UHGV virus genome: UHGV-0121640
Source of the DNA: a virus
DNA length: 13,294 bases
Reading direction: 5' to 3' (one strand)
Translations under genes and position numbers: made by a program
The notes under the pieces: model-generated
The model's input: only the letters and a program-made list of their open reading frames with translations
The model's database searches: none
What the model was told of the DNA's origin: nothing
Part shown: in pieces, positions 1 through 13,294 of the stretch
Layout of the letters: every line of letters begins with the position of its first letter
How positions within the stretch are numbered: position 1 is the first letter of the stretch

Positions 1-145
1 TTTCATCCACTTATTTCAGGCCAATGTAATTGGCGGTGATTCTACAGCAACTTGGATGCTTTAGCAGTTCGGACATTAGGCTACGAATGATCTGCCTAGA
101 GGTTTGTTAAGCCGCAAAGTGCTGGTGCTTTATGCCTGTGAAGTT

Positions 146-177
146 TATAATTGTGTACACATAACGAGTACACGAGG
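146..177 (+). promoter_or_regulatory. phd-doc promoter/operator region: TATAAT (146-151), palindrome GTGTACAC (153-160), near-repeat GAGTACAC (166-173), SD GAGG (174-177)
   Basis: Motifs read directly; Phd/Doc autoregulation through palindromic operator sites at its own promoter is established for P1. Exact site boundaries not verified. Confidence 0.45.
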
Positions 178-182
178 TATTT

Positions 183-404
183 ATGCAATCCATTAACTTC
201 CGTACCGCGCGCGGCAACCTTTCTGAAGTGCTCAACAATGTTGAGGCCGGGGAAGAGGTTGAAATCACCCGCAGAGGCCGTGAGCCAGCAGTAATTGTCA
301 GCAAGGCTACTTTCGAAGCCTACAAAAAAGCGGCGCTGGATGCTGAATTTGCATCCCTGTTTGACACCCTGGACTCCACCAACAAGGAACTGGTTAACCG
401 ATAA
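183..404 (+). CDS. phd: Phd antitoxin (prevent host death), 73 aa
   Basis: Translation [49 protein letters not shown]... matches P1 Phd as I recall it; SD GAGG 5 nt upstream; stop overlaps doc start (TAATG). Confidence 0.93.
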
Positions 405-784
405 TGAGGCATATATCACCGGAAGAACTTATTGCGCTTCATGATGCGAATATAAGCCGCTACGGCGGCCTGCCGGGAATGTCAGATCCGGGTAGGGCAG
501 AGGCCATTATCGGGAGAGTTCAGGCCAGAGTTGCCTACGAAGAGATTACCGACCTTTTCGAAGTCTCCGCCACCTACCTGGTGGCTACCGCGAGAGGGCA
601 TATATTCAATGATGCCAATAAGCGTACCGCGCTAAACAGTGCGCTGTTATTTCTACGCCGTAACGGGGTGCAGGTATTTGATTCACCTGAACTGGCAGAC
701 CTTACTGTAGGCGCTGCGACTGGCGAGATATCTGTATCTTCTGTCGCCGACACGTTACGTAGATTGTATGGTTCTGCGGAGTAG
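404..784 (+). CDS. doc: Doc toxin (death on curing), Fic-fold kinase, 126 aa
   Basis: Translation [22 protein letters not shown]... matches P1 Doc as recalled; translationally coupled to phd (ATG 404-406 overlaps phd TAA 402-404). Confidence 0.93.
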
Positions 785-788
785 ATTA

Positions 789-968
789 ATGGCACGCAAA
801 TACAACAAATTGTCCCGTGAAGCGTTAAAGATGCTTCTTGATGGCGTGAGTCGCCGCGAGGTAAAGCAATACCTGGTTGGTAAGCAAATTGGTGCTAGGA
901 CCGCTATTGCTGTGTTATGCCGTCAGGAAATGGTAGTGCTTAAACAGAGAATGCCGGGCAGCAGATAA
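789..968 (+). CDS. Small basic protein directly after doc; possible pdcA (post-doc) equivalent by position; start could be 768 or 789
   Basis: ORF in track (768-968); in-frame ATG at 789 lies just past the doc stop. Assignment rests on synteny only. Confidence 0.45.
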   Translation: MARKYNKLSREALKMLLDGVSRREVKQYLVGKQIGARTAIAVLCRQEMVVLKQRMPGSR

Positions 969-995
969 AGCCCAATCAGTGATTAAAGGTGTGAT

Positions 996-2039
996 GTGAA
1001 AGCCGTAATTACTCCCTTTGTACAGAAAGAGCTTGGCCTCGCCACGTTCAAAGTGGATCAGGAGGTCAGAAAGCTGGTGGAGGCTGGCCGTAAATTTATT
1101 ATGGAGCCGGTGCCGCGTGAGTTAATCGAGCACATGGAAGACGGCCTCGTTGTTACCGAGCAAACCATGGCAACAAATGAGGCGTTGCAGCCGTTTTTTA
1201 ACAGCGATGAACTGTTTCGCCGTATTGGTGGAATTGACGCGCTGGTGGCGTGGTTGCGTAGGAAAGAGGGTCAATGCCAGGCCGCAGATCGTAGTTGGTG
1301 TGACAACCATATTGTCCACGCTGAACGAGACAATAGCGCGGTGTTGTTGTGCTGGCATCACGATAACCATTACCGGATGCGTGGTTTTAATGAGCTGAAA
1401 GAAACGCTGCACAATAATCGCGTTAACTGGATACTGGATGTCGCCCGTCAGGAAATGGGCCTTTCAAATAGCCATGATTTAAGTATTCAGGAGCTGTGCT
1501 GGTGGGCTTTCATGCGCAACATGATGCACCTGATGCCGGAAGAAGTCTGCCGCATATCAATAAATAAGATGAAGGCTACTCCGCAGGATAGCGGACCACT
1601 GAAAGAGGCGGATATTCGCCCGTATGACGATCGCGCTACAGCATATGTTCAGATGATGGAAGAACGCGCCGCGCCGATGCGTGCAAAAGTATGCCCTGTG
1701 GATGTTGACTCCGACCCTGGCATGGCGCATTTCAAAATACCAAAACTGCGATCGCTAAAATTACCTGAGTACATGGACTTTGTTGCTTCCCGTCCATGCT
1801 GTGGGTGTGGAGCTGCGGGAGCTGGCGCTCACATTACGCCTTATATCGTTCGTCATAGTCGATTATGCGCGCATGACATTTATGCTATTCCTCTGTGCCA
1901 GTCATGCCAGCGTGATATTGAGCGTGACCGCGATAATTGGGAGAAGACGCACGGTAGGCTGGCGATGCATCAACGATTGTTCTTTGATTACGCGCTTGGA
2001 GTCGGCGCTATCACAAGTCATTCGTCGAGCGTTAGATAA
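996..2039 (+). CDS. Hypothetical 347-aa protein with Cys/His-rich C-terminus (CCGCG...C-x3-H...C-x2-C); possible pdcB equivalent by position
   Basis: Long ORF, GTG start preceded by AAGGTG; C-terminal Cys cluster suggests metal binding. No family assigned from sequence. Confidence 0.6.
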
Positions 2040-2040
2040 A

Positions 2041-2057
2041 ATTGCTCTAATGTATTG
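2041..2057 (+). promoter_or_regulatory. C1 operator-like site ATTGCTCTAATGTATTG (14/17 to consensus), followed by partial second copy (2054-2070) and a possible -35 TTGCTA / -10 TATTAT
   Basis: Direct match to recalled 17-bp asymmetric C1 operator consensus; sits 70 bp upstream of the 2128 ORF. Confidence 0.5.
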
Positions 2058-2127
2058 CTATTTCTTTAATTGAGGGTATTATATTCCACGTTGATTAGTT
2101 GACATGGGCTAATCAGTAGGTGACAGG

Positions 2128-2982
2128 ATGTTACTTAACTGGCAGGGACGCCATTTCATGGAAATAAATCACTCACGAATAACATCGTACGAGATTGCGG
2201 ATTACATGATCCGCACTAAATCTCTTCTATCAGCGAAAGAACTCGCAGCAATTCTTGAAAAGGAATACCCGCATCTGGATGTCGATAAGCGCGATGTTTA
2301 TCTGCGCTTAAAGGCTATCGCTGTGTCTAAGTATTCGTCTGTTTTGATTGATGACAGTACGTGTATTCGCCTGGTGCAGGAAATGCGCGATCAGCAAAAA
2401 GACGATGATGAAGGTACTCCGCCTGAATACCGTATCGCGAGCATGCTAAACAGCTGTTCCGCGCAGATAAGCAGCCTGATCAACACCATTTACAGCATCC
2501 GGAATAACTATCGAAAAGAAAGCCGGGAGGCGGAAAAGCACGCTTTGTCTATGGGGCAAGCTGGCATTGTTAAGCTGGCATACGAACGAAAGCGTGAAAA
2601 TAACTGGTCAGTGCTGGAAGCAGCTGAATTCATCGAGGCGCATGGTGGGAAAGTTCCGCCCCTGATGCTGGAGCAAATCAAAGCCGATCTGCGTGCTCCT
2701 AAGACCAATACCGATGACGAGGAAAACCAAACAGCATCTGGCGCTCCATCCCTTGAAGATCTGGATAAAATCGCACGAGAACGGGCCGCCAGCCGCCGCG
2801 CTGATGCCGCATTGTGGATTGAGCATCGTAGAGAAGAAATTGCCGGTATCGTCGATACAGGTGGTTATGGTGATGTCGATGCGGAAGGCATATCAAACGA
2901 AGCATGGCTTGAACAGGAGCTGGACGAAGACGAGGAGGAAGACGAAGAAGTTACCCGCAAACTGTACGGGGATGATGATTAA
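2128..2982 (+). CDS. Hypothetical 284-aa protein with strongly acidic C-terminal tail (DEDEEEDEE); operator-controlled; possibly a late-gene activator (Lpa-like) or terminase small-subunit-like protein
   Basis: Long ORF with coding-like composition; no Walker A; no P1 pac-type TGATCA hexamer cluster inside. Function not assignable from sequence. Confidence 0.6.
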
Positions 2983-3934
2983 TGGCCAGAAGTTGCGTAA
3001 CCGCATCTTATTACTGTCACAGCCTACACGCCCAAGCGGCTATTTCTACGATACACACCATAAACTGGCCAAGCGTCCTGGTAACCCAGATGGCGTTTAT
3101 ACGGCGATCACGCTTAACAGTGAGGAATCACCGCTGGTAACGCCAGAATTTATCAAAATGAAGCTGGCGGAGTACGGCGGGCGTGATAACCCTATGTACA
3201 TGATTAAGGTACGCGGCCTATTCCCTAAATCACAGGACGGATTCCTTCTTGGACGTGATGAGGTTGAACGTGCGACGCGGCGGAAAGTCAAGATTGCCAA
3301 AGGATGGGGCTGGCTTGCATGTGTGGACGTTGCTGGTGGTACAGGACGGGATAAGTCCGTTATCAATATCATGATGGTGTCCGGCCAGCGAAATAAACGC
3401 CGTGTAATCAACTATCGAATGCTGGAATACACAGACGTTACAGAAACGCAGCTTGCCGCCAAAATTTTCGCAGAATGTAATCCTGAGCGATTCCCCAATA
3501 TCACCATAGCGATAGACGGCGATGGCCTGGGTAAAGCAACGGCGGATCTGATGTACGAGTATTATGGTATTACCGTACAGCGCATACGCTGGGGTAAAAA
3601 GATGCATAGCCGTGAAGATAAGAGCCTGTACTTTGATAAGCGTGCTTATGCCAATGTTCAAGCCGCAGAGGCCGTAAAATCTGGTCGTATGAGACTGGAT
3701 AAGGGTAATGAAACTATTGAGGAAGCGTCGAAAATCCCTGTAGGGATTAACTCCGCAGGTCAATGGCGGGTGATGACTAAGGAAGACATGAAGAAAAAGC
3801 TCAACCTGCACTCACCAGACCATTGGGATACATATTGTTTCGCTATGCTGGCGGATTATGTTCCCCAGGATGAGGTGCTAAGCGTCGAAGACGAAGCGCA
3901 GGTTGATGAAGCTCTGGCATGGCTTAATGAATAA
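2972..3934 (+). CDS. Terminase large subunit-like protein, C-terminal RNase H-fold nuclease half only (about 320 aa); no Walker A/B ATPase motifs; start uncertain (ATG 2972 or 2975)
   Basis: Motifs LLLSQP (ATPase motif III-like), [41 protein letters not shown] resemble acidic catalytic motifs of terminase nuclease domains. The upstream 2693-2971 extension in the track looks non-coding (overlaps 2128 ORF in another frame). Confidence 0.5.
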
Positions 3935-3937
3935 ATA

Positions 3938-3954
3938 CTTGCTCTAATAAATTG
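3938..3954 (+). promoter_or_regulatory. C1 operator-like site CTTGCTCTAATAAATTG (15/17), overlapping a possible promoter (-35 TTGTGA 3952-3957, -10 TACATT 3975-3980)
   Basis: Direct sequence match; position analogous to the operator controlling the immI promoter in P1 (recalled). Confidence 0.5.
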
Positions 3955-4085
3955 TGATTTTTGACTGCCGATGTTACATTGAACCTGACATCTTGCGCCT
4001 TGAGGCATTTTCGGTTTATGCTTATCAGGCACCTCATTAAAACGGGTGCCGGGATTGAGACCCCGGATAATGCAAAAGGCGACAC

Positions 4086-4109
4086 AGACGCCAAAAGCGT
4101 CTTTTTTTT
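4086..4109 (+). terminator. Rho-independent terminator: stem AGACGC / GCGTCT, loop CAAAA, followed by T8
   Basis: Hairpin plus U-run read directly at 4086-4109. Confidence 0.6.
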
Positions 4110-4159
4110 GTGTCATGCCATCGCACAGCCATACGTAGCGTTTAGCTCAGAGATCAATG

Positions 4160-4238
4160 GTAGTGCTGGCTGGGCTGCCGAAAGGCAGGCCGGTTCCCTT
4201 TTGCGCCGGTAGTCTCAACCCAGTCAGTGCTACCGCCA
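4160..4238 (+). ncRNA. Candidate c4-like antisense RNA: about 77-nt three-way-junction (tRNA-like) structure; boundaries approximate
   Basis: 13-bp closing stem 4162-4174 / 4219-4231 (3 G-U), internal hairpins CTGCC-GAAA-GGCAG (4175-4188) and 4190-4209, single-stranded GTCTCAA (4212-4218) complementary to TTGAGAC at 4055-4061 and 4241-4253; GGCAGGCC complementary with one bulge to GGCTGCC just after the downstream SD. By analogy to P1 c4 (RNase P-processed antisense RNA). Confidence 0.3.
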
Positions 4239-4294
4239 TTGAGATTGAGACCTCACGCGGTAGCTCCTTAAATTAGCAAAAGGAGGCTGCCATT

Positions 4295-4516
4295 GTGGCT
4301 ACTATCCCTACCCCTGCTCATCCTGAATTTATCTGGCGCTTTTACTCCTGCCAAAAACGTCACTATCACTTCGTTATTGCACCGACAGAAGATGAGGCAC
4401 GTTCTCAGCTTCCTGACGCCCCATGTATTTTCTCTGCCCGTTTTTCCACTGATTCACGCAATTCTCTCAGTTACTGGTGCCTCCCTGTTAACGCTTCTGC
4501 TCAGGAGGGACTATGA
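4295..4516 (+). CDS. 73-aa small protein, GTG start, translationally coupled to the antirepressor (ATGA overlap); icd-like position in an immI-type operon
   Basis: Strong SD AAAGGAGG (4279-4286) 8 nt before GTG 4295; stop TGA 4514-4516 overlaps ATG 4513. Size matches recalled P1 Icd (73 aa); sequence identity not verified. Confidence 0.5.
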   Translation: MATIPTPAHPEFIWRFYSCQKRHYHFVIAPTEDEARSQLPDAPCIFSARFSTDSRNSLSYWCLPVNASAQEGL

Positions 4517-5625
4517 GAACATCGTTAGTTACCCGTGAAGAGATGATCGAGGCAATTGAACAGCACACTGCCTGTATCAGTACCAGGGATATACCTGGCG
4601 TTATTGCCAACTACTTCATGATCACCAAACAACTTTACCGGAGAAAGGACAAACACGCGGTTCACCGCATTCTGCTAACCGATATCCGAGAATACCTGCT
4701 CGAACAGGGTCATCTGAATTACGCAACCGTCGCAGCCGAAGCACGCAAGGAGGCACACAGAATGAAAGCAACTAACGTTAAATCAGAAAAAATTTATGCA
4801 CCTTCAGTTCAGGAATCGGAACTGGTGGTTGTTCAGAATCAGCCGGATGAAATTCCCGTTCTGGAATGGCAGGGAGTACGTGTCGTGACAACCGAAACTC
4901 TTGCTAGAGGGTATGGGGTCGATGAAGCCAATATTCGCAACAATTTGTCTCGCAACCTTGACCGCTTTGAAGAAGGTAAGCATTACTTTCTTCTAACTGG
5001 TTTAAAATTAAGAGAATTTAAGAACAGAGTAACTGGAAGTTACTCTGTTGGTAAGAACGCCAGAAGCCTTACACTCTGGACAGAGCGCGGCGCTGCACGC
5101 ATGTCTAAGATCGTGGACACAAATGAAGCATGGGCATTCTTTGAAAAACTGGAAGACAGCTACTTCCGACAAAAAGAACAGCAACCGGTTGCAATCCCCC
5201 AAACATTACCAGAAGCCCTACGCCTGGCTGCCGAACTGGCTGAACAAAAGCAGCTTCTGGAACAGAAAGCCCACCAGCTAAATCAGCAGCTGGTGGCCGC
5301 CGCTCCTAAGGTCGATTTTGCCGACCGGGTATCAGTAGCTAAAGGGATCCTGATTGGGAATTTTGCAAAGGTTGTTGGACTTAAGCAAAACGCGCTGTTT
5401 GCCTGGTTACGGGAGAACGGCATCCTGATAGCGTCCGGTGGACGTAAAAATGTGCCGTTCCAGCAGTACATCAACGCGGGGTATTTCACGGTGAAAGAAG
5501 TGGTGCTGGATGATGAAAATGGCTACCAGATACGGCTGACGCCCCAATTAACGGGTAAAGGCCAGCAGTGGTTGACGCGTAAACTGCTCGATGCTGGCTT
5601 GTTAAAACCGGTGGCGGCTGAATAA
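4513..5625 (+). CDS. ant: Phage antirepressor, N-terminal ORF6N-type and C-terminal KilAC-type domains (370 aa); nested in-frame internal start at 4762 (287 aa) with its own SD, Ant1/Ant2-like
   Basis: ORF6N-like stretch LEWQGVRVVTTETLARGYGVDEANIRNNLSRNLDRFEEGKHYFLLTGLKLREF; KilAC-like stretch VSVAKGILIGNFAKVVGLKQNALFAWLRENGIL...QQYINAGYF; SD AAGGAGG (4747-4753) before ATG 4762. Sizes fit recalled P1 Ant1/Ant2 (42/32 kDa). Confidence 0.75.
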   Translation: MRTSLVTREEMIEAIEQHTACISTRDIPGVIANYFMITKQLYRRKDKHAVHRILLTDIREYLLEQGHLNYATVAAEARKEAHRMKATNVKSEKIYAPSVQESELVVVQNQPDEIPVLEWQGVRVVTTETLARGYGVDEANIRNNLSRNLDRFEEGKHYFLLTGLKLREFKNRVTGSYSVGKNARSLTLWTERGAARMSKIVDTNEAWAFFEKLEDSYFRQKEQQPVAIPQTLPEALRLAAELAEQKQLLEQKAHQLNQQLVAAAPKVDFADRVSVAKGILIGNFAKVVGLKQNALFAWLRENGILIASGGRKNVPFQQYINAGYFTVKEVVLDDENGYQIRLTPQLTGKGQQWLTRKLLDAGLLKPVAAE

Positions 5626-5632
5626 TGGAAGA

Positions 5633-5654
5633 ATGCCCGGTTGATGCCGGGCAT
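5633..5654. terminator. Hairpin ATGCCCGG-ttgatg-CCGGGCAT between convergent ant and c1 3' ends; possible bidirectional terminator
   Basis: 8-bp perfect stem read directly; flanks only moderately T-rich on both strands. Confidence 0.4.
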
Positions 5655-5657
5655 AAT

Positions 5658-6509
5658 TTATTGCGCGCTTTCGGGGTTGTCGTTTACTGGCTGCCCCTTC
5701 TTGGTTTTACGGCTGCGCGTAACTGATGCGGCTGACTTAACCTTTTTCTCTTCGCGAGTGATGGCAATTTGTTTTTTTACATTTTCAATATCTGCCAGGC
5801 GATATATTTTTGCTTGCGGCCAGCGGTCGCAGATGATCGGTTCTATGGAGTCATAAAGGCTAAATTTTGCTTTTTCGAATTCACCGTTGATGATAATTCC
5901 ATCACGGAGAGTTTCATCGCAGATAAACACGCCACACAGTGGCACATGGTAACTCACTGATTTACCATCATTGTAGTTAGGGCTACTGGAAATGTAGTGG
6001 ACGCGCAGCATTGTTTCGCTAAAGCCGTGTACGCGCATACGGAATTTTTCATCCTCCGGGTACTGCTTCATTAGCTCTTTTGTTGCTTCCAGGTTCTCTA
6101 TGTATTTCGCACTGTGCTCATTGATCCCCGCGCTTTTCTGGATGCGAATGTCCTTATCAATCAGATGAATAATGCGGCCAGCGGTCATGTTGACGCTGTT
6201 CACAGCTTCTGTCTGATAAGTCGTAACCTTACGCACACCGCGAAGGATGTTAGGCACTGGATATAAAATAGTCTTTGGGATATTGAGGTCTGGGTACTGT
6301 TCCAGTTCCCGCGCCATTAAAGTCCATTTATCAATTTCAGCCTGAATGCTGTCAGTTTCTTTGAACGGTAGAACGACAACCGGGCGTACAGGACGACCGT
6401 CGCTGGCTGTATCAACGTGTTGGGCGCGTGCAACAGCTTTTTTTAGAAAGAGATCCCTGAAGCTGACGAACTCCTGGTACAGTTGTTCGCCGTAGACATA
6501 ATTTATCAT
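5658..6509 (-). CDS. c1: C1 repressor of lysis (primary immunity repressor, immC), 283 aa
   Basis: Translation MINYVYGEQLYQEFVSFRDLFLKKAVARAQHVD...NDNPESAQ matches P1 C1 as recalled; strong SD (GGAGGAGG on minus strand) 5 nt before ATG. Confidence 0.93.
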   Translation of the reverse strand: MINYVYGEQLYQEFVSFRDLFLKKAVARAQHVDTASDGRPVRPVVVLPFKETDSIQAEIDKWTLMARELEQYPDLNIPKTILYPVPNILRGVRKVTTYQTEAVNSVNMTAGRIIHLIDKDIRIQKSAGINEHSAKYIENLEATKELMKQYPEDEKFRMRVHGFSETMLRVHYISSSPNYNDGKSVSYHVPLCGVFICDETLRDGIIINGEFEKAKFSLYDSIEPIICDRWPQAKIYRLADIENVKKQIAITREEKKVKSAASVTRSRKTKKGQPVNDNPESAQ

Positions 6510-6602
6510 TGATCCTCCTCCAGAATTGACATGGTCAATAACGCCCGGCTGAGAAAACCGGTCATTACTGACCTATATTATAGAGAGATCAAACAAAAAT
6601 AA

Positions 6603-6619
6603 TAGATTTATTAGTGCAT
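6603..6619 (-). promoter_or_regulatory. Degenerate C1 operator-like site between coi and c1 (minus strand ATGCACTAATAAATCTA; 9-bp core CTAATAAAT intact)
   Basis: Partial match to operator consensus with one-base deletion in the left half. Confidence 0.25.
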
Positions 6620-6829
6620 TTATTGTGAGTCTAACTGGTTAGTTGCCATGAGATATTCGATTGTGTCAGTGAGGTCATCCAGGTCGTCTTGGGTGATGCG
6701 GTACTCCTGATTGGATATCTTTGAGTAGTGTTCAGCAATGGCGCGGGCAGCGTCGGTTTCGGCAGGGTCTACAGATAAAGCGTTAGAGCAATGTCTAACG
6801 TCGTCGATGGTTGGTTGAATGAAAGCCAT
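6620..6829 (-). CDS. coi: Coi, C1 inactivator, 69 aa
   Basis: 69-aa acidic ORF immediately upstream of c1 on the same strand, as in P1 immC; size matches recalled Coi. Confidence 0.8.
   Translation of the reverse strand: MAFIQPTIDDVRHCSNALSVDPAETDAARAIAEHYSKISNQEYRITQDDLDDLTDTIEYLMATNQLDSQ
6776..6792 (-). promoter_or_regulatory. C1 operator-like half-match inside coi coding sequence (minus strand ATTGCTCTAACGCTTTA; first 10 bp perfect)
   Basis: Direct sequence match of left half only. Confidence 0.25.
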
Positions 6830-7066
6830 AATTATGCCTCACTGTATTGACAACACAGAGCCTGAAGCTCTGACCTACTGTTTCACCCATGATCCATGCT
6901 GGGGTAATCTAACAACATTGCGCTGTGTGTAAGATGAGCAATGCATAGCTGTAATGCCGTTGTATAAGGTTTCCCTGTTTGCTCATTTCCTTCTGAGCCG
7001 CTCTACAACGCTGAAGACACATTAAATAGTGAATCCAAAGTCGTATTACGTAACGGCGGCAAAACT
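6830..7066 (-). other. Leader region upstream of coi; expected location of the tiny imcB/imcA ORFs by P1 synteny (not resolved here)
   Basis: Synteny recall only; a 31-codon minus-strand ORF starting at 6890 overlaps the coi start but I cannot confirm it. Confidence 0.2.
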
Positions 7067-7067
7067 A

Positions 7068-7084
7068 TAATTTATTAGAGCAAT
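7068..7084 (-). promoter_or_regulatory. C1 operator (minus strand ATTGCTCTAATAAATTA; 16/17)
   Basis: Near-perfect consensus match; divergent with the 7151 copy, flanking about 65 bp; consistent with the Op99 cluster of P1. Confidence 0.6.
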
Positions 7085-7150
7085 TGTCAAACAACTATGA
7101 AAAACAATCCAGTTTTTTGCTGGTGGAGTGGGATTTTTCTCTCAAAATTT

Positions 7151-7167
7151 ATTGCTCTAATAATTCT
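7151..7167 (+). promoter_or_regulatory. C1 operator (ATTGCTCTAATAATTCT; 15/17)
   Basis: Direct consensus match. Confidence 0.55.
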
Positions 7168-7210
7168 TGATTTTTATATGCAGCTGGACGTAAACTCCTC
7201 TTCAGACCTA

Positions 7211-7244
7211 ATAACTTCGTATAGCATACATTATACGAAGTTAT
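7211..7244. other. loxP: loxP site: ATAACTTCGTATA-GCATACAT-TATACGAAGTTAT (13-bp inverted repeats, 8-bp spacer)
   Basis: Exact 34-bp canonical loxP read directly. Confidence 0.98.
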
Positions 7245-7315
7245 CTTAAGGGTTATTGAACATGATCAATTTACCTGTAAATCCATACAGTTCAATGCCT
7301 TATCAGGTCAAATAG

Positions 7316-7337
7316 TGATCACTTGATCATTTGATCA
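7316..7337. promoter_or_regulatory. Three TGATCA hexamers at exact 8-bp phase (7316, 7324, 7332), with a fourth at 7263: Dam-site cluster in the cre upstream region
   Basis: Read directly; methylation-sensitive cre promoters are described for P1. Confidence 0.5.
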
Positions 7338-7342
7338 AGGTT

Positions 7343-7401
7343 GCGCTACGTAAAATCTGCGAAATGTTGGCAGTGTTAGTGCTCCAGATTTCGCGTAGCG
7401 C
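7343..7401. repeat. 17-bp imperfect inverted repeat GCGCTACGTAAAATCTG ... CAGATTTCGCGTAGCGC (15 Watson-Crick + 1 G-T over 17) separated by 25 bp
   Basis: Pairing checked base by base; lies 35 bp upstream of the 7435 ORF. Confidence 0.55.
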
Positions 7402-7434
7402 ACTTAGCACCACCTAATCAATCAGAGGTGAAAA

Positions 7435-7656
7435 ATGGGATATTCAGCTGCTAAAGTGTCCACTCATCTTGAGCTTGAGAAAAACCGTGGTTACTGGCGG
7501 GCAAAAGGGTTTGATCGTGATAGTTGTCAACTGTCATTATCGCGCGGTGAAGAGAAAATAGAACGCACGCGCGGTCGCTGGCGTTTCTATGACGAGAACC
7601 ATAAACAGGTAAAGGCAGAGCCGATCCTGTACACTTTACTTAAAACCATTATCTGA
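7435..7656 (+). CDS. Hypothetical 73-aa basic protein between loxP and cre; stop 8 nt before cre ATG
   Basis: SD GAGGTG 4 nt upstream of ATG; ORF fills the loxP-cre gap. I cannot tell whether it is expressed. Confidence 0.35.
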   Translation: MGYSAAKVSTHLELEKNRGYWRAKGFDRDSCQLSLSRGEEKIERTRGRWRFYDENHKQVKAEPILYTLLKTII

Positions 7657-7663
7657 GTGTTAA

Positions 7664-8695
7664 ATGTCCAATTTACTGACCGTACACCAAAATTTGCCTG
7701 CATTACCGGTCGATGCAACGAGTGATGAGGTTCGCAAGAACCTGATGGACATGTTCAGGGATCGCCAGGCGTTTTCTGAGCATACCTGGAAAATGCTTCT
7801 GTCCGTTTGCCGATCGTGGGCGGCATGGTGCAAGTTGAATAACCGGAAATGGTTTCCCGCAGAACCTGAAGATGTTCGCGATTATCTTCTATATCTTCAG
7901 GCGCGCGGTCTGGCAGTAAAAACTATCCAGCAACATTTGGGCCAGCTAAACATGCTTCATCGTCGGTCCGGGCTGCCACGACCAAGTGACAGTAATGCTG
8001 TTTCACTGGTCATGCGACGGATCCGAAAAGAAAACGTTGATGCCGGTGAACGTGCAAAACAGGCACTGGCGTTCGAACGCACTGATTTCGACCAGGTTCG
8101 TTCACTCATGGAAAATAGCGATCGCTGCCAGGATATACGTAATCTGGCATTTCTTGGGATTGCTTATAATACCCTGCTACGTATAGCAGAAATTGCCAGG
8201 ATCAGGGTTAAAGATATCTCACGTACTGACGGTGGGAGAATGTTAATCCATATTGGCAGAACGAAAACGCTGGTTAGCACCGCTGGTGTAGAGAAGGCAC
8301 TTAGCCTGGGGGTAACTAAACTGGTTGAGCGATGGATTTCTGTCTCTGGTGTGGCTGATGATCCGAATAACTACTTGTTTTGCCGTGTCAGAAAAAATGG
8401 TGTTGCCGCGCCATCTGCCACCAGCCAGCTATCAACTCGCGCCCTGGAAGGGATTTTTGAAGCAACTCATCGATTGATTTACGGCGCTAAGGATGACTCT
8501 GGTCAGAGATACCTGGCCTGGTCTGGACACAGTGCCCGTGTCGGAGCCGCGCGAGATATGGCCCGCGCCGGAGTTTCAATACCGGAGATCATGCAAGCTG
8601 GTGGCTGGACCAACGTAAATATTGTCATGAACTATATCCGTAACCTGGATAGTGAAACGGGGGCAATGGTGCGCCTGCTGGAAGATGGCGATTAG
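7664..8695 (+). CDS. cre: Cre tyrosine recombinase, 343 aa
   Basis: Translation MSNLLTVHQNLPALPVDATSDEVRKNLMDMFRDRQAFSEHTWKMLLSVCRSWAAWCKLNNRKWFPAEPEDVRDYLLYLQARGLAVKTIQ... ends ...MVRLLEDGD; canonical Cre as recalled. Confidence 0.97.
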   Translation: MSNLLTVHQNLPALPVDATSDEVRKNLMDMFRDRQAFSEHTWKMLLSVCRSWAAWCKLNNRKWFPAEPEDVRDYLLYLQARGLAVKTIQQHLGQLNMLHRRSGLPRPSDSNAVSLVMRRIRKENVDAGERAKQALAFERTDFDQVRSLMENSDRCQDIRNLAFLGIAYNTLLRIAEIARIRVKDISRTDGGRMLIHIGRTKTLVSTAGVEKALSLGVTKLVERWISVSGVADDPNNYLFCRVRKNGVAAPSATSQLSTRALEGIFEATHRLIYGAKDDSGQRYLAWSGHSARVGAARDMARAGVSIPEIMQAGGWTNVNIVMNYIRNLDSETGAMVRLLEDGD

Positions 8696-8712
8696 CCGTT
8701 CATTTGCGCTTG

Positions 8713-8729
8713 ATTGCTCTAATTATTTG
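8713..8729 (+). promoter_or_regulatory. C1 operator-like site ATTGCTCTAATTATTTG (14/17) directly downstream of cre
   Basis: Direct consensus match. Confidence 0.45.
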
Positions 8730-8745
8730 ATATTTATGGTGACGC

Positions 8746-9057
8746 ATGCGGAAGGATTTCAAAATAGACGGAAAATATGTGGTGCTGTCTGTAAGCTCTC
8801 AAATTCAGTCACCATCTGTCATTGTCACCGTAAAGTTGAGCGATAGGATGCCTGATATCGACTCGATATCTGTTGCGTTCCCCGTTAAAAGCATGCGGAG
8901 TGCTGAACATTTTGTGATGAATGCAACGGAGGAGGAAGCGCGGCGCGGGCTTACTAGAGTGATGGTGGAATTTGGCGAACTCCTGGGTAAGGTAAACAAT
9001 GCCCTTTCAATCAGTTCAGCAAGATCCAAAGCGTTAACAGCTTCCATGATGAAATAA
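8746..9057 (+). CDS. Hypothetical 103-aa protein downstream of cre (cra-like position); true start may be an internal Met
   Basis: ORF in track; weak SD at the 8746 start; operator immediately upstream. Confidence 0.35.
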   Translation: MRKDFKIDGKYVVLSVSSQIQSPSVIVTVKLSDRMPDIDSISVAFPVKSMRSAEHFVMNATEEEARRGLTRVMVEFGELLGKVNNALSISSARSKALTASMMK

Positions 9058-9062
9058 AAAAA

Positions 9063-9081
9063 GCCTGGCAAGGAGCCAGGC
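9063..9081 (-). terminator. Hairpin GCCTGGC-aagga-GCCAGGC preceded on the plus strand by an A-run, i.e. oriented as an intrinsic terminator for minus-strand transcription
   Basis: 7-bp perfect stem; the U-run exists only on the minus strand. Confidence 0.35.
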
Positions 9082-9188
9082 TGCACAAAAGAGCGGGTTT
9101 GTATTCCGCATCCAATCAATCAAGAAGGAGTATAGCACACAGGTACTGAAGTGAAAAAATGTGATTCGCGATTAACAAAATATCTACC

Positions 9189-9218
9189 ATTGCTCTAATT
9201 GATTGCTATAATTAAGCC
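9189..9218 (+). promoter_or_regulatory. Tandem overlapping C1 operator-like sites ATTGCTCTAATTGATTG (14/17) and ATTGCTATAATTAAGCC (12/17) upstream of ref
   Basis: Direct match; ref is a C1-repressed gene in P1 (recalled). Confidence 0.55.
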
Positions 9219-9272
9219 GCAGTTTTTGTCAACTACGAAGACGTTGCCATTACTTAACTCCTTGACATCATT

Positions 9273-9300
9273 GGCGGCCATTAGGCCGCCTTTTTTTTTT
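9273..9300 (+). terminator. Strong intrinsic terminator GGCGGCC-atta-GGCCGCC + T10, ending 5 nt before the ref ATG
   Basis: Hairpin and U-run read directly. Confidence 0.6.
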
Positions 9301-9305
9301 GCCAT

Positions 9306-9866
9306 ATGAAAACAATCGAACAAAAACTTGAACAGCGCCGCGAGTGGCAGAAGGCAGCCAGAGAACGAGCGATCGCTCGGCAACGGGAAAAGTTGGCTGA
9401 CCCCGCCTGGCGAGAATCGCAATATCAGAAAATGCGGGATTCTATCGTCCGCCGTATCGCTAAACAGAAAGAGCGCCCACCAGCCAGCAAAACGCGGAAA
9501 AGTGCGGTAAAGATAAAATCTCGTGGCTTGAAGGGGCGAACATCGACAGCGGAGGAACGGAGCATCGCCAATGCTCTTGGCGCTCTCCCCTGCATTGCCT
9601 GCTACATGCATGGAGTAATATCTGAAGAGGTATCTCTGCACCATATCTCCGGTCGTACCGCGCCGGGTTGTCACAAAAAGCAATTGCCCCTTTGTAGATG
9701 GCACCACCAGCATGCAGCACCGGCTGAAGTAAGAGAAAAATACCCCTGGCTGGTCCCTGTTCATGCCGATGGTGTGGTTGGAGGCAAGAAAGAATTCACC
9801 TTGCTGAACAAGTCAGAGATGGAGTTGCTGGCTGACGCCTATGAGATGGCAAACATCATGCACTAA
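9306..9866 (+). CDS. ref: Ref, recombination enhancement function (HNH-type endonuclease), 186 aa
   Basis: Translation MKTIEQKLEQRREWQKAARERAIARQREKL... with C-terminal Cys/His cluster (CIACYMHG...HHISGRT...CHKKQLPLCRWHHQH) typical of HNH; matches P1 Ref as recalled. Confidence 0.88.
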   Translation: MKTIEQKLEQRREWQKAARERAIARQREKLADPAWRESQYQKMRDSIVRRIAKQKERPPASKTRKSAVKIKSRGLKGRTSTAEERSIANALGALPCIACYMHGVISEEVSLHHISGRTAPGCHKKQLPLCRWHHQHAAPAEVREKYPWLVPVHADGVVGGKKEFTLLNKSEMELLADAYEMANIMH

Positions 9867-10017
9867 TAAATATATTATTTTTAATCTGAAATAATTGACA
9901 ACTGACAAGTGACTTCAGTCAGAATCATCACATGCCCGGTACGGATGGATCCCTTTTCAAATATTCCATGGACGGCACAGTCTGAGTACCGGGCGCTACC
10001 TTCAGTTGTATTGCTAA

Positions 10018-10043
10018 GCCGCCGCTGGTGGCTTTTCTTTTTT
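10018..10043 (+). terminator. Hairpin (8 bp incl. one G-U, 3-nt loop) followed by TTTTCTTTTTT, upstream of the mat-like start
   Basis: Read directly; lies inside the 9909-start ORF extension, arguing for the shorter start. Confidence 0.4.
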
Positions 10044-10055
10044 GTAGGGGGCGCT

Positions 10056-10697
10056 ATGGATAAGAAAATATGCGTTGTTTCGATGAGCGTCGGCAAACCG
10101 GCGTCAATGACTGCTGCATGGATCAACAATGAGCTAATAATGGCTGAGCGGACCAGCTACCCTGAACGCCGTCGCGATATGGAACTCCAGCTGCTGCGCG
10201 AATTGCGAGAAAAAGAGGAAAAGGGTTTTATCGTGCTGGTGGAAGAGGAAAACAGCTTTATTACTGGTCGAGTTGGCCAGCGTGTAAGGTTGCGCGATCC
10301 CTTCATGAACGGCAGGCCGGTACTAATTGAGGCAATGCAGATTTATAAGGAGCTGGAACGCCAGAAAGCAATCAAGTTACCGCGCAAGGAATCCGGCAAA
10401 TACATCCTCCACCAAAGCATCTTCGATTCCGAACACGACAAAAAAGGCGATGAATTTTTCAACATCAACTGGAGCGAAATAACGACAGAGCATGTTCTGA
10501 CGTTACTATGTTGCTTTGCGACGGAATACAACAACGTTGCCAGCGCAGACTACATCAGGGCAATGGCTGGAGAAGTTGAGGCACGCCAGGAACCATCGTT
10601 ACTAAGCCCTCTGATTAACATAATTCGCGGAACCCAAACGCTGGCACAAAAACAGGTGCCTAAGGGAGTATTAACAGGAAAAGGAAATTATCTATAA
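10056..10697 (+). CDS. Hypothetical 213-aa protein in the position of P1 mat (particle maturation); track start 9909 (GTG) probably too far upstream
   Basis: ATG 10056 has SD AGGGGG 5 nt upstream; N-terminal extension from 9909 is hydrophobic and low-complexity and contains a terminator-like hairpin. Confidence 0.5.
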   Translation: MDKKICVVSMSVGKPASMTAAWINNELIMAERTSYPERRRDMELQLLRELREKEEKGFIVLVEEENSFITGRVGQRVRLRDPFMNGRPVLIEAMQIYKELERQKAIKLPRKESGKYILHQSIFDSEHDKKGDEFFNINWSEITTEHVLTLLCCFATEYNNVASADYIRAMAGEVEARQEPSLLSPLINIIRGTQTLAQKQVPKGVLTGKGNYL

Positions 10698-10753
10698 ACG
10701 TCAATGCATTAGGGTATACTTCTCCGTAGAACTATAAGTAAATGGAGTAAGTA

Positions 10754-12058
10754 ATGAGCGAGTATATAGAAATTGCCTATGCAGCAGCTACACATAGGCT
10801 GTGCTTTCTTACAGGCACTGGATTTTCAAAGGCTGTTTCTGATGATAAAGCCCCAAGTTGGCAATCTTTATTGGAGCAACTGTGCGGTTTATTGAAGGAT
10901 GGTGACTCACTCAAAGAGGAATTATTTCCTGATGGAAAAGCAAAAGACCTTAGCCTTGAAGAGGCTGCTCAGGTTATTGCACTAAAATTTATACTTTCGG
11001 GGAAAAATATTTACCAGGAGATTGAGAAAATCATAGCCTCAATCGAACTTGATCCATCAATTGAATATATTCAAGACTTTTTCAAAGAAAACACATTTAA
11101 AGTAATTACGACAAATTATGACAAGTTAGCAGAAAAACTGGCTGGAGAGAATCGAACGTGTACAATCACCCCCGGCCTGCCAATTCCAAAATATAATTGT
11201 GAGGTTAAAGTCTACCATGTTCACGGCTCTATAGACTCCCCATCAGATATGGTTGTTACTAGCGAGGATTATTTCAGATTTATAAATGGTAATTCTTACT
11301 TTTCAAATAAACTAAGCACAGTTCTACATGAAAACACTATTGTTATTCTTGGCTATTCTCTAAGTGACGCGAACCTCAAGGCGATTATAAATGAATATAA
11401 GGTATTTTCACGGGACAACGTAATGTCCTCCAATATTTTCCTTATTTCCCGAGGGAAACTATTGCAACCTATTAAAGATTACTATTTTTCCTGCTTTGGG
11501 ATTAGGGTTATAGATAAAACAGAGGTGTCTGATTTCTTTAGAAAACTTAACAAGAAAATTCCAGAAGCAAAAAAAATAAAAGACAAATTGAGGCACTCAA
11601 TCAAATCGGTAATAAAAAACGGAAGAGAGTATAAAATAGAGTTCTTGAAGTTAGAGGATTCTTTTTATCATATCATTTCCTCCATTTCATCATCTGGATA
11701 TAGCTGGAATGATGAAAAGGTATTAAATGTTTTTTGTGATATAATAGATAAAAAAATAGATCTTACTAAAGAGTCTGGCGCATGGGAGCAGTATGAACAC
11801 CTGGCAAAATGGCTTATTTATTTCGGTAGTTTATTTGAAGTAAAAGGAACCAACTTTGAGAAAAAATACATACATGCGGTTGAACACTCAATGACTTATA
11901 TGAATAAACCTTACGAAACAGGCTACTCATGGCGAGCATATCTAGCCTGGAAAACAAAATGGCCTTCACTGACAGCATCTAACCGCTCTCTTATTAAGAG
12001 TAAGATGGAAGAAATCCCGCTACAACAGATTCACGATATTATATCTAAGTTTATATAG
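10754..12058 (+). CDS. SIR2-family (sirtuin-like, DHS-like NAD-binding fold) protein, 434 aa: N-terminal predicted NADase domain + unassigned C-terminal domain of about 180 aa; candidate defense effector
   Basis: Motif series FLTGTGFS, TTNYDKLAEK, YHVHGS, VILGYSLSDANL in the order and spacing seen in ThsA/DSR-type SIR2 domains; SD GGAG 7 nt before ATG; gene visibly AT-rich versus flanks. Confidence 0.8.
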   Translation: MSEYIEIAYAAATHRLCFLTGTGFSKAVSDDKAPSWQSLLEQLCGLLKDGDSLKEELFPDGKAKDLSLEEAAQVIALKFILSGKNIYQEIEKIIASIELDPSIEYIQDFFKENTFKVITTNYDKLAEKLAGENRTCTITPGLPIPKYNCEVKVYHVHGSIDSPSDMVVTSEDYFRFINGNSYFSNKLSTVLHENTIVILGYSLSDANLKAIINEYKVFSRDNVMSSNIFLISRGKLLQPIKDYYFSCFGIRVIDKTEVSDFFRKLNKKIPEAKKIKDKLRHSIKSVIKNGREYKIEFLKLEDSFYHIISSISSSGYSWNDEKVLNVFCDIIDKKIDLTKESGAWEQYEHLAKWLIYFGSLFEVKGTNFEKKYIHAVEHSMTYMNKPYETGYSWRAYLAWKTKWPSLTASNRSLIKSKMEEIPLQQIHDIISKFI

Positions 12059-12066
12059 TATATTTA

Positions 12067-12095
12067 TCTCCGGCCTAATCTCCCTAGGCCGGAGA
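12067..12095. terminator. Hairpin TCTCCGGCC-taatctcccta-GGCCGGAGA between convergent SIR2-like gene and lxc-like gene; possible bidirectional terminator
   Basis: 9-bp perfect stem read directly; downstream TTCTT on the plus strand. Confidence 0.45.
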
Positions 12096-12099
12096 GTTC

Positions 12100-12348
12100 T
12101 TAATCAGCATTCAGGAGCAATGCGTTATCTATGATGATCTGCTCCCATTCCTCGAATGCCCGATCGCGGACGCCCTGGGGAACGCTGTTAGTTTTGAAAT
12201 CGACGACCGTCCGCCATTTTCCGTCCGGACGGTACATGCGCAGAGCTTTACTTCCCCCTTCCCTGCGCACCTCAACGTTATGCTTGTCAGCAAACTCTTG
12301 TAATGCTCGTAGCGTCCCATGCTTTACTGTGTAGTATCGCTTTTTCAA
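12100..12348 (-). CDS. 82-aa protein, TTG start overlapping upstream stop (TTGA); lxc/bof-like position (C1 corepressor) by synteny
   Basis: ORF in track; size and position match recalled P1 lxc (bof); sequence identity not verified. Confidence 0.45.
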   Translation of the reverse strand: MKKRYYTVKHGTLRALQEFADKHNVEVRREGGSKALRMYRPDGKWRTVVDFKTNSVPQGVRDRAFEEWEQIIIDNALLLNAD

Positions 12349-12785
12349 GTTTTCTCTCCAGCCTGTGCTAAGGCTTCAACTTCCAAATCGTAAGACTCAA
12401 ACTCATAGTCCTGGTCGTCAACCTCTTCAGGCACTGGCAGTAAATGCCAGGCTGAGTATATCTGACCATTATCAAAACGCTCCTGGCTGTAGAGCGTCGC
12501 GGCTATGAGTGTTAGCGCCGGGCGGTCATAACGGTAAATTTTGCGAACGTCACGGTCAACGAGACGACCGAAATTACCATAACCGCGCTCCAGTAATAAT
12601 TTTTTAATTTCCGGCCAGTATGGACCATAGCTGCGGTACAGGCGGGGATTTTTCAGTAATCGCCCGCGTAGCCCTGACAGGAAGAAATCAACGTATTCGT
12701 CTTCTGTCTTTCCTAACAACGCTGTACGGAGTACCGCCTCAAGATATGTTTTATTCGGTTTTATTGTATCAGATAGTGTGGCCAT
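12345..12785 (-). CDS. Hypothetical 146-aa protein; ulx-like position upstream of the lxc-like gene
   Basis: ORF in track with coding-like composition; synteny only. Confidence 0.45.
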   Translation of the reverse strand: MATLSDTIKPNKTYLEAVLRTALLGKTEDEYVDFFLSGLRGRLLKNPRLYRSYGPYWPEIKKLLLERGYGNFGRLVDRDVRKIYRYDRPALTLIAATLYSQERFDNGQIYSAWHLLPVPEEVDDQDYEFESYDLEVEALAQAGEKT

Positions 12786-12818
12786 ATTATGCGACGCCCG
12801 GCGAACCGGGCGCTCCTG

Positions 12819-13253
12819 TTATGCGTATTGTTGGATGACGGCCAGAACGTCCGCCACGTTGTGTTTTGTCTCGATAATCCACCAGTTACCCGGGAAATCG
12901 CTGTTCTTCGCCTTCGCTGGCAGCCAGCGAGCGCCGAATTTCGCCTTGATTGCGTCTTTCGCACGGAAAAGAACGCCTTTCATGCCTGAGGCTTCCTGAA
13001 GCCCAAATACCTCGCCAGCGGCGAATTTTGGTGCGTACATCATCTTCAGGTCGGCGGTGGATACGCGATAATTCAGACCAAGAGACTGAGCTATGCTGGT
13101 GGCATCACCCTGTATTGATGATAACTCTTCTTGTTTCTCGTTTCTGGCGGCAATCTCTTCCTCCGTGATGTTGCCAAGGGCCAGGTTTATCCGATCAGCG
13201 TCGGCCTGTTTCTCTTCATCGGTGCGCCCGGCAAGAACCGGTGATGCTGCCAA
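12819..13253 (-). CDS. Hypothetical 144-aa protein, TTG start; function unknown
   Basis: ORF in track; in-frame stop 3 codons upstream of the TTG so not a longer gene; no family recognised. Confidence 0.35.
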   Translation of the reverse strand: MAASPVLAGRTDEEKQADADRINLALGNITEEEIAARNEKQEELSSIQGDATSIAQSLGLNYRVSTADLKMMYAPKFAAGEVFGLQEASGMKGVLFRAKDAIKAKFGARWLPAKAKNSDFPGNWWIIETKHNVADVLAVIQQYA

Positions 13254-13294
13254 CTTACTGATTTAGTGTATGATGGTGTTTTTGAGGTGCTCCA

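Follow-up and report, generated by a model that had tools for sequence, protein, structure and literature searches.

Positions 2128 to 3934 of the virus genome UHGV-0121640 very probably hold the decayed lpa-pacA-pacB module of a P1-like phage-plasmid, reduced by two successive microhomology-mediated deletions, here called D1 and D2. The window, by which we mean the whole stretch of 13,294 nucleotides that was analysed, supplies all coordinates given below unless another record is named. Defective P1-derived plasmids are a known kind of element, and the region represents ordinary decay of a phage into a plasmid and no new packaging system. A preliminary description, made by reading the letters, had seen here a packaging-like gene pair and had offered two ways to understand it: packaging by a different terminase encoded elsewhere, or a terminase remnant, shortened at its N-terminus, that had become part of a new operon. 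The truncated remnant is what we find, the open reading frame at 2972-3934 being PacB residues 184-494 after a 532-bp internal deletion. The "new operon" finds no support, as gene order and control by Plpa/Olpa are ancestral and lpa-pacA-pacB has collapsed through two deletions.

The window is a segment of a P1-like phage-plasmid with the gene order phd-doc-pdcAB-lpa-pacA-pacB-ant-c1-cre-ref. Outside the feature it carries phd, doc, pdcA and pdcB, followed by an ash-icd-ant module placed as in RCS47, and then c1, coi, cre, ref and a SIR2 gene. Synteny with the Punavirus backbone extends across phd-doc, pdcAB, lpa-pac, c1-coi, lox-cre and ref, at 92-98% nucleotide identity to P1, P7 and RCS47. 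The products of phd (73 aa), doc (126 aa), c1 (283 aa) and cre (343 aa) have the lengths found in intact relatives, and c1-coi is intact in the window. Among P1-family phages, the 2.2 kb around the feature are 96.7% identical to RCS47 and JL22 and 92% identical to P1 and P7; 2201 window bases align there in three pieces that cover 3610 phage bases, and the annotated features beneath them are pdcB, lpa, pacA and pacB. Taken over the whole window, the nearest relative from culture is the E. coli plasmid pHNTH9F11-2 (92.6 kb, 98.2% identical in three aligned pieces), whose lpa (453 nt), pacA (1194 nt) and pacB (1485 nt) are all full-length and follow one another as in the window. This plasmid and RCS47, both with intact lpa, pacA and pacB, are 96-98% identical to the window. 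The part of the element that is available amounts to 19.8 kb of roughly 90 kb, with the repA/par replicon lying outside that 19.8 kb.

The deletions were mapped by pairwise blastn of the window against P1 (record L001), RCS47 (L002) and pHNTH9F11-2 (L011). The three results agree: the window is collinear with each of these references save for two gaps of 877 and 532 bp, and the collinearity with P1 and RCS47 at nucleotide level settles what the region is. The module of P1 and RCS47 and that of the window share their position between pdcB and the immunity region as well as Olpa and Plpa, and the retained module segments are 92-98% nucleotide-identical. They differ in that the P1/RCS47 module comprises a late activator and a two-subunit pacase with pac inside pacA, whereas the window has an lpa-pacA fusion and a native pacB start shifted out of frame, and lacks the 877 and 532 bp.

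In P1, C1 represses the promoter Plpa through the operator Olpa. The corresponding elements of the window, together with a second operator-like site, are the following.

2041..2057, plus strand: C1 operator Olpa, ATTGCTCTAATGTATTG, identical to the annotated P1 Olpa (L001 2642-2658).
2055..2082, plus strand: sigma-70 promoter Plpa, with -35 hexamer TTGCTA and -10 hexamer TATTAT, both as in the P1 annotation.
3938..3954, plus strand: C1-operator-like site, CTTGCTCTAATAAATTG, just downstream of the pacB remnant and before ash-icd-ant, with 2 mismatches to the consensus.

The last of these sites was scored against ATTGCTCTAATAAATTT, which we take to be the P1 C1 operator consensus, and the gene order around it follows pHNTH9F11-2. 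The operator at 2041-2057 had been named in the preliminary description and proved to be a base-for-base match to P1 Olpa. What follows this conserved control region is a joined reading frame and the first of the two junctions.

2128..2982, plus strand: chimeric reading frame lpa'::'pacA of 284 aa, in which Lpa residues 1-78 are joined in frame to PacA residues 191-397, both parts confirmed by tblastn.
2358..2360, no strand: D1 junction, 877 bp missing with a 3-nt microhomology TAC, where the blastn offset against P1 and RCS47 changes from 601 to 1478; also seen in the junction alignment.

By blastn, window positions 1-2360 are collinear with the reference up to lpa codon 78, and positions 2358-3001 correspond to pacA codon 191 through pacB codon 7. 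D1 removed the equivalent of L001 2962-3838, that is, Lpa residues 79-150, the Lpa-dependent late promoter LPpac and PacA residues 1-190. According to the P1 annotation, the same interval contains the four positions at which pac cleavage has been mapped, along with the IHF site (IHF and cut sites within L001 3522-3551). The pac site is a 161-bp element with seven TGATCA/G hexamers, located within pacA (PMC10028697), and a hexamer scan places all seven P1 hexamers, a 4+3 cluster at L001 3460-3494 and 3590-3613, inside the D1 interval. The hexamers that do occur in 2128-3934 are isolated, at 2388, 2477 and 3105, which bears out the earlier observation, made by eye, that this stretch holds no pac-like cluster.

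The missing length of 877 bp is 3n+1 and offsets the frame difference between lpa and pacA; the 284-aa reading frame is therefore Lpa(1-78)::PacA(191-397). Profile comparisons divide the protein at the same place. The Pfam family BPP1_LPA (PF25716) matches residues 15-81 with profile positions 1-67 of 131, while full-length P1 Lpa matches positions 1-130, and the full-length domain is absent from the window. PHROG family 1704 (Lpa) matches residues 1-81 of the chimera, and PHROG family 1711 (PacA) matches residues 77-284 with profile positions 194-402 of 417. In the preliminary description this frame figured as one member of a packaging-like pair, with an acidic tail, and it was thereby taken for something like a small terminase; the Pfam and PHROG matches to an in-frame chimera do not support this. 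Full-length PacA gives weak, sub-threshold Pfam helix-turn-helix (HTH) matches within residues 7-54 and a match of PHROG 370 (terminase small subunit) to residues 3-104, and this N-terminal region has gone from the window, which keeps PacA residues 191-397 only. Searching both reading frames of the region against Pfam gave no terminase or ATPase domain, the sole match being the Lpa half-domain. That half-domain was the first clue to the chimera. A domain common to Lpa and Ant had also been considered, as hinted by a PHROG 63 match and by "Ant" labels under the lpa matches, and was rejected, since BLASTP of the chimera against the Ant protein of the window finds nothing; at least some of these "Ant" labels denote lpa-ant deletion fusions.

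The second deletion lies a short distance downstream, at the beginning of pacB.

2843..2871, plus strand: predicted promoter PpacB, kept inside the pacA remnant and equivalent to P1 L001 4321-4349 with 1 mismatch.
2972..3934, plus strand: 'pacB remnant reading frame, which from 2999 corresponds to PacB residues 184-494, covering the distal ATPase region and the nuclease domain.
2982..3140, plus strand: native pacB start, now opening a 52-aa nonsense reading frame that reads MARSCVT and then unrelated sequence (tblastn places PacB residues 1-7 at 2982-3002).
2998..3001, no strand: D2 junction, 532 bp missing with a 4-nt microhomology TAAC, where the blastn offset changes from 1478 to 2010; also seen in the junction alignment.

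From 2998 onward the window corresponds by blastn to pacB codon 184 onward. D2 removed PacB residues 8-183, and with them Walker A (GHGTGKS, residues 57-63) and Walker B (LLYIIDEA, about residues 156-163). As the deleted length is again 3n+1, the native pacB ATG at 2982 now opens the 52-aa nonsense frame, and instead of a complete large-terminase frame one reads seven native residues followed by a frameshift. PacB residues 184-494 are found in the third frame, behind an ATGATG (2972-2977) that derives from the GAT GAT GAT (Asp-Asp-Asp) codons at the end of pacA and that is present in every P1 relative; gene callers start the remnant at the ATG at 2975, which gives 319 aa. The remnant is 98.7% identical by tblastn to RCS47 PacB 184-494, the C-terminal 311 residues, and matches the large terminase subunit family phrog_2 (E = 1.3e-20) at profile positions 392-598, compared with 261-596 for full-length PacB. 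Homology thus assigns to it a predicted C-terminal nuclease domain. When full-length PacB was searched against PDB sequences, the only match was to the large terminase Sf6 gp2, collinear and without significance (E = 0.28).

The features noted earlier in this stretch all hold up. The reading frames 2128-2982 (284 aa) and 2693-3934 are both present and overlap by 11 nt when the second is taken from its in-frame ATGs at 2972 and 2975, and the motif LLLSQP is there, at about PacB residues 187-192. The reported lack of a Walker A motif was likewise reproduced by every approach: a regular-expression scan found none in either frame, no AAA/ATPase profile matches the PacB remnant, and six-frame tblastn of PacB residues 7-183 against the window returned nothing significant (best E = 0.077, over 16 aa). 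Walker B belongs to the deleted residues 8-183, and the segments deleted by D1 and D2 are absent elsewhere in the window at both DNA and protein level. The suggestion of programmed +1 frameshifting between the two frames fared differently. Intact P1, RCS47 and pHNTH9F11-2 also have this frame open, from the same GTG at which it opens at 2693 in the window, and in them it closes 22 codons past the ATGATG. Its openness in the window is incidental, because it is open in intact phages too, and nothing points to programmed frameshifting: the upstream open frame is an ancestral by-product of the acidic 3′ end of pacA.

The fusion is not confined to one assembly. The exact 284-aa protein was found on 11 contigs from six independent samples, and wherever a contig or record name gives a source, it is human gut metagenome. 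Accessions belonging to these samples are ERZ651884, ERR1578677, ERR2017777, SRR10692781, SAMEA104142433 and ERZ27262169. The styles of the contig names (NODE_, k127_, k99_, Logan, scaffold_) suggest different assemblers. ENA ERZ651884 NODE_1355 ends in 13.3 kb that match the window letter for letter, and 0-5 SNPs, counted over as much as 12 kb, separate the other contigs from it. An NCBI third-party annotation assigns a short member of the protein cluster to E. coli. One contig, L006 (SRR10692781), carries D1, keeps the 532 bp and encodes the full 494-aa PacB, and its flanks on either side of D2 match the window at 100% identity. With D1, an intact pacB and no flanking SNPs, this contig shows that D1 came first and that D2 followed later in one lineage. 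Two contigs of run ERR2017777, L007 and L005, are three clustered SNPs apart and so reveal a second P1-like sequence variant in one sample.

Neither junction was found in about 610 P1-like plasmids of PLSDB, in about 600 P1-like records among 5,426 complete E. coli genomes, or in IMG/VR, and the D1 junction was also absent from INPHARED phages, GTDB representative genomes and JGI metagenomes; for the D2 junction the search used a 56-nt query with a strict E-value. The allele with D1 and D2 is not catalogued in the collections searched, and the kind of event is already known. Some observations speak against plain decay: both remnants still hold long open frames, D1 preserves the reading frame, and inactivating SNPs were found in neither remnant across the six samples, the last being compatible with a very recent deletion and also with retention under selection.

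Decay of this module is common among relatives. Among the lpa-pacA-pacB matches in E. coli records, 146 of 687 hold less than 80% of the region. The losses that we inspected in other P1-like plasmids are independent events, none having the D1 or D2 junction. In pPSJ-07_1 a deletion begins inside lpa and runs into ant, leaving two pseudogenes. In pMTY9803_untypable1 (61 kb) the deletion also starts in lpa and has joined lpa and ant in frame, the product being annotated as an Ant protein of 381 aa. In the CX07 plasmid unnamed2, IS26/Tn3 cuts pacA, and pacB has been lost, and pLR-46_1 combines a frameshift in pacA with a TEM-1 transposon that cuts pacB. In the cluster formed around the PacB remnant at 90% identity there are also N-terminally truncated PacB reading frames of 307, 364 and 375 aa, on 57, 52 and 13 isolate contigs, respectively. 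It has been described that P1-like phage-plasmids become plasmids by gene loss (Pfeifer and Rocha 2024, PMC10879196) and that pJIE250-3, which derives from P1, no longer has certain lytic functions (Venturini et al. 2019, PMC6906374). The element studied here resembles these defective P1-derived plasmids in its P1-like backbone, in the loss of lytic genes and in the retention of phd-doc, cre and c1; it differs in that its losses come from two internal deletions, short and precise, with chimeric and truncated reading frames as their outcome, where the published cases (PMC10879196, PMC6906374) show large deletions, IS or transposon insertions and cargo acquisition.

The likely course of events can be put together as follows. 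Both deletions probably arose by replication slippage or illegitimate recombination, as suggested by the TAC and TAAC microhomologies at their ends and the absence of other scars. D1 destroyed the Lpa activator by joining lpa codon 78 in frame to pacA codon 191, and took along LPpac, the HTH region at the N-terminus of PacA and the whole 161-bp pac site. D2, at a later time, cut out PacB residues 8-183, both Walker motifs among them, and shifted the frame behind the native pacB start. Left over from this are a C1-repressed chimeric reading frame, the 52-aa nonsense frame, and a remnant of the PacB nuclease domain that lies in frame with ATGATG by chance.

The deletions, their order, the motifs lost with them and their presence in several samples are established by the sequences; the functional consequences are drawn from the genetics of P1. 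That phage needs every one of lpa, pacA and pacB to form plaques, and its 11 late promoters are driven by Lpa; when any of the three genes was knocked down by CRISPRi, plating fell below 1.2e-7, and amber mutants of each gene have been reported (PMC10695390). By analogy, the element would have lost its phage function: upon inactivation of C1 the chimeric protein would be made, but no functional activator, so that the morphogenesis and lysis genes would see no late transcription; with no pacase made and pac absent, the element would be unable to cut pac or to package DNA. The essentiality of the three genes in P1 and the loss of pac together suggest that it can neither complete a lytic cycle nor package its own genome. 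Horizontal spread as a virus would be lost because late transcription, pacase and the pac site would all be missing. The element would then persist only as a plasmid and rely on its plasmid functions, of which the addiction genes phd-doc, c1-coi with the immunity gene c1, and the cre-lox system are intact in the window.

One may ask whether the remnants have been put to a new use. The C1-controlled Lpa(1-78)::PacA(191-397) chimera, perhaps together with a free PacB nuclease domain, might serve as a dominant-negative device for superinfection exclusion, an idea to which we give very little weight; its further elaboration, that the products are made on derepression or superinfection and act as decoys against incoming P1-like phages, whose late transcription or pacase assembly they would poison, strikes us as just as improbable. 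That the chimera is in frame and unmutated, the support for such an exaptation, is explained equally well by chance and recency. The native promoter, operator and start codon survive D1, which also preserves the frame, but an in-frame outcome is expected by chance in one case out of three. A usable ATG of the PacB remnant overlaps the stop codon upstream of it, but the ATGATG and the upstream open frame are ancestral accidents of intact phages, and the native pacB ATG at 2982, in its ancestral TAATG stop-start overlap, leads into the 52-aa peptide and would probably compete for reinitiating ribosomes. The chimera is 100% conserved in six samples, but with the samples 0-5 SNPs apart over up to 12 kb this conservation reflects recency only. 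The lpa-derived in-frame fusion in pMTY9803_untypable1, with its 381-aa Ant label, offers a parallel of a kind, but pPSJ-07_1 and the CX07 plasmid unnamed2 have deleted the region without such reading frames, and PADLOC matches neither of the two frames. If the exaptation were true, a decayed packaging module would have turned into an exclusion device and the plasmid would have gained superinfection exclusion.

Decay into a plasmid also has to be weighed against the reading that the element is still a virus, either with another terminase and packaging site outside the window or as a satellite packaged by a co-resident P1-like helper phage. With 19.8 kb visible of the roughly 90-kb element, the rest may hold a second activator, a second terminase or a second pac site, and the L007 and L005 variants in run ERR2017777 indicate that helpers may co-occur. 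However, a P1 helper pacase has no specific target on an element without pac, the late genes of the element itself would stay silent without Lpa, and the 24 gene calls on the longest contig include no match to a terminase family. We know of no P1-like element with a replaced terminase. A terminase elsewhere is in any case made moot by the loss of Lpa, which P1 needs for late transcription, and we consider continued existence as a virus slightly less probable even than a new use of the remnants. Lastly, an assembly artefact, with false deletions in a true element that has intact lpa-pacA-pacB, could account for the junctions being missing from all isolate-based collections searched, but hardly deserves belief given identical junctions in six samples from apparently different assemblers, a contig with D1 only, and microhomologies of 3-4 nt that are probably too short to collapse an assembly graph.

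Decay of the lpa-pacA-pacB module through D1 and D2 reveals no new packaging mechanism, and its importance is small beyond bookkeeping. It carries a warning for annotation, in that gene callers label such remnants "terminase", "late promoter-activating protein" or "hypothetical protein", and tools for typing phage-plasmids could score a defective element of this sort as a complete phage. It also provides a clean natural example of the stepwise passage from a P1-like phage-plasmid to a plain plasmid, with the intermediate carrying D1 only and the end state carrying both D1 and D2 present in public gut metagenomes.

The pacA remnant left between the two deletion junctions (2358-3001) shares 98.4% identity with RCS47 and 94% with P1 and pHNTH9F11-2 alike, whereas the segments flanking it are 98.4-98.6% identical to pHNTH9F11-2. 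At the level of sequence identity, this contrast between the remnant and its flanks points to the pac region being a recombination mosaic. Variation was also seen within a single sequencing run (ERR2017777), where two assemblies, L007 and L005, disagree at three SNPs (window-equivalent positions 3871, 3874 and 3880) that cluster at the 3' end of what is left of pacB; this suggests that the sample has a second P1-like variant or that one of the contigs is chimeric.

TGATCA/G-type hexamers cluster at one place only in the window (7263, 7316, 7324 and 7332), just beyond lox and upstream of cre, a position that marks the cluster as something other than a pac site. It is probably the Dam-methylated regulatory region of cre that is known from P1.

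The region following the pacB remnant is arranged as in RCS47-type elements, which carry ash-icd-ant between pacB and c1, and differs from P1, which is without this module there:

3938-3954: strong C1-operator-like site (CTTGCTCTAATAAATTG), immediately past the pacB stop
3961-5625: ash-icd-ant module, next after this site, with an antirepressor composed of ORF6N and KilAC

P1 homology is absent from the start of the window and begins only at position 101-107. The longer contig L003, which reaches further upstream, contains a locus directly 5' of phd-doc that replaces P1 humD, and the same arrangement is found ahead of phd-doc in pHNTH9F11-2:

L003 495-6485: type I restriction-modification genes hsdM, hsdS and hsdR, forming a complete locus, together with a fragment of an IS1595-family transposase; all of this precedes window position 1

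At the other end, the position downstream of ref and mat, in P1 that of res-mod, is occupied as follows:

10754-12058, plus strand: SIR2_2-domain protein, 434 aa
12100-12348, minus strand: feature past the SIR2_2 gene
12345-12785, minus strand: feature past the SIR2_2 gene
12819-13253, minus strand: feature past the SIR2_2 gene

The SIR2_2 protein matches PDC-S25 in PADLOC (E 5e-24), with weaker matches to ThsA, LmuA and Dsr2. Small minus-strand ORFs follow, and then a gene that the pHNTH9F11-2 annotation calls a helicase without its N-terminus, adjoining IS26. The region as a whole (10754-13253) looks like a cargo island of defence genes.

Two other E. coli plasmids have lost sequence between lpa and ant, in independent events:

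L013 (NZ_CP135674.1) 3001-4146: locus affected by a deletion starting inside lpa and ending inside ant
L012 (NZ_AP027620.1) 3001-3526: locus affected by a deletion starting inside lpa and ending inside ant

One of the two produced an in-frame Lpa::Ant fusion of 381 aa, named "phage antirepressor Ant" in RefSeq; fusions so named may be the source of the weak match of PHROG 63 (Ant) to the Lpa N-terminus.

In the protein cluster of the remnant ORF (2975-3931; P0006, P0007 and P0008), PacB ORFs that lack their N-terminal part, 307, 364 and 375 aa long, recur on 57, 52 and 13 contigs from cultured E. coli, respectively, some of these contigs exceeding 100 kb. The N-terminal sequence of P0007 is non-native. 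These truncated ORFs suggest further independent disruptions of pacB.

Follow-up and report, generated by a model that had tools for sequence, protein, structure and literature searches.

The textbook picture of P1 immunity, drawn from one laboratory phage, has three separate loci, immC, immI and immT. What, then, is an immI-like antirepressor operon doing directly beside the c1 gene of immC in a viral genome (UHGV-0121640), of which we analyzed a 13,294-nucleotide stretch (the window)? A preliminary description had recognized this operon and offered two possibilities, a rearranged relative or a distinct lineage in which repressor and antirepressor are physically linked. The P1 map that it used is accurate: immI lies at 48.1-49.7 kb, and pacB and c1 are neighbors at 93.2 kb, with a 24-bp spacer between them. 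Protein homology, Rfam models, alignment to the annotated P1 immI and co-variation of c4 with its targets all confirm the immI-type identity of the operon. We consider it very likely that window positions 3935-5657 hold an entire second module of the immI type, probably a working one, that belongs to a P1-like phage-plasmid and is predicted from its sequence to operate as P1 immI does.

P1 homology in the window ends at the pacB stop codon (3934) and restarts at the c1 stop codon (5658); between them, a 1,723-bp module stands in place of the P1 spacer, exactly from stop codon to stop codon. It consists, in order, of a C1 operator, an IsrK-like leader with sites a1 and b1 and a terminator, c4, the targets a2 and b2, icd and ant (Table 1). 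From the c1 stop codon onward, the c1-coi DNA is 96% identical to P1, and the c1 homologues of relatives are annotated as C1. The ant and c1 genes meet tail-to-tail with 32 bp between their stop codons (about 30 bp in the preliminary description). A hairpin found between them by a terminator scan has 9 pairs and a AATTTATT tail, and would presumably terminate transcription on the minus strand too. In P1 and P7, immI lies between sim and kilA-repL, whereas the module of the window lies between pacB and c1. The sim/kilA-repL position characterizes P1 itself rather than this kind of operon; that canonical site is also occupied by the same type of module in two related loci (L037 and L056).

Table 1. 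Positions of the module's features and of the neighboring c1 gene, in window coordinates
Feature	Position	Strand	Remarks
C1 operator, homologue of P1 Oc4/Op51	3938..3954	+	CTTGCTCTAATAAATTG; alignment to annotated P1 Oc4
Candidate C1-controlled promoter, homologue of P1 P2c4/P51a	3952..3980	+	Positional alignment to annotated P1
Candidate second, operator-free promoter, homologue of P1 P1c4/P51b	3993..4028	+	Inferred from alignment to P1 only
IsrK-like leader RNA	4029..4110	+	Rfam isrK; decoy sites a1, b1; intrinsic terminator at end
c4 antisense RNA gene	4153..4240	+	Rfam C4; recognition elements b' and a'
a2 target site for c4 a' (TTGAGAC)	4245..4251	+	7/7 pairs
b2 target site and icd ribosome-binding sequence	4276..4286	+	b2 GCAAAAGG 4276-4283; AAGGAGG 4280-4286; 8/8 pairs
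icd-like gene	4295..4516	+	73 aa; GTG start (ATG in RCS47); AAGGAGG at 4280-4286
ant1-like antirepressor gene	4513..5625	+	370 aa; start overlaps icd stop
ant2-like in-frame internal product	4762..5625	+	ATG = Met84; own AAGGAGG upstream
G+C-rich hairpin, candidate two-way terminator	5633..5654	.	Between convergent ant and c1 stops
c1 repressor gene	5658..6509	-	Neighbor of module; presumed Ant target; product predicted to bind the operator

The putative operator agrees with the C1 operator consensus (ATTGCTCTAATAAATTT) at 15 of 17 positions, with 2 mismatches, bearing out the operator-like site first described, and aligns with both Oc4 and the -35 region of P2c4 in P1. Sites with no more than 3 mismatches number 7 in the window, against 0.09 expected. 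The operator overlaps the -35 hexamer (TTGTGA, 3952-3957) of the candidate P2c4/P51a-like promoter, whose -10 hexamer (TACATT, 3975-3980) is preceded by TG. The candidate second promoter has weak hexamers and a poor -10, and can be read either as TTGAGG (4000-4005) with TATCAG (4023-4028) or as TTGCGC (3993-3998) with TATGCT (4017-4022), the latter with a start of transcription near 4029. A generic consensus promoter scan of 3900-5720 called neither leader promoter, and both were therefore assigned by alignment to annotated P1 only.

The structured, antisense-RNA-like leader of the preliminary description proved to contain two RNA families, each above its Rfam gathering score, in a region (4029-4300) with a folding z-score of -5.2. 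The isrK model (RF01394) matches at 4029-4107 (59 bits vs. a gathering score of 50), and a terminator scan places an intrinsic terminator at the end of this RNA, with a stem at 4086-4102 and eight consecutive T after it. The leader carries the decoy sites a1 (TTGAGAC, 4055-4061) and b1 (GCAAAAGG, 4072-4079). The C4 model (RF01695) is covered in full (75 bits vs. 45), and mature c4 is predicted at about 4159-4237 (~79 nt) from homology to the 77-nt P1 c4. Its recognition elements b' (CCUUUUGC, 4197-4204) and a' (GUCUCAA, 4212-4218) match both a1/b1 upstream and a2/b2 downstream, b2 overlapping the icd ribosome-binding sequence at a position that agrees with the annotated P1 b2. PGAP places an 'ash family protein' ORF over the c4 gene; this ORF is not recognized by NCBIfam and is probably spurious.

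The icd-like ORF, with the GTG start and strong Shine-Dalgarno sequence initially reported, encodes a protein that shares 81% identity with P1 Icd and falls within the NCBIfam Icd-like family; among relatives the start codon is GTG or ATG, at a fixed position. Its stop codon overlaps the ant start codon (ATGA, 4513-4516), as in P1, and the translation of the two genes would be coupled. Overall, Ant shares 57% identity with P1 Ant1, as a mosaic with 59% identity over residues 1-100, 15% over residues 101-225 and 86% over residues 226-370. Pfam agrees with the ORF6N and KilAC domains proposed for it (ORF6N at 116-200; KilAC/ANT at 258-359, with 108.7 bits for ANT). The internal start noted at 4762 corresponds to the annotated P1 ant2 start, at the same residue (Met84) and with the same ribosome-binding sequence. 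Nested Ant1/Ant2 products with a KilAC domain are predicted here as in P1, with a different central domain. With a central third that shows no relationship to P1 Ant1, Ant could differ from it in partner or mode of action.

Together, these features reproduce the plan of P1 and P7 immI. As there, the operator overlaps the first promoter, c4 has its family's fold and two recognition elements, each with one target before and one after the c4 gene, and b2 covers the ribosome-binding site of icd; the 73-aa Icd is followed by an ant gene linked to it through ATGA, within which the Ant2 start is nested. The module differs from P1 and P7 in its a'/b' specificity, in the replacement of the central third of Ant by ORF6N, and in its leader and c4, which belong to a D6/IsrK-like lineage with a stronger leader terminator. 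The a1/b1 leader of P1 itself matches the Rfam models C4, c4-a1b1 and, weakly, isrK.

To what extent are the RNA pairings conserved? In 90 related loci we found 12 a'/b' combinations, each with matching a1, b1, a2 and b2 sites. RCS47, for example, has a b' that differs from that of the window by two bases, and its b1 and b2 have changed to match; vB_EcoM-673R5 has another a'/b' pair altogether. Pair counting was limited to 13 distinct IsrK-type leaders, because a joint MAFFT alignment with P1-type leaders put the a2 sites out of register; co-variation across types was checked by direct duplex search. All 42 pairs were kept in each of the 13 leaders, 16 of them with compensatory changes. Compensatory changes affected 9 of the 27 intramolecular pairs of c4, 4 of 7 pairs in a'-a2 and 3 of 8 in b'-b2. 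In a control with slid partners, only 25-49% of cells paired. This perfect co-variation of c4 and its targets across 12 specificity classes argues that the RNA switch is under selection.

The same comparison bears on cross-talk. The c4 RNA of the window would form only 5+5 of the 7+8 pairs with the targets of P1, and 4+3 with the P7-type targets in the canonical immI of a close relative; P1 and P7, which are experimentally heteroimmune, form 6+6. With a c4 specificity unlike the P1 and P7 types, the switch is expected to operate independently of the canonical immI found in close relatives.

In the scheme we propose, C1 bound to its operator would shut the upstream promoter, as expected from homology with P1 immI, and the operator-free second promoter would continue transcription of the leader. 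Most leader transcripts would end at the terminator (4086-4110), yielding a short IsrK-like RNA with decoys a1 and b1, and read-through transcripts would be processed to c4. The enzyme that processes c4 in P1 is RNase P. The single-stranded a' and b' elements would then pair with a2 and b2, the latter covering the icd ribosome-binding site, and block icd translation; Ant1/Ant2 would also be absent, because their translation depends on that of icd by way of the ATGA overlap. Should transcription exceed the supply of c4, Icd and Ant1/Ant2 would be made, possible triggers being infection of a cell lacking the cognate c4, loss of C1, or titration of c4 by excess leader. Ant would inactivate C1 and the element would shift towards lytic expression. 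Homology, the layout of the parts, RNA family membership, co-variation and distribution are established by the data; the promoters, RNA processing, Ant-C1 binding and the in vivo independence of the two switches we infer. The interdependence of c4, icd and ant and the Ant1/Ant2/C1 complex are taken from the P1 annotation and from literature as cited in PMC8546580, and the logic of IsrK read-through and activation from PMC4825925.

A characterized system with such a leader is the isrK-orf45-anrP region of Gifsy-1 in Salmonella, which shares with the window an IsrK-family leader that has its own terminator. There, the read-through mRNA encodes a short upstream ORF translationally coupled to the antirepressor (Hershko-Shalev et al. 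2016, PMC4825925); a processed c4/CI-like RNA, STnc1160, lies downstream of IsrK, and the short IsrK relieves translational repression. Action of the short form in trans on the read-through mRNA, and its binding of Hfq, are known from Gifsy-1 only. However, the Gifsy-1 ORF has 45 aa and overlaps the RNA region, unlike the separate 73-aa icd here. Gifsy-1 also lacks a C1 operator, and AnrP targets the Gifsy-1 repressor, not C1, the presumed target in the window. The CI immunity system of P4 (CI, seqA/seqC) is similar in that a small RNA is processed and has targets on either side of it in the same transcript; P4 SeqA has been named a structural homologue of IsrK, and STnc1160 compared with CI RNA (PMC4825925). 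According to the same source, P4 CI acts by premature transcription termination of replication genes, and the system is devoid of icd, ant and a C1 operator.

Might the module then be a switch of the Gifsy-1 IsrK/AnrP kind, its Ant acting mainly against the repressors of co-resident prophages or competing P1-like elements and not against its own C1? The isrK score would fit (59 bits vs. 35 for the P1 leader), as would the ORF6N domain absent from P1 Ant1 and the use of the same leader in phage D6 to drive an unrelated Rha/Roi-type Ant. We regard this as unlikely, however, given a predicted C1 operator at the position of P1 Op51, the resemblance of both ends of Ant to P1 Ant1 (59% over the N-terminal 100 residues, 86% over the C-terminal 145) with the Ant2 start retained, and the near confinement of the module to P1-like plasmids (of its 1,134 occurrences in E. 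coli genomes, 1,107 are plasmid-borne).

The comparison with D6 also bears on the origin of the module. D6 immI (isrK-type leader, c4, icd, ant) is 94.8% identical to window positions 4063-4391, covering the leader, c4 and the start of icd; its Ant, in contrast, is unrelated, being of the Rha/Roi/KilA type with segment identities of 6-18%, and the D6 module adjoins ref and pmgF, not c1. A D6-like leader and c4 joined to a mosaic Ant point to acquisition by recombination rather than transposition of a resident copy. This matters for the idea that the window holds the only c4-icd-ant unit of its element, moved from the sim/kilA region into the pacB/c1 spacer. The canonical site of the source element lies outside the 13-kb window, and some P1-like plasmids do lack the canonical immI region (pJIE250-3, PMC6906374). 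On the other hand, the closest complete relative, pHNTH9F11-2 (98.2% identical over the window), has both this module and a canonical immI beside kilA-repL, the latter with a different, P7-type c4. Among 19 large P1-like IMG/VR contigs with such a module, 17 have at least one further c4 module, and no contig has two with the same a'/b' combination. We therefore conclude from the sequence comparisons that the module is an additional copy, not a rearrangement, and consider relocation of a sole immI quite improbable.

A second immI-type module could nonetheless be a decaying, non-functional duplicate in a defective plasmid prophage. The element of the window has suffered two deletions, which took away the pac site, truncated lpa at its 3′ end and pacA at its 5′ end, and also cut into pacB; they are shared by no record among the best matches; in addition, some variants have a split ant or c1 (vB_EcoM-673R5) or lack c4 (L069). 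Nevertheless, both ORFs are intact, with ribosome-binding sequences and the coupling overlap in place, no RNA pair is lost and compensatory changes are seen among relatives, the GTG/ATG start stays at a fixed position, and the module is found in hundreds of plasmids at 87-99% identity, all of which makes decay very improbable. Because of the losses in lpa, pac, pacA and pacB, the switch in this particular window may belong to a defective prophage, where it would matter little.

How widespread is the arrangement? The same pacB-[icd]-ant-c1 order occurs in RCS47 (NC_042128), JL22 and vB_EcoM-673R5, and a pacB-ant-c1 insertion in a further P1-like phage-plasmid, pTZ20_1P. Identity is 98.2% for JL22 across the entire module and 94.6% for RCS47 across 91% of it, the window having the same sequence and junctions as the RCS47-type insertion. 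The RNA genes are unannotated in the RCS47, JL22, 673R5 and pTZ20_1P records, and icd is sometimes unannotated too. At least 80% of the module is present in 302 of 5,426 complete E. coli genomes, almost always on plasmids; a search of genome contigs with Icd returned only 3 loci. In PLSDB, this ant/c1 junction occurs in 385 plasmids and the P1-type junction in 314. The lineage with ant beside c1 is thus large and ordinary, accounting for over half of sequenced P1-like plasmids. Of the two possibilities originally raised, the distinct lineage is supported and the rearranged relative is not.

The surprise implied by the gene order has also gone, as the arrangement is already known: Venturini et al. 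(2019, PMC6906374) note that ant, along with two short hypothetical ORFs, forms an insertion between pacB and c1. That one-sentence note was all we found in the literature on a second immI or on c4 specificity classes in P1-like plasmids. In the openly searchable literature, we found no account that treats the insertion as a full second immI operon having a c4 specificity of its own.

No new mechanism is revealed by these data, every part of the module having a characterized homologue. Rather, they indicate that sequenced relatives of P1 more often than not have a further antirepressor switch right next to c1, whose RNA specificity is its own. The finding is relevant to mutual exclusion and induction among P1-like plasmids, many of which carry resistance genes, and to annotation, with two RNA genes unannotated and one of them lying under a probably spurious ORF. 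Up to five c4-icd-ant switches are seen in natural P1-like phage-plasmids. We would suggest, as a speculation, that these elements usually have at least two such switches with differing a'/b' combinations, forming a combinatorial RNA 'immunity code' in which the c1-adjacent copy is an independent second lock. If this were true, read-through transcription that enters convergent c1 in the antisense direction could strengthen the commitment to leaving lysogeny, and laboratory P1, with its one immI, would represent a minority state.

The 13.3-kb window comes from a P1-like (Punavirus) phage-plasmid and has the gene order phd, doc, pdcA, pdcB, damaged lpa/pacA/pacB, an ant-containing module, c1, coi, cre, c8, ref, mat and a SIR2-domain gene. 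Many E. coli plasmids match it at 97-99% identity, and the complete relative pHNTH9F11-2 (NZ_CP054193.1) at 98.2%. In a BLAST comparison with P1, homology runs up to and including the final base of the pacB stop codon (3934), breaks off, and restarts at the c1 stop codon (5658), with 3935-5657 (1,723 bp) standing in place of the 24-bp P1 spacer. The preliminary description had placed an immI-type antirepressor operon here, beside immC; the observation was confirmed, the interpretation is supported by the data below, and every listed feature is present. The P1 map it gave was also correct, since P1 immI lies at 48.1-49.7 kb and P1 pacB and c1 converge across the 24-bp spacer.

Features of the module and flanking sequences, in window coordinates
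Feature	Position	Strand	Remarks
Lpa'-'PacA fusion ORF	2128-2982		in frame; product of the 877-bp deletion
C1 operator	3938-3954		CTTGCTCTAATAAATTG; two mismatches to consensus
isrK	4029-4107		Rfam, 59 bits, above gathering score
a1	4055-4061		complement of a', in IsrK-like RNA
b1	4072-4079		complement of b', in IsrK-like RNA
C4	4153-4240		Rfam, 75 bits, above gathering score
'ash family protein' ORF	4157-4276	+	39 aa, WP_071527722.1
b'	4197-4204		CCUUUUGC; c4 hairpin loop
a'	4212-4218		GUCUCAA; single-stranded stretch preceding closing stem
a2	4245-4251		complement of a', downstream of c4
b2	4276-4283		complement of b', downstream of c4; overlaps icd ribosome-binding sequence
icd	4295-4516		73 aa, GTG start
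icd/ant overlap	4513-4516		ATGA
Internal ant start	4762		Met84, residue of the annotated P1 ant2 start
SIR2_2-domain protein	10754-12058	+	434 aa; occupies the P1 res/mod place

The operator agrees with the consensus at 15/17 positions, and C1 binding to it is predicted from its sequence. Sites with three mismatches or fewer number 7 in the window vs. 0.09 in shuffles; the others coincide in position with annotated P1 operators close to lpa, c1/coi and cre, except for two in the cre-ref interval. The leader folds well beyond shuffled sequences (z = -5.2). The icd start has a strong Shine-Dalgarno sequence, AAGGAGG, eight bases upstream, and a second AAGGAGG precedes the internal start of the 370-aa Ant, which carries ORF6N and KilAC/ANT domains and ends 32 bp from c1 on the opposite strand. 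In Rfam, the P1 immI leader matches C4, c4-a1b1 and, below threshold at 35 bits, isrK, so IsrK corresponds to the a1/b1 leader segment of P1; the annotated a1/b1/c4/a2/b2 layout of P1 immI is the same as that of the module. It should be noted that the 'ash family protein' called by PGAP in relatives lies almost wholly on the c4 RNA gene; the ORF has no NCBIfam match and is probably an RNA gene taken for a protein.

To ask how c4 and its targets vary, we compared 82 loci with close Icd relatives (IMG/VR and GTDB genomes) together with P1, pHNTH9F11-2 and the P1-like phage-plasmids RCS47, JL22 and vB_EcoM-673R5. Twelve distinct a'/b' combinations were found, each with matching complements in a1, b1, a2 and b2; in the lone exception, the upstream a1/b1 stretch of one locus does not match, while its a2 and b2 do. 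All 42 proposed pairs (27 intra-c4, 7 a'-a2 and 8 b'-b2) form in all 13 distinct IsrK-type leaders, and 16/42 show changes on both sides, including 4/7 a'-a2 and 3/8 b'-b2 pairs. Sliding the partners by 1-3 columns lowered pairing to 25-49%. This is strong comparative evidence for a functional antisense interaction in this module type. These compensatory changes and the intact ORFs argue against a decaying duplicate, which we consider very improbable. One locus, L069 (IMGVR_UViG_2609459791_000005), is without operator, IsrK and c4, and unrelated coding-looking sequence reaches just short of its b2/icd ribosome-binding site; its icd-ant would be free of antisense control.

The module is a recombinant assembled from parts already known. 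Its Icd shares 81% identity with that of P1, and Ant is, from its sequence, a mosaic relative to P1 Ant1: 59% identical over residues 1-100, 15% over residues 101-225 (the ORF6N domain, absent from P1 Ant1) and 86% over residues 226-370 (the KilAC domain). The leader, c4 and icd start are 95% identical to those of phage D6, whose Ant is, however, unrelated. The ORF6N swap could mean that the antirepressor is aimed at other repressors, but we regard this as unlikely. In three loci (vB_EcoM-673R5, L060 and L088), ant is broken into several ORFs, as are c1 and pacA in 673R5, reflecting either sequencing frameshifts or decay.

Is the module an extra copy, or the sole immI moved to a new site? In pHNTH9F11-2, a canonical icd-ant next to kilA-repL coexists with a pacB/c1 module of the window's specificity. 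The canonical copy has a P7-type c4 (a' CUGCUAA, b' CACAAUC), to whose targets the window c4 could form only 4+3 of 7+8 pairs, compared to 6+6 for the classical heteroimmune pair P1/P7, so the two switches should not cross-talk. P1-like genomes frequently have several c4 modules: of 19 IMG/VR contigs measuring 80 kb or more (including those of L012, L104, L139, L187 and L209), at least 17 carry at least two, up to at least five in IMGVR_UViG_2703718869_000013, and among the matches listed an a'/b' pair is never repeated within a contig. A given module type is not tied strictly to one site. IsrK-type leaders are present at the canonical site upstream of kilA-repL in L037 (with a window-type Ant) and L056 (with a P1-type Ant1), and P1-type Ant1 occurs at the pacB/c1 site in L011 and L045, which points to exchange between the sites. 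For this element, relocation of a sole immI is quite unlikely, and an additional operon is the preferred reading.

The arrangement is not new. It is annotated as pacB-ant-c1 in RCS47, with the same order in JL22 and vB_EcoM-673R5, and Venturini et al. mention the insertion as two hypothetical ORFs plus ant, with reference to RCS47; it was thus already on record. Most sequenced P1-like plasmids have it: among about 705 PLSDB records with a match to the 3' end region of c1, 385 show the window's ant/c1 junction and 314 the direct pacB/c1 junction of P1. Of 5,426 complete E. coli genomes, 302 contain at least 80% of the module, with 1,107/1,134 places on plasmids. The enterobacterial module (Icd 95% identical) also turns up on a 3.8-kb contig (L010, JAFAFU010000035.1) whose label is that of a Bacillota metagenome-assembled genome, probably through binning contamination.

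Compared to P1 and RCS47, the window is short by two deletions in 2128-3934, with junctions near 2360 and 3001 and 3-4 bp of microhomology at each. The first (877 bp) removes the lpa 3' part, late pac promoter, pac cleavage site and pacA 5' part; the second (532 bp) causes a frameshift near the pacB start. Neither occurs in any of the best matches from PLSDB and E. coli genomes. Late-gene activation and DNA packaging are probably defective in this element, whatever its immunity switches do. The SIR2_2 protein matches the PADLOC SIR2 defence families PDC-S25, ThsA and LmuA; the matching stretch in relatives holds RelA/SpoT, TnpB, YaaC or type III restriction-modification genes, and this slot, possibly the same one in relatives, may be a defence-gene hotspot.

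By homology, the switch would work in five steps. C1 on its operator would repress a first promoter, while a second, with weak hexamers, would drive constitutive leader transcription. The IsrK terminator would end most transcripts, read-through and processing yielding c4, as in P1 and for Gifsy-1 IsrK and STnc1160. By pairing, c4 would cover the icd ribosome-binding site, and the ATGA coupling would extend the block to Ant1/Ant2 synthesis. An excess of target RNA over c4 would allow Ant to be made and C1 inactivated, following the P1 annotation and review text (PMC8546580). By analogy with Gifsy-1 data, the short leader may soak up c4 as a sponge. What has been published as 'two hypothetical ORFs plus ant' is a complete second immI operon, with its own operator, IsrK-type leader and distinct c4 specificity.

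Follow-up and report, generated by a model that had tools for sequence, protein, structure and literature searches.

An IsrK-type leader RNA, probably a c4 target mimic, in a second antirepressor cassette of P1-like plasmid prophages

Described IsrK and c4 systems

The closest described counterpart of the RNA studied here is IsrK of the lambdoid prophage Gifsy-1 (RF01394; Hershko-Shalev et al. 2016, PMC4825925), a stable, Hfq-associated RNA according to its Rfam description. The Gifsy-1 isrK promoter drives transcription of the antirepressor gene anrP; transcription either stops at the IsrK terminator or continues into an antirepressor mRNA that is translationally silent (PMC4825925). Supplied in trans, short IsrK increased anrP translation 139-fold; the G28A and G31A mutants were inactive in trans, and G28A/C162U and G31A/C159U were compensatory pairs (PMC4825925). 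The authors ascribed trans-activation to remodeling of the long mRNA around 'orf45', not to titration of a processed c4, and co-expression of the c4-containing segment raised toxicity instead of lowering it (PMC4825925), a rise that is not obviously predicted by a simple sponge model. The same study placed a stable processed RNA, STnc1160, at the c4 position and drew a comparison with P4 seqA/CI, with c4 itself left unnamed (PMC4825925). In the later reviews among the papers that could be searched, IsrK and c4 are still handled apart.

The second point of reference is the immI region of phages P1 and P7. Biere, Citron and Schuster reportedly found in 1992 that P1 c4 is processed from the operon transcript and that translational repression of icd is coupled to Rho-dependent termination before ant. 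Repression of icd-ant by P1 c4 acts through a2/b2 (P1 annotation; review). The a1/b1 sites 5' of c4 in P1/P7 immI go back to Citron and Schuster (1990), as cited in a review. Our comparison with P1 is based on its GenBank annotation, which gives the order Oc4/Op51, P2c4 (formerly P51a, its -35 overlapping the operator), P1c4 (formerly P51b), "putative a1", "b1 target site for C4 RNA", c4, a2, b2, and icd.

Two more distant systems share parts of this logic. In the seqA-CI-seqC region of P4, a processed antisense RNA is flanked on both sides by copies of its own targets within the same transcript, as in our locus. There, pairing reportedly ends transcription prematurely and thereby maintains immunity, and the IsrK authors regard seqA as a structural homologue of IsrK (PMC4825925); unlike P4, both our locus and Gifsy-1 have an upstream copy with an intrinsic terminator of its own, which can be released separately. 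AgvB of EHEC Sp5 is a phage target-mimic RNA that titrates the host core-genome sRNA GcvB (review). The likeness lies in a small phage RNA imitating the target of another small RNA and relieving repression; the difference is that in our locus the mimic and the antisense RNA share a promoter and would act on the phage's own antirepressor.

The pacB–c1 cassette and its leader

The stretch of DNA analyzed here (13,294 nt; UHGV virus genome UHGV-0121640; hereafter the window) is a P1-like plasmid prophage of the RCS47/JL22 type. Over positions 3700–4700 its identity is 94%–97% with phages JL22 and RCS47 and 98% with many E. coli plasmids, and 684 out of 5,426 complete E. coli genomes have a match. 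The cassette of interest lies between pacB and c1, downstream from the late operon lpa-pacA-pacB (pacB stop codon at 3934); the insertion in RCS47-type plasmids was described earlier as "two short hypothetical orfs and ant" (PMC6906374). Since a canonical P1/P7-type immI is also present elsewhere in RCS47, JL22, and D6, the pacB–c1 cassette is an additional antirepressor cassette and has a specificity of its own. P1-like plasmids of the RCS47/JL22 type, which frequently carry resistance genes in E. coli, hold a second antirepressor switch beside c1.

An Rfam covariance-model scan returned a full-length isrK match (RF01394) at 4029–4107 (59.0 bits, gathering threshold 50, E = 9e-11; model positions 1–77 of 77). 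As aligned by cmscan, the element consists of a 5' hairpin, a CGGGAUU-loop-CCCG hairpin, and a U-tailed terminator, and these three hairpins are also found in the minimum free energy (MFE) fold of 4029–4110. The score for c4-a1b1 (RF03163) fell below gathering (22.3 vs. 46.7 bits, E = 0.002, at 4016–4069), and the element is therefore filed under isrK. The structural hallmark of c4-a1b1 is nevertheless present: two segments 5' of c4 that are complementary to a' and b' and repeat a2 and b2. RF03163 scores 51 bits in P1 and 48 in Gifsy-1 against 22 in the window, whose sequence is too diverged from P1 for this model. The P1 leader matches c4-a1b1 and not isrK, and the two matches overlap in Gifsy-1; the two families are therefore one element described from different seeds. 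The tandem isrK–C4 pair also occurs in RCS47, D6, a Stx2 phage, and Gifsy-1.

Judged by its sequence, the leader belongs to a class of phage small RNA that has been described before, IsrK/c4-a1b1, and finding it is a rediscovery and no new system: the family is curated, one of its members has been characterized, and the P1 record already annotates the a1/b1 sites. A modest advance is the demonstration that isrK, c4-a1b1, and "orf45/STnc1160" form one module. We think it likely that this second immI (antirepressor) cassette, which is of P1 type, is controlled by positions 3938–4114 as its leader and that the short RNA serves as a c4 target mimic. For annotation purposes, 3938–4300 is an RNA control module (IsrK-type leader plus c4) and not the "hypothetical" and "Ash family" proteins called by pipelines. 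The features of the cassette are collected in Table 1.

Table 1. Features of the cassette, in window coordinates
Feature	Position	Strand	Basis
C1 repressor operator CTTGCTCTAATAAATTG, homologue of P1 Op51/Oc4	3938..3954	+	2 mismatches to P1 operator consensus
Upstream promoter: TTGTGA, 17 nt, TACATT	3952..3980	+	Homologue of P1 P2c4/P51a
Putative proximal promoter: TTGCGC, 18 nt, TATGCT; predicted start ~4029	3993..4022	+	Homologue of P1c4/P51b and of the Gifsy-1 isrK promoter
IsrK-type small RNA / a1b1 leader (hairpin 1, a1 hairpin, b1, terminator)	4029..4109	+	RF01394
a1 hairpin, loop mimicking c4 target a2	4049..4066	+	Complementarity, fold, covariation
b1 site GCAAAAGG, mimic of c4 target b2	4072..4079	+	Complementarity to c4 loop
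Clamp helix GACAC (4081–4085) / GUGUC (4110–4114) around terminator and U-run	4081..4114	+	Covarying helix
Intrinsic terminator: 6-bp stem, 5-nt loop, U8	4086..4109	+	Terminator scan
c4 antisense RNA gene	4153..4240	+	Rfam RF01695, 75 bits, gathering 45
True c4 targets a2 ATTGAGAC (4244–4251) and b2 GCAAAAGG (4276–4283)	4244..4283	+	Read from sequence
icd-like gene	4295..4516	+	Host cell division inhibitor Icd-like protein in 98%-identical plasmids
Antirepressor gene, ORF6N and ANT/KilAC domains	4513..5625	+	Pfam PF03374 (2e-31), PF10543 (2.5e-18)
c1	5658–6509	-	Adjoins cassette

The cassette is collinear with P1/P7 immI (Op51-P51a-P51b-a1-b1-c4-a2-b2-icd-ant) at nearly equal spacing, and it has the layout of a P1-type immI: an operator over the upstream promoter, followed in one direction by c4, icd, and the antirepressor gene. 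The placement of the operator relative to the promoters and a1 agrees with the P1 annotation, as does the order of a2 and b2. P1 C1-operator-like sites number seven in the window, against 0.09 expected. At the downstream end, b2 overlaps the icd Shine-Dalgarno sequence AGGAGG (4281–4286), and the start of the antirepressor gene overlaps the icd stop.

The comparison with Gifsy-1 is equally close. Both loci have the same three hairpins, including the CGGGAUU...CCCG loop hairpin and the U-tailed terminator, both have a C4-family RNA plus an antirepressor gene downstream, and in both the loop is complementary to c4; the promoter directly 5' of Gifsy-1 isrK has a promoter-like counterpart in the window. 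They differ in the loop itself (UUGAGAC in the window, UUGGCGU in Gifsy-1), in what lies between c4 and the antirepressor gene (icd in the window; in Gifsy-1, 'orf45' extends from the c4 5' end to the anrP start), and in the match of the proximal promoter to consensus (7/12 vs. 11/12). The window also has a second, C1-operated promoter upstream, and its host element is a P1-like plasmid and not a lambdoid prophage.

The window equivalent of Gifsy-1 "orf45" is the ORF at 4157–4276, called "ash family protein" by PGAP. The Ash family takes its name from the P4 region. Its Pfam model (Phage_ASH) matches this ORF, that is, the translation of the window c4 gene. Coordinate mapping, in which IsrK numbering was reproduced exactly, likewise puts the first AUG of "orf45" (A107) at the AUGG at the 5' end of the Gifsy-1 c4 gene.

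Pairing sites and their covariation

The sequence-only reading of this DNA had singled out a hairpin at 4049–4066 and a terminator at 4086–4109, and a sequence check found both exactly there, the terminator also being returned by a terminator scan. The a1 hairpin comprises CCGGG (4049–4053), the loop ATTGAGAC (4054–4061), and CCCGG (4062–4066); it folds with a 5-bp stem and an 8-nt loop at -8.3 kcal/mol, and the loop has a predicted unpaired probability of 0.99 in the 80-nt RNA. The earlier proposal that the loop is complementary to a GTCTCAA element of a downstream structured RNA is borne out: the element lies at 4212–4218 and is the a' segment of c4, with which the loop 7-mer UUGAGAC (4055–4061; repeated at 4245–4251) can pair, and the complement of the full ATTGAGAC is found within c4 at 4212–4219. 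The hairpin had also been said to carry a third copy of the motif. The motif does recur; exact copies are limited to two (4054 and 4244), and the further copy, ATTGAGAT at 4238, matches at 7/8 positions. With 0.35 exact copies expected, two were reached in eight of 200 shuffles, and the count of motif occurrences with one mismatch in the window is at chance level. These counts being too weak, we used family covariation as evidence instead.

The second site, b1 (GCAAAAGG), is the exact complement of the c4 loop b' (CCTTTTGC at 4197–4204; as RNA, CCUUUUGC) and is repeated at 4276–4283. Site-level duplexes have predicted energies of -15.5 (a1) and -10.0 kcal/mol (a2) with a', and of -14.7 (b1) and -15.0 kcal/mol (b2) with b', so the leader copies are at least as good partners of c4 as the true targets. 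Cofolding the whole c4 with IsrK or with the leader brought no net stabilization (ddG -0.2 kcal/mol), owing to the high stability of c4 itself; we therefore take the site-level duplexes as informative on binding and draw no support from the whole-molecule numbers. Pairing would need loop-loop kissing, possibly with Hfq.

To place the site in its family, we assembled 93 distinct isrK-like elements from a pattern scan of viral contigs and from loci already fetched; ~26 chance matches in GC-rich contigs had been filtered out by requiring the element's own complement downstream. The control consisted of loops paired with the downstream sequence of other loci. The reverse complement of an element's own a1 7-mer lay at the c4 junction, 72–120 nt past the terminator, in 90/93 (0.7% in mismatched pairs), and a second copy of a1, corresponding to a2, followed ~32 nt further on in 87/93 (2.3% in mismatched pairs). 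For b1, an exact complement of at least 7 nt in the element's own c4 loop was found in 56 out of 90 (mismatched pairs, 1.8%). There were 15 distinct loop 7-mers, 14 of them among confirmed members (the other, TTTTTTC, is a probable chance match at locus L044). Hairpin 1 showed compensatory changes in three pairs among 79 relatives.

The same covariation of a1/b1 with c4 and with a2/b2 holds for P1/P7, where the P1-type relatives (P1, P7, 813R1, SJ46) covary at all six sites, and the Stx2 phage represents another specificity type, with UUAGGAC/CAAUCGAGG as a1/b1. In Gifsy-1, coordinate mapping places G28 and G31 within the loop 7-mer UUGGCGU, and C162 and C159 within ACGCCAA at the junction of the Rfam C4 match; by this mapping the published helix "b-I" is the a1:a' pairing. 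The 15 loop 7-mers (14 confirmed), covarying across three sites, constitute a natural compensatory-mutation series for the question whether IsrK titrates c4.

Termination, promoters, and the proposed switch

The terminator (AGACGC/CAAAA/GCGTCT at 4086–4102, with the T-run extending to 4109) is modest, with a hairpin of -7.3 kcal/mol and U8, which is compatible with partial read-through. The terminator was missed by RNAalifold on a MAFFT alignment of the family, in which the variable loop was misaligned, and we used a per-sequence stem search instead. A T-run of at least five at a fixed offset was present in 90/90 relatives with the c4 signature, 88 of which had a perfect 5–7 bp stem of varying sequence. 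The clamp helix that encloses terminator and U-run can form only in read-through RNA. It has at least 5 bp in 77/79 relatives, with complementarity kept across at least 10 sequence variants, and it is part of the MFE structure of the read-through RNAs of the window, P1, and Gifsy-1. A terminator-like hairpin with U-run and clamp likewise forms in the fold of the P1 leader; this hairpin has a 12-nt loop and just U5, and, unlike the terminator of the window, it is missed by a simple terminator scan.

Two putative promoters precede the leader. A sigma-70 promoter was found at a fixed position in all 92 relatives with enough flanking sequence (at least 9/12 matches to consensus in 67), with a -10 box that ends ~6 nt before isrK model position 1 and mostly 9–11/12 matches. 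The promoter-like site at the corresponding position of the window, whose -10 ends 6 nt before 4029, is in the weakest class (7/12); that of P1 (P1c4/P51b; TTGACC, 17 nt, TATAGT) matches at 10/12 and that of Gifsy-1 (TTGACA, 18 nt, TATATT) at 11/12. The upstream promoter had been put at 3952–3957 (-35) and 3975–3980 (-10) in the sequence-only reading, overlapped by an operator, and this position holds: it is the homologue of P1 P2c4/P51a (annotated as TTGTAT, 17 nt, TATCTT), and its -35 is overlapped by the operator CTTGCTCTAATAAATTG, although at 8/12 it lies under the cut-off of the promoter scanner. Among the 92 relatives examined, the C1 operator and the extra upstream promoter were confined to the P1-like subfamily of the window. 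With two promoters, two 5' ends are expected from the sequence, at ~4029 (giving an RNA of ~80 nt) and, when C1 is absent, at ~3987 (~122 nt).

These elements suggest the following mechanism. The leader would be fed by the C1-operator-covered upstream promoter (the P51a homologue) and by the weak proximal promoter (the P51b/isrK homologue, starting at ~4029). Its first 80 nt would form an IsrK-family RNA consisting of a 5' hairpin, the hairpin with the UUGAGAC (a1) loop, single-stranded GCAAAAGG (b1), and the terminator. Transcripts from the proximal promoter, or from the C1-controlled one upon loss of C1, would mostly end at 4109 and yield a free small RNA; read-through would produce c4, cut out as an antisense RNA, together with icd and ant. 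c4 would silence icd-ant by pairing of a' and b' with a2 and b2 at the icd ribosome-binding site, which it is expected to block because b2 overlaps AGGAGG. Since a1 and b1 match the targets or improve on them, the short RNA would compete for c4 as a target mimic and favor antirepressor expression, and the terminator would set the amount of c4 and ant mRNA made per initiation. The sequences themselves establish family membership, the anatomy, the covariation of a1/b1 with c4 and with a2/b2, and a terminator kept in every relative with the c4 signature; others, working on homologues, have demonstrated the two isoforms (short and read-through), activation in trans that depends on the a1 loop, and the a1:a' base pairs. 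For this locus we infer which promoters are used, how leaky the terminator is, and that the short RNA acts on c4 as a decoy. That the separately terminated RNA could be a decoy, or its terminator an attenuator, had been suggested from the sequence, and the idea gains support from homology (isrK membership, the Gifsy-1 isoforms, and covariation) and is already known.

The attenuator half of that suggestion deserves to be weighed separately. The leader could act exclusively in cis, as P4 seqA does: c4 pairing with nascent a1/b1 would alter termination at 4086–4109 and autoregulate c4-icd-ant, and the short RNA would be inert. The architecture resembles seqA-CI-seqC, where pairing causes premature termination, and the terminator is universally conserved. 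Moreover, b1 ends 6 nt 5' of the terminator stem, and its 3' GGCG overlaps the clamp and might pair, as GGCG/CGCC, with the 5' arm of the terminator. This candidate antiterminator is, however, just 4 bp long. Gifsy-1 IsrK works in trans from a plasmid, with loop mutants of a1 inactive (PMC4825925), and the stability and Hfq association recorded for IsrK in Rfam do not suit an inert by-product. We therefore regard a purely cis-acting leader as possible and rather unlikely; attenuation in cis is compatible with a decoy role, and both could hold.

The second alternative concerns which RNA is made. The earlier proposal was of a ~120-nt transcript from the operator-overlapped promoter, and one could take this RNA, starting at ~3987 and made only without C1, as the main product. 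The promoter in question is homologous by position to P51a, which was named experimentally in P1, and has a C1 operator over its -35, and the proximal promoter is unusually weak here (7/12). This part of the proposal stands. It had overlooked the proximal promoter conserved throughout the family, which would start here at 4029 and give an RNA of ~80 nt: every other family member starts ~6 nt past the proximal -10 box, at model position 1, and C1 should silence the upstream promoter in a lysogen. The 5' extension is also predicted to pair with a1/b1, which would make the longer RNA a poorer decoy. Its predicted fold stands out by its stability, with z = -4.1 in the window and z = -3.7 in P1, and in the window the extension lowers the predicted accessibility of a1 from 0.99 to 0.46 and of b1 from 0.62 to 0.26. 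In P1, by contrast, predicted accessibility rises with the extension, and compensatory changes that would maintain the pairing were absent in both lineages: in the P1 type, b1 changes against a constant 5' segment, and in the other lineage locus L098 loses the pairs. Masking of a1/b1 by the extension is thus a model prediction and unproven. On balance, we doubt that the 120-nt RNA is the main product.

The target-mimic reading of the short RNA, if extended beyond this locus, would make IsrK RNAs in general dedicated mimics of the targets of the c4 with which they are co-transcribed. The 'IsrK / orf45 / STnc1160' of Gifsy-1 and the 'a1b1 / c4' of P1/P7 would then be one switch, in which the terminator divides initiations between a decoy and c4 plus its target, the clamp marks read-through, and the 'orf45'/Ash ORF is the translated face of the c4 gene. 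We offer this generalization tentatively and would put its chances at a little below even. If IsrK does titrate c4, the literatures on Salmonella IsrK and on P1/P7/P4 antisense immunity merge, and the separate induction circuits of co-resident prophages become easier to explain.

It is very improbable that the terminator is a mere end of the late lpa-pacA-pacB operon and that the hairpins have no regulatory role. It is indeed the first intrinsic terminator past the pacB stop (3934), but the unit of promoter, hairpins, terminator, and c4 recurs in lambdoid and other prophages behind unrelated upstream genes and always with its own promoter, and the family-wide covariation of the loops with c4 already contradicts such a reading. 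That the region instead encodes a small protein we reject almost outright: variation is concentrated in a1/b1 and compensated in c4, a constraint at the RNA level, and Pfam returned no match for either candidate, the ORF at 3961–4212 (plus strand, 83 aa) or that at 3856–4116 (minus strand, 86 aa). Both ORFs are present in a mechanical ORF list, and the one on the minus strand is annotated in D6.

A clamp helix around the IsrK terminator

Directly 5′ of the IsrK terminator stem lie 5–10 nt that pair with the 5–10 nt directly 3′ of its U-run, so that this helix, which we call the clamp, loops out both terminator and U-tract. Only read-through transcripts can form this helix. A clamp of at least 5 bp was found in 77 of the 79 distinct loci, to be read against a mismatched control that is itself high (about half reach at least 5 bp) because the sequences are related. 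Complementarity was maintained across at least 10 sequence variants among these loci, for example, GACAC/GTGTC, CGATAC/GTATCG, GCGCAT/ATGCGT, and GAGCGATATG/CATATCGTTT. The clamp falls outside both Rfam models.

The P1 leader contains a terminator-like hairpin with a predicted fold of ACCGCA-12 nt-UGCGGU followed by AUUUUUG, flanked by the clamp CGGACA/UGUCCG. This hairpin is absent from the features annotated in the GenBank record of P1, and a simple terminator scan did not call it, owing to a loop longer than 8 nt. It is kept in P7, SJ46, 813R1, and the second D6 cassette.

Features of the window and of related loci (L003, P1 locus; L006, Gifsy-1 locus)
Feature	Record	Position	Strand	Basis or remark
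Clamp helix	window	4081-4085 with 4110-4114	+	pairing of terminator flanks
Clamp helix, P1 copy	L003	12283-12315		
Clamp helix, Gifsy-1 copy	L006	34271-34231		
Terminator-like hairpin of P1 leader	L003	12283-12315 (P1 48282-48314)		between b1 and c4; predicted fold
5′ segment with a1-b1 pairing region	window	3988-4084		predicted fold
5′ segment with a1-b1 pairing region, P1	L003	12191-12306		predicted fold
39-codon ORF, "ash family protein"	window	4157-4276		PGAP name; Pfam Phage_ASH, 29 bits
c4-icd-ant cassettes	RCS47	52685-53023; 103312-103676		
c4-icd-ant cassettes	JL22	43320-43659; 96314-96678		
c4-icd-ant cassettes	D6	20908-21177; 75173-75486		
Six further C1 operator-like 17-mers	window	2041, 6604, 7068, 7151, 8713, 9189		1-3 mismatches
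SIR2-like domain protein	window	10754-12058		434 aa
Region with lpa/pacA/pacB gaps	window	2128-3140		comparison with L001
lpa′-′pacA fusion ORF	window	2128-2982		left by missing DNA; Pfam BPP1_LPA N-terminal half only

In transcripts from the C1-controlled upstream promoter, folding predictions pair an additional 5′ segment with the a1-b1 region (window, z = −4.1; P1, z = −3.7). The sequences used for this pairing differ between the window and P1 lineages, and no compensatory changes were found in either. With the 5′ segment included, the predicted accessibility of a1 and b1 went down in the window and up in P1.

Cassettes, specificity types, and the c4 reading frame

The P1-like phages RCS47, JL22, and D6 each have two c4-icd-ant cassettes, of which one belongs to the P1/P7 type and the other, like that of the window, to the isrK type. 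Two isrK-c4 units, differing in their a1 or b1 types, were likewise observed in each of the viral contigs L045 and L091. The many combinations of a1 types with b1 types that occur suggest modular exchange of specificity segments.

The "ash family protein" named by PGAP is the translated c4 RNA gene and corresponds to the published "orf45" of Gifsy-1, in which the AUG forms the 5′ end of c4.

Other regions of the window

A P1-type immunity network would be expected to have C1 operators around its c1/coi regulatory region as well as upstream of lpa and of ref, and the six further C1 operator-like sites are grouped at these places.

Two stretches of L001, a plasmid 98% identical to the window, are missing from the window: one of 875 bp, comprising the 3′ half of lpa and ∼570 bp of 5′ pacA, and one of 532 bp close to the pacB 5′ end. 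These losses account for the fusion ORF and for a frameshifted pacB, and point either to a prophage defective in packaging or to an artefact of the assembly. Positions 10691-12102 did not align with L001, which has a RelA/SpoT-domain protein in place of the SIR2-like domain protein; this segment may be a variable defence-gene slot of P1-like plasmids.

Follow-up and report, generated by a model that had tools for sequence, protein, structure and literature searches.

The window, by which we mean the whole stretch of 13,294 nucleotides that was analyzed (UHGV virus genome UHGV-0121640), is part of a P1-like plasmid prophage. Its genes run in the order phd-doc, pdcB, lpa, pacA, pacB, a c4 region, c1 (on the minus strand), coi, cre, ref and mat. 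The prophage is defective relative to intact relatives such as JL22, and because lpa, pacA and pacB all carry deletions in the window's plasmid, any role of this copy in the choice between lysis and lysogeny may be vestigial. Between pacB and c1 lies a control module (Table 1) that reads, 5' to 3', operator-like site, promoters, a1/b1, c4, a2/b2, icd and ant, which is the layout of immI in P1. The siting is different from that of P1 immI, which has the sim genes, kilA and repL alongside, and P1 itself aligns to the window no further than the pacB stop. Venturini et al. 2019 (PMC6906374) noted that, like RCS47, their element has an insertion at the pacB-c1 boundary of "two short hypothetical orfs and an antirepressor"; they made no mention of RNAs.

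The icd-like ORF has the same length as P1 icd. It starts with GTG in the window and with ATG in relatives, and canonical-type loci (L069-L085) share 95-98% identity with window Icd residues 8-73. Its stop codon overlaps the start of ant (ATGA, 4513-4516). Ant is 57% identical to P1 Ant1: both termini are conserved, but the middle has been replaced, and the middle domain of the window's Ant is ORF6N, unlike that of P1. The product of c1 is presumed to be both the target of Ant and the regulator of the operator-like site at 3938-3954.

Table 1. Features of the control module between pacB and c1, with the adjoining c1 gene; positions are those of the window.
Feature	Position	Strand	Description
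C1-repressor operator-like site CTTGCTCTAATAAATTG	3938..3954	+	17-mer, 2 mismatches to ATTGCTCTAATAAATTT (C1 operator consensus); putative positional counterpart of P1 Oc4 (Op51)
P51a-like promoter (putative)	3952..3980	+	-35 TTGTGA 3952-3957, 17-nt spacer, -10 TACATT 3975-3980; overlaps operator-like site
P51b-like promoter (putative)	3993..4022	+	-35 TTGCGC 3993-3998, 18-nt spacer, -10 TATGCT 4017-4022; predicted start near 4029
Leader / IsrK-type small RNA with a1 and b1	4029..4107	+	Rfam isrK RF01394, 59 bits vs threshold 50; intrinsic terminator at end
a1 UUGAGAC	4055..4061	+	Upstream, loop of leader hairpin 2; exact complement of 4212-4218; changes with a' in 13/13 variants
b1 GCAAAAGG	4072..4079	+	Upstream, single-stranded; exact complement of 4197-4204; changes with b'
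c4 antisense RNA gene	4153..4240	+	Rfam RF01695; predicted mature RNA 4159-4237, 79 nt, from alignment to 77-nt P1 c4
b' CCUUUUGC	4197..4204	+	Loop of c4 hairpin 2; unpaired probability 0.87; same structural place as P1 b' UCACUAAC
a' GUCUCAA	4212..4218	+	Single-stranded c4 junction; unpaired probability 0.99; same structural place as P1 a' CUGUCAA
Alternative hairpin	4229..4264	+	c4 3' arm GCUACCGC (GCTACCGC) 4229-4236 pairs with GCGGUAGC (GCGGTAGC) 4257-4264; a2 in loop
a2 UUGAGAC	4245..4251	+	Downstream of c4; predicted target of a'; changes with a'
b2 GCAAAAGG	4276..4283	+	Downstream; complement of b'; overlaps icd Shine-Dalgarno AAAGGAGG 4279-4286 by 5 nt
icd-like ORF	4295..4516	+	73 aa, GTG start; in RefSeq relatives "host cell division inhibitor Icd-like protein"
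Antirepressor Ant	4513..5625	+	370 aa; ORF6N + KilAC; Pfam PF03374, PF10543
c1 repressor gene	5658..6509	-	283 aa; "phage repressor protein C1" at same position in relatives

The operator-like site was scored against ATTGCTCTAATAAATTT, the C1 operator consensus; Oc4 of P1 reads AATGCTCTAATAAATTT. The site is collinear with the operator/P51a region of P1 and is conserved in the L006 and L031 types. Both promoters were read by hand and are inferred from sequence, and a consensus promoter scan listed neither of them. The P51a-like promoter is collinear with the annotated P2c4 of P1 and scores 8/12, under the threshold of that scan. The hexamers of the P51b-like promoter are weak, and its geometry (-35, 18 nt, -10, 6 nt, isrK position 1) is common to Gifsy-1, Stx2 F039, APSE-1, P4, phiP27 and P1. 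The sole promoter that the scan did list, at 4245-4274, lies inside the a2 region and was deemed not meaningful.

The leader ends in an intrinsic terminator made of a stem (4086-4102) followed by T8. The c4-a1b1 model (RF03163) reaches 22 bits on 4016-4069, below its threshold of 46.7, and the isrK and c4-a1b1 models overlap in Gifsy-1 and APSE-1. An earlier sequence-only reading of this DNA, made from the letters and their open reading frames, had missed the upstream target copies a1 and b1 in this terminated, isrK-matching leader.

The c4 RNA and its fold

The sequence-only reading had likened the region downstream of the leader to the c4 antisense RNA of P1, and the decisive covariance-model test bore this out. 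The Rfam C4 antisense RNA model (RF01695) matches 4153-4240 over its full length (1-87) and reaches 75 bits where its threshold is 45 (E = 1.7e-13). When the window was scanned with all of Rfam, two matches exceeded the curated thresholds, RF01695 and the isrK Hfq-binding RNA RF01394, and permissive thresholds added one match only, the weak RF03163 match in the leader. Within the c4 antisense-RNA family, which is already known, the region 4153-4240 is typical, and it is situated in a second antirepressor control module. The ends predicted for the mature RNA were taken over from the c4 coordinates in the GenBank record of P1.

The predicted structure is stable, with a minimum free energy of -46.4 kcal/mol (z = -5.6) that none of 200 shuffled sequences equaled. 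A three-way junction carrying a GNRA hairpin had been described, and both are there: hairpin 1 is CTGCC-GAAA-GGCAG at 4175-4188, and hairpin 2 has a GCCGG/CCGGU stem and a 12-nt loop. The 13-bp closing stem with three G-U pairs (4162-4174 with 4219-4231), in contrast, turned out to be the inner part of a 17-bp stem (4158-4174 with 4219-4235).

We examined covariation in an alignment of ten diverse c4 sequences, from the window, a second P1-like type, P1, another immI type, Gifsy-1, an Stx2 phage, APSE-1, P4, a Klebsiella phage and phiP27. All 268 of 268 pair cells (100%) are standard pairs, and 14 of the 27 c4 pairs show compensatory change in this alignment. When the partners were slid by one to three columns as a control, only 31-49% of cells were paired. 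RNAalifold, run on the same ten members, independently yielded the same three-helix structure.

An 8-bp hairpin between GCTACCGC and GCGGTAGC, with a2 in its loop, had also been proposed and does exist: it appears in the fold of 4219-4310 and is kept with compensatory changes in 8 of the 10 lineages. It is mutually exclusive with the c4 closing stem.

The likeness of the RNA to a tRNA goes no further than its long acceptor-stem-like closing helix and 3' GCCA tail; in P1 c4 is reportedly a substrate of RNase P, as the window's c4 would be by homology. That the element is itself a tRNA, a tRNA-derived gene or some other tRNA-like element is a reading to which we give practically no credence, as ARAGORN detects neither a tRNA nor a tmRNA in the window, the Rfam scans report no tRNA match, and the fold has three helices rather than a cloverleaf. 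A D-loop-like AGCTCAG motif had been offered as a further tRNA-like trait; it lies at 4144-4150, not at 4143-4149, falls outside the c4 RNA, and is variable, reading AGCTACG or AGCTCCG in close relatives.

The same stretch is annotated as protein-coding. RefSeq carries a CDS at 4157-4276, "ash family protein", in hundreds of plasmids, and the translation of 4157-4273 scores 29.1 bits against a threshold of 26 with Pfam PF10554. It is very improbable that this is a protein gene with an incidental RNA fold. The Rfam match is far stronger, the substitutions are compensatory in the RNA helices, and the variable positions are exactly a' and b', which are matched at two non-coding flanking sites. 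Moreover, a stop breaks the frame in P1, whose c4 has been defined by experiment as a 77-nt RNA, and the P1 translation of the homologous frame gave no match to PF10554. Protein-level constraint of the kind expected from a conserved Ash ORF was thus not seen, given the stop in P1 and variation that tracks RNA pairing. Most likely the "ash" ORF is an RNA gene translated by mistake. Since orf45 is reported to be translated in Gifsy-1 (PMC4825925), 4157-4276 may by analogy have a coding role as well.

Recognition elements and their covariation with target sites

The c4 RNA presents two elements predicted to be unpaired, a' and b'. As the sequence-only reading had it, GTCTCAA is single-stranded; its complement TTGAGAC lies at 4245-4251. 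Exact complements of 7 nt (a) and 8 nt (b) lie on both sides of c4 in antiparallel order, so that a second, upstream copy of the targets (a1 and b1) is part of the same transcript. Of shuffled c4 sequences, just 1.4% contain a 7-mer that finds a complement in each flank.

Two pairing claims needed revision. A tandem target ATTGAGATTGAGAC had been placed at 4241-4253; it is present, but at 4238-4251, and it does not act as a tandem in evolution, as only 4245-4251 follows a' while TTGAGA at 4239-4244 stays constant where a' is GUUCCAA. The second claim, that GGCAGGCC (4184-4191) pairs with GGCTGCC just after the Shine-Dalgarno sequence, failed on several counts. These nucleotides sit inside two helices with an unpaired probability of 0.01, and the longest perfect complement between GGCAGGCC and the stretch after the Shine-Dalgarno is 5 nt, which about 35% of shuffles match. 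The two partners do not covary either: hairpin 1 reads CUGCC, CUACC, CCGAC, CAGCC or GAGCC, while GGCUGCC (GGAGGCUGCCAU) is invariant. Fold prediction for the processed 5' UTR instead has GGCUGCC pairing in cis with GGUAGC (4259-4264), in a hairpin that sequesters the Shine-Dalgarno. The real second recognition pair, which replaces that of GGCAGGCC, is the hairpin-2 loop CCUUUUGC with GCAAAAGG at 4276-4283.

Natural specificity variants were collected from 80 IMG/VR loci fetched by way of the Icd-like protein, together with P1 and JL22. Retrieval by Icd gave only proteins that were 95-99% identical, which limited the diversity of lineages in this set while supplying many a'/b' variants; distant lineages came from the phage collection instead. 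The set contained 13 distinct combinations of hairpin-2 loop and junction, and in all 13 the sites a1, a2, b1 and b2 were complementary (perfectly or with one G-U) at fixed offsets. Within the window's own module type there were three variants of a' (GUCUCAA, GUUCCAA and AGGCCAA) and three of b' (CCUUUUGC, CCUUUGAC and CCUUGGAC), making five a'/b' combinations in all. Co-variation at three sites is strong comparative evidence that c4 would pair with the upstream and the downstream copies alike.

The closest phage is JL22, with 99.6% identity across 4029-4300, and it carries two modules. One is a canonical immI beside kilA-repL, with a P7-type c4 and a c4-a1b1 match; the other occupies the pacB-c1 site, with a c4 identical to that of the window and an isrK match. 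Six replicons had two or three modules, and in all six the c4 genes that share a replicon are distinct in a', b' or both. Judged by these sequences, such differences within one replicon (n=6) would fit orthogonal circuits.

We also investigated how far the module has spread. The region was found in 664 of 5,426 complete E. coli genomes, nearly all plasmid-borne, and in 425 PLSDB plasmids, mostly from Escherichia with some from Salmonella. In RefSeq relatives the RNAs of the module are unannotated or labeled "ash family protein".

Proposed mechanism, related systems and significance

Very probably, 4153-4240 is a c4-family antisense RNA that represses a second immI-type antirepressor module, placed between pacB and c1 in a P1-like plasmid prophage. 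Starting from the family membership, the fold, the accessible a' and b' and the covarying complementarity at three sites that the sequence analysis shows, we infer processing, translational repression, coupling and a decoy role by analogy with P1 and Gifsy-1. Transcription would begin near 4029, with one promoter overlapping the C1-operator-like site and the second lying downstream of that site. The leader is expected to expose a1 in a hairpin loop and b1 as a single strand before its intrinsic terminator, at which some transcripts would therefore end as an IsrK-type small RNA. Transcripts that read through would include c4 and, as in P1, would be cut by RNase P at G4159 and end near C4237, leaving the tRNA-like GCCA tail. 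In the mature c4 of about 79 nt, a' would pair with a2 and b' with b2. The b2 duplex would cover the icd Shine-Dalgarno, so that Icd and, through coupling, Ant would stay untranslated, and C1 repression would thus be kept. The a1/b1 copy would most likely compete for c4 or act as its decoy, whether in cis or, in the form of the short RNA, in trans, as the experiments on IsrK of Gifsy-1 suggest.

The nearest known system is the immI c4 of P1 and P7 (Rfam RF01695; Citron and Schuster 1990), which has the same family assignment and three-helix fold, with the junction likewise holding a' and the loop of hairpin 2 holding b'. The P1 GenBank record annotates a1, b1, a 77-nt c4, a2, b2, icd and ant1 in the same order and with the same site lengths as in the window. 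Also shared are 7-nt a and 8-nt b sites on both sides of c4, b2 over the icd Shine-Dalgarno and the icd-ant stop/start overlap; the putative C1 operator and dual promoter upstream would be a further parallel. Spacing is similar, with 11 nt from b2 to the icd start in P1 and 12 nt here, and 14 nt from a1 to b1 in P1 and 17 nt here. The recognition sequences differ: for a' this c4 has GUCUCAA and that of P1 has CUGUCAA, and for b' this c4 has CCUUUUGC, that of P1 UCACUAAC and those of P7 types UCACAAUC. P1 also differs in its kilA-repL site, and the leader here scores as isrK, not as c4-a1b1. In JL22 the module is additional to the canonical immI.

Tandems of isrK and C4 are also found in P4 (seqA and CI RNA), APSE-1, a Klebsiella phage, phiP27, an Stx2 phage and Gifsy-1. 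Both RNAs are already annotated next to each other in some GenBank records, and a paper on APSE (PMC7313666) mentions them together. The IsrK/orf45 (STnc1160)/AnrP system of Gifsy-1 shares with the window an isrK-type terminated leader, a C4-family RNA and an antirepressor Shine-Dalgarno abutting b2. It differs in having no icd between c4 and the antirepressor and in belonging to a lambdoid prophage without a C1 operator. PMC4825925 treats the c4 region of Gifsy-1 as an ORF and mRNA leader, without the name c4; it reports that IsrK in trans lifts translation of anrP (the antirepressor) more than 100-fold, describes a processed species of about 80 nt and likens the system to seqA/CI of P4. We found that the C4 match in Gifsy-1 (69 bits) covers orf45/STnc1160 of that study. 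Numbered from the IsrK start, a1 is nt 26-32 (UUGGCGU), a' is nt 158-164 (ACGCCAA), a2 is at nt 192, and b2 is at nt 222, abutting the anrP Shine-Dalgarno. It follows from this numbering that the published compensatory mutants G28A/C162U and G31A/C159U map exactly into the a1:a' duplex. Within the library of papers that we searched, none linked STnc1160/orf45 or IsrK to c4, the closest being PMC4825925, with its P4 analogy, and PMC7313666.

These parallels raise the question of whether the window's module instead works as a cis leader of the Gifsy-1 IsrK type. Here a1:a' would inactivate the full transcript, translation of orf45/"ash" would be needed, IsrK would activate in trans, and there would be no free c4. 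The isrK and c4 tandem is present in the window as in Gifsy-1, the published compensatory mutants fall in a1:a', and PMC4825925 has a tagged ORF45 protein and an effect of the orf45 start codon; in the window an ATG at the 5' edge of c4 (4157) likewise opens a 39-aa ORF with a Pfam Phage_ASH match above threshold. Against this, the processed STnc1160 species of about 80 nt spans the c4 region of Gifsy-1, and the same study notes that the nucleotides of orf45 are conserved while its amino acids vary. The window's ORF ends at 4276, before the icd Shine-Dalgarno and with no overlap of the icd start, so that it cannot give coupling of the Gifsy-1 type, and the homologous P1 frame is broken by a stop inside b'. 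The minimum-energy fold predicted for 4029-4300 retains the c4 fold and not a1:a' pairing. Finally, a2 and b2 change together with c4 just as strictly, which a pure a1:a' model does not need. We consider such a cis leader unlikely, and continue to favor a free c4 RNA.

The immunity system of P4 (CI RNA, seqA and seqC) is homologous, with one processed RNA that pairs with sites on either side. In that satellite phage, CI causes premature transcription termination of the replication operon. The expected output here, by analogy with P1, is occlusion of the icd-ant ribosome-binding site, and this is the main difference from P4. Could pairing of c4 with its flanking sites cause premature termination in the window too, rather than block ribosome binding? 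P4 CI scores 74.9 bits with the C4 model, seqA gives an isrK match, identity to the window is 72% over 4148-4300, and the leader has an intrinsic terminator just past b1. In P1, translational repression itself reportedly leads to Rho-dependent polarity, which would favor an output of the P4 kind. However, b2 overlaps the Shine-Dalgarno by 5 nt, the geometry from Shine-Dalgarno to start equals that of P1, and the genes downstream are a P1-type icd-ant pair with overlapping stop and start. We consider action by termination quite unlikely, and occlusion of the ribosome-binding site stays our preferred output.

The sar RNA of P22, which regulates ant of immI, is another small antisense RNA by which translation of a phage antirepressor is prevented. 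It is genuinely cis-antisense, being transcribed from the opposite strand, and is not known to have a c4 fold or to be processed by RNase P. The Rfam scan gave no sar-type match for the window.

Phage biologists have known the c4 family and how it works as textbook material since 1990, and the finding is therefore no surprise in itself. The window's c4 had not been described before and is mis-annotated; it has recognition sequences of its own and belongs to a second module of the immI type. We tentatively propose, with some way to go before we would rely on it, that the pacB-c1 module and the canonical immI of the same plasmid prophage are orthogonal antirepressor switches, the module being the second, and that its IsrK-type leader is an anti-antisense decoy which, by titrating c4 with a1/b1, gives induction an input of its own. 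On this proposal new specificities would arise by swapping a'/b' cassettes together with both target copies, orf45/STnc1160 of Gifsy-1 would be c4 and IsrK its a1/b1 leader, and the P1, P4 and IsrK literatures would describe one system.

The data link IsrK and orf45 of Gifsy-1 to the a1/b1 system of c4, which would explain a regulatory puzzle from the literature more simply and supply antisense/target pairs that form a natural orthogonal set. The c4 regulator is present, unannotated, on hundreds of P1-like resistance plasmids. That some of these replicons have two or three c4-gated antirepressor modules, each with different recognition sequences, bears on superinfection immunity and on the coexistence of the P1-like plasmids that spread ESBL genes.

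Folds around a2 and the start of icd

We found that the closing stem of c4 can also pair through its 3′ arm with a downstream complement, forming a hairpin whose loop carries a2. This a2-loop hairpin and the folded c4 RNA are mutually exclusive, and 8 of 10 lineages have kept the hairpin through compensatory changes. Processing, presentation of a2 and a switch are candidate roles for it. A second pairing was predicted within the processed 5′ UTR, where GGUAGCUCCUU (4259-4269) would pair with AAGGA-G-GCUGCC (4280-4291) and hide the icd Shine-Dalgarno in cis, while most of b2 would stay in the loop. The Shine-Dalgarno plus start (GGAGGCUGCCAUnAUGGCUAC) was nearly invariant among the window, its window-type variant L006, an Stx2 phage, P4 and phiP27. 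The start codon of the icd-like ORF, at 4295, was GTG in the window and likewise in phage JL22, whereas L006, L031, L032 and L037, the four close variants of the window type that were compared, have ATG there.

Coordinates of the features (strand given where reported)
Feature	Sequence	Position	Strand	Remarks
a2-loop hairpin	window	4229-4264		equivalents in compared loci L006, L086, L087, L088, L089, L090, L091
Predicted 5′ UTR fold	window	4259-4291		
IsrK locus, whose published 'orf45'/STnc1160 is a C4-family RNA	Gifsy-1 (L087, NC_010392)	34131-34316	minus	C4 match 69 bits
Modules of multi-module contig	IMG/VR 2698536372_000019			loci L013, L078, L084
Modules of multi-module contig	IMG/VR 651053023_000001			loci L070, L080
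Deletion junctions	window	2358-2360, 2998-3001		comparison with L001
C1-operator-like 17-mers	window	2041-2057, 6604-6620 (-), 7068-7084 (-), 7151-7167, 8713-8729, 9189-9205		1-3 mismatches each
SIR2-like gene	window	10754-12058		434 aa
Rfam IS009 match	phage JL22 (L003)	29625-29823		193 bits
'Ash family protein' CDS	window	4157-4276		RefSeq/PGAP

The Gifsy-1 locus and contigs with several modules

At the Gifsy-1 locus, IsrK overlapped a c4-a1b1 match (48 bits), and the 5′ edge of c4 held the orf45 AUG (nt 107). The positions changed in the published compensatory mutants, G28A/C162U and G31A/C159U, fell in the a1:a′ duplex. Some IMG/VR contigs harbored three c4-icd modules, or two of the canonical type in opposite orientation about 2 kb apart, and b′ and/or a′ differed from module to module within such contigs.

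Deletions and backbone of the window

Two segments present in intact relatives (L001) are missing from the window: 874 bp covering 3′ lpa and 5′ pacA sequence, and 528 bp inside pacB. Of the 131 positions of the Lpa profile, the ORF at 2128-2982 matched only 1-67, the first half. Late-gene activation and DNA packaging are probably defective in this copy. Further C1-operator-like 17-mers lay, as expected for a P1 backbone, in front of lpa, c8 and ref and around coi/c1.

Between mat and lxc/ulx we observed a gene for a SIR2-like protein, with matches to Pfam SIR2_2 and to PADLOC PDC-S25, ThsA and LmuA-like models. It occupies a variable slot that in P1 holds the res-mod restriction system, and is probably an anti-phage defence gene. 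The IS009 match in JL22, inside the tail-fibre assembly gene region, is unrelated to the c4 finding.

The 'ash family protein' reading frame

An annotated 'ash family protein' CDS coincides exactly with the c4 RNA, and its translation scored 29 bits with Pfam PF10554 (Phage_ASH), for which the threshold is 26. An old P4 CDS, 'cI gene product (AA 1-137)', overlaps the P4 counterpart of the RNA. In P1 the homologous frame is interrupted, and sequence variation tracks RNA pairing. On these two observations, part of what the Phage_ASH Pfam/NCBIfam family models may be a translated RNA gene.

Follow-up and report, generated by a model that had tools for sequence, protein, structure and literature searches.

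A conserved and apparently undescribed inverted repeat at the upstream cra-cre promoter of a P1-like phage-plasmid and at other Cre-type recombinase loci

The interval 7316-7401 of a viral DNA stretch of 13,294 nucleotides (UHGV-0121640, hereafter the window) was found to be the core of the upstream promoter of cra and cre (pR1, also named P3cre), and it carries two separate control devices, one known and one proposed. The first, a triplet of TGATCA hexamers, corresponds to the Dam sites already known from the cre promoter, here three in number as in P7. The second, an imperfect inverted repeat overlapping the promoter -10, is genuine and strongly conserved at Cre-type recombinase loci, and it has apparently not been described before. 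The best explanation of this repeat is a two-part DNA operator lying over the promoter start, a reading to which we give about even chances.

The upstream cra-cre promoter and its Dam sites

Judged from its sequence, the window is the immunity, lox and cre region of a P1-like phage-plasmid. The segment 7100-7700 was 97-99% identical to P1, P7, phiW39 and SJ46, and a region of the 7316-7401 type was detected in 695 of 5,426 complete Escherichia coli genomes, nearly always plasmid-borne. P1 annotations were mapped with an offset of 7227, P1 coordinate 1 (the lox centre) being window position 7228. The features of the region are the following:

5658-6509, minus strand: c1
6620-6829, minus strand: coi
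7151-7167, plus strand: C1 operator Oc1e, ATTGCTCTAATAATTCT, identical to AF234172 94724-94740; controls P4cre
7167-7196, plus strand: promoter P4cre (AF234172 94740-94769), with -35 TTGATT at 7167-7172 and -10 TAAACT at 7191-7196
7211-7244: loxP (13-8-13), exact loxP sequence
7264-7267: Dam site 1 of the cre regulatory region, annotated in P1 and P7 at nt 37-40
7268-7295, minus strand: promoter P2coi, leftward and divergent from pR1 (AF234172 nt 41-68)
7273-7292: LexA box of P2coi (AF234172 nt 46-65)
7316-7339: three head-to-tail 8-bp units with one TGATCA each, TGATCACT, TGATCATT and TGATCAAG
7317-7320, 7325-7328 and 7333-7336: Dam sites of the triplet, annotated in P7 as Dam sites 2-4 of the cre regulatory region
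7323-7328, plus strand: alternative pR1 -35 TTGATC (X03453)
7331-7356, plus strand: promoter pR1 = P3cre, with -35 TTGATC at 7331-7336 and -10 TAAAAT at 7351-7356
7343-7359: left, lox-proximal arm of the inverted repeat, GCGCTACGTAAAATCTG, containing the pR1 -10
7360-7384: spacer of 25 bp, with the pR1 start expected near 7363
7385-7401: right, gene-proximal arm, CAGATTTCGCGTAGCGC, ending 33 nt before the cra start codon
7435-7656, plus strand: cra (73 aa), the first gene downstream of the inverted repeat
7664-8695, plus strand: cre (343 aa)

The product of cra falls in PHROG 804, of 'unknown function', and in no Pfam family. When aligned with the above offset, the pR1 hexamers were identical to those of AF234172 (104-129, with the -35 at 104-109 and the -10 at 124-129), and in X03453, from 1986, the -10 is identical (175-180) and two alternative -35 hexamers are marked (147-152 and 155-160). 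The annotated spacers, of 14 or 22 bp, are poor, which is why pR1 was not called by a generic promoter scan, and the start position is an estimate from the -10. Both P4cre hexamers were also identical in the window, and this promoter is directed rightwards, through loxP and the Dam cluster and across the entire inverted repeat; its operator Oc1e is annotated in AF234172 as a C1 operator that 'may control expression of cra and cre'. The Dam cluster sits between two divergent promoters, pR1 and the LexA-controlled P2coi, and alignment of the P2coi/LexA interval revealed no differences among the window, P1 and P7.

An earlier note on this DNA had described three TGATCA hexamers at an exact spacing of 8 bp, and the same positions were obtained here (7316-7321, 7324-7329 and 7332-7337). 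Its further claim that the Dam sites fall on alternating faces of the helix does not hold, since 8 bp corresponds to about 274 degrees and neighbouring sites are about three quarters of a turn apart; sites 1 and 3, separated by 16 bp, are the only pair on roughly opposite faces. TGATCA was not enriched over the whole window (6 found, 4.3 expected), and three copies within 30 nt appeared in 1 of 300 dinucleotide-preserving shuffles of it.

That this is a methylation-sensitive cre region, as the earlier note had proposed, agrees with the close identity to P1, P7 and phiW39 given above and with the annotation of the GATCs as Dam sites, which in P1 (AF234172) are those at nt 98-101 and 106-109 of the cre regulatory region (7325-7328 and 7333-7336 of the window). 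The locus, the hexamers and the GATC positions relative to loxP are the same as at the pR1 of X03453, AF234172 and AF503408. The window differs from P1 in having three GATCs, like P7 (AF503408), instead of two, the first 8-bp unit of P1 being TGACCA. Three GATCs were present in 129 of the 142 P1-like copies; six others carried a point change and seven lacked one 8-bp unit. The cre promoter is reportedly more active without Dam. The GATCs at 7325-7328 and 7333-7336 lie in or adjoin the -35 hexamers, and the one at 7317-7320 is the extra, P7-like site. The 8-bp units place Dam sites in and beside both alternative TTGATC -35 hexamers, so that the methylation state would modulate the promoter, a mechanism published for P1. 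An effect of Dam on the cre promoter is given in the title of Sternberg et al. (1986, J Mol Biol 187:197) and in GenBank notes. Moreover, the interval between lox and the repeat in loci outside P1 held 35 GATCs where 7.8 were expected, and Dam control is therefore probably a trait of the Cre-type family.

TGATCA is, in addition, the hexamer of the P1 pac site, and the earlier note had not found pac at its expected place. This absence was correctly noticed: the P1 segment carrying pac is missing from the window, and with it the 3' end of lpa, the late promoter LPpac and the pac-containing 5' part of pacA; the 5' part of pacB is missing too. The shared hexamer and the missing pac would both suit a substitute or relic pac site in an element without a normal one, a role for the triplet whose probability we consider negligible. 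P7, with pacA and pacB annotated in its record, has the same triplet, as do the 129 P1-like copies mentioned above, and lpa, pacA and pacB are truncated in the window. Furthermore, P1 pac consists of seven TGATCA/G hexamers in two clusters about 90 bp apart, four and three in number and irregularly spaced (7, 12, 15 and then 12, 11; positions 1223, 1230, 1242, 1257 and 1353, 1365, 1376 of L251), around an IHF site and the cleavage points in pacA. A pac site was rejected for the triplet, which has three hexamers at 8-bp spacing and no second cluster, in a window with no intact PacA/PacB.

The inverted repeat within the promoter

The 17-bp imperfect inverted repeat reported by the earlier note was recovered with the same count of 15 Watson-Crick pairs and one T.G; the remaining position is A.C, and one extra pair is formed at 7342/7402. 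The element measures 59 bp and comprises two inverted half-sites of 17 bp, NCGCTACG-YR-AAWTCTG, 25 bp apart, with a centre-to-centre distance of 42 bp, or four helical turns. The right half-site lies at about +22 to +39 from the expected start, as estimated from the annotated -10. A comparable inverted repeat (at least 16/18, spacer of at most 60) arose in 7 of 300 dinucleotide-preserving shuffles of the window. Other copies of the arms were found neither elsewhere in the window nor in nt 1-50,000 and 89,500-94,800 of P1 (about 58% of the genome), which makes a P1-encoded regulator with a wider regulon unlikely.

The conservation of the arms was high among P1-like contigs. Across 66 unique haplotypes, a sample itself gathered by the arm pattern, 0 of 17 positions varied in the left arm and 2 of 17 in the right arm, compared with 14 of 25 in the spacer. 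The exact pattern was also kept in 74 of 75 P1-like contigs gathered via the Cre protein.

The repeat overlapping the -10 is annotated neither in the two P1 records (AF234172 and X03453) nor in that of P7 (AF503408), so the suggestion of an additional operator, made in the earlier note, was a fair one, and it is the reading favoured here. The note had allowed that all elements might already be attributed in P1; this is the case for the triplet and the promoter hexamers, and not for the inverted repeat. The arm sequences had no relevant match in the full texts searched. Papers on the discovery of Cre-type recombinases describe searches only for palindromes of 13-15 bp with an 8-bp gap, which would have missed a repeat of this geometry.

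Several known sites were compared with the arms and rejected. The 17-25-17 arrangement is not the 13-8-13 of a lox-type site, and in no lineage do the arms resemble those of lox. By eye, they fit no known consensus among C1, LexA, ParB box A, XerCD and lox half-sites; neither the C1 consensus ATTGCTCTAATAAATTT nor the LexA box CTGT-N8-ACAG matched them. The P1 ParB box A (ATTTCAC) occurs in some copies, but its YR step varies, and the P1 arms read ATTTCGC and ATTTTAC. Likenesses to the XerC arm GGTGCGC, to sigma-E motifs, to the inner end of the Tn3-family terminal repeat and to lox half-sites, all noticed by eye, were dropped. The ArgR/PepA site proposed near loxP is located on the other, c1 side of loxP, and PMC2409434 reports that it was shown not to bind ArgR.

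The repeat was also considered as an RNA element. A hairpin in the 5' untranslated region, the other possibility raised in the earlier note, fails for pR1: the -10 lies inside the left arm, so the pR1 RNA starts within the repeat, lacks that arm and cannot form the hairpin, and the folding of the pR1 leader was unremarkable (z +0.4). Both arms are present only in read-through RNA from the upstream promoter P4cre. An RNA hairpin confined to such upstream-started transcripts (in P1, those of the C1-controlled P4cre) is the main rival of the operator reading, though an unlikely one. Its stem of 17-18 bp would be processed, for instance by RNase III, or would act as a stabiliser or insulator, and cra-cre expression would differ between P4cre and pR1 transcripts. 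P4cre and its operator are intact, this promoter reads through the repeat, and the predicted fold is stable (-28.4 kcal/mol, z = -3.4), all of which are consistent with the hairpin. On the other hand, an invariant 25-nt loop of free sequence is unexpected for a plain hairpin, and Rfam gave no above-chance match in the region or in three related loci. No terminator-like site was called in a scan of 7100-7800; the loop has 25 nt, there is no T-run on either strand, and, with no U-tract after the stem, the repeat is not an intrinsic terminator.

The repeat in other plasmids and recombinase loci

A search for distant relatives detected the repeat alone, with 78% identity, in a conjugative plasmid of Klebsiella oxytoca. 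A stretch of 301 bp around this copy matched 1,813 PLSDB records, 1,110 of them from Klebsiella. A two-arm pattern leaving three free positions per arm (14/17 fixed) and allowing a gap of 20-28 nt was then located in 112 viral and at least 120 metagenome contigs. Although the pattern allowed other lengths, the spacer had 25 nt in 242 of 242 copies. With a gap of 6-36, the viral collection again gave these 112 stretches, and the matches listed were all 57 nt long, that is, with a 25-nt spacer. The spacer sequences were highly diverse between copies, and their orientation relative to lox and the gene was one way in P1 and Klebsiella and the opposite in the Pantoea types.

A Cre-type recombinase (median of 342 aa, 39-43% identical to Cre) was encoded beside the repeat in 34 of 98 loci outside P1, and its start was at a median of 34 bp from one arm. 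In many of these recombinase-adjacent loci a lox-like 13-8-13 site was located 40-136 bp beyond the other arm. The common order was a lox-like site, a GATC-rich interval, the distal arm, 25 bp and the proximal arm, followed by about 30-35 bp to the start codon that contain the ribosome-binding site. The full element was also present in two Pantoea loci fetched via the recombinase protein alone, and in Pantoea piersonii the generic scan called a promoter that uses the distal-arm TAAAAT. The recombinases and the arms of lox diverge between lineages, and the arms of the repeat stay the same.

The arm sequences of 90 unique copies were then examined for pairing. The search pattern kept 14 of the 17 arm positions constant, so that co-variation could be tested at three positions only. 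Position 9 was T.G in 35 copies, T-A in 46 and C.A in 9, and never C-G; position 10 was A.C in 26, G.T in 34 and G-C in 26; and position 13 was A-T in 55, T.T in 32 and A.A in 3, and never T-A. No compensatory change was seen at these three positions, and the arms paired perfectly in only 9 of the 90 copies, which argues against the RNA hairpin. Each arm kept ACG-YR-AAW on its own strand, as expected of independent half-sites. Inside the spacer there was neither a conserved helix nor co-variation. Changes compatible with wobble were commoner on the plus strand than on the minus strand (78 against 39 wobble pairs), the plus strand tolerating G.T where the minus strand would have A.C, a weak hint of folding as a single strand that would suit the RNA hairpin. 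The better-pairing strand is sense in P1 and antisense in the Pantoea-type loci, which such a hairpin would not predict.

As a separate observation, the Pantoea-type spacers contained a small hairpin with a T-rich tail towards the gene in 13 of 19 cases, compared with 0 of 19 on the other strand, under lenient criteria. This would be compatible with an RNA role in those loci; the arrangement is absent from the P1-type spacer and is kept here only as a lead.

In Dre/rox-type loci and in one Citrobacter locus only the proximal motif, TTTTTC(G/A)CGTAGCG, was present, about 30 nt before the start codon, and no second arm was found in them. The Dre/rox-type recombinases are 55-100% identical to a Dre-type query (L254) that is itself about 42% identical to Cre, and the core shared by these loci and the right arm is TTYRCGTAGCG. 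Nothing similar was found at a Vibrio homologue or at an Aeromonas homologue. Because the Dre/rox-type loci keep only the gene-proximal motif, the functional unit may be one arm rather than the pair. In its full form, this reading holds that only the gene-proximal TTYRCGTAGCG works, as a leader or promoter-proximal signal, that the dyad symmetry has no role, and that the distal arm arose as an inverted duplicate and supplied the -10 by chance. It gains from the single copies being at the same distance from the start codon, and from the TAAAAT that the distal arm, read in the direction of the gene, shows in every P1-like copy and in 8 of 15 others. We nevertheless rate it third, and as quite improbable, given that two-arm copies conserve 14 of 17 positions, that their spacing is fixed despite randomised spacers, and that the Klebsiella plasmids keep both arms with no recombinase gene within 2.5 kb in the loci inspected.

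In those Klebsiella plasmids a lox-like site, AACACTTCGAATA-N8-TATTCCATGTGTT, is followed by the repeat and, after about 110 nt, by a terminator-like hairpin; a putative transcript of about 110-130 nt would start at the repeat and end at GGGCTGAAGCCCTTT. Among the Klebsiella plasmid records, a Cre homologue is encoded in just 15. The copies lie near psiA, in what looks like the leading region, and would enter recipients single-stranded. This, together with the constant presence of the repeat within 40-136 bp of a lox-like site, would fit structural DNA, a cruciform or single-strand hairpin serving recombination, replication or plasmid transfer beside lox. Such a role is very unlikely. The extrusion of a cruciform is disfavoured by a loop of 25 nt, the mismatches between the arms are uncompensated, and Cre/loxP recombination needs only the 34-bp site. 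A loxP fragment of 601 bp, with 236 bp towards cre, gave only simple products in vitro according to PMC2409434.

A proposed two-part operator, related systems and significance

Four properties expected of an operator were found in the repeat: conserved half-sites, fixed helical phasing, free spacer sequence and overlap with the core promoter. We infer that a protein binds the repeat and represses transcription. One half-site covers the pR1 -10 and the other lies downstream of the expected start. In the proposed mechanism, a putative sequence-specific protein would read the repeat as double-stranded DNA, sitting on one helical face either as a single dimer or as two dimers. Once bound, it would clamp the start site and so reduce transcription of the recombinase operon. 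The reader is probably neither the recombinase, through its lox-binding surface, nor Cra. Since the arms remain constant while the lox arms and the recombinases diverge, a lox-binding mode of the recombinase is unlikely to read them. Cra was rejected as the binder, most repeat-bearing lineages having no cra between the repeat and the recombinase gene and Cra itself having no Pfam family.

Several known systems resemble parts of this arrangement. As in the res-tnpR regions of Tn3 and gamma-delta, regulatory DNA separates the recombination site from the recombinase gene, in a position to restrict synthesis of the recombinase. In those transposons, however, the recombinase binds res, which doubles as the operator, whereas the repeat described here is separate from lox, is unlike the lox half-sites and stays constant as lox arms and recombinases diverge. 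The Dam switches of agn43 (OxyR) and pap (Lrp) likewise have several GATCs packed in a promoter region; here the GATCs are in the -35 region and not in the inverted repeat, and we know of no competing regulator at the GATCs of the cre promoter. The NikR site (GTATGA-N16-TCATAC) also has inverted conserved half-sites at a strictly fixed distance around a free spacer, although the half-sites of the present repeat, at 16-17 bp, are far longer and their separation, at 25 bp, is greater.

The promoter adjoining a plasmid multimer-resolution site also recalls the cer site of ColE1, with Pcer and the small RNA Rcd. The Klebsiella plasmids present a similar order, from the lox-like site through the repeat and about 110 nt to the terminator-like hairpin, and lack a neighbouring recombinase gene. 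The sequences are not similar to cer/Rcd, the recombinase family is different and the Klebsiella transcript is putative, so that this is an analogy only. The repeat might be the site of a putative Enterobacterales or plasmid factor that gates Cre-type multimer-resolution recombinases and drives a small cer/Rcd-like transcript in Klebsiella, a proposal we hold to be rather doubtful. If it were true, the orphan lox-like site and the repeat would link the multimer state to host physiology in more than 1,000 Klebsiella plasmid records.

Cre/loxP is among the most used recombination systems, and the control of Cre levels in P1 and its relatives has been only partly described, through several promoters and Dam. 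The repeat points to an unrecognised control step: it lies on the main upstream promoter with an invariant spacing, is unchanged beside recombinases down to about 39-43% identity and persists in Klebsiella plasmids with no recombinase gene nearby. Moreover, the repeat together with a lox-like site provides a landmark for Cre-type modules that searches for 13-8-13 palindromes have not used.

Natural variation around the cre promoters

The copy number of the 8-bp TGATCANN unit, present in three tandem copies with TGATCA at 7316-7339 of the window, was found to differ among natural P1-like plasmids. Three GATCs were present in 129 of the 142 P1-like copies, one unit had been lost by an 8-bp deletion in seven (7/142), and point changes in the GATC units were observed in 6/142, among them the P1 reference. 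The -35 element of the second cre promoter likewise carries a Dam site, with its GATC at 7513:

7511-7516, within cra: -35 of pR2/P2cre, TTGATC

Among the P1-like contigs, the 25-bp spacer (7360-7384) of the inverted repeat at promoter pR1 was the most polymorphic part of the non-coding interval between lox and cra. Variable sites amounted to 14/25 in this spacer, 0/17 and 2/17 in the two arms, and 6/33 in the cra leader. Additionally, the leader of the window carries a one-base insertion at 7412-7413 (CCTAATC, versus CCAATC in P1, P7 and most P1-like copies), so that the cra start codon lies 33 nt from the arm instead of the 32 nt measured without the insertion.

Many GenBank, RefSeq and PLSDB records matching window 7245-7440 name cra as "creatininase", a label that looks like an annotation error propagated from the gene symbol.

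Related loci

The same 98-bp interval as in the window, with a LexA box and GATCs, was also detected in a relative represented by two viral contigs (L121 and L076); over 122 aa, the Cre fragment of this relative shows 77% identity. Its lox arms are those of loxP and its lox spacer differs (ATGTGTGT); the inverted repeat is present, with an unrelated 25-bp spacer.

At the Dre/rox-type loci (L253, L254 and L258-L290) the rox spacer is TTGGCA, and after the right rox arm a perfect TATAAT comes 18 bp later. Together, these two elements point to a strong-looking predicted promoter, directed to the recombinase gene, that would overlap the rox recombination site itself.

Moreover, a conserved non-coding module of approximately 330 bp was observed near psiA in Klebsiella plasmids (L016:2480-2960, L005:2360-2800 and L017), with the following parts:

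lox-like site, AACACTTCGAATA-N8-TATTCCATGTGTT
AAAAGTTACTTTT palindrome
the inverted repeat
about 110 nt
terminator-like hairpin, GGGCTGAAGCCCTTT
second AAAAGTTACTTTT

No recombinase gene was found near the module at these loci, and no Rfam match was obtained for it. The module may encode a small RNA.

Differences from P1 in the pac region

The interval between pacB and c1 (window 3934-5659) did not align with P1 and contains two ORFs:

4295-4516: ORF
4513-5625: ORF

Icd-like and Roi/Ant-like genes are annotated at this position in related phages. The comparison with P1 also revealed two deletions within window 2358-3001, in which the following are lost:

3' end of lpa
late promoter LPpac
5' part of pacA, including the pac site
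5' part of pacB

With these losses, the element in the window is predicted to be incapable of late-gene activation and of DNA packaging.

Follow-up and report, generated by a model that had tools for sequence, protein, structure and literature searches.

A conserved terminator hairpin between a C1-controlled promoter and the ref gene of P1-like phages

The leader of the ref gene in a P1-like phage contains a strong hairpin followed by a run of T, and the best explanation of this element, to which we assign a probability of about 0.7, is that it acts as a working Rho-independent terminator, ending both read-through from the upstream genes cre and c8 and most transcripts from the ref promoter P2ref. 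The analysis covers a stretch of 13,294 nt from virus genome UHGV-0121640, referred to here as the window. Its ref region is 99.4% identical to RCS47 and, across 9060-9420, 96.4% identical to P1, whose ref region (GenBank M23246/M27041; AF234172) is the same locus. In the P1 record, cre and then c8 lie upstream of ref, and the ref open reading frame of the window matches the Pfam family PF16786 (RecA_dep_nuc) with an E value of 1e-49. A 1988 paper had already put forward an attenuator for ref, its title naming "attenuator-antiterminator control" for P1 ref (Windle, Laufer and Hays, 1988, J Bacteriol 170:4881), so that the present result is a confirmation and not a discovery.

The hairpin and T-run in front of ref

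The elements that make up the end of the leader, together with the flanking genes, are the following:

8746-9057, plus strand: c8, the co-directional gene upstream (open reading frame list, P1 annotation)
9273-9290, plus strand: terminator stem-loop GGCGGCC-ATTA-GGCCGCC, with the 5' arm at 9273-9279, the loop at 9280-9283 and the 3' arm at 9284-9290 (direct read, terminator scan, fold, covariation across lineages)
9291-9300, plus strand: run of ten T, the U-tract of the terminator (direct read)
9301-9305, plus strand: spacer GCCAT, without a Shine-Dalgarno (SD) sequence (anti-SD scan)
9306-9866, plus strand: ref, coding for a RecA-dependent HNH nuclease of 186 aa (open reading frame list, Pfam match)

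An earlier sequence-only reading of this DNA had described a hairpin whose 10-T run ends 5 nt before the ref ATG, and a direct read bears this out. All seven stem pairs are G-C in the consensus terminator scan, the hairpin folded alone reaches -15.0 kcal/mol, and in a fold of the 82-nt leader each stem pair has a probability of at least 0.995. The seven pairs and the 4-nt loop fall within the dimensions of intrinsic terminators (stem of about 5-12 bp, loop of 3-8 nt), and the U-tract follows the stem directly at its 3' side and is uninterrupted. Furthermore, the hairpin lies on the same strand as, and downstream of, both the annotated P2ref and cre-c8, the promoters being annotation or consensus matches. 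As a minus-strand terminator the hairpin was rejected, AATGATG and no T-run following it on that strand.

The strength of the element was compared with chance in 2000 dinucleotide-preserving shuffles of the window, counting hairpins of at least seven perfect pairs, at least six of them G-C, that are directly followed by at least seven T. The window holds two of these, namely the ref-leader hairpin and one on the minus strand, read from 9082 to 9055, while 0 of the 2000 shuffles contained a hairpin and T-run of this class. This confirms that the terminator hairpin of the ref leader is real and beyond chance. An open reading frame of 189 aa on the opposite strand (9195-9764) was set aside as probably spurious; its frame cannot be conserved, because it crosses the T-run, which is variable.

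Promoters, the C1 operator and the flow of transcription into ref

In P1, ref is a lytic gene controlled by the repressor C1, a C1 site being reported to occlude "one of the ref promoters" (PMC4713147). After inactivation of C1.100 the level of ref RNA rises 73-fold, a rise that is lower and slightly later than those of ssb, dmt and kilA; in addition, the 5' region of ref is bound by H-NS, and over-expressed Ref is lethal (PMC4713147). The corresponding elements of the window are:

9184-9212, plus strand: P2ref, the C1-controlled sigma-70 promoter (mapped from features 1957-1985 of the P1 record), with the -35 hexamer CTACCA at 9184-9189, the -10 hexamer TATAAT at 9207-9212 and a predicted start at about 9219
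9189-9205, plus strand: Oref, the C1 repressor operator ATTGCTCTAATTGATTG (consensus search, P1 protein_bind feature)
9244-9271, plus strand: P1ref, a predicted internal promoter (promoter scan; "predicted sigma 70 promoter P1ref" in the P1 record), with TTGCCA at 9244-9249 as -35, TG at 9263-9264 and CATCAT at 9266-9271 as -10

The operator-controlled promoter that had been placed about 80 bp upstream of ref from the sequence alone is thereby found where it was said to be, with Oref at 9189-9205 and TATAAT at 9207-9212. Sites matching the C1 operator consensus occur seven times in the window, where 0.09 would be expected. From the predicted start of P2ref it is 54 nt to the hairpin and 87 nt to the ATG. 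At 9169-9175 the window has CGATTAA in place of the H-NS motif CGATAAA that is reported upstream of ref in P1. A further site resembling a C1 operator, ATTGCTCTAATTATTTG, with three mismatches, lies on the plus strand at 8713-8729, after the stop codon of cre and before the start of c8; in the part of the P1 record that was examined, its counterpart has no protein_bind feature.

P1ref, which the sequence-only reading overlooked, matches the promoter consensus at 9 of 12 positions and carries the TG in the promoter scan; the window shows no excess of 9/12 matches over shuffles (16, with 20.3 expected). Its start is predicted at about 9276-9279, and transcripts beginning at 9276 or 9277 retain a stem of at most 4 bp, with GCC between the stem and the U-run. 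Because this start lies inside the 5' arm of the hairpin, P1ref transcripts would bypass the terminator. This predicted promoter comes close to what that reading had itself named as a finding against it, a ref transcript starting downstream of the hairpin.

As a terminator, the hairpin would halt polymerase arriving from the co-directional cre-c8 unit as well as from P2ref, so that a minority of transcripts would enter ref and the level of the toxic nuclease would be kept low. Ref could then be supplied by read-through of the terminator once C1 is inactivated and possibly by the weak internal P1ref, whose transcripts, starting in the 5' arm, would form no hairpin; translation would be SD-independent, at an AUG placed 5 nt after the U10 tract in a weakly structured start region. 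Taken together, the terminator would be constitutive but leaky, insulating ref from cre-c8 and damping the output of P2ref. If P2ref contributes to the 73-fold rise, the block is a leaky one, and lytic replication or P1ref transcripts could be a partial source of the rise. The P1 transcriptome papers give no end-mapping for ref, and we infer the actual efficiency of termination at 9273-9300, as well as the use of P1ref, from the features described. Placing a promoter in front of a terminator that is always active seems wasteful and hints at regulation; in the leader tests made here, no regulated step was found at the ref-leader terminator.

Conservation of the leader and its upstream unit

Between P1 and the window, the hairpin, Oref, the P2ref -10 hexamer and both P1ref hexamers are identical. 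The P2ref -35 hexamer differs by one base (CTACCA here, CTATCA in P1), the T-run is T10 here and T8 in P1, and the leader reads TTAACT where P1 has TTCACT, and AAGCC where P1 has GAGCC. Among 82 P1-like loci collected from IMG/VR and GTDB, the P2ref TATAAT is kept throughout, and the stem is unchanged except for C to T changes at the 3' end of the 3' arm, which retain G.U pairs. The loop reads ATTA, ATCA or TAAA. The T-run has 8 T in 73 loci, 9 in four, 7 in three and 10 in two, the window thus being an outlier together with one other locus (L077).

The same order of operator and promoter, leader, terminator and ref occurs in three lineages of Ref, that of P1 and two further ones:

Cronobacter phage JK004 lineage (L004, L090, L091, L092): Ref 65% identical
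Pantoea alvi (L008): Ref 60% identical

In all three lineages a C1-type operator overlaps the -10 hexamer, which is TATAAT in P1 and JK004. The JK004 lineage has the operator ATTGCTCTAATA overlapping this hexamer, a leader of 41-45 nt, the hairpin GACGGTC-TTCG-GACCGTC with T8, and an ATG or GTG 10-13 nt further on. In Pantoea alvi, TTTGCTCTAATAAATTT is followed by GCCGCC-TCCG-GGCGGC and T7, and ref starts either at a likely ATG about 95 nt on or at an in-frame TTG that overlaps the T-run. In a hand-anchored alignment of 11 sequences 98.7% of the cells of the stem pair, with double changes in three of the seven pairs; the covariation score was reached by 0 of 500 shuffles, and slid registers drop to 17-70% paired. 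The terminator structure is thus maintained, with compensatory changes, across lineages.

No leader terminator was found in D6-like or other Ref lineages beyond those of P1, JK004 and Pantoea, and the ref gene of D6 has a clear SD (taagagg). Since the terminator is absent from these Refs, it travels with the C1-type operator and promoter and not with Ref as such. These comparative data agree with the core of the sequence-only reading, namely an intrinsic terminator in the ref leader below a C1-controlled promoter and no SD. A long palindrome, GTTAGAAAATCAATTTTGA(T/A)(T/A)TTCTAAC, stands before the D6-type ref genes (L172-L184, at about 1415-1445); it presumably serves another repressor as operator and replaces the C1 operator and terminator.

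The upstream part of the locus is also found without ref. In PLSDB, 52 plasmids that lack ref at this site keep cre, c8, the operator and promoter, the leader and the hairpin, the latter with a GAAA or GCAA loop and T6. Two nucleotides after T6 comes the stop codon of the antirepressor gene ant, present as a convergent copy, and the homology to the window stops within the T-run. These plasmids share one junction and may descend from a single rearrangement.

Several further observations concern rearrangements at this locus. A convergent copy of icd and ant (KilAC antirepressor) lies next to the leader terminator, and ref is absent, in the P1-like plasmids L002, L003 and L163 (at about 1640-1690) as well as in the 52 plasmids. 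The ref leader is also a break-point for mobile DNA (L165 at about 1607; L164 at about 1630): one plasmid carries the inverted repeat of a Tn3-family element (TnAs1), GGGGAGCCCGCAGAATTCGG, inserted after GTCAACTA, and another has an unrelated junction after GGCCATTACCTACT. Upstream of the icd/ant-like open reading frames of the window, two adjoining Rfam matches on the plus strand correspond to an isrK-like Hfq-binding RNA (4029-4107; 59 bits) and a C4 antisense RNA (4153-4240; 75 bits). After mat, an open reading frame of 434 aa with a SIR2_2 domain (PF13289, E 2e-23; 10754-12058, plus strand) occupies the place where P1 carries res/mod, with an 11-bp hairpin behind it at 12067-12095. The second-strongest terminator of the window, on the minus strand at 9055-9082, consists of AGCCTGGC-TCCTT-GCCAGGCT and T7 (-15.6 kcal/mol); it points leftward immediately beyond the end of c8, and there is no minus-strand gene that leads into it. 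A promoter-like minus-strand site, TTTTCA-17-TATACT with a TG, is located some 40 nt upstream of this terminator, at 9129-9157, and a minus-strand RNA of about 65 nt running from this site to the terminator is conceivable. In the ref-less plasmids the same terminator would be the first canonical one for the convergent ant operon.

The terminator scan found no other plus-strand intrinsic terminator between the c8 stop and 9273; the hairpin just after c8 carries its T-run on the opposite strand. A co-directional upstream gene, with the operator directly after it, is likewise present in JK004 and Pantoea, and in all three lineages the leader hairpin is the first plus-strand terminator behind that gene. 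Therefore, the leader hairpin probably also ends the cre-c8 unit, a role that the sequence-only reading overlooked. A stronger version of this idea takes the element to be mainly the 3' end of cre-c8 and a module boundary, with ref transcribed chiefly from P1ref and the P2ref transcripts as a by-product. Besides the co-directional genes and the lack of a further terminator after c8, it draws on the homology of the ref-less plasmids, which ends in the T-run, and on the P1ref hexamers and TG, which are retained in the divergent L047 allele and in these plasmids. On the other hand, an operator and promoter precede the hairpin in three lineages, ref RNA responds 73-fold to inactivation of C1 (PMC4713147), and the JK004 lineage has no counterpart of P1ref, so that read-through must supply ref there. 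We consider this stronger version possible, but on balance doubtful.

Two segments of the leader transcript were considered for a possible control of termination:

9222-9242, plus strand: weak leader hairpin GUUUUUGU-CAACU-ACGAAGAC (folds; not kept in other leader alleles)
9243-9249, plus strand: GUUGCCA, candidate antiterminator segment (fold of a transcript truncated before the 3' arm)

GUUGCCA is complementary to UGGCGGC (9272-9278), a stretch that takes in all but one of the seven 5'-arm bases. An RNA antiterminator could thus form before the 3' arm is made and, if stabilized by a lytic signal or factor, let polymerase pass; judged by its title, the 1988 paper presumably proposed this model. 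In the fold of a transcript cut before the 3' arm the 5' arm is indeed sequestered, and the duplex reaches -10.3 kcal/mol in the window (p of about 0.03 against shuffled leaders). Furthermore, all four leaders of the JK004 lineage contain a conserved ACUGUCA that matches their own arm, UGACGGU (p 0.002-0.07), the pairing being nominally significant in three of them and at p 0.07 in the fourth, and leader-arm pairings are weaker across lineages than within them. However, the pairing comprises 7 bp, two of them G.U, over a loop of 22 nt and competes with a terminator of -15 kcal/mol that shares the arm and is able to displace it; moreover, it is not significant in the P1-type alleles L047, L062 and L163 or in Pantoea. 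The weak leader hairpin and the pairing of GUUGCCA with the arm are not mutually exclusive, and there is neither a leader peptide to drive a switch nor an Rfam family match. With Rfam 15 nothing reached the gathering score in 9000-9400, the best match scoring 24 bits against a cut-off of 41; the sub-threshold matches, including the best one, span the terminator hairpin. The GUUGCCA pairing is suggestive, and a control of ref by it is rather unlikely.

The trp, his and pyrBI attenuators resemble the ref leader in having an intrinsic terminator between the promoter and the first codon and a possible competing upstream pairing. Unlike in these systems, no leader peptide or conserved small open reading frame and no sensing step were identified in the ref leader, and its competing pairing is weak and not kept in all alleles. 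The N/nut-tR1 system of lambda and the put system of HK022 likewise have a terminator on the way from an early promoter under repressor control to a lytic gene; unlike there, no conserved structured element of the nut or put type was found in the ref leader. To our knowledge, no antiterminator of P1 has been described.

Initiation of ref translation and the control of Ref

The ATG at 9306 is the sole usable start of ref, because an in-frame TAG precedes it at 9282-9284 and Ref residues are invariant from position 19 onward across four Ref lineages. Within 24 nt of this ATG there is no duplex with the anti-SD better than -2.5 kcal/mol, and none of the 82 P1-like loci has an SD in the spacer, which reads GCCAT, GACCAT or ACCTT. 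The claim that the spacer GCCAT alone separates the terminator from ref and leaves no room for an SD is thereby borne out. An SD concealed in the hairpin was rejected: the sole AGG is 20 nt away from the start codon, and no anti-SD duplex was found.

Other routes to initiation were also considered and rejected. A leader peptide finds no ATG or GTG in the P1-type leader, and a 9-codon ORF with an ATG start in the JK004 leader is lost in the closest relative, L090. Translational coupling through an ATGA overlap lacks a conserved frame, since the lengths of T-run and spacer vary: in the window the frame ending in the ATGA extends 98 nt upstream before it meets a stop and offers TTG starts only, and in the commonest T8 allele (55 of 82 loci) it extends 38 nt and has no start codon.

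The start region of ref is weakly structured, with an opening energy of 6.2 kcal/mol compared with 5.8-17.2 for the other genes of the window, and the AUG is flanked by U10, 5 nt upstream, and by an A/CA-rich stretch, with weak A-U pairing. In this respect ref resembles rnd, where a terminator-like hairpin and a U-run likewise stand directly before a poorly equipped start. The rnd leader is reportedly composed of a hairpin and U8. It has an SD and a UUG start, as against an AUG without an SD in ref. U-rich translational enhancers that act through S1 have been described for rnd and manY (PMC7769764), the one in the 5' UTR of E. coli rnd (RNase D) by Zhang and Deutscher (1992, as cited in PMC7769764). 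A U-rich single-stranded tract lies beside the ref start as it does in enhancers of this type, which makes U10 at 9291-9300 a candidate S1-binding element that may act in ref translation.

The hairpin and U-tract could on these grounds serve mainly translation or the stability of the mRNA, with S1 bringing the 30S subunit to the SD-less AUG and little termination in vivo. The position of U10, the low opening energy and the precedent of rnd and manY all fit such a role, but the hairpin and T-run are kept in the ref-less plasmids, with T6, and in Pantoea, while the compensatory changes in the stem favor a structural role of the hairpin itself. In Pantoea the likely start codon is some 95 nt away from the T-run, so that a link between U-tract and translation is not general. 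As the main function of the element, we regard this as improbable.

The C1-operator promoter, leader and terminator might instead form a conserved unit of their own, acting either as a repressor-controlled small RNA produced on induction or as a checkpoint that some lytic-phase antitermination activity of P1 would open. Three Ref lineages share the arrangement although their stems differ, and 52 ref-less plasmids retain it, which leaves room for such a unit; we give it a slim chance. That P2ref, leader and terminator make an independent small RNA of some 80 nt under C1 control, with a function of its own and ref merely downstream, is very improbable: the persistence of promoter, operator, leader and hairpin in the ref-less plasmids, the hairpin with U-tail that is the usual 3' module of small RNAs and a CUCC(U/C)UGAC motif that stands before the hairpin in both the P1 and the JK004 lineage speak for it, but the best target in a scan of the window (-22.5 kcal/mol) does not exceed the shuffled mean (-24.0 kcal/mol), no Rfam family matches, the common junction of the plasmids may go back to a single rearrangement, and little of the leader sequence is conserved from one lineage to another. 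A regulated antitermination and a leader RNA with its own function are both poorly supported possibilities, and a constitutive but leaky terminator is the reading that we prefer.

The suggestion of the sequence-only reading that ref is subject to attenuation-type control or unusual translation initiation agrees with the P1 ref proposal of 1988, as far as its title tells. The comparative evidence is a modest addition to that model and introduces no new mechanism; it adds that the terminator shows compensatory changes in three lineages and is absent from Refs under a different type of operator. Ref is a RecA-guided nuclease that sensitizes lysogens to ciprofloxacin and has been used as a programmable endonuclease. 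These uses, together with its lethality, make it of practical interest how the phage keeps Ref low, and the control region of ref combines four layers in this respect: the repressor, H-NS, the leader terminator and a start without an SD.

Follow-up and report, generated by a model that had tools for sequence, protein, structure and literature searches.

The mat-lxc interval of P1-like phage-plasmids is a cargo-exchange hotspot and carries a candidate single-protein SIR2 defence gene

P1-like phage-plasmids spread between strains in viral as well as in plasmid form, carrying resistance genes along. Their backbone is present in 703 plasmid records of PLSDB and is common in E. coli and Salmonella. 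In the virus genome UHGV-0121640, a stretch of 13,294 nt (the window) was analysed, in which an AT-rich island follows the gene mat. What does this island encode, and how did it come to lie at this place in the backbone? A first-pass annotation, made from the letters alone, had described it as a foreign, defence-type gene in a swappable cargo site.

The island (positions 10,698-12,099; Table 1) is set apart by its base composition. Its GC content is 0.358, whereas all other 1402-nt stretches of the window range from 0.424 to 0.509, so the marked AT-richness noticed at first is real. The same is seen at the level of single genes: the coding sequence of the island gene has a GC content of 0.354 and a GC3 of 0.33, compared to 0.483 for mat, 0.526 for ref, 0.506 for lxc, 0.474 for ulx and 0.532 for the part of darB present, with a GC3 of 0.46-0.57 in these flanking genes. 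The island fills exactly the space between the mat and lxc stop codons. Among ORFs of 50 aa or more, a single one spans it and encodes a protein of 434 aa; the only other ORF listed in the island (54 aa, minus strand) is nested inside it. As the first-pass annotation stated, this plus-strand gene is alone and convergent with the minus-strand pair lxc and ulx. The hairpin reported ahead of lxc was confirmed by folding (-20.8 kcal/mol, z = -5.0), as none of 200 shuffled sequences folded as well. It is a probable bidirectional terminator and probably marks the right end of the cassette. An Rfam search over 9200-13,294 at E up to 1 gave no match within the island; the sole match in that range was a sub-threshold one to suhB/mmgR at 9239-9306.

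Table 1. Features of the island and its flanks (positions in the window)
Feature	Position	Strand	Remarks
mat-like gene (maturation control)	9909..10697	+	aligns with P1 mat through P1 3468
Candidate sigma-70-like promoter TTAACA-N16-TATAAA, outward-facing	10671..10698	+	low confidence; spotted by eye; overlaps mat stop
mat stop codon TAA	10695-10697	+	left cargo boundary; mat is the conserved left anchor
Leader of the SIR2 cassette, 56 nt	10698..10753	+	without a strong terminator hairpin after mat
SIR2 gene, 434 aa	10754..12058	+
SIR2 (SIR2_2) domain, residues 1-255, predicted NAD+ glycohydrolase	10754..11518	+	Pfam PF13289
C-terminal all-helical alpha-solenoid, residues 256-434, plus stop codon	11519..12058	+
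GC-rich 11-bp stem-loop between convergent SIR2 and lxc	12067..12095	.	fold and shuffle test
lxc (modulator of C1 repressor), conserved right anchor	12100..12348	-	98% identical to P1 9750-9998
lxc stop codon (TTA on + strand)	12100-12102		right cargo boundary
ulx (Ulx-like anti-restriction protein), conserved right flank	12345..12785	-

Alignment with P1 (NC_005856) located the breakpoints. To the left, homology extends from 7228 to 10,697 (P1 1-3468) and stops at the end of mat; it restarts at the lxc stop (12,100-13,240, equal to P1 9750-10,890). The backbone is P1-like on both sides of the island, as had been proposed. In P1, positions 3469-9749 are taken up by res, mod and an IS5; all three are on the minus strand, the orientation also given for res and mod in the first-pass annotation. 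Both genes are missing from the window, and a compositionally foreign single gene lies in exactly their place, in line with the first description. The P1 gene order given there (cre, cra, ref, mat) has to be corrected: the record reads cra, cre, c8, ref, mat, res, mod, lxc, ulx, darB. The island gene has no homologue in P1, where one at this position would have refuted the first description, nor among INPHARED phage records. P1's own res/mod cargo is equally AT-rich (GC 0.39). Therefore, low GC is a trait of the slot cargo generally and not of this island alone.

The slot was surveyed in 73 P1-like loci having both flanks, and the cargo classes were named by Pfam and PADLOC. Ten loci are empty and retain only a hairpin in 35-43 nt. 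The occupied slots hold at least 11 cassette classes, unrelated in sequence and all with a GC content of 0.33-0.43. SIR2a, the allele of the present sequence, was found in 13 further loci, and SIR2b, with 58% amino-acid identity to it, in three. The other cargos are GNAT (10 loci), type III restriction-modification (R-M; 9 loci), CapRel (8 loci), PIN_12 (5 loci), a YaaC-like and nucleoside-deoxyribosyltransferase-like pair (4 loci) and, in three loci each, a second RelA/SpoT allele, a DUF2971 cargo (PADLOC candidate PDC-S31), an EAL and AraC-type regulator pair and a JukA-containing cassette. As in the hotspots of P2 and P4, the 73 loci have many unrelated cassettes at a fixed position with conserved neighbours. 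The mat-lxc interval is a hotspot for the exchange of cargo in P1-like phage-plasmids, with either one self-contained, AT-rich cassette of 0.9-5 kb or a hairpin only; the empty allele and the diversity of cassettes substantiate the idea of a swappable site. The SIR2a allele is present in 64 of the 703 P1-like plasmids of PLSDB and in 69 of 5426 complete E. coli genomes, and SIR2b in about 58 further P1-like PLSDB plasmids.

Among the cargos, type III R-M (EcoP1I), which P1 itself carries, and CapRelSJ46 (PMC9712102) are validated defence systems. The CapRel-class protein matches PDB 7ZTB, i.e., CapRelSJ46 (E = 1.6e-250), and in Salmonella phage SJ46 the CapRel gene sits between mat and lxc. 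The SJ46 locus resembles the present island in its slot, its single AT-rich plus-strand gene and its own terminator hairpin. CapRelSJ46 is an experimentally validated anti-phage system, an abortive-infection sensor-effector fusion (PMC9712102). The proteins are unrelated, as CapRelSJ46 joins a toxSAS tRNA pyrophosphokinase to an antitoxin-like sensor and has no SIR2 domain. The JukA, PDC-S31, PDC-S34-like and SIR2 cargos are defence homologues or candidates only, and the GNAT, YaaC-like/deoxyribosyltransferase-like and EAL/AraC cargos are not obviously defensive. The label 'defense-type' given to the island gene is correct at the level of its domain, SIR2_2; for the whole protein, a defence function is predicted, and the label does not extend to every occupant of the slot.

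The SIR2_2 match of the 434-aa protein is strong (PF13289; E = 1.6e-23, 83.8 bits against a gathering cut-off of 24.5), and Pfam gave no other significant family. The same domain serves as the NADase of ThsA, DSR1/2, SIR2-HerA and KomC. Residues G21-T22-G23, N121, D123, H155 and H157 are invariant among 40 homologues, and H157 aligns with H171 of DSR2. The domain is modelled by AF2 with a pLDDT of about 90, and its best Foldseek matches are DSR2, ThsA and KomC (E = 1e-10 to 1e-8). The C-terminal 175-aa alpha-solenoid, presumed to be a sensor or oligomerisation domain, is confined to the family of about 434 aa. Indeed, a profile search of 1.84 billion representatives retrieved almost only SIR2-length proteins or fragments; this gave no sign of modular reuse, and shuffling of the domain onto other effectors was rejected. 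Its mean column identity is 0.73, compared to 0.79 for the catalytic domain. Such conservation is unusual for an arms-race sensor and could reflect a conserved ligand or a purely structural role.

DSR2 of Bacillus subtilis is among the closest known systems. It, too, is a single protein, in which a SIR2 NADase forms the N-terminal part and an alpha-helical solenoid comes next. Foldseek ranks it first (E = 8.5e-11), and both proteins have the catalytic Asn and His. The DSR2 solenoid senses a phage tail-tube protein, after which NAD+ is depleted (PMC11263360, PMC11850899). Nevertheless, DSR2 has about 1000-1200 aa with a MID and a long HEAT-like CTD, in contrast to 434 aa with a 175-aa solenoid, and the sequences are unrelated beyond the SIR2 core. 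The most likely role of the 434-aa protein is that of a sensor which acts alone and aborts infection by depleting NAD. It would be held inactive in the lysogen until its solenoid detected a cue of infection. This cue would most plausibly be a phage protein, like the tail tube that the much longer solenoid of DSR2 detects. The cue would induce oligomerisation-dependent NAD+ hydrolysis by the SIR2 domain, and the loss of NAD+ would abort the infection. The NADase activity, the trigger and the abortive-infection phenotype are what we infer for this protein. More generally, the slot occupants would mostly be defence or defence-candidate genes guarding the lysogen against other phages; the plasmid would be protected together with the lysogen. 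A swap site served by homologous recombination and loaded here with such a sensor is the best explanation of the locus, and one we hold with moderate confidence.

The expression of the gene allows another role to be considered. The protein would then act during the development of the phage-plasmid itself, in its lytic programme or in superinfection exclusion, e.g., by draining NAD+ to shut down the host or competitors, rather than as a sensor kept ready in the lysogen. The SIR2 gene lies 56 nt downstream of mat in the same orientation, and its cassette lacks the post-mat hairpin of most other cassettes. No terminator was found between the two genes, and a promoter consensus scan found none ahead of the SIR2 gene. 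With neither an own consensus promoter nor a terminator after mat, the gene may be co-transcribed with mat. In P1, mat carries a C1 operator and a late promoter; such C1-repressed, late transcription may be odd for a gene active in the lysogen and would suit a lytic role. However, the scan accepts only -10 hexamers with a T in the sixth position and passed over TTAACA-N16-TATAAA, a weak, possible promoter overlapping the mat end. In the leader, ACTTCTCC and the GGAG Shine-Dalgarno form a weak stem, and the fold (-10.4 kcal/mol, z = -0.2) is no better than that of shuffled sequences. Moreover, a constitutive late NADase would hurt P1's own replication, the slot occupants EcoP1I R-M and CapRelSJ46 (PMC9712102) defend the lysogen against incoming phages, and homologues are found outside phages in chromosomal contexts resembling defence islands. 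A lytic role is considered unlikely.

The databases point to a second alternative, namely that the gene is not an immune gene at all. RefSeq/PGAP names the protein 'SIR2 family NAD-dependent protein deacylase', and it might be a deacylase, an ADP-ribosyltransferase or a metabolic 'moron' tuning host physiology or plasmid maintenance. The presence of GNAT and EAL/AraC cargos, which are not known as defence genes, in the same slot would be compatible with this. In PHROGs, the entry (phrog_7567) is of 'unknown function'. No defence phenotype is known for the family, and no paper was found on it, its phage resistance or NAD+ cleavage. Nonetheless, RefSeq applies this name generically, at the family level. 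The canonical sirtuin deacylase profile (CobB/Sir2, PF02146) gave no match at E up to 1, and the 434-aa sequence has no CxxC pairs, i.e., no Cys4 zinc module; SIR2_2 is its sole significant Pfam family. The closest relatives in sequence and structure (ThsA, DSR2, KomC, LmuA-SIR2) are all defensive NADases. Homologues with 55-61% identity occur in Vibrio, Halomonas, Marinobacter, Paracidovorax and E. coli; some adjoin restriction or defence genes (HsdR, GmrSD or HNH), and the one in E. coli is part of a lambdoid prophage, at its integrase end. Taken together, a non-immune function seems quite improbable.

A defensive NADase is the preferred reading, and the protein was compared with the named SIR2 systems (ThsA, DSR1/2, SIR2-HerA, LmuA, KomC and PDC-S25). 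None was retained, the likeness being limited to the SIR2 core in each case. The protein scores 30.6 bits with NCBIfam Dsr2 and 21.2 bits with Dsr1 (about 1260 aa), which against a cut-off of 1400 for both places it outside these families. Thoeris ThsA is similar in the sequence (PADLOC ThsA, E = 7e-18; PDB 7uxt, 6lhx) and fold of its SIR2 domain, but it has a SLOG/STALD (or Macro) ligand-binding domain that the island protein lacks. Neither the island nor five homologue neighbourhoods contain a gene for the TIR protein ThsB. As for SIR2-HerA, no HerA (DUF87) gene is present in the island; just a single locus, in Halomonas, has a DUF87 gene, 2.6 kb from the homologue, and this gene is not conserved. 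The partners found in the short-pAgo system SPARSA (pAgo, beside SIR2-APAZ), Lamassu (the SMC-like LmuB, beside LmuA-SIR2) and Kongming (KomA/KomB) are likewise missing from this single-gene cassette, and the likeness to LmuA and KomC is restricted to the SIR2 domain. In fact, the five homologue neighbourhoods have no conserved neighbour or partner gene in common. The best PADLOC match is PDC-S25 (83 bits, E = 5e-24), a single-gene SIR2-containing defence candidate. The alignment covers only positions 127-283 of the 517-position profile, the SIR2 core (profiles have 517-528 positions). As the C-terminal part of the profile is unmatched, the island protein is probably not a full-length PDC-S25 member.

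The comparison of alleles also gives hints on how cassettes are exchanged. The slot flanks are 97-99% identical across loci whichever cargo is present. Divergence linked to the cargo is limited to the final 30-130 nt or so of mat, with the last 118-132 nt replaced in two classes, and the exact base of the cassette junctions varies from class to class. Beside the lxc stop, a comparable hairpin of its own is found in the empty allele and in most of the alleles with a cargo. No transposase or integrase ORF is listed at the island, no tRNA was found there, and no direct or inverted repeats or target-site duplication bracket it; only short chance repeats are present. Transposition or integration was rejected as the main mechanism for these reasons. 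With near-identical flanks and no such elements, the identity pattern suggests that cassettes are probably swapped by homologous recombination in the flanks. Many independent insertions of discrete mobile elements (transposon, integron-like or site-specific) into an empty site would account for an empty allele retaining just a hairpin and for the hairpin of one empty allele (L057) being exactly that of the second RelA/SpoT class, as if an insertion or deletion had occurred just upstream of it, but this is very unlikely given the absence of bracketing transposase, integrase, terminal inverted repeats and target-site duplication, the class-specific junctions with loss of the mat end, and the SIR2a and SIR2b alleles, whose leaders are 98% identical and whose coding sequences are about 60-65% identical in nucleotides, a mosaic typical of homologous recombination.

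Exchange at a fixed site is known from other temperate elements. The hotspots of P2-like and P4-like prophage/satellite elements hold many interchangeable defence systems, most of them small and some with SIR2-domain genes (Rousset et al. 2022, PMC9122126). The mat-lxc slot resembles them in its fixed site amid conserved genes and in exchange among relatives; it differs in the element, a P1-like phage-plasmid, and in the anchors, mat and lxc. That the 'res-mod region' of P1-like elements is variable and low in G+C was published earlier (PMC9603915; PMC11165635). In the literature found, the site is described as a 'res-mod variable region' only, never as a defence hotspot, and an earlier account in Gilcrease and Casjens (2018, PMC5800970) is conceivable. 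The new part is modest and consists of the anatomy of the hotspot and the SIR2 family. The family lies outside the coverage of DefensePredictor (PMC13092281) and of Vassallo et al. (PMC9519451), and a DefenseFinder survey of P1/D6 elements reports no SIR2 system (bioRxiv 10.1101/2025.09.12.675607). A bolder proposal is put forward tentatively: the 434-aa family might be uncharacterised, compact single-protein NADase immune sensors, with a strongly conserved, tryptophan-rich C-terminus that responds to a new sort of cue, possibly a conserved ligand instead of a variable phage protein, and mat-lxc might serve as a discovery platform like the P2/P4 hotspots, with GNAT, the YaaC-like pair, DUF2971 and PIN_12 as new anti-phage systems.

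About one in six P1-like plasmids carries SIR2a or SIR2b, which are missing from DefenseFinder-based surveys of such elements. A sharply bounded slot in which defence genes are shuffled would make P1-like elements vectors of phage resistance, which bears on phage therapy and on the competition between mobile elements. If confirmed, the 434-aa protein would be a tractable minimal model for the activation of SIR2 NADases, and the remaining unexplained cassettes of the slot would be ready candidates for new defence systems.

Homology to P1 (NC_005856) stops at the mat stop codon and resumes at the lxc stop codon, and the replacement of res/mod by the island (10698-12099) is therefore exact and intergenic, as both edges coincide with stop codons and the two flanking genes are convergent. 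The surrounding backbone is P1-like and of IncY type (phd/doc, lpa, pacAB, c1, cra, cre, c8, ref, mat, lxc, ulx, darB). Between the two homology blocks, P1 carries 6281 nt that comprise an IS5 and the minus-strand genes res and mod. As the first-pass annotation had claimed, res and mod are absent and a foreign gene stands in their place: the alignment breaks at 10697 and resumes at 12100, and no homologue of the island gene was found in P1 or among the records of the INPHARED phage collection. The P1 gene order given there was slightly off, as cra precedes cre and c8 had been left out.

The AT-rich, single-gene island itself was confirmed. In the sliding profile, GC falls from about 0.46-0.53 to 0.31-0.39 over 10650-12150; the island has a GC of 0.358 versus 0.424-0.509 in all remaining 1402-nt stretches. 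GC3 is 0.33 in the island gene versus 0.46-0.57 in cre, ref, mat, lxc and ulx. The hairpin proposed beside lxc reaches -20.8 kcal/mol on the plus strand and -22.2 on the minus strand (z about -5). A second AT-rich dip (6900-7400, GC 0.34-0.38), between c1/coi, lox and cra, represents the control region of the P1 backbone and is not cargo.

Features of the window, of the SIR2 protein and of the mat-lxc interval in P1-like loci
Feature	Position or length	Strand	Loci or basis
Left homology block	7228-10697		P1 1-3468; ends at mat stop codon
Right homology block	12100-13240		P1 9750-10890; starts at lxc stop codon
SIR2 ORF, 434 aa, fills island	10754..12058	+	ORF listing
Hairpin, 11 perfect base pairs	12067-12095	both	fold, shuffle test
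lxc	12100..12348	-	convergent with SIR2 ORF
ulx	12345..12785	-	convergent with SIR2 ORF
Rossmann-type SIR2 domain	residues 1-255		AlphaFold2 model
Long helix	residues 258-289		AlphaFold2 model
All-helical C-terminal domain	C-terminal part		AlphaFold2 model
Empty interval, terminator-like hairpin only	35-43 nt		10 loci
SIR2a (97-100% nt identity)	1402 nt		13 loci + window
SIR2b (vs SIR2a: 58% aa, about 60-65% nt identity)	1410-1417 nt		3 loci
GNAT acetyltransferase	872-892 nt		10 loci
Type III res/mod	5082-6281 nt		9 loci
RelA/SpoT protein, CapRel class	1271 nt		8 loci
Second RelA/SpoT allele	1268 nt		3 loci
PIN_12 protein	1046-1056 nt	-	5 loci
YaaC-like + nucleoside-deoxyribosyltransferase-like pair	1698 nt		4 loci
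DUF2971 protein (PADLOC candidate PDC-S31)	1308 nt	-	3 loci
EAL + AraC-type regulator pair	1877-1907 nt		3 loci
JukA homologue + HTH + other genes	3562-3569 nt		3 loci

A swappable defence cargo slot, as the annotation had interpreted the island, is supported by a survey of the mat-lxc interval. Eighty P1-like loci were fetched from IMG/VR with the Mat protein, and the end of mat and lxc were located in each. Both anchors were present in 73 loci, counting the P1 reference and one identical PLSDB plasmid; their intervals were clustered, and representative proteins were annotated by Pfam and PADLOC. An empty allele and at least 11 cargo classes were obtained, the window's allele being SIR2a and a diverged one SIR2b. 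GC lies at 0.33-0.43 in every cargo, P1's own res/mod included (0.39). The CapRel-class protein is essentially identical to PDB 7ZTB (E = 1.6e-250), i.e., CapRelSJ46 (bioRxiv 10.64898/2026.04.06.716658), a fused toxin-antitoxin with experimentally proven anti-phage action (PMC9712102), whose gene is placed between mat and lxc in the annotation of phage SJ46. In PLSDB, 703 plasmid records contain the mat-lxc backbone, SIR2a being present in 64 and SIR2b in about 58 more. Rows sampled across these records again showed GNAT, RelA/SpoT, PIN, DUF2971 and empty alleles, with further alleles in E. albertii. SIR2a was also found in 69 of 5426 complete E. coli genomes, where the replicons that carry it are nearly all plasmids in the range of about 95-100 kb.

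Several occupants have no known defence role or are candidates only: the YaaC-like and nucleoside 2-deoxyribosyltransferase-like proteins (locus L017, 7109-8658), a 202-aa GNAT (L009, 3651-4259), the EAL phosphodiesterase with its AraC-type regulator (L037, 10846-12522), the DUF2971 protein (L033, 1714-2754) and the PIN_12 protein (L030, 10822-11772). Their location in the slot makes them candidates for new functions in phage defence or lysogenic conversion. In L059, L068 and L069, the interval measures about 3.56 kb; besides a clear homologue of JukA (PADLOC E = 3e-66), it contains genes for an HTH protein and a protein of 372 aa, and small ORFs.

The island was found to lack ORFs for a transposase or integrase, a tRNA, and repeats, direct or inverted, that would bracket it. 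The slot flanks are 97-99% identical regardless of cargo, and a cargo-specific drop in identity is confined to the final ~30-130 nt of mat, with a slight one in the first 100 nt of lxc. Cargos of the DUF2971 and EAL classes come with their own version of the terminal 118-132 nt of mat. Most cassettes end with their own GC-rich hairpin beside the lxc stop, and that of the empty allele L057 exactly equals the hairpin of the second RelA/SpoT cassette. The two SIR2 alleles form a recombinational mosaic in their sequences, as a 56-nt leader (window 10698-10753; L012, a SIR2b locus, 10790-10845) is 98% identical while the coding regions share about 60-65%. The simplest reading of this pattern is that P1-like elements residing in the same cell would exchange cargo alleles when their conserved flanks undergo homologous recombination.

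Residues 117-245 of the island protein match Pfam SIR2_2 (E = 1.6e-23); its PHROGs entry is phrog_7567, function unknown. Its family is a tight one, with lengths of about 431-445 aa, 55-61% identity over full length and members in Vibrio, Halomonas, Xenorhabdus, Klebsiella, Pantoea, Pseudomonas, Marinobacter, Paracidovorax and chromosomal E. coli. Across 40 aligned sequences, G21-T22-G23, N121, D123, H155 and H157 are invariant, and H157 aligns with H171 of DSR2, the residue mutated in catalytically dead DSR2 structures. The closest solved structures by sequence are ThsA (7uxt, 6lhx, 8bto), DSR2 and KomC; in the AlphaFold2 model (pLDDT 85, pTM 0.83), Foldseek matches to DSR2, ThsA and KomC run through the SIR2 domain.

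Membership in DSR1/DSR2, Thoeris, SIR2-HerA, SPARSA, Lamassu and Kongming was rejected. The best PADLOC matches are the candidate PDC-S25, in the SIR2 core only, and the SIR2 parts of ThsA, LmuA and Dsr2. DSR1/DSR2 fail on length and on the full-length models (Dsr2 30.6 bits, Dsr1 21.2 bits; NCBIfam cut-offs 1400). Unlike in Thoeris, the protein lacks a SLOG domain and the island a ThsB gene, and the partner genes of SIR2-HerA, SPARSA, Lamassu and Kongming are absent. Among the homologue loci compared, including Halomonas, Marinobacter, V. cholerae and E. coli, no common partner gene was found: the neighbours include HNH, HsdR-like and DUF87 genes in Halomonas, HsdR and GmrSD in Marinobacter (where the element also carries DUF932 and YqaJ genes) and GmrSD in V. 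cholerae. In the E. coli chromosomes L084-L087, a 56%-identical homologue (8001-9311) directly follows the integrase that marks one end of a lambdoid prophage, adjoining the ccm/nap region; the family is therefore also terminal cargo of an unrelated temperate phage.

The analysis establishes how the protein is built, which catalytic residues it has and in which genomic contexts it occurs; its activity, trigger and phenotype are inferred. Most likely it brings about abortive infection on its own, and it would work most like a miniature DSR2. It would be latent in the lysogen and sense an infection cue via its solenoid domain; the SIR2 domain would then hydrolyse NAD+, probably via oligomerisation as in DSR2 and ThsA, and NAD+ depletion would halt phage replication. 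Two points call for caution. A sensor of variable phage proteins would not usually have a C-terminal domain as highly conserved as this one. The second point concerns expression: promoter scan and folding revealed no consensus promoter or terminator between mat and the SIR2 gene, which may therefore depend on read-through from the C1-controlled and late promoters of mat; a weak TTAACA-N16-TATAAA that overlaps the stop codon of mat is no more than a candidate promoter. In the conserved leader, the anti-Shine-Dalgarno ACTTCTCC can pair with the GGAG Shine-Dalgarno at -10.4 kcal/mol, not better than shuffles. The leader may slow the translation of a toxic gene, or it may simply be a recombination breakpoint.

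Elsewhere in the window, 2100-3940 shows two deletions with 3-4 nt junction overlaps relative to the intact relative NZ_CP023961. The first (875 nt) has taken out lpa's 3' half together with the 5' part of pacA and probably pac, and the second (528 nt) runs from the end of pacA through the start of pacB. ORF 2128..2982 retains the Lpa N-terminus alone (Pfam BPP1_LPA positions 1-67 of 131). In all best-matching PLSDB relatives, 2100-3300 aligns in three pieces over about 2610 nt, and the deletions therefore look private to this element. The element is probably defective in late gene activation and packaging, i.e., a P1-like plasmid and no longer a phage. An IS1 left end starts at 13240 (GGTGATGCTGCCAACTTACTGAT...) and breaks the anti-restriction gene darB about 420 nt before its 3' end; the window stops inside IS1. 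Between pacB and c1, a 1.7-kb module (3935-5643) carries genes for an Icd-like protein and for an antirepressor of 370 aa with ORF6N and KilAC/ANT domains (4513..5625). NZ_CP023961 lacks this module, about 308 PLSDB P1-like plasmids have it at the same position, and the site is therefore another variable one of the backbone.

The highly variable low-G+C res-mod region, one of eight such regions in P1-like elements (PMC9603915; PMC11165635), has already been published, as have CapRelSJ46 and the defence systems of these elements. DefenseFinder identified type III R-M, dGTPase, PrrC and CapRel in P1-like elements, and that survey reported no SIR2 system (bioRxiv 10.1101/2025.09.12.675607). In the literature covered, no paper was found that presents the mat-lxc interval, built as it is here, as a hotspot of defence genes, and none on the 431-445-aa SIR2 family. 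In its behaviour the locus resembles the defence hotspots of P2 and P4 (PMC9122126). The finding adds a new member to known kinds, namely prophage defence hotspots and SIR2 effectors, here with predicted NADase activity and a family-specific putative sensor domain. A specialist would not be surprised; the gain is a sharply defined hotspot with several testable candidate systems, and a SIR2 protein present on about every sixth P1-like plasmid.

Follow-up and report, generated by a model that had tools for sequence, protein, structure and literature searches.

The window analysed here, a stretch of 13,294 nucleotides of the virus genome UHGV-0121640, carries a single SIR2-family gene set between backbone genes of a P1-like element (Table 1). 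An earlier sequence-only reading had described a SIR2 ORF of 434 amino acids with four sequence motifs, surrounded by phage backbone genes of a P1-like element. The ORF listing and its translation bear out the ORF and the placement of the motifs, and the neighbouring genes, mat, lxc, ulx and darB, do belong to the P1 backbone. P1, RCS47 and SJ46 encode the same lxc and ulx products (WP_000747846.1 and WP_000224043.1) in an unchanged order, and the phd/doc addiction genes also lie within the window. The identical gene is labelled 'SIR2 family protein' in RefSeq (WP_023356280.1), and its product is matched over the full length by PHROG phrog_7567, for which the function entry reads unknown.

Table 1. 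Features of the SIR2 cassette and of the backbone genes that border it, in window coordinates
Feature	Position	Strand	Basis or remark
mat (maturation control), left slot border	10056..10697	+	tblastn, 96-99% identity to Mat of P1, P7, RCS47 and SJ46
Cassette leader, 56 bp, carries GGAG	10698..10753	+	not P1 backbone sequence
Ribosome-binding site GGAG	10744-10747	+	6 nt 5' of the SIR2 gene ATG
SIR2-family gene	10754..12058	+	ATG start, 434 codons and stop; ORF listing, translation
N-terminal immune-type SIR2 (SIR2_2 / 'SIRim') domain	10754..11518	+	aa 1-255
Rossmann dinucleotide-binding loop G21-T-G-F-S25	10814..10828	+	invariant, 46 homologs
Asn121 codon (TTNYD motif)	11114..11116	+	predicted catalytic residue; invariant in family
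His157 codon (HVHGS motif)	11222..11224	+	predicted catalytic residue; invariant in family
C-terminal family-specific alpha-solenoid domain	11519..12055	+	aa 256-434, nine helices
G+C-rich hairpin, 11-bp stem, between the converging SIR2 and lxc genes	12067..12095		terminator scan
lxc, right slot border	12100-12348	-	P1 backbone gene
ulx, right slot border	12345-12785	-	P1 backbone gene
darB, C-terminal end	12819-13253		after ulx; P1 backbone gene

The SIR2 gene fills the mat-lxc slot of P1 exactly. Backbone homology to P1, to SJ46 and to the empty site of RCS47 runs up to the stop codon of mat and begins again at that of lxc, and the cassette in between consists of this one gene. In P1, the slot is taken up by the EcoP1I type III restriction-modification (RM) genes res and mod, in 673R5 by a RelA/SpoT gene and in SJ46 by CapRelSJ46 (full-length match to PDB 7ZTB), the anti-phage activity of which has been shown experimentally (PMC9712102). 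The G+C content of the SIR2 gene is 35.4%, compared with 47-53% for the flanking backbone genes and around 48% for the backbone. What appears to be the best explanation of the locus includes the arrival of the gene by horizontal transfer, as a cassette that entered the defence slot between mat and lxc on a P1-like plasmid-prophage. The cassette leader differs at only 1 nt from that of a second, diverged SIR2 allele found in the same slot (allele B, see below), and no strong sigma-70 consensus or clear promoter is found in its 56 bp. Downstream, the hairpin between the converging genes is a likely terminator. It is cassette-specific, as allele B, the CapRelSJ46 cassette and the empty site each have a different hairpin at that position.

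Two candidates for an additional component within or next to the cassette were rejected. The ORF upstream (9909/10056-10697), considered as the first gene of a two-gene system, is Mat, a backbone gene of P1, P7, RCS47 and SJ46, and it was dismissed as a partner because mat is present whatever the slot holds. The sole reverse-strand ORF of at least 50 aa in the cassette (11814-11978), which might have been a hidden small gene, is not conserved in allele B. The cassette gave no Rfam match at E<=0.1 and contains only a trivial tandem repeat of 25 nt.

By its motifs and its profile match, which go far beyond chance, the protein is a member of the SIR2_2 or immune-type SIR2 ('SIRim') superfamily. 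Pfam SIR2_2 (PF13289) matches aa 117-245 with 83.8 bits against a cut-off of 24.5 (E=1.6e-23), as expected from the first reading of the sequence. The N-terminal domain is made up of a Rossmann core and a helical insert (aa 46-115), and the AF2 model of this domain has pLDDT values mostly between 85 and 96. In an alignment of 46 homologs, all four motifs, FLTGTGFS (aa 18-25), TTNYDKLAEK (aa 119-128), YHVHGS (aa 154-159) and VILGYSLSDANL (aa 197-208), are invariant or nearly so, and the mean pairwise identity in the family is 78% for the SIR2 core (aa 116-255) and 48% for the helical insert. PDB sequence searches matched ThsA (7uxt, 3e-9), DSR2 (1e-8) and KomC (9e-6), and a Foldseek search with the full-length model placed DSR2 at the top (1.5e-10), together with KomC and ThsA. 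The closest solved folds, as judged from the predicted structure, are thus all phage-defence NADases. A structure search of BFVD yielded nothing significant, the best matches being ordinary viral sirtuins (E=0.019). In phmmer alignments, N121 falls on N133 of DSR2 and also on the TTNYD motif of ThsA, and H157 falls on H171 of DSR2, which is replaced by alanine in the 'DSR2 H171A' structures on deposit. The assignment of a catalytic Asn and His by the first reading is in agreement with these alignments, and the domain is predicted to combine an NAD-binding loop with a catalytic pair, Asn121/His157, that corresponds to the one in the NADases ThsA and DSR2.

The C-terminal domain of around 180 aa is all-helical and forms a short HEAT-like alpha-solenoid in the AF2 model. 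Both the model and the similarity searches agree with the earlier statement that it is not a SLOG domain. Attempts to assign it by sequence failed: Pfam yields only a sub-threshold OTU match (E=0.08), NCBIfam nothing, and the best hit of a PDB profile search has an E value of 0.31. We also considered that the domain might be shuffled onto other effectors and rejected this, as a profile search of 1.84 billion representatives finds it only together with SIR2_2 or as fragments. The same search returned three weak multi-stretch matches in longer proteins (E 4-7e-4). The domain is a putative sensor or regulatory module.

Among the known systems, DSR2 of Bacillus subtilis (PDB 8k98 and 8wkt) is likewise a single gene with an N-terminal SIR2 NADase domain that has the same catalytic Asn/His pair (N133/H171) and is followed by helical-repeat sequence analogous to the 180-aa solenoid described here. 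However, the two solenoids have no specific similarity and DSR2 has a size of around 1000-1200 aa compared with 434 aa. The protein had been called far shorter than DSR1 and DSR2, and in keeping with this it reaches only 30.6 bits with the Dsr2 equivalog model (NF041819; aa 117-212 only) and 21.2 bits with the Dsr1 model (NF041818), against cut-offs of 1400; with no full-length match, membership in either family was rejected. ThsA of Thoeris type I (PDB 6lhx, 7uxt and 8bto) contains a SIR2 domain of the same subfamily and has a similar overall size (~480 aa), but it depends on the TIR protein ThsB and ends in a SLOG/STALD domain as the binding site of gcADPR, whereas a helical solenoid is present here. 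An assignment to ThsA was rejected, as the protein has no SLOG/STALD or Macro domain and no ThsB-like TIR gene is found among the neighbours or in nine other homolog contexts. HerA, a short Argonaute/APAZ protein, the SMC-like ATPase LmuB and KomA/KomB are the obligatory operon partners in SIR2-HerA (Nezha), SPARSA (SIR2/pAgo), Lamassu LmuA-SIR2 and Kongming KomC, respectively. All four systems were rejected, because the slot holds one gene and the partner is absent, and the LmuA, SIR2 and KomC-type PADLOC matches cover only the SIR2 domain. The earlier remark that no TIR, HerA or Argonaute gene is adjacent was extended to the nine homolog contexts, and PADLOC and Pfam searches of the neighbouring genes gave no other defence-model match either.

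The best PADLOC match is PDC-S25 (5e-24), which covers profile positions 127-283 of 517, that is the SIR2 core. PDC-S25 was rejected as an identity for the protein, since the match is not full length with respect to the 517-528-position profile and its 83 bits equal the score of the SIR2 domain alone. PDC-S25 and pFR88 are, like the gene studied here, lone SIR2_2 genes of defence hotspots on Enterobacteria mobile elements; pFR88, from a P4 hotspot, has 25% identity with the protein within the SIR2 domain only, and the C-terminal parts are unrelated. pFR88 was cloned by Rousset et al. (2022), where it appears under 'additional tested systems', outside the robust-defence set (eight-phage panel). 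CapRelSJ46 occupies the identical slot and is also one protein, in which a toxic enzyme at the N-terminus is joined to a regulatory or sensor domain at the C-terminus, but as an unrelated RelA/SpoT-type tRNA pyrophosphokinase it resembles the SIR2 protein only in position and concept. For the lactococcal protein AbiH, a single-gene Abi protein of mobile elements, a sirtuin-like fold has been reported (review PMC13064643). AbiH differs in host range and size and was rejected with no match in Pfam or PADLOC at E<=1, as were the Vassallo PD-systems, for which no PD-T4, PD-T7 or PD-Lambda model of PADLOC matched. The absence of a named counterpart, noted before, thus holds for the sources searched: the family is named by no PADLOC 2023 defence model, NCBIfam 2026 model or searchable paper, and does not appear in Vassallo 2022, Rousset 2022, the 2026 domain-centric NAR screen (in which single-gene systems were excluded) or reviews. 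An accession search of the literature for the protein returned no record. What goes beyond the first reading is the placement of the gene in the known res/mod slot of P1, the widespread family, the second allele in the slot and the C-terminal alpha-solenoid.

The exact protein is encoded on at least 1000 contigs; PLSDB contains it on 65 plasmids, and of 5426 complete E. coli genomes 69 (~1.3%) carry it. Records with the gene are filed as plasmids; a phage nucleotide collection contained no copy of it, and tblastn there gives only remote SIR2 domains. Allele B (WP_032271833.1), a protein of the same family with 59% identity, is about equally frequent and occupies the mat-lxc slot in around 58 other P1-like plasmids. 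The identity between the allele studied here (A) and allele B is 64% in the SIR2 domain and 51% in the C-terminal domain. The dN/dS values among allele variants, 0.11-0.19 in both domains, mark the gene as being under purifying selection. One copy of allele B is frameshifted, so the element can do without the gene. Homologs elsewhere match over the full length with 54-61% identity. The protein is no isolated case but one of a widespread family of uniform architecture. Wherever it is found, the family sits in defence hotspots or defence islands. One homolog directly adjoins a complete Gabija system (GajA 3e-148, GajB 2e-112) and PDC-S21, another adjoins a NERD+UvrD candidate, and a third a type I RM system and a GmrSD-like gene. 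PDC-S26 and an LmuB-like gene lie near a further homolog, and others are located inside a P4-like satellite and right after a prophage integrase at the prophage end. No conserved partner gene was found in the window or in the nine other homolog contexts, which share no gene with one another. A published phylogeny groups all validated anti-phage SIR2 domains in one 'SIRim' clade, whose members from bacteria show a 12-fold enrichment in the vicinity of defence systems (bioRxiv 10.1101/2024.09.18.613514).

We propose, with a probability of about 0.62, that the gene is a one-gene anti-phage module acting in superinfection exclusion, in which a predicted NADase and its sensor are contained in the same protein. 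In the uninfected lysogen, the SIR2 enzyme would be held inactive. Upon infection by another phage, the solenoid would bind a phage-made molecule, most likely a protein, by analogy to the helical region of DSR2, which binds a tail-tube protein; alternatively, the solenoid might alter the oligomeric state of the SIR2 protein. The release of the SIR2 site would then lead to the hydrolysis of cellular NAD+; the infected cell would cease to grow, the phage burst would be prevented, and sibling cells with the P1-like element would be protected. Counted against this proposal were the result for pFR88, the absence of the family from the defence-system models, NCBIfam models and searchable papers, the frameshifted copy of allele B, the lack of a clear promoter in the leader and the need for P1's own lytic growth to escape triggering the enzyme.

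There is a real, if small, chance that the protein defends its host without depleting the bulk of NAD+, either by ADP-ribosylation of a phage or host target or by a transient, non-killing loss of NAD+. ADP-ribosyltransferases exist among SIR2-fold enzymes, hydrolase and transferase cannot be told apart from the sequence of this protein, and DSR1 was reported to give only transient NAD+ depletion (review PMC13276650). On the other hand, the nearest solved relatives DSR2, ThsA and KomC are all described as NAD+ hydrolases and use the same Asn/His pair. It is unlikely that the protein is an orphan effector, activated by a small-molecule signal from a partner elsewhere on the element or on the host chromosome. 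ThsA is switched on by gcADPR and KomC by dITP, and such a mode of activation would fit with a ThsA as the top PDB sequence match, with ThsA models as the second-best PADLOC matches (7e-18), with the signal-activated KomC among the matches, and with a C-terminal domain that is short for a protein-recognition solenoid. However, the matches to ThsA extend only over its SIR2 region (positions 107-215 in a profile of 478), the C-terminal domain consists of helices and has neither a SLOG nor a Macro fold, and no TIR, cyclase or kinase partner adjoins the gene in the window or in the nine other contexts. A different service to the P1-like element, such as plasmid addiction, control of lysis or induction, or counter-defence, could be envisaged from the neighbouring genes, as lxc, ulx and darB are involved in immunity control and anti-restriction and phd/doc addiction genes are present on the same element. 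We regard this as highly improbable, since homologs of the same architecture are found in chromosomal defence islands and on mobile elements without P1 genes, and the other known occupants of the slot are defence systems. In addition, an element may have nothing in the slot and one copy carries a frameshift, so the gene does not belong to the life cycle of P1. Lastly, a role in the physiology of the plasmid or the host as an ordinary NAD-dependent protein deacylase is scarcely credible: many copies do carry 'SIR2 family NAD-dependent protein deacylase' as their newer RefSeq (PGAP) name, but this is an automatic family label, the profile match is to SIR2_2 and the classical sirtuin family is missing from the Pfam matches even at E<=1, the six cysteines (17, 44, 136, 149, 247 and 328) do not form a four-cysteine zinc module, the nearest structures are defence NADases, and the gene lies in a defence hotspot.

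Returning to the self-contained sensor-effector NADase, one might tentatively speculate further, with the odds against us, that the family represents the smallest self-contained 'defence sirtuin', in which the family-exclusive 180-aa alpha-solenoid recognises a conserved phage protein and thereby unlocks the NADase, and that the alleles differ in phage specificity. The latter would follow if the solenoid, which is more diverged than the enzyme, recognises a phage protein. If true, the family would be a newly named family of defence genes, frequent in plasmid-prophages of E. coli, and a compact and tractable model of a minimal helical-repeat module coupling pattern recognition to SIR2 activation.

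Single proteins that join SIR2 to a sensor are already a recognised kind, and the principle of infection-triggered NAD+ depletion would be unchanged; as a short sensor-effector with SIR2 in a single chain, the protein would extend a class so far represented by the 1000-aa DSR proteins. Clinical and animal E. coli often harbour P1-like plasmid-prophages, which have mostly been studied as carriers of resistance genes. If the SIR2 gene blocks other phages, the host range in phage therapy and the competition between phages and plasmids would be affected in carrier strains. Defence cargo is swapped at the mat-lxc position of P1, which holds a type III RM system, CapRel, one of two SIR2 alleles or nothing, and is therefore a convenient place to mine for further candidates.

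The sequence-only reading had proposed a genuine SIR2-family gene with four motifs in series and the catalytic Asn and His residues of known NADases, and each of these points held. The open reading frame is real, with an ATG start and a GGAG 6 nt upstream, and codes for a 434-aa protein, in which the four motifs are located at residues 18-25, 119-128, 154-159 and 197-208. The protein matches Pfam SIR2_2 with 83.8 bits (threshold 24.5) and, in PDB sequence-search alignments, N121 (TTNYD) and H157 (HVHGS) fall on N133 and H171 of DSR2, the latter being the position altered in the deposited DSR2 H171A structures. The PDB search returned phage-defence SIR2 proteins only, namely ThsA (7uxt, 3e-9; also 6lhx and 8bto), DSR2 (1e-8) and KomC (9e-6). 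In an alignment of 46 homologs, G21-S25, T119-D123, H155, H157-S159 and the GYSL.D.NL segment are invariant, and a Foldseek search of the PDB with the AlphaFold model of the protein (pLDDT 86.2, pTM 0.83) gave DSR2 (1.5e-10), KomC and ThsA as the best matches. Due to the conserved motifs, the matches to defence SIR2 proteins, and the absence from the 434 residues of both the four-cysteine zinc module and a Pfam match to the classical sirtuin family, we assign the N-terminal domain to the immune type of SIR2. The protein as a whole is placed in the SIR2_2 (immune SIR2) superfamily by its sequence. In a published phylogeny, all validated anti-phage SIR2 proteins fall into one clade, whose bacterial members show a 12-fold enrichment near defence systems (bioRxiv 10.1101/2024.09.18.613514).

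When a profile of the C-terminal domain, a predicted alpha-solenoid, was compared with 1.84 billion cluster representatives, only 97 proteins matched. These are 400-480-aa proteins carrying the domain at approximately residues 256-435, or fragments, except for three weak multi-stretch matches in longer proteins (E 4-7e-4), and SIR2_2 precedes the domain in all ten checked of the most divergent full-length matches. As the matches are thus SIR2_2-fused proteins or fragments, save for the three weak ones, the domain is judged to be exclusive to this SIR2 family at HMMER sensitivity. Mean pairwise identity within the family is 78% in the SIR2 core, its most conserved part, 48% in the helical insert (residues 46-115) and 55% in the C-terminal domain, the first 45 residues of which reach 43%.

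The SIR2 protein has at least 665 homologs. The best 120 of these are all 405-465 aa long (all but one at least 423 aa) and, self-match aside, 54-61% identical at a query coverage of 90-100%; most belong to Gammaproteobacteria (Vibrio, Halomonas, Xenorhabdus, Pseudoalteromonas, Marinobacter, Klebsiella, Pantoea, Pseudomonas) and some to Betaproteobacteria. The exact protein is found on at least 1000 contigs, where its only names are 'SIR2 family protein' and 'NAD-dependent protein deacylase', and its PHROGs entry, phrog_7567, is listed as function unknown. Its best PADLOC matches, the candidate system PDC-S25 (5e-24), ThsA, LmuA and Dsr2, are all made through the SIR2 domain only, and its NCBIfam scores for Dsr2 (31 bits) and Dsr1 (21 bits) lie well below the cut-offs of 1400. 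By the respective membership tests, it is not a DSR1, DSR2, ThsA, SIR2-HerA, SPARSA, Lamassu-SIR2, KomC, PDC-S25 or AbiH protein. No name or test for the family was found in PADLOC 2023, NCBIfam 2026 or the openly searchable literature to mid-2026. The effector and its logic are known; the novelty lies in a short architecture that these sources do not describe, with a C-terminal domain private to the family.

Full copies of the gene, nearly always plasmid-borne, are present in 65 plasmids of PLSDB and 69 of 5426 complete E. coli genomes. In about 58 further P1-like plasmids, the match to the query is limited to the first 136-142 nt, and both of the two plasmids examined carry a diverged copy in the same slot (allele B, WP_032271833.1, 435 aa; the protein of the window is allele A). 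Overall identity between the two alleles is 59%; it is higher in the SIR2 domain (64%) than in the C-terminal domain (51%). Their 56-bp leaders are near-identical and their 3' hairpins differ; no clear promoter was found in the leader of the window. In plasmid p1493-4, allele B is frameshifted, resulting in ORFs of 336 and 86 aa. Allele-A variants (93-97% identical at the aa level) have a dN/dS of 0.11-0.19 in either domain, indicating purifying selection on the SIR2 protein.

The window, part of a P1-like plasmid-prophage, is 95-99% identical to Punavirus genomes and to hundreds of plasmids from E. coli, Salmonella and Klebsiella. Along it, the genes run in the order phd/doc, pdcA/B, lpa, pacA/B, ant, c1, coi, cra, cre, c8, ref, mat, the SIR2 gene, lxc, ulx and the darB end. 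Mat belongs to the backbone, with 96-99% identity in P1, P7, RCS47 and SJ46; backbone homology ends at the mat stop codon and restarts at the lxc stop codon. In this slot, P1 carries res and mod of the EcoP1I type III restriction-modification system together with IS5, RCS47 is empty (~40 bp), phage 673R5 has a RelA/SpoT gene and a hypothetical gene, and other P1-like plasmids contain SIR2 allele A or B. SJ46 encodes a 373-aa RelA/SpoT protein there, which is CapRelSJ46 (PDB 7ZTB match over the full length), a fused toxin-antitoxin shown by experiment to be anti-phage (PMC9712102). Every slot cassette has its own leader and probable terminator hairpin, and the G+C content of the SIR2 gene is 35.4%, whereas that of the flanking genes is 47-53%. 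Based on the varying slot contents, the separate leader and hairpin and the low G+C content, we class the SIR2 gene as a one-gene cassette that was acquired horizontally and occupies a slot for defence cargo.

Coordinates of the features discussed, by record
Record	Position	Strand	Feature
Window	183-784		phd/doc addiction pair
Window	4513-5625		370-aa KilAC-domain antirepressor
Window	9909-10697		mat, longest ORF (GTG 9909, 262 aa)
Window	10016-10034		terminator-like hairpin
Window	10056		mat ATG of RefSeq and most phage records (213 aa)
Window	10698-12099		mat-lxc slot, holding the SIR2 gene
Window	10754-12058	+	SIR2 gene
Window	12067-12095		hairpin of the SIR2 cassette
Allele-B plasmid L015	4057-5364		allele B
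Allele-B plasmid L016	4057-5363		allele B
pHNTH9F11-2 (L001)	4-6000		hsdM, hsdS, hsdR
673R5 (L002)	8894-9667		Roi-like DNA-binding protein
P1 (L017)	2716-3468		mat, a longer form
Klebsiella oxytoca (L020)	1-12653		apparent P4-like satellite with homolog
Pseudomonas putida (L023)	4235-14566		compact island with homolog
E. coli chromosome (L008)	7312-10615		region of homolog P0083
E. coli chromosome (L011)	7701-10292		region of homolog P0083

The lack of an adjacent defence partner, noted by the sequence-only reading, was borne out, as none of the neighbours gave a defence-model match. Since, in addition, nine other homolog contexts have no gene in common, the SIR2 gene is predicted to be autonomous, and it is found in defence-island company. 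An E. coli homolog is located at a prophage end directly after the integrase, another homolog adjoins an integrase fragment and an HNH gene, and the K. oxytoca homolog (58% identical) lies within an apparent P4-like satellite. The Marinobacter homolog adjoins a type I restriction-modification system and a GmrSD-like gene, that of Stutzerimonas is directly downstream of a NERD+UvrD candidate, and that of P. putida directly follows a complete Gabija system (GajA/GajB). PDC-S26 and an LmuB-like gene are near the Paracidovorax homolog; the Pseudoalteromonas homolog is surrounded by unannotated genes.

The K. oxytoca satellite encodes an integrase, Phage_ASH, a P4-alpha-type primase and Phage_cap_P2, and its homolog is flanked by ~1.7 kb and 1.3 kb without called genes. 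In the P. putida island, an unannotated 482-aa gene is directly downstream of the homolog, and a DUF4917 protein matching PDC-S21 is encoded 4 kb beyond it. The chromosomal E. coli homolog P0083 is found right after a prophage integrase by the narP-ccm region; between it and the chromosomal flank, some strains carry an AIDA/pertactin-type autotransporter gene and others ~3.3 kb without a called gene.

At the sequence level, this establishes that the SIR2 active site is of the immune type and intact, that the helical-repeat domain is specific to the family, and that the gene is autonomous, under selection and located in a defence hotspot. We propose that, in the lysogen, the SIR2 protein is kept inactive until a superinfecting phage supplies a product that engages the solenoid or shifts oligomerisation. 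The SIR2 site would then hydrolyse NAD+ and infection would be aborted, as described for DSR2, ThsA and SIR2-HerA. We put the probability of this whole chain at about 0.6. Its weakest step is the solenoid as sensor, to which we give slightly less than even odds. This assignment builds on the DSR2 analogy, on the solenoid being the more diverged domain between the alleles, and on the lack of another candidate sensor. As a working analogue, the protein would be most like a DSR-type single-protein sirtuin. A different lone SIR2_2 protein from a P4 hotspot, pFR88, is 25% identical to it, in the SIR2 domain; pFR88 was cloned by Rousset et al., with no protection reported on eight phages. A lone SIR2 gene in a prophage hotspot would not surprise specialists, but given its abundance in E. 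coli phage-plasmids, its compactness and its paired alleles, the family deserves experiments, which should be easy.

Between the mat and lxc stop codons, P1-like elements have a precise cargo-swap site. An addiction pair opens the window, and the sequence directly left of it in pHNTH9F11-2, the closest plasmid, is a complete type I restriction-modification operon; the element therefore has two or more separate defence loci. In the antirepressor region, the window and 673R5 differ and phage records cover less of the window by megablast, so that this is another variable backbone spot. Two starts can be considered for mat, with a terminator-like hairpin between them, and P1's own record uses a longer form.
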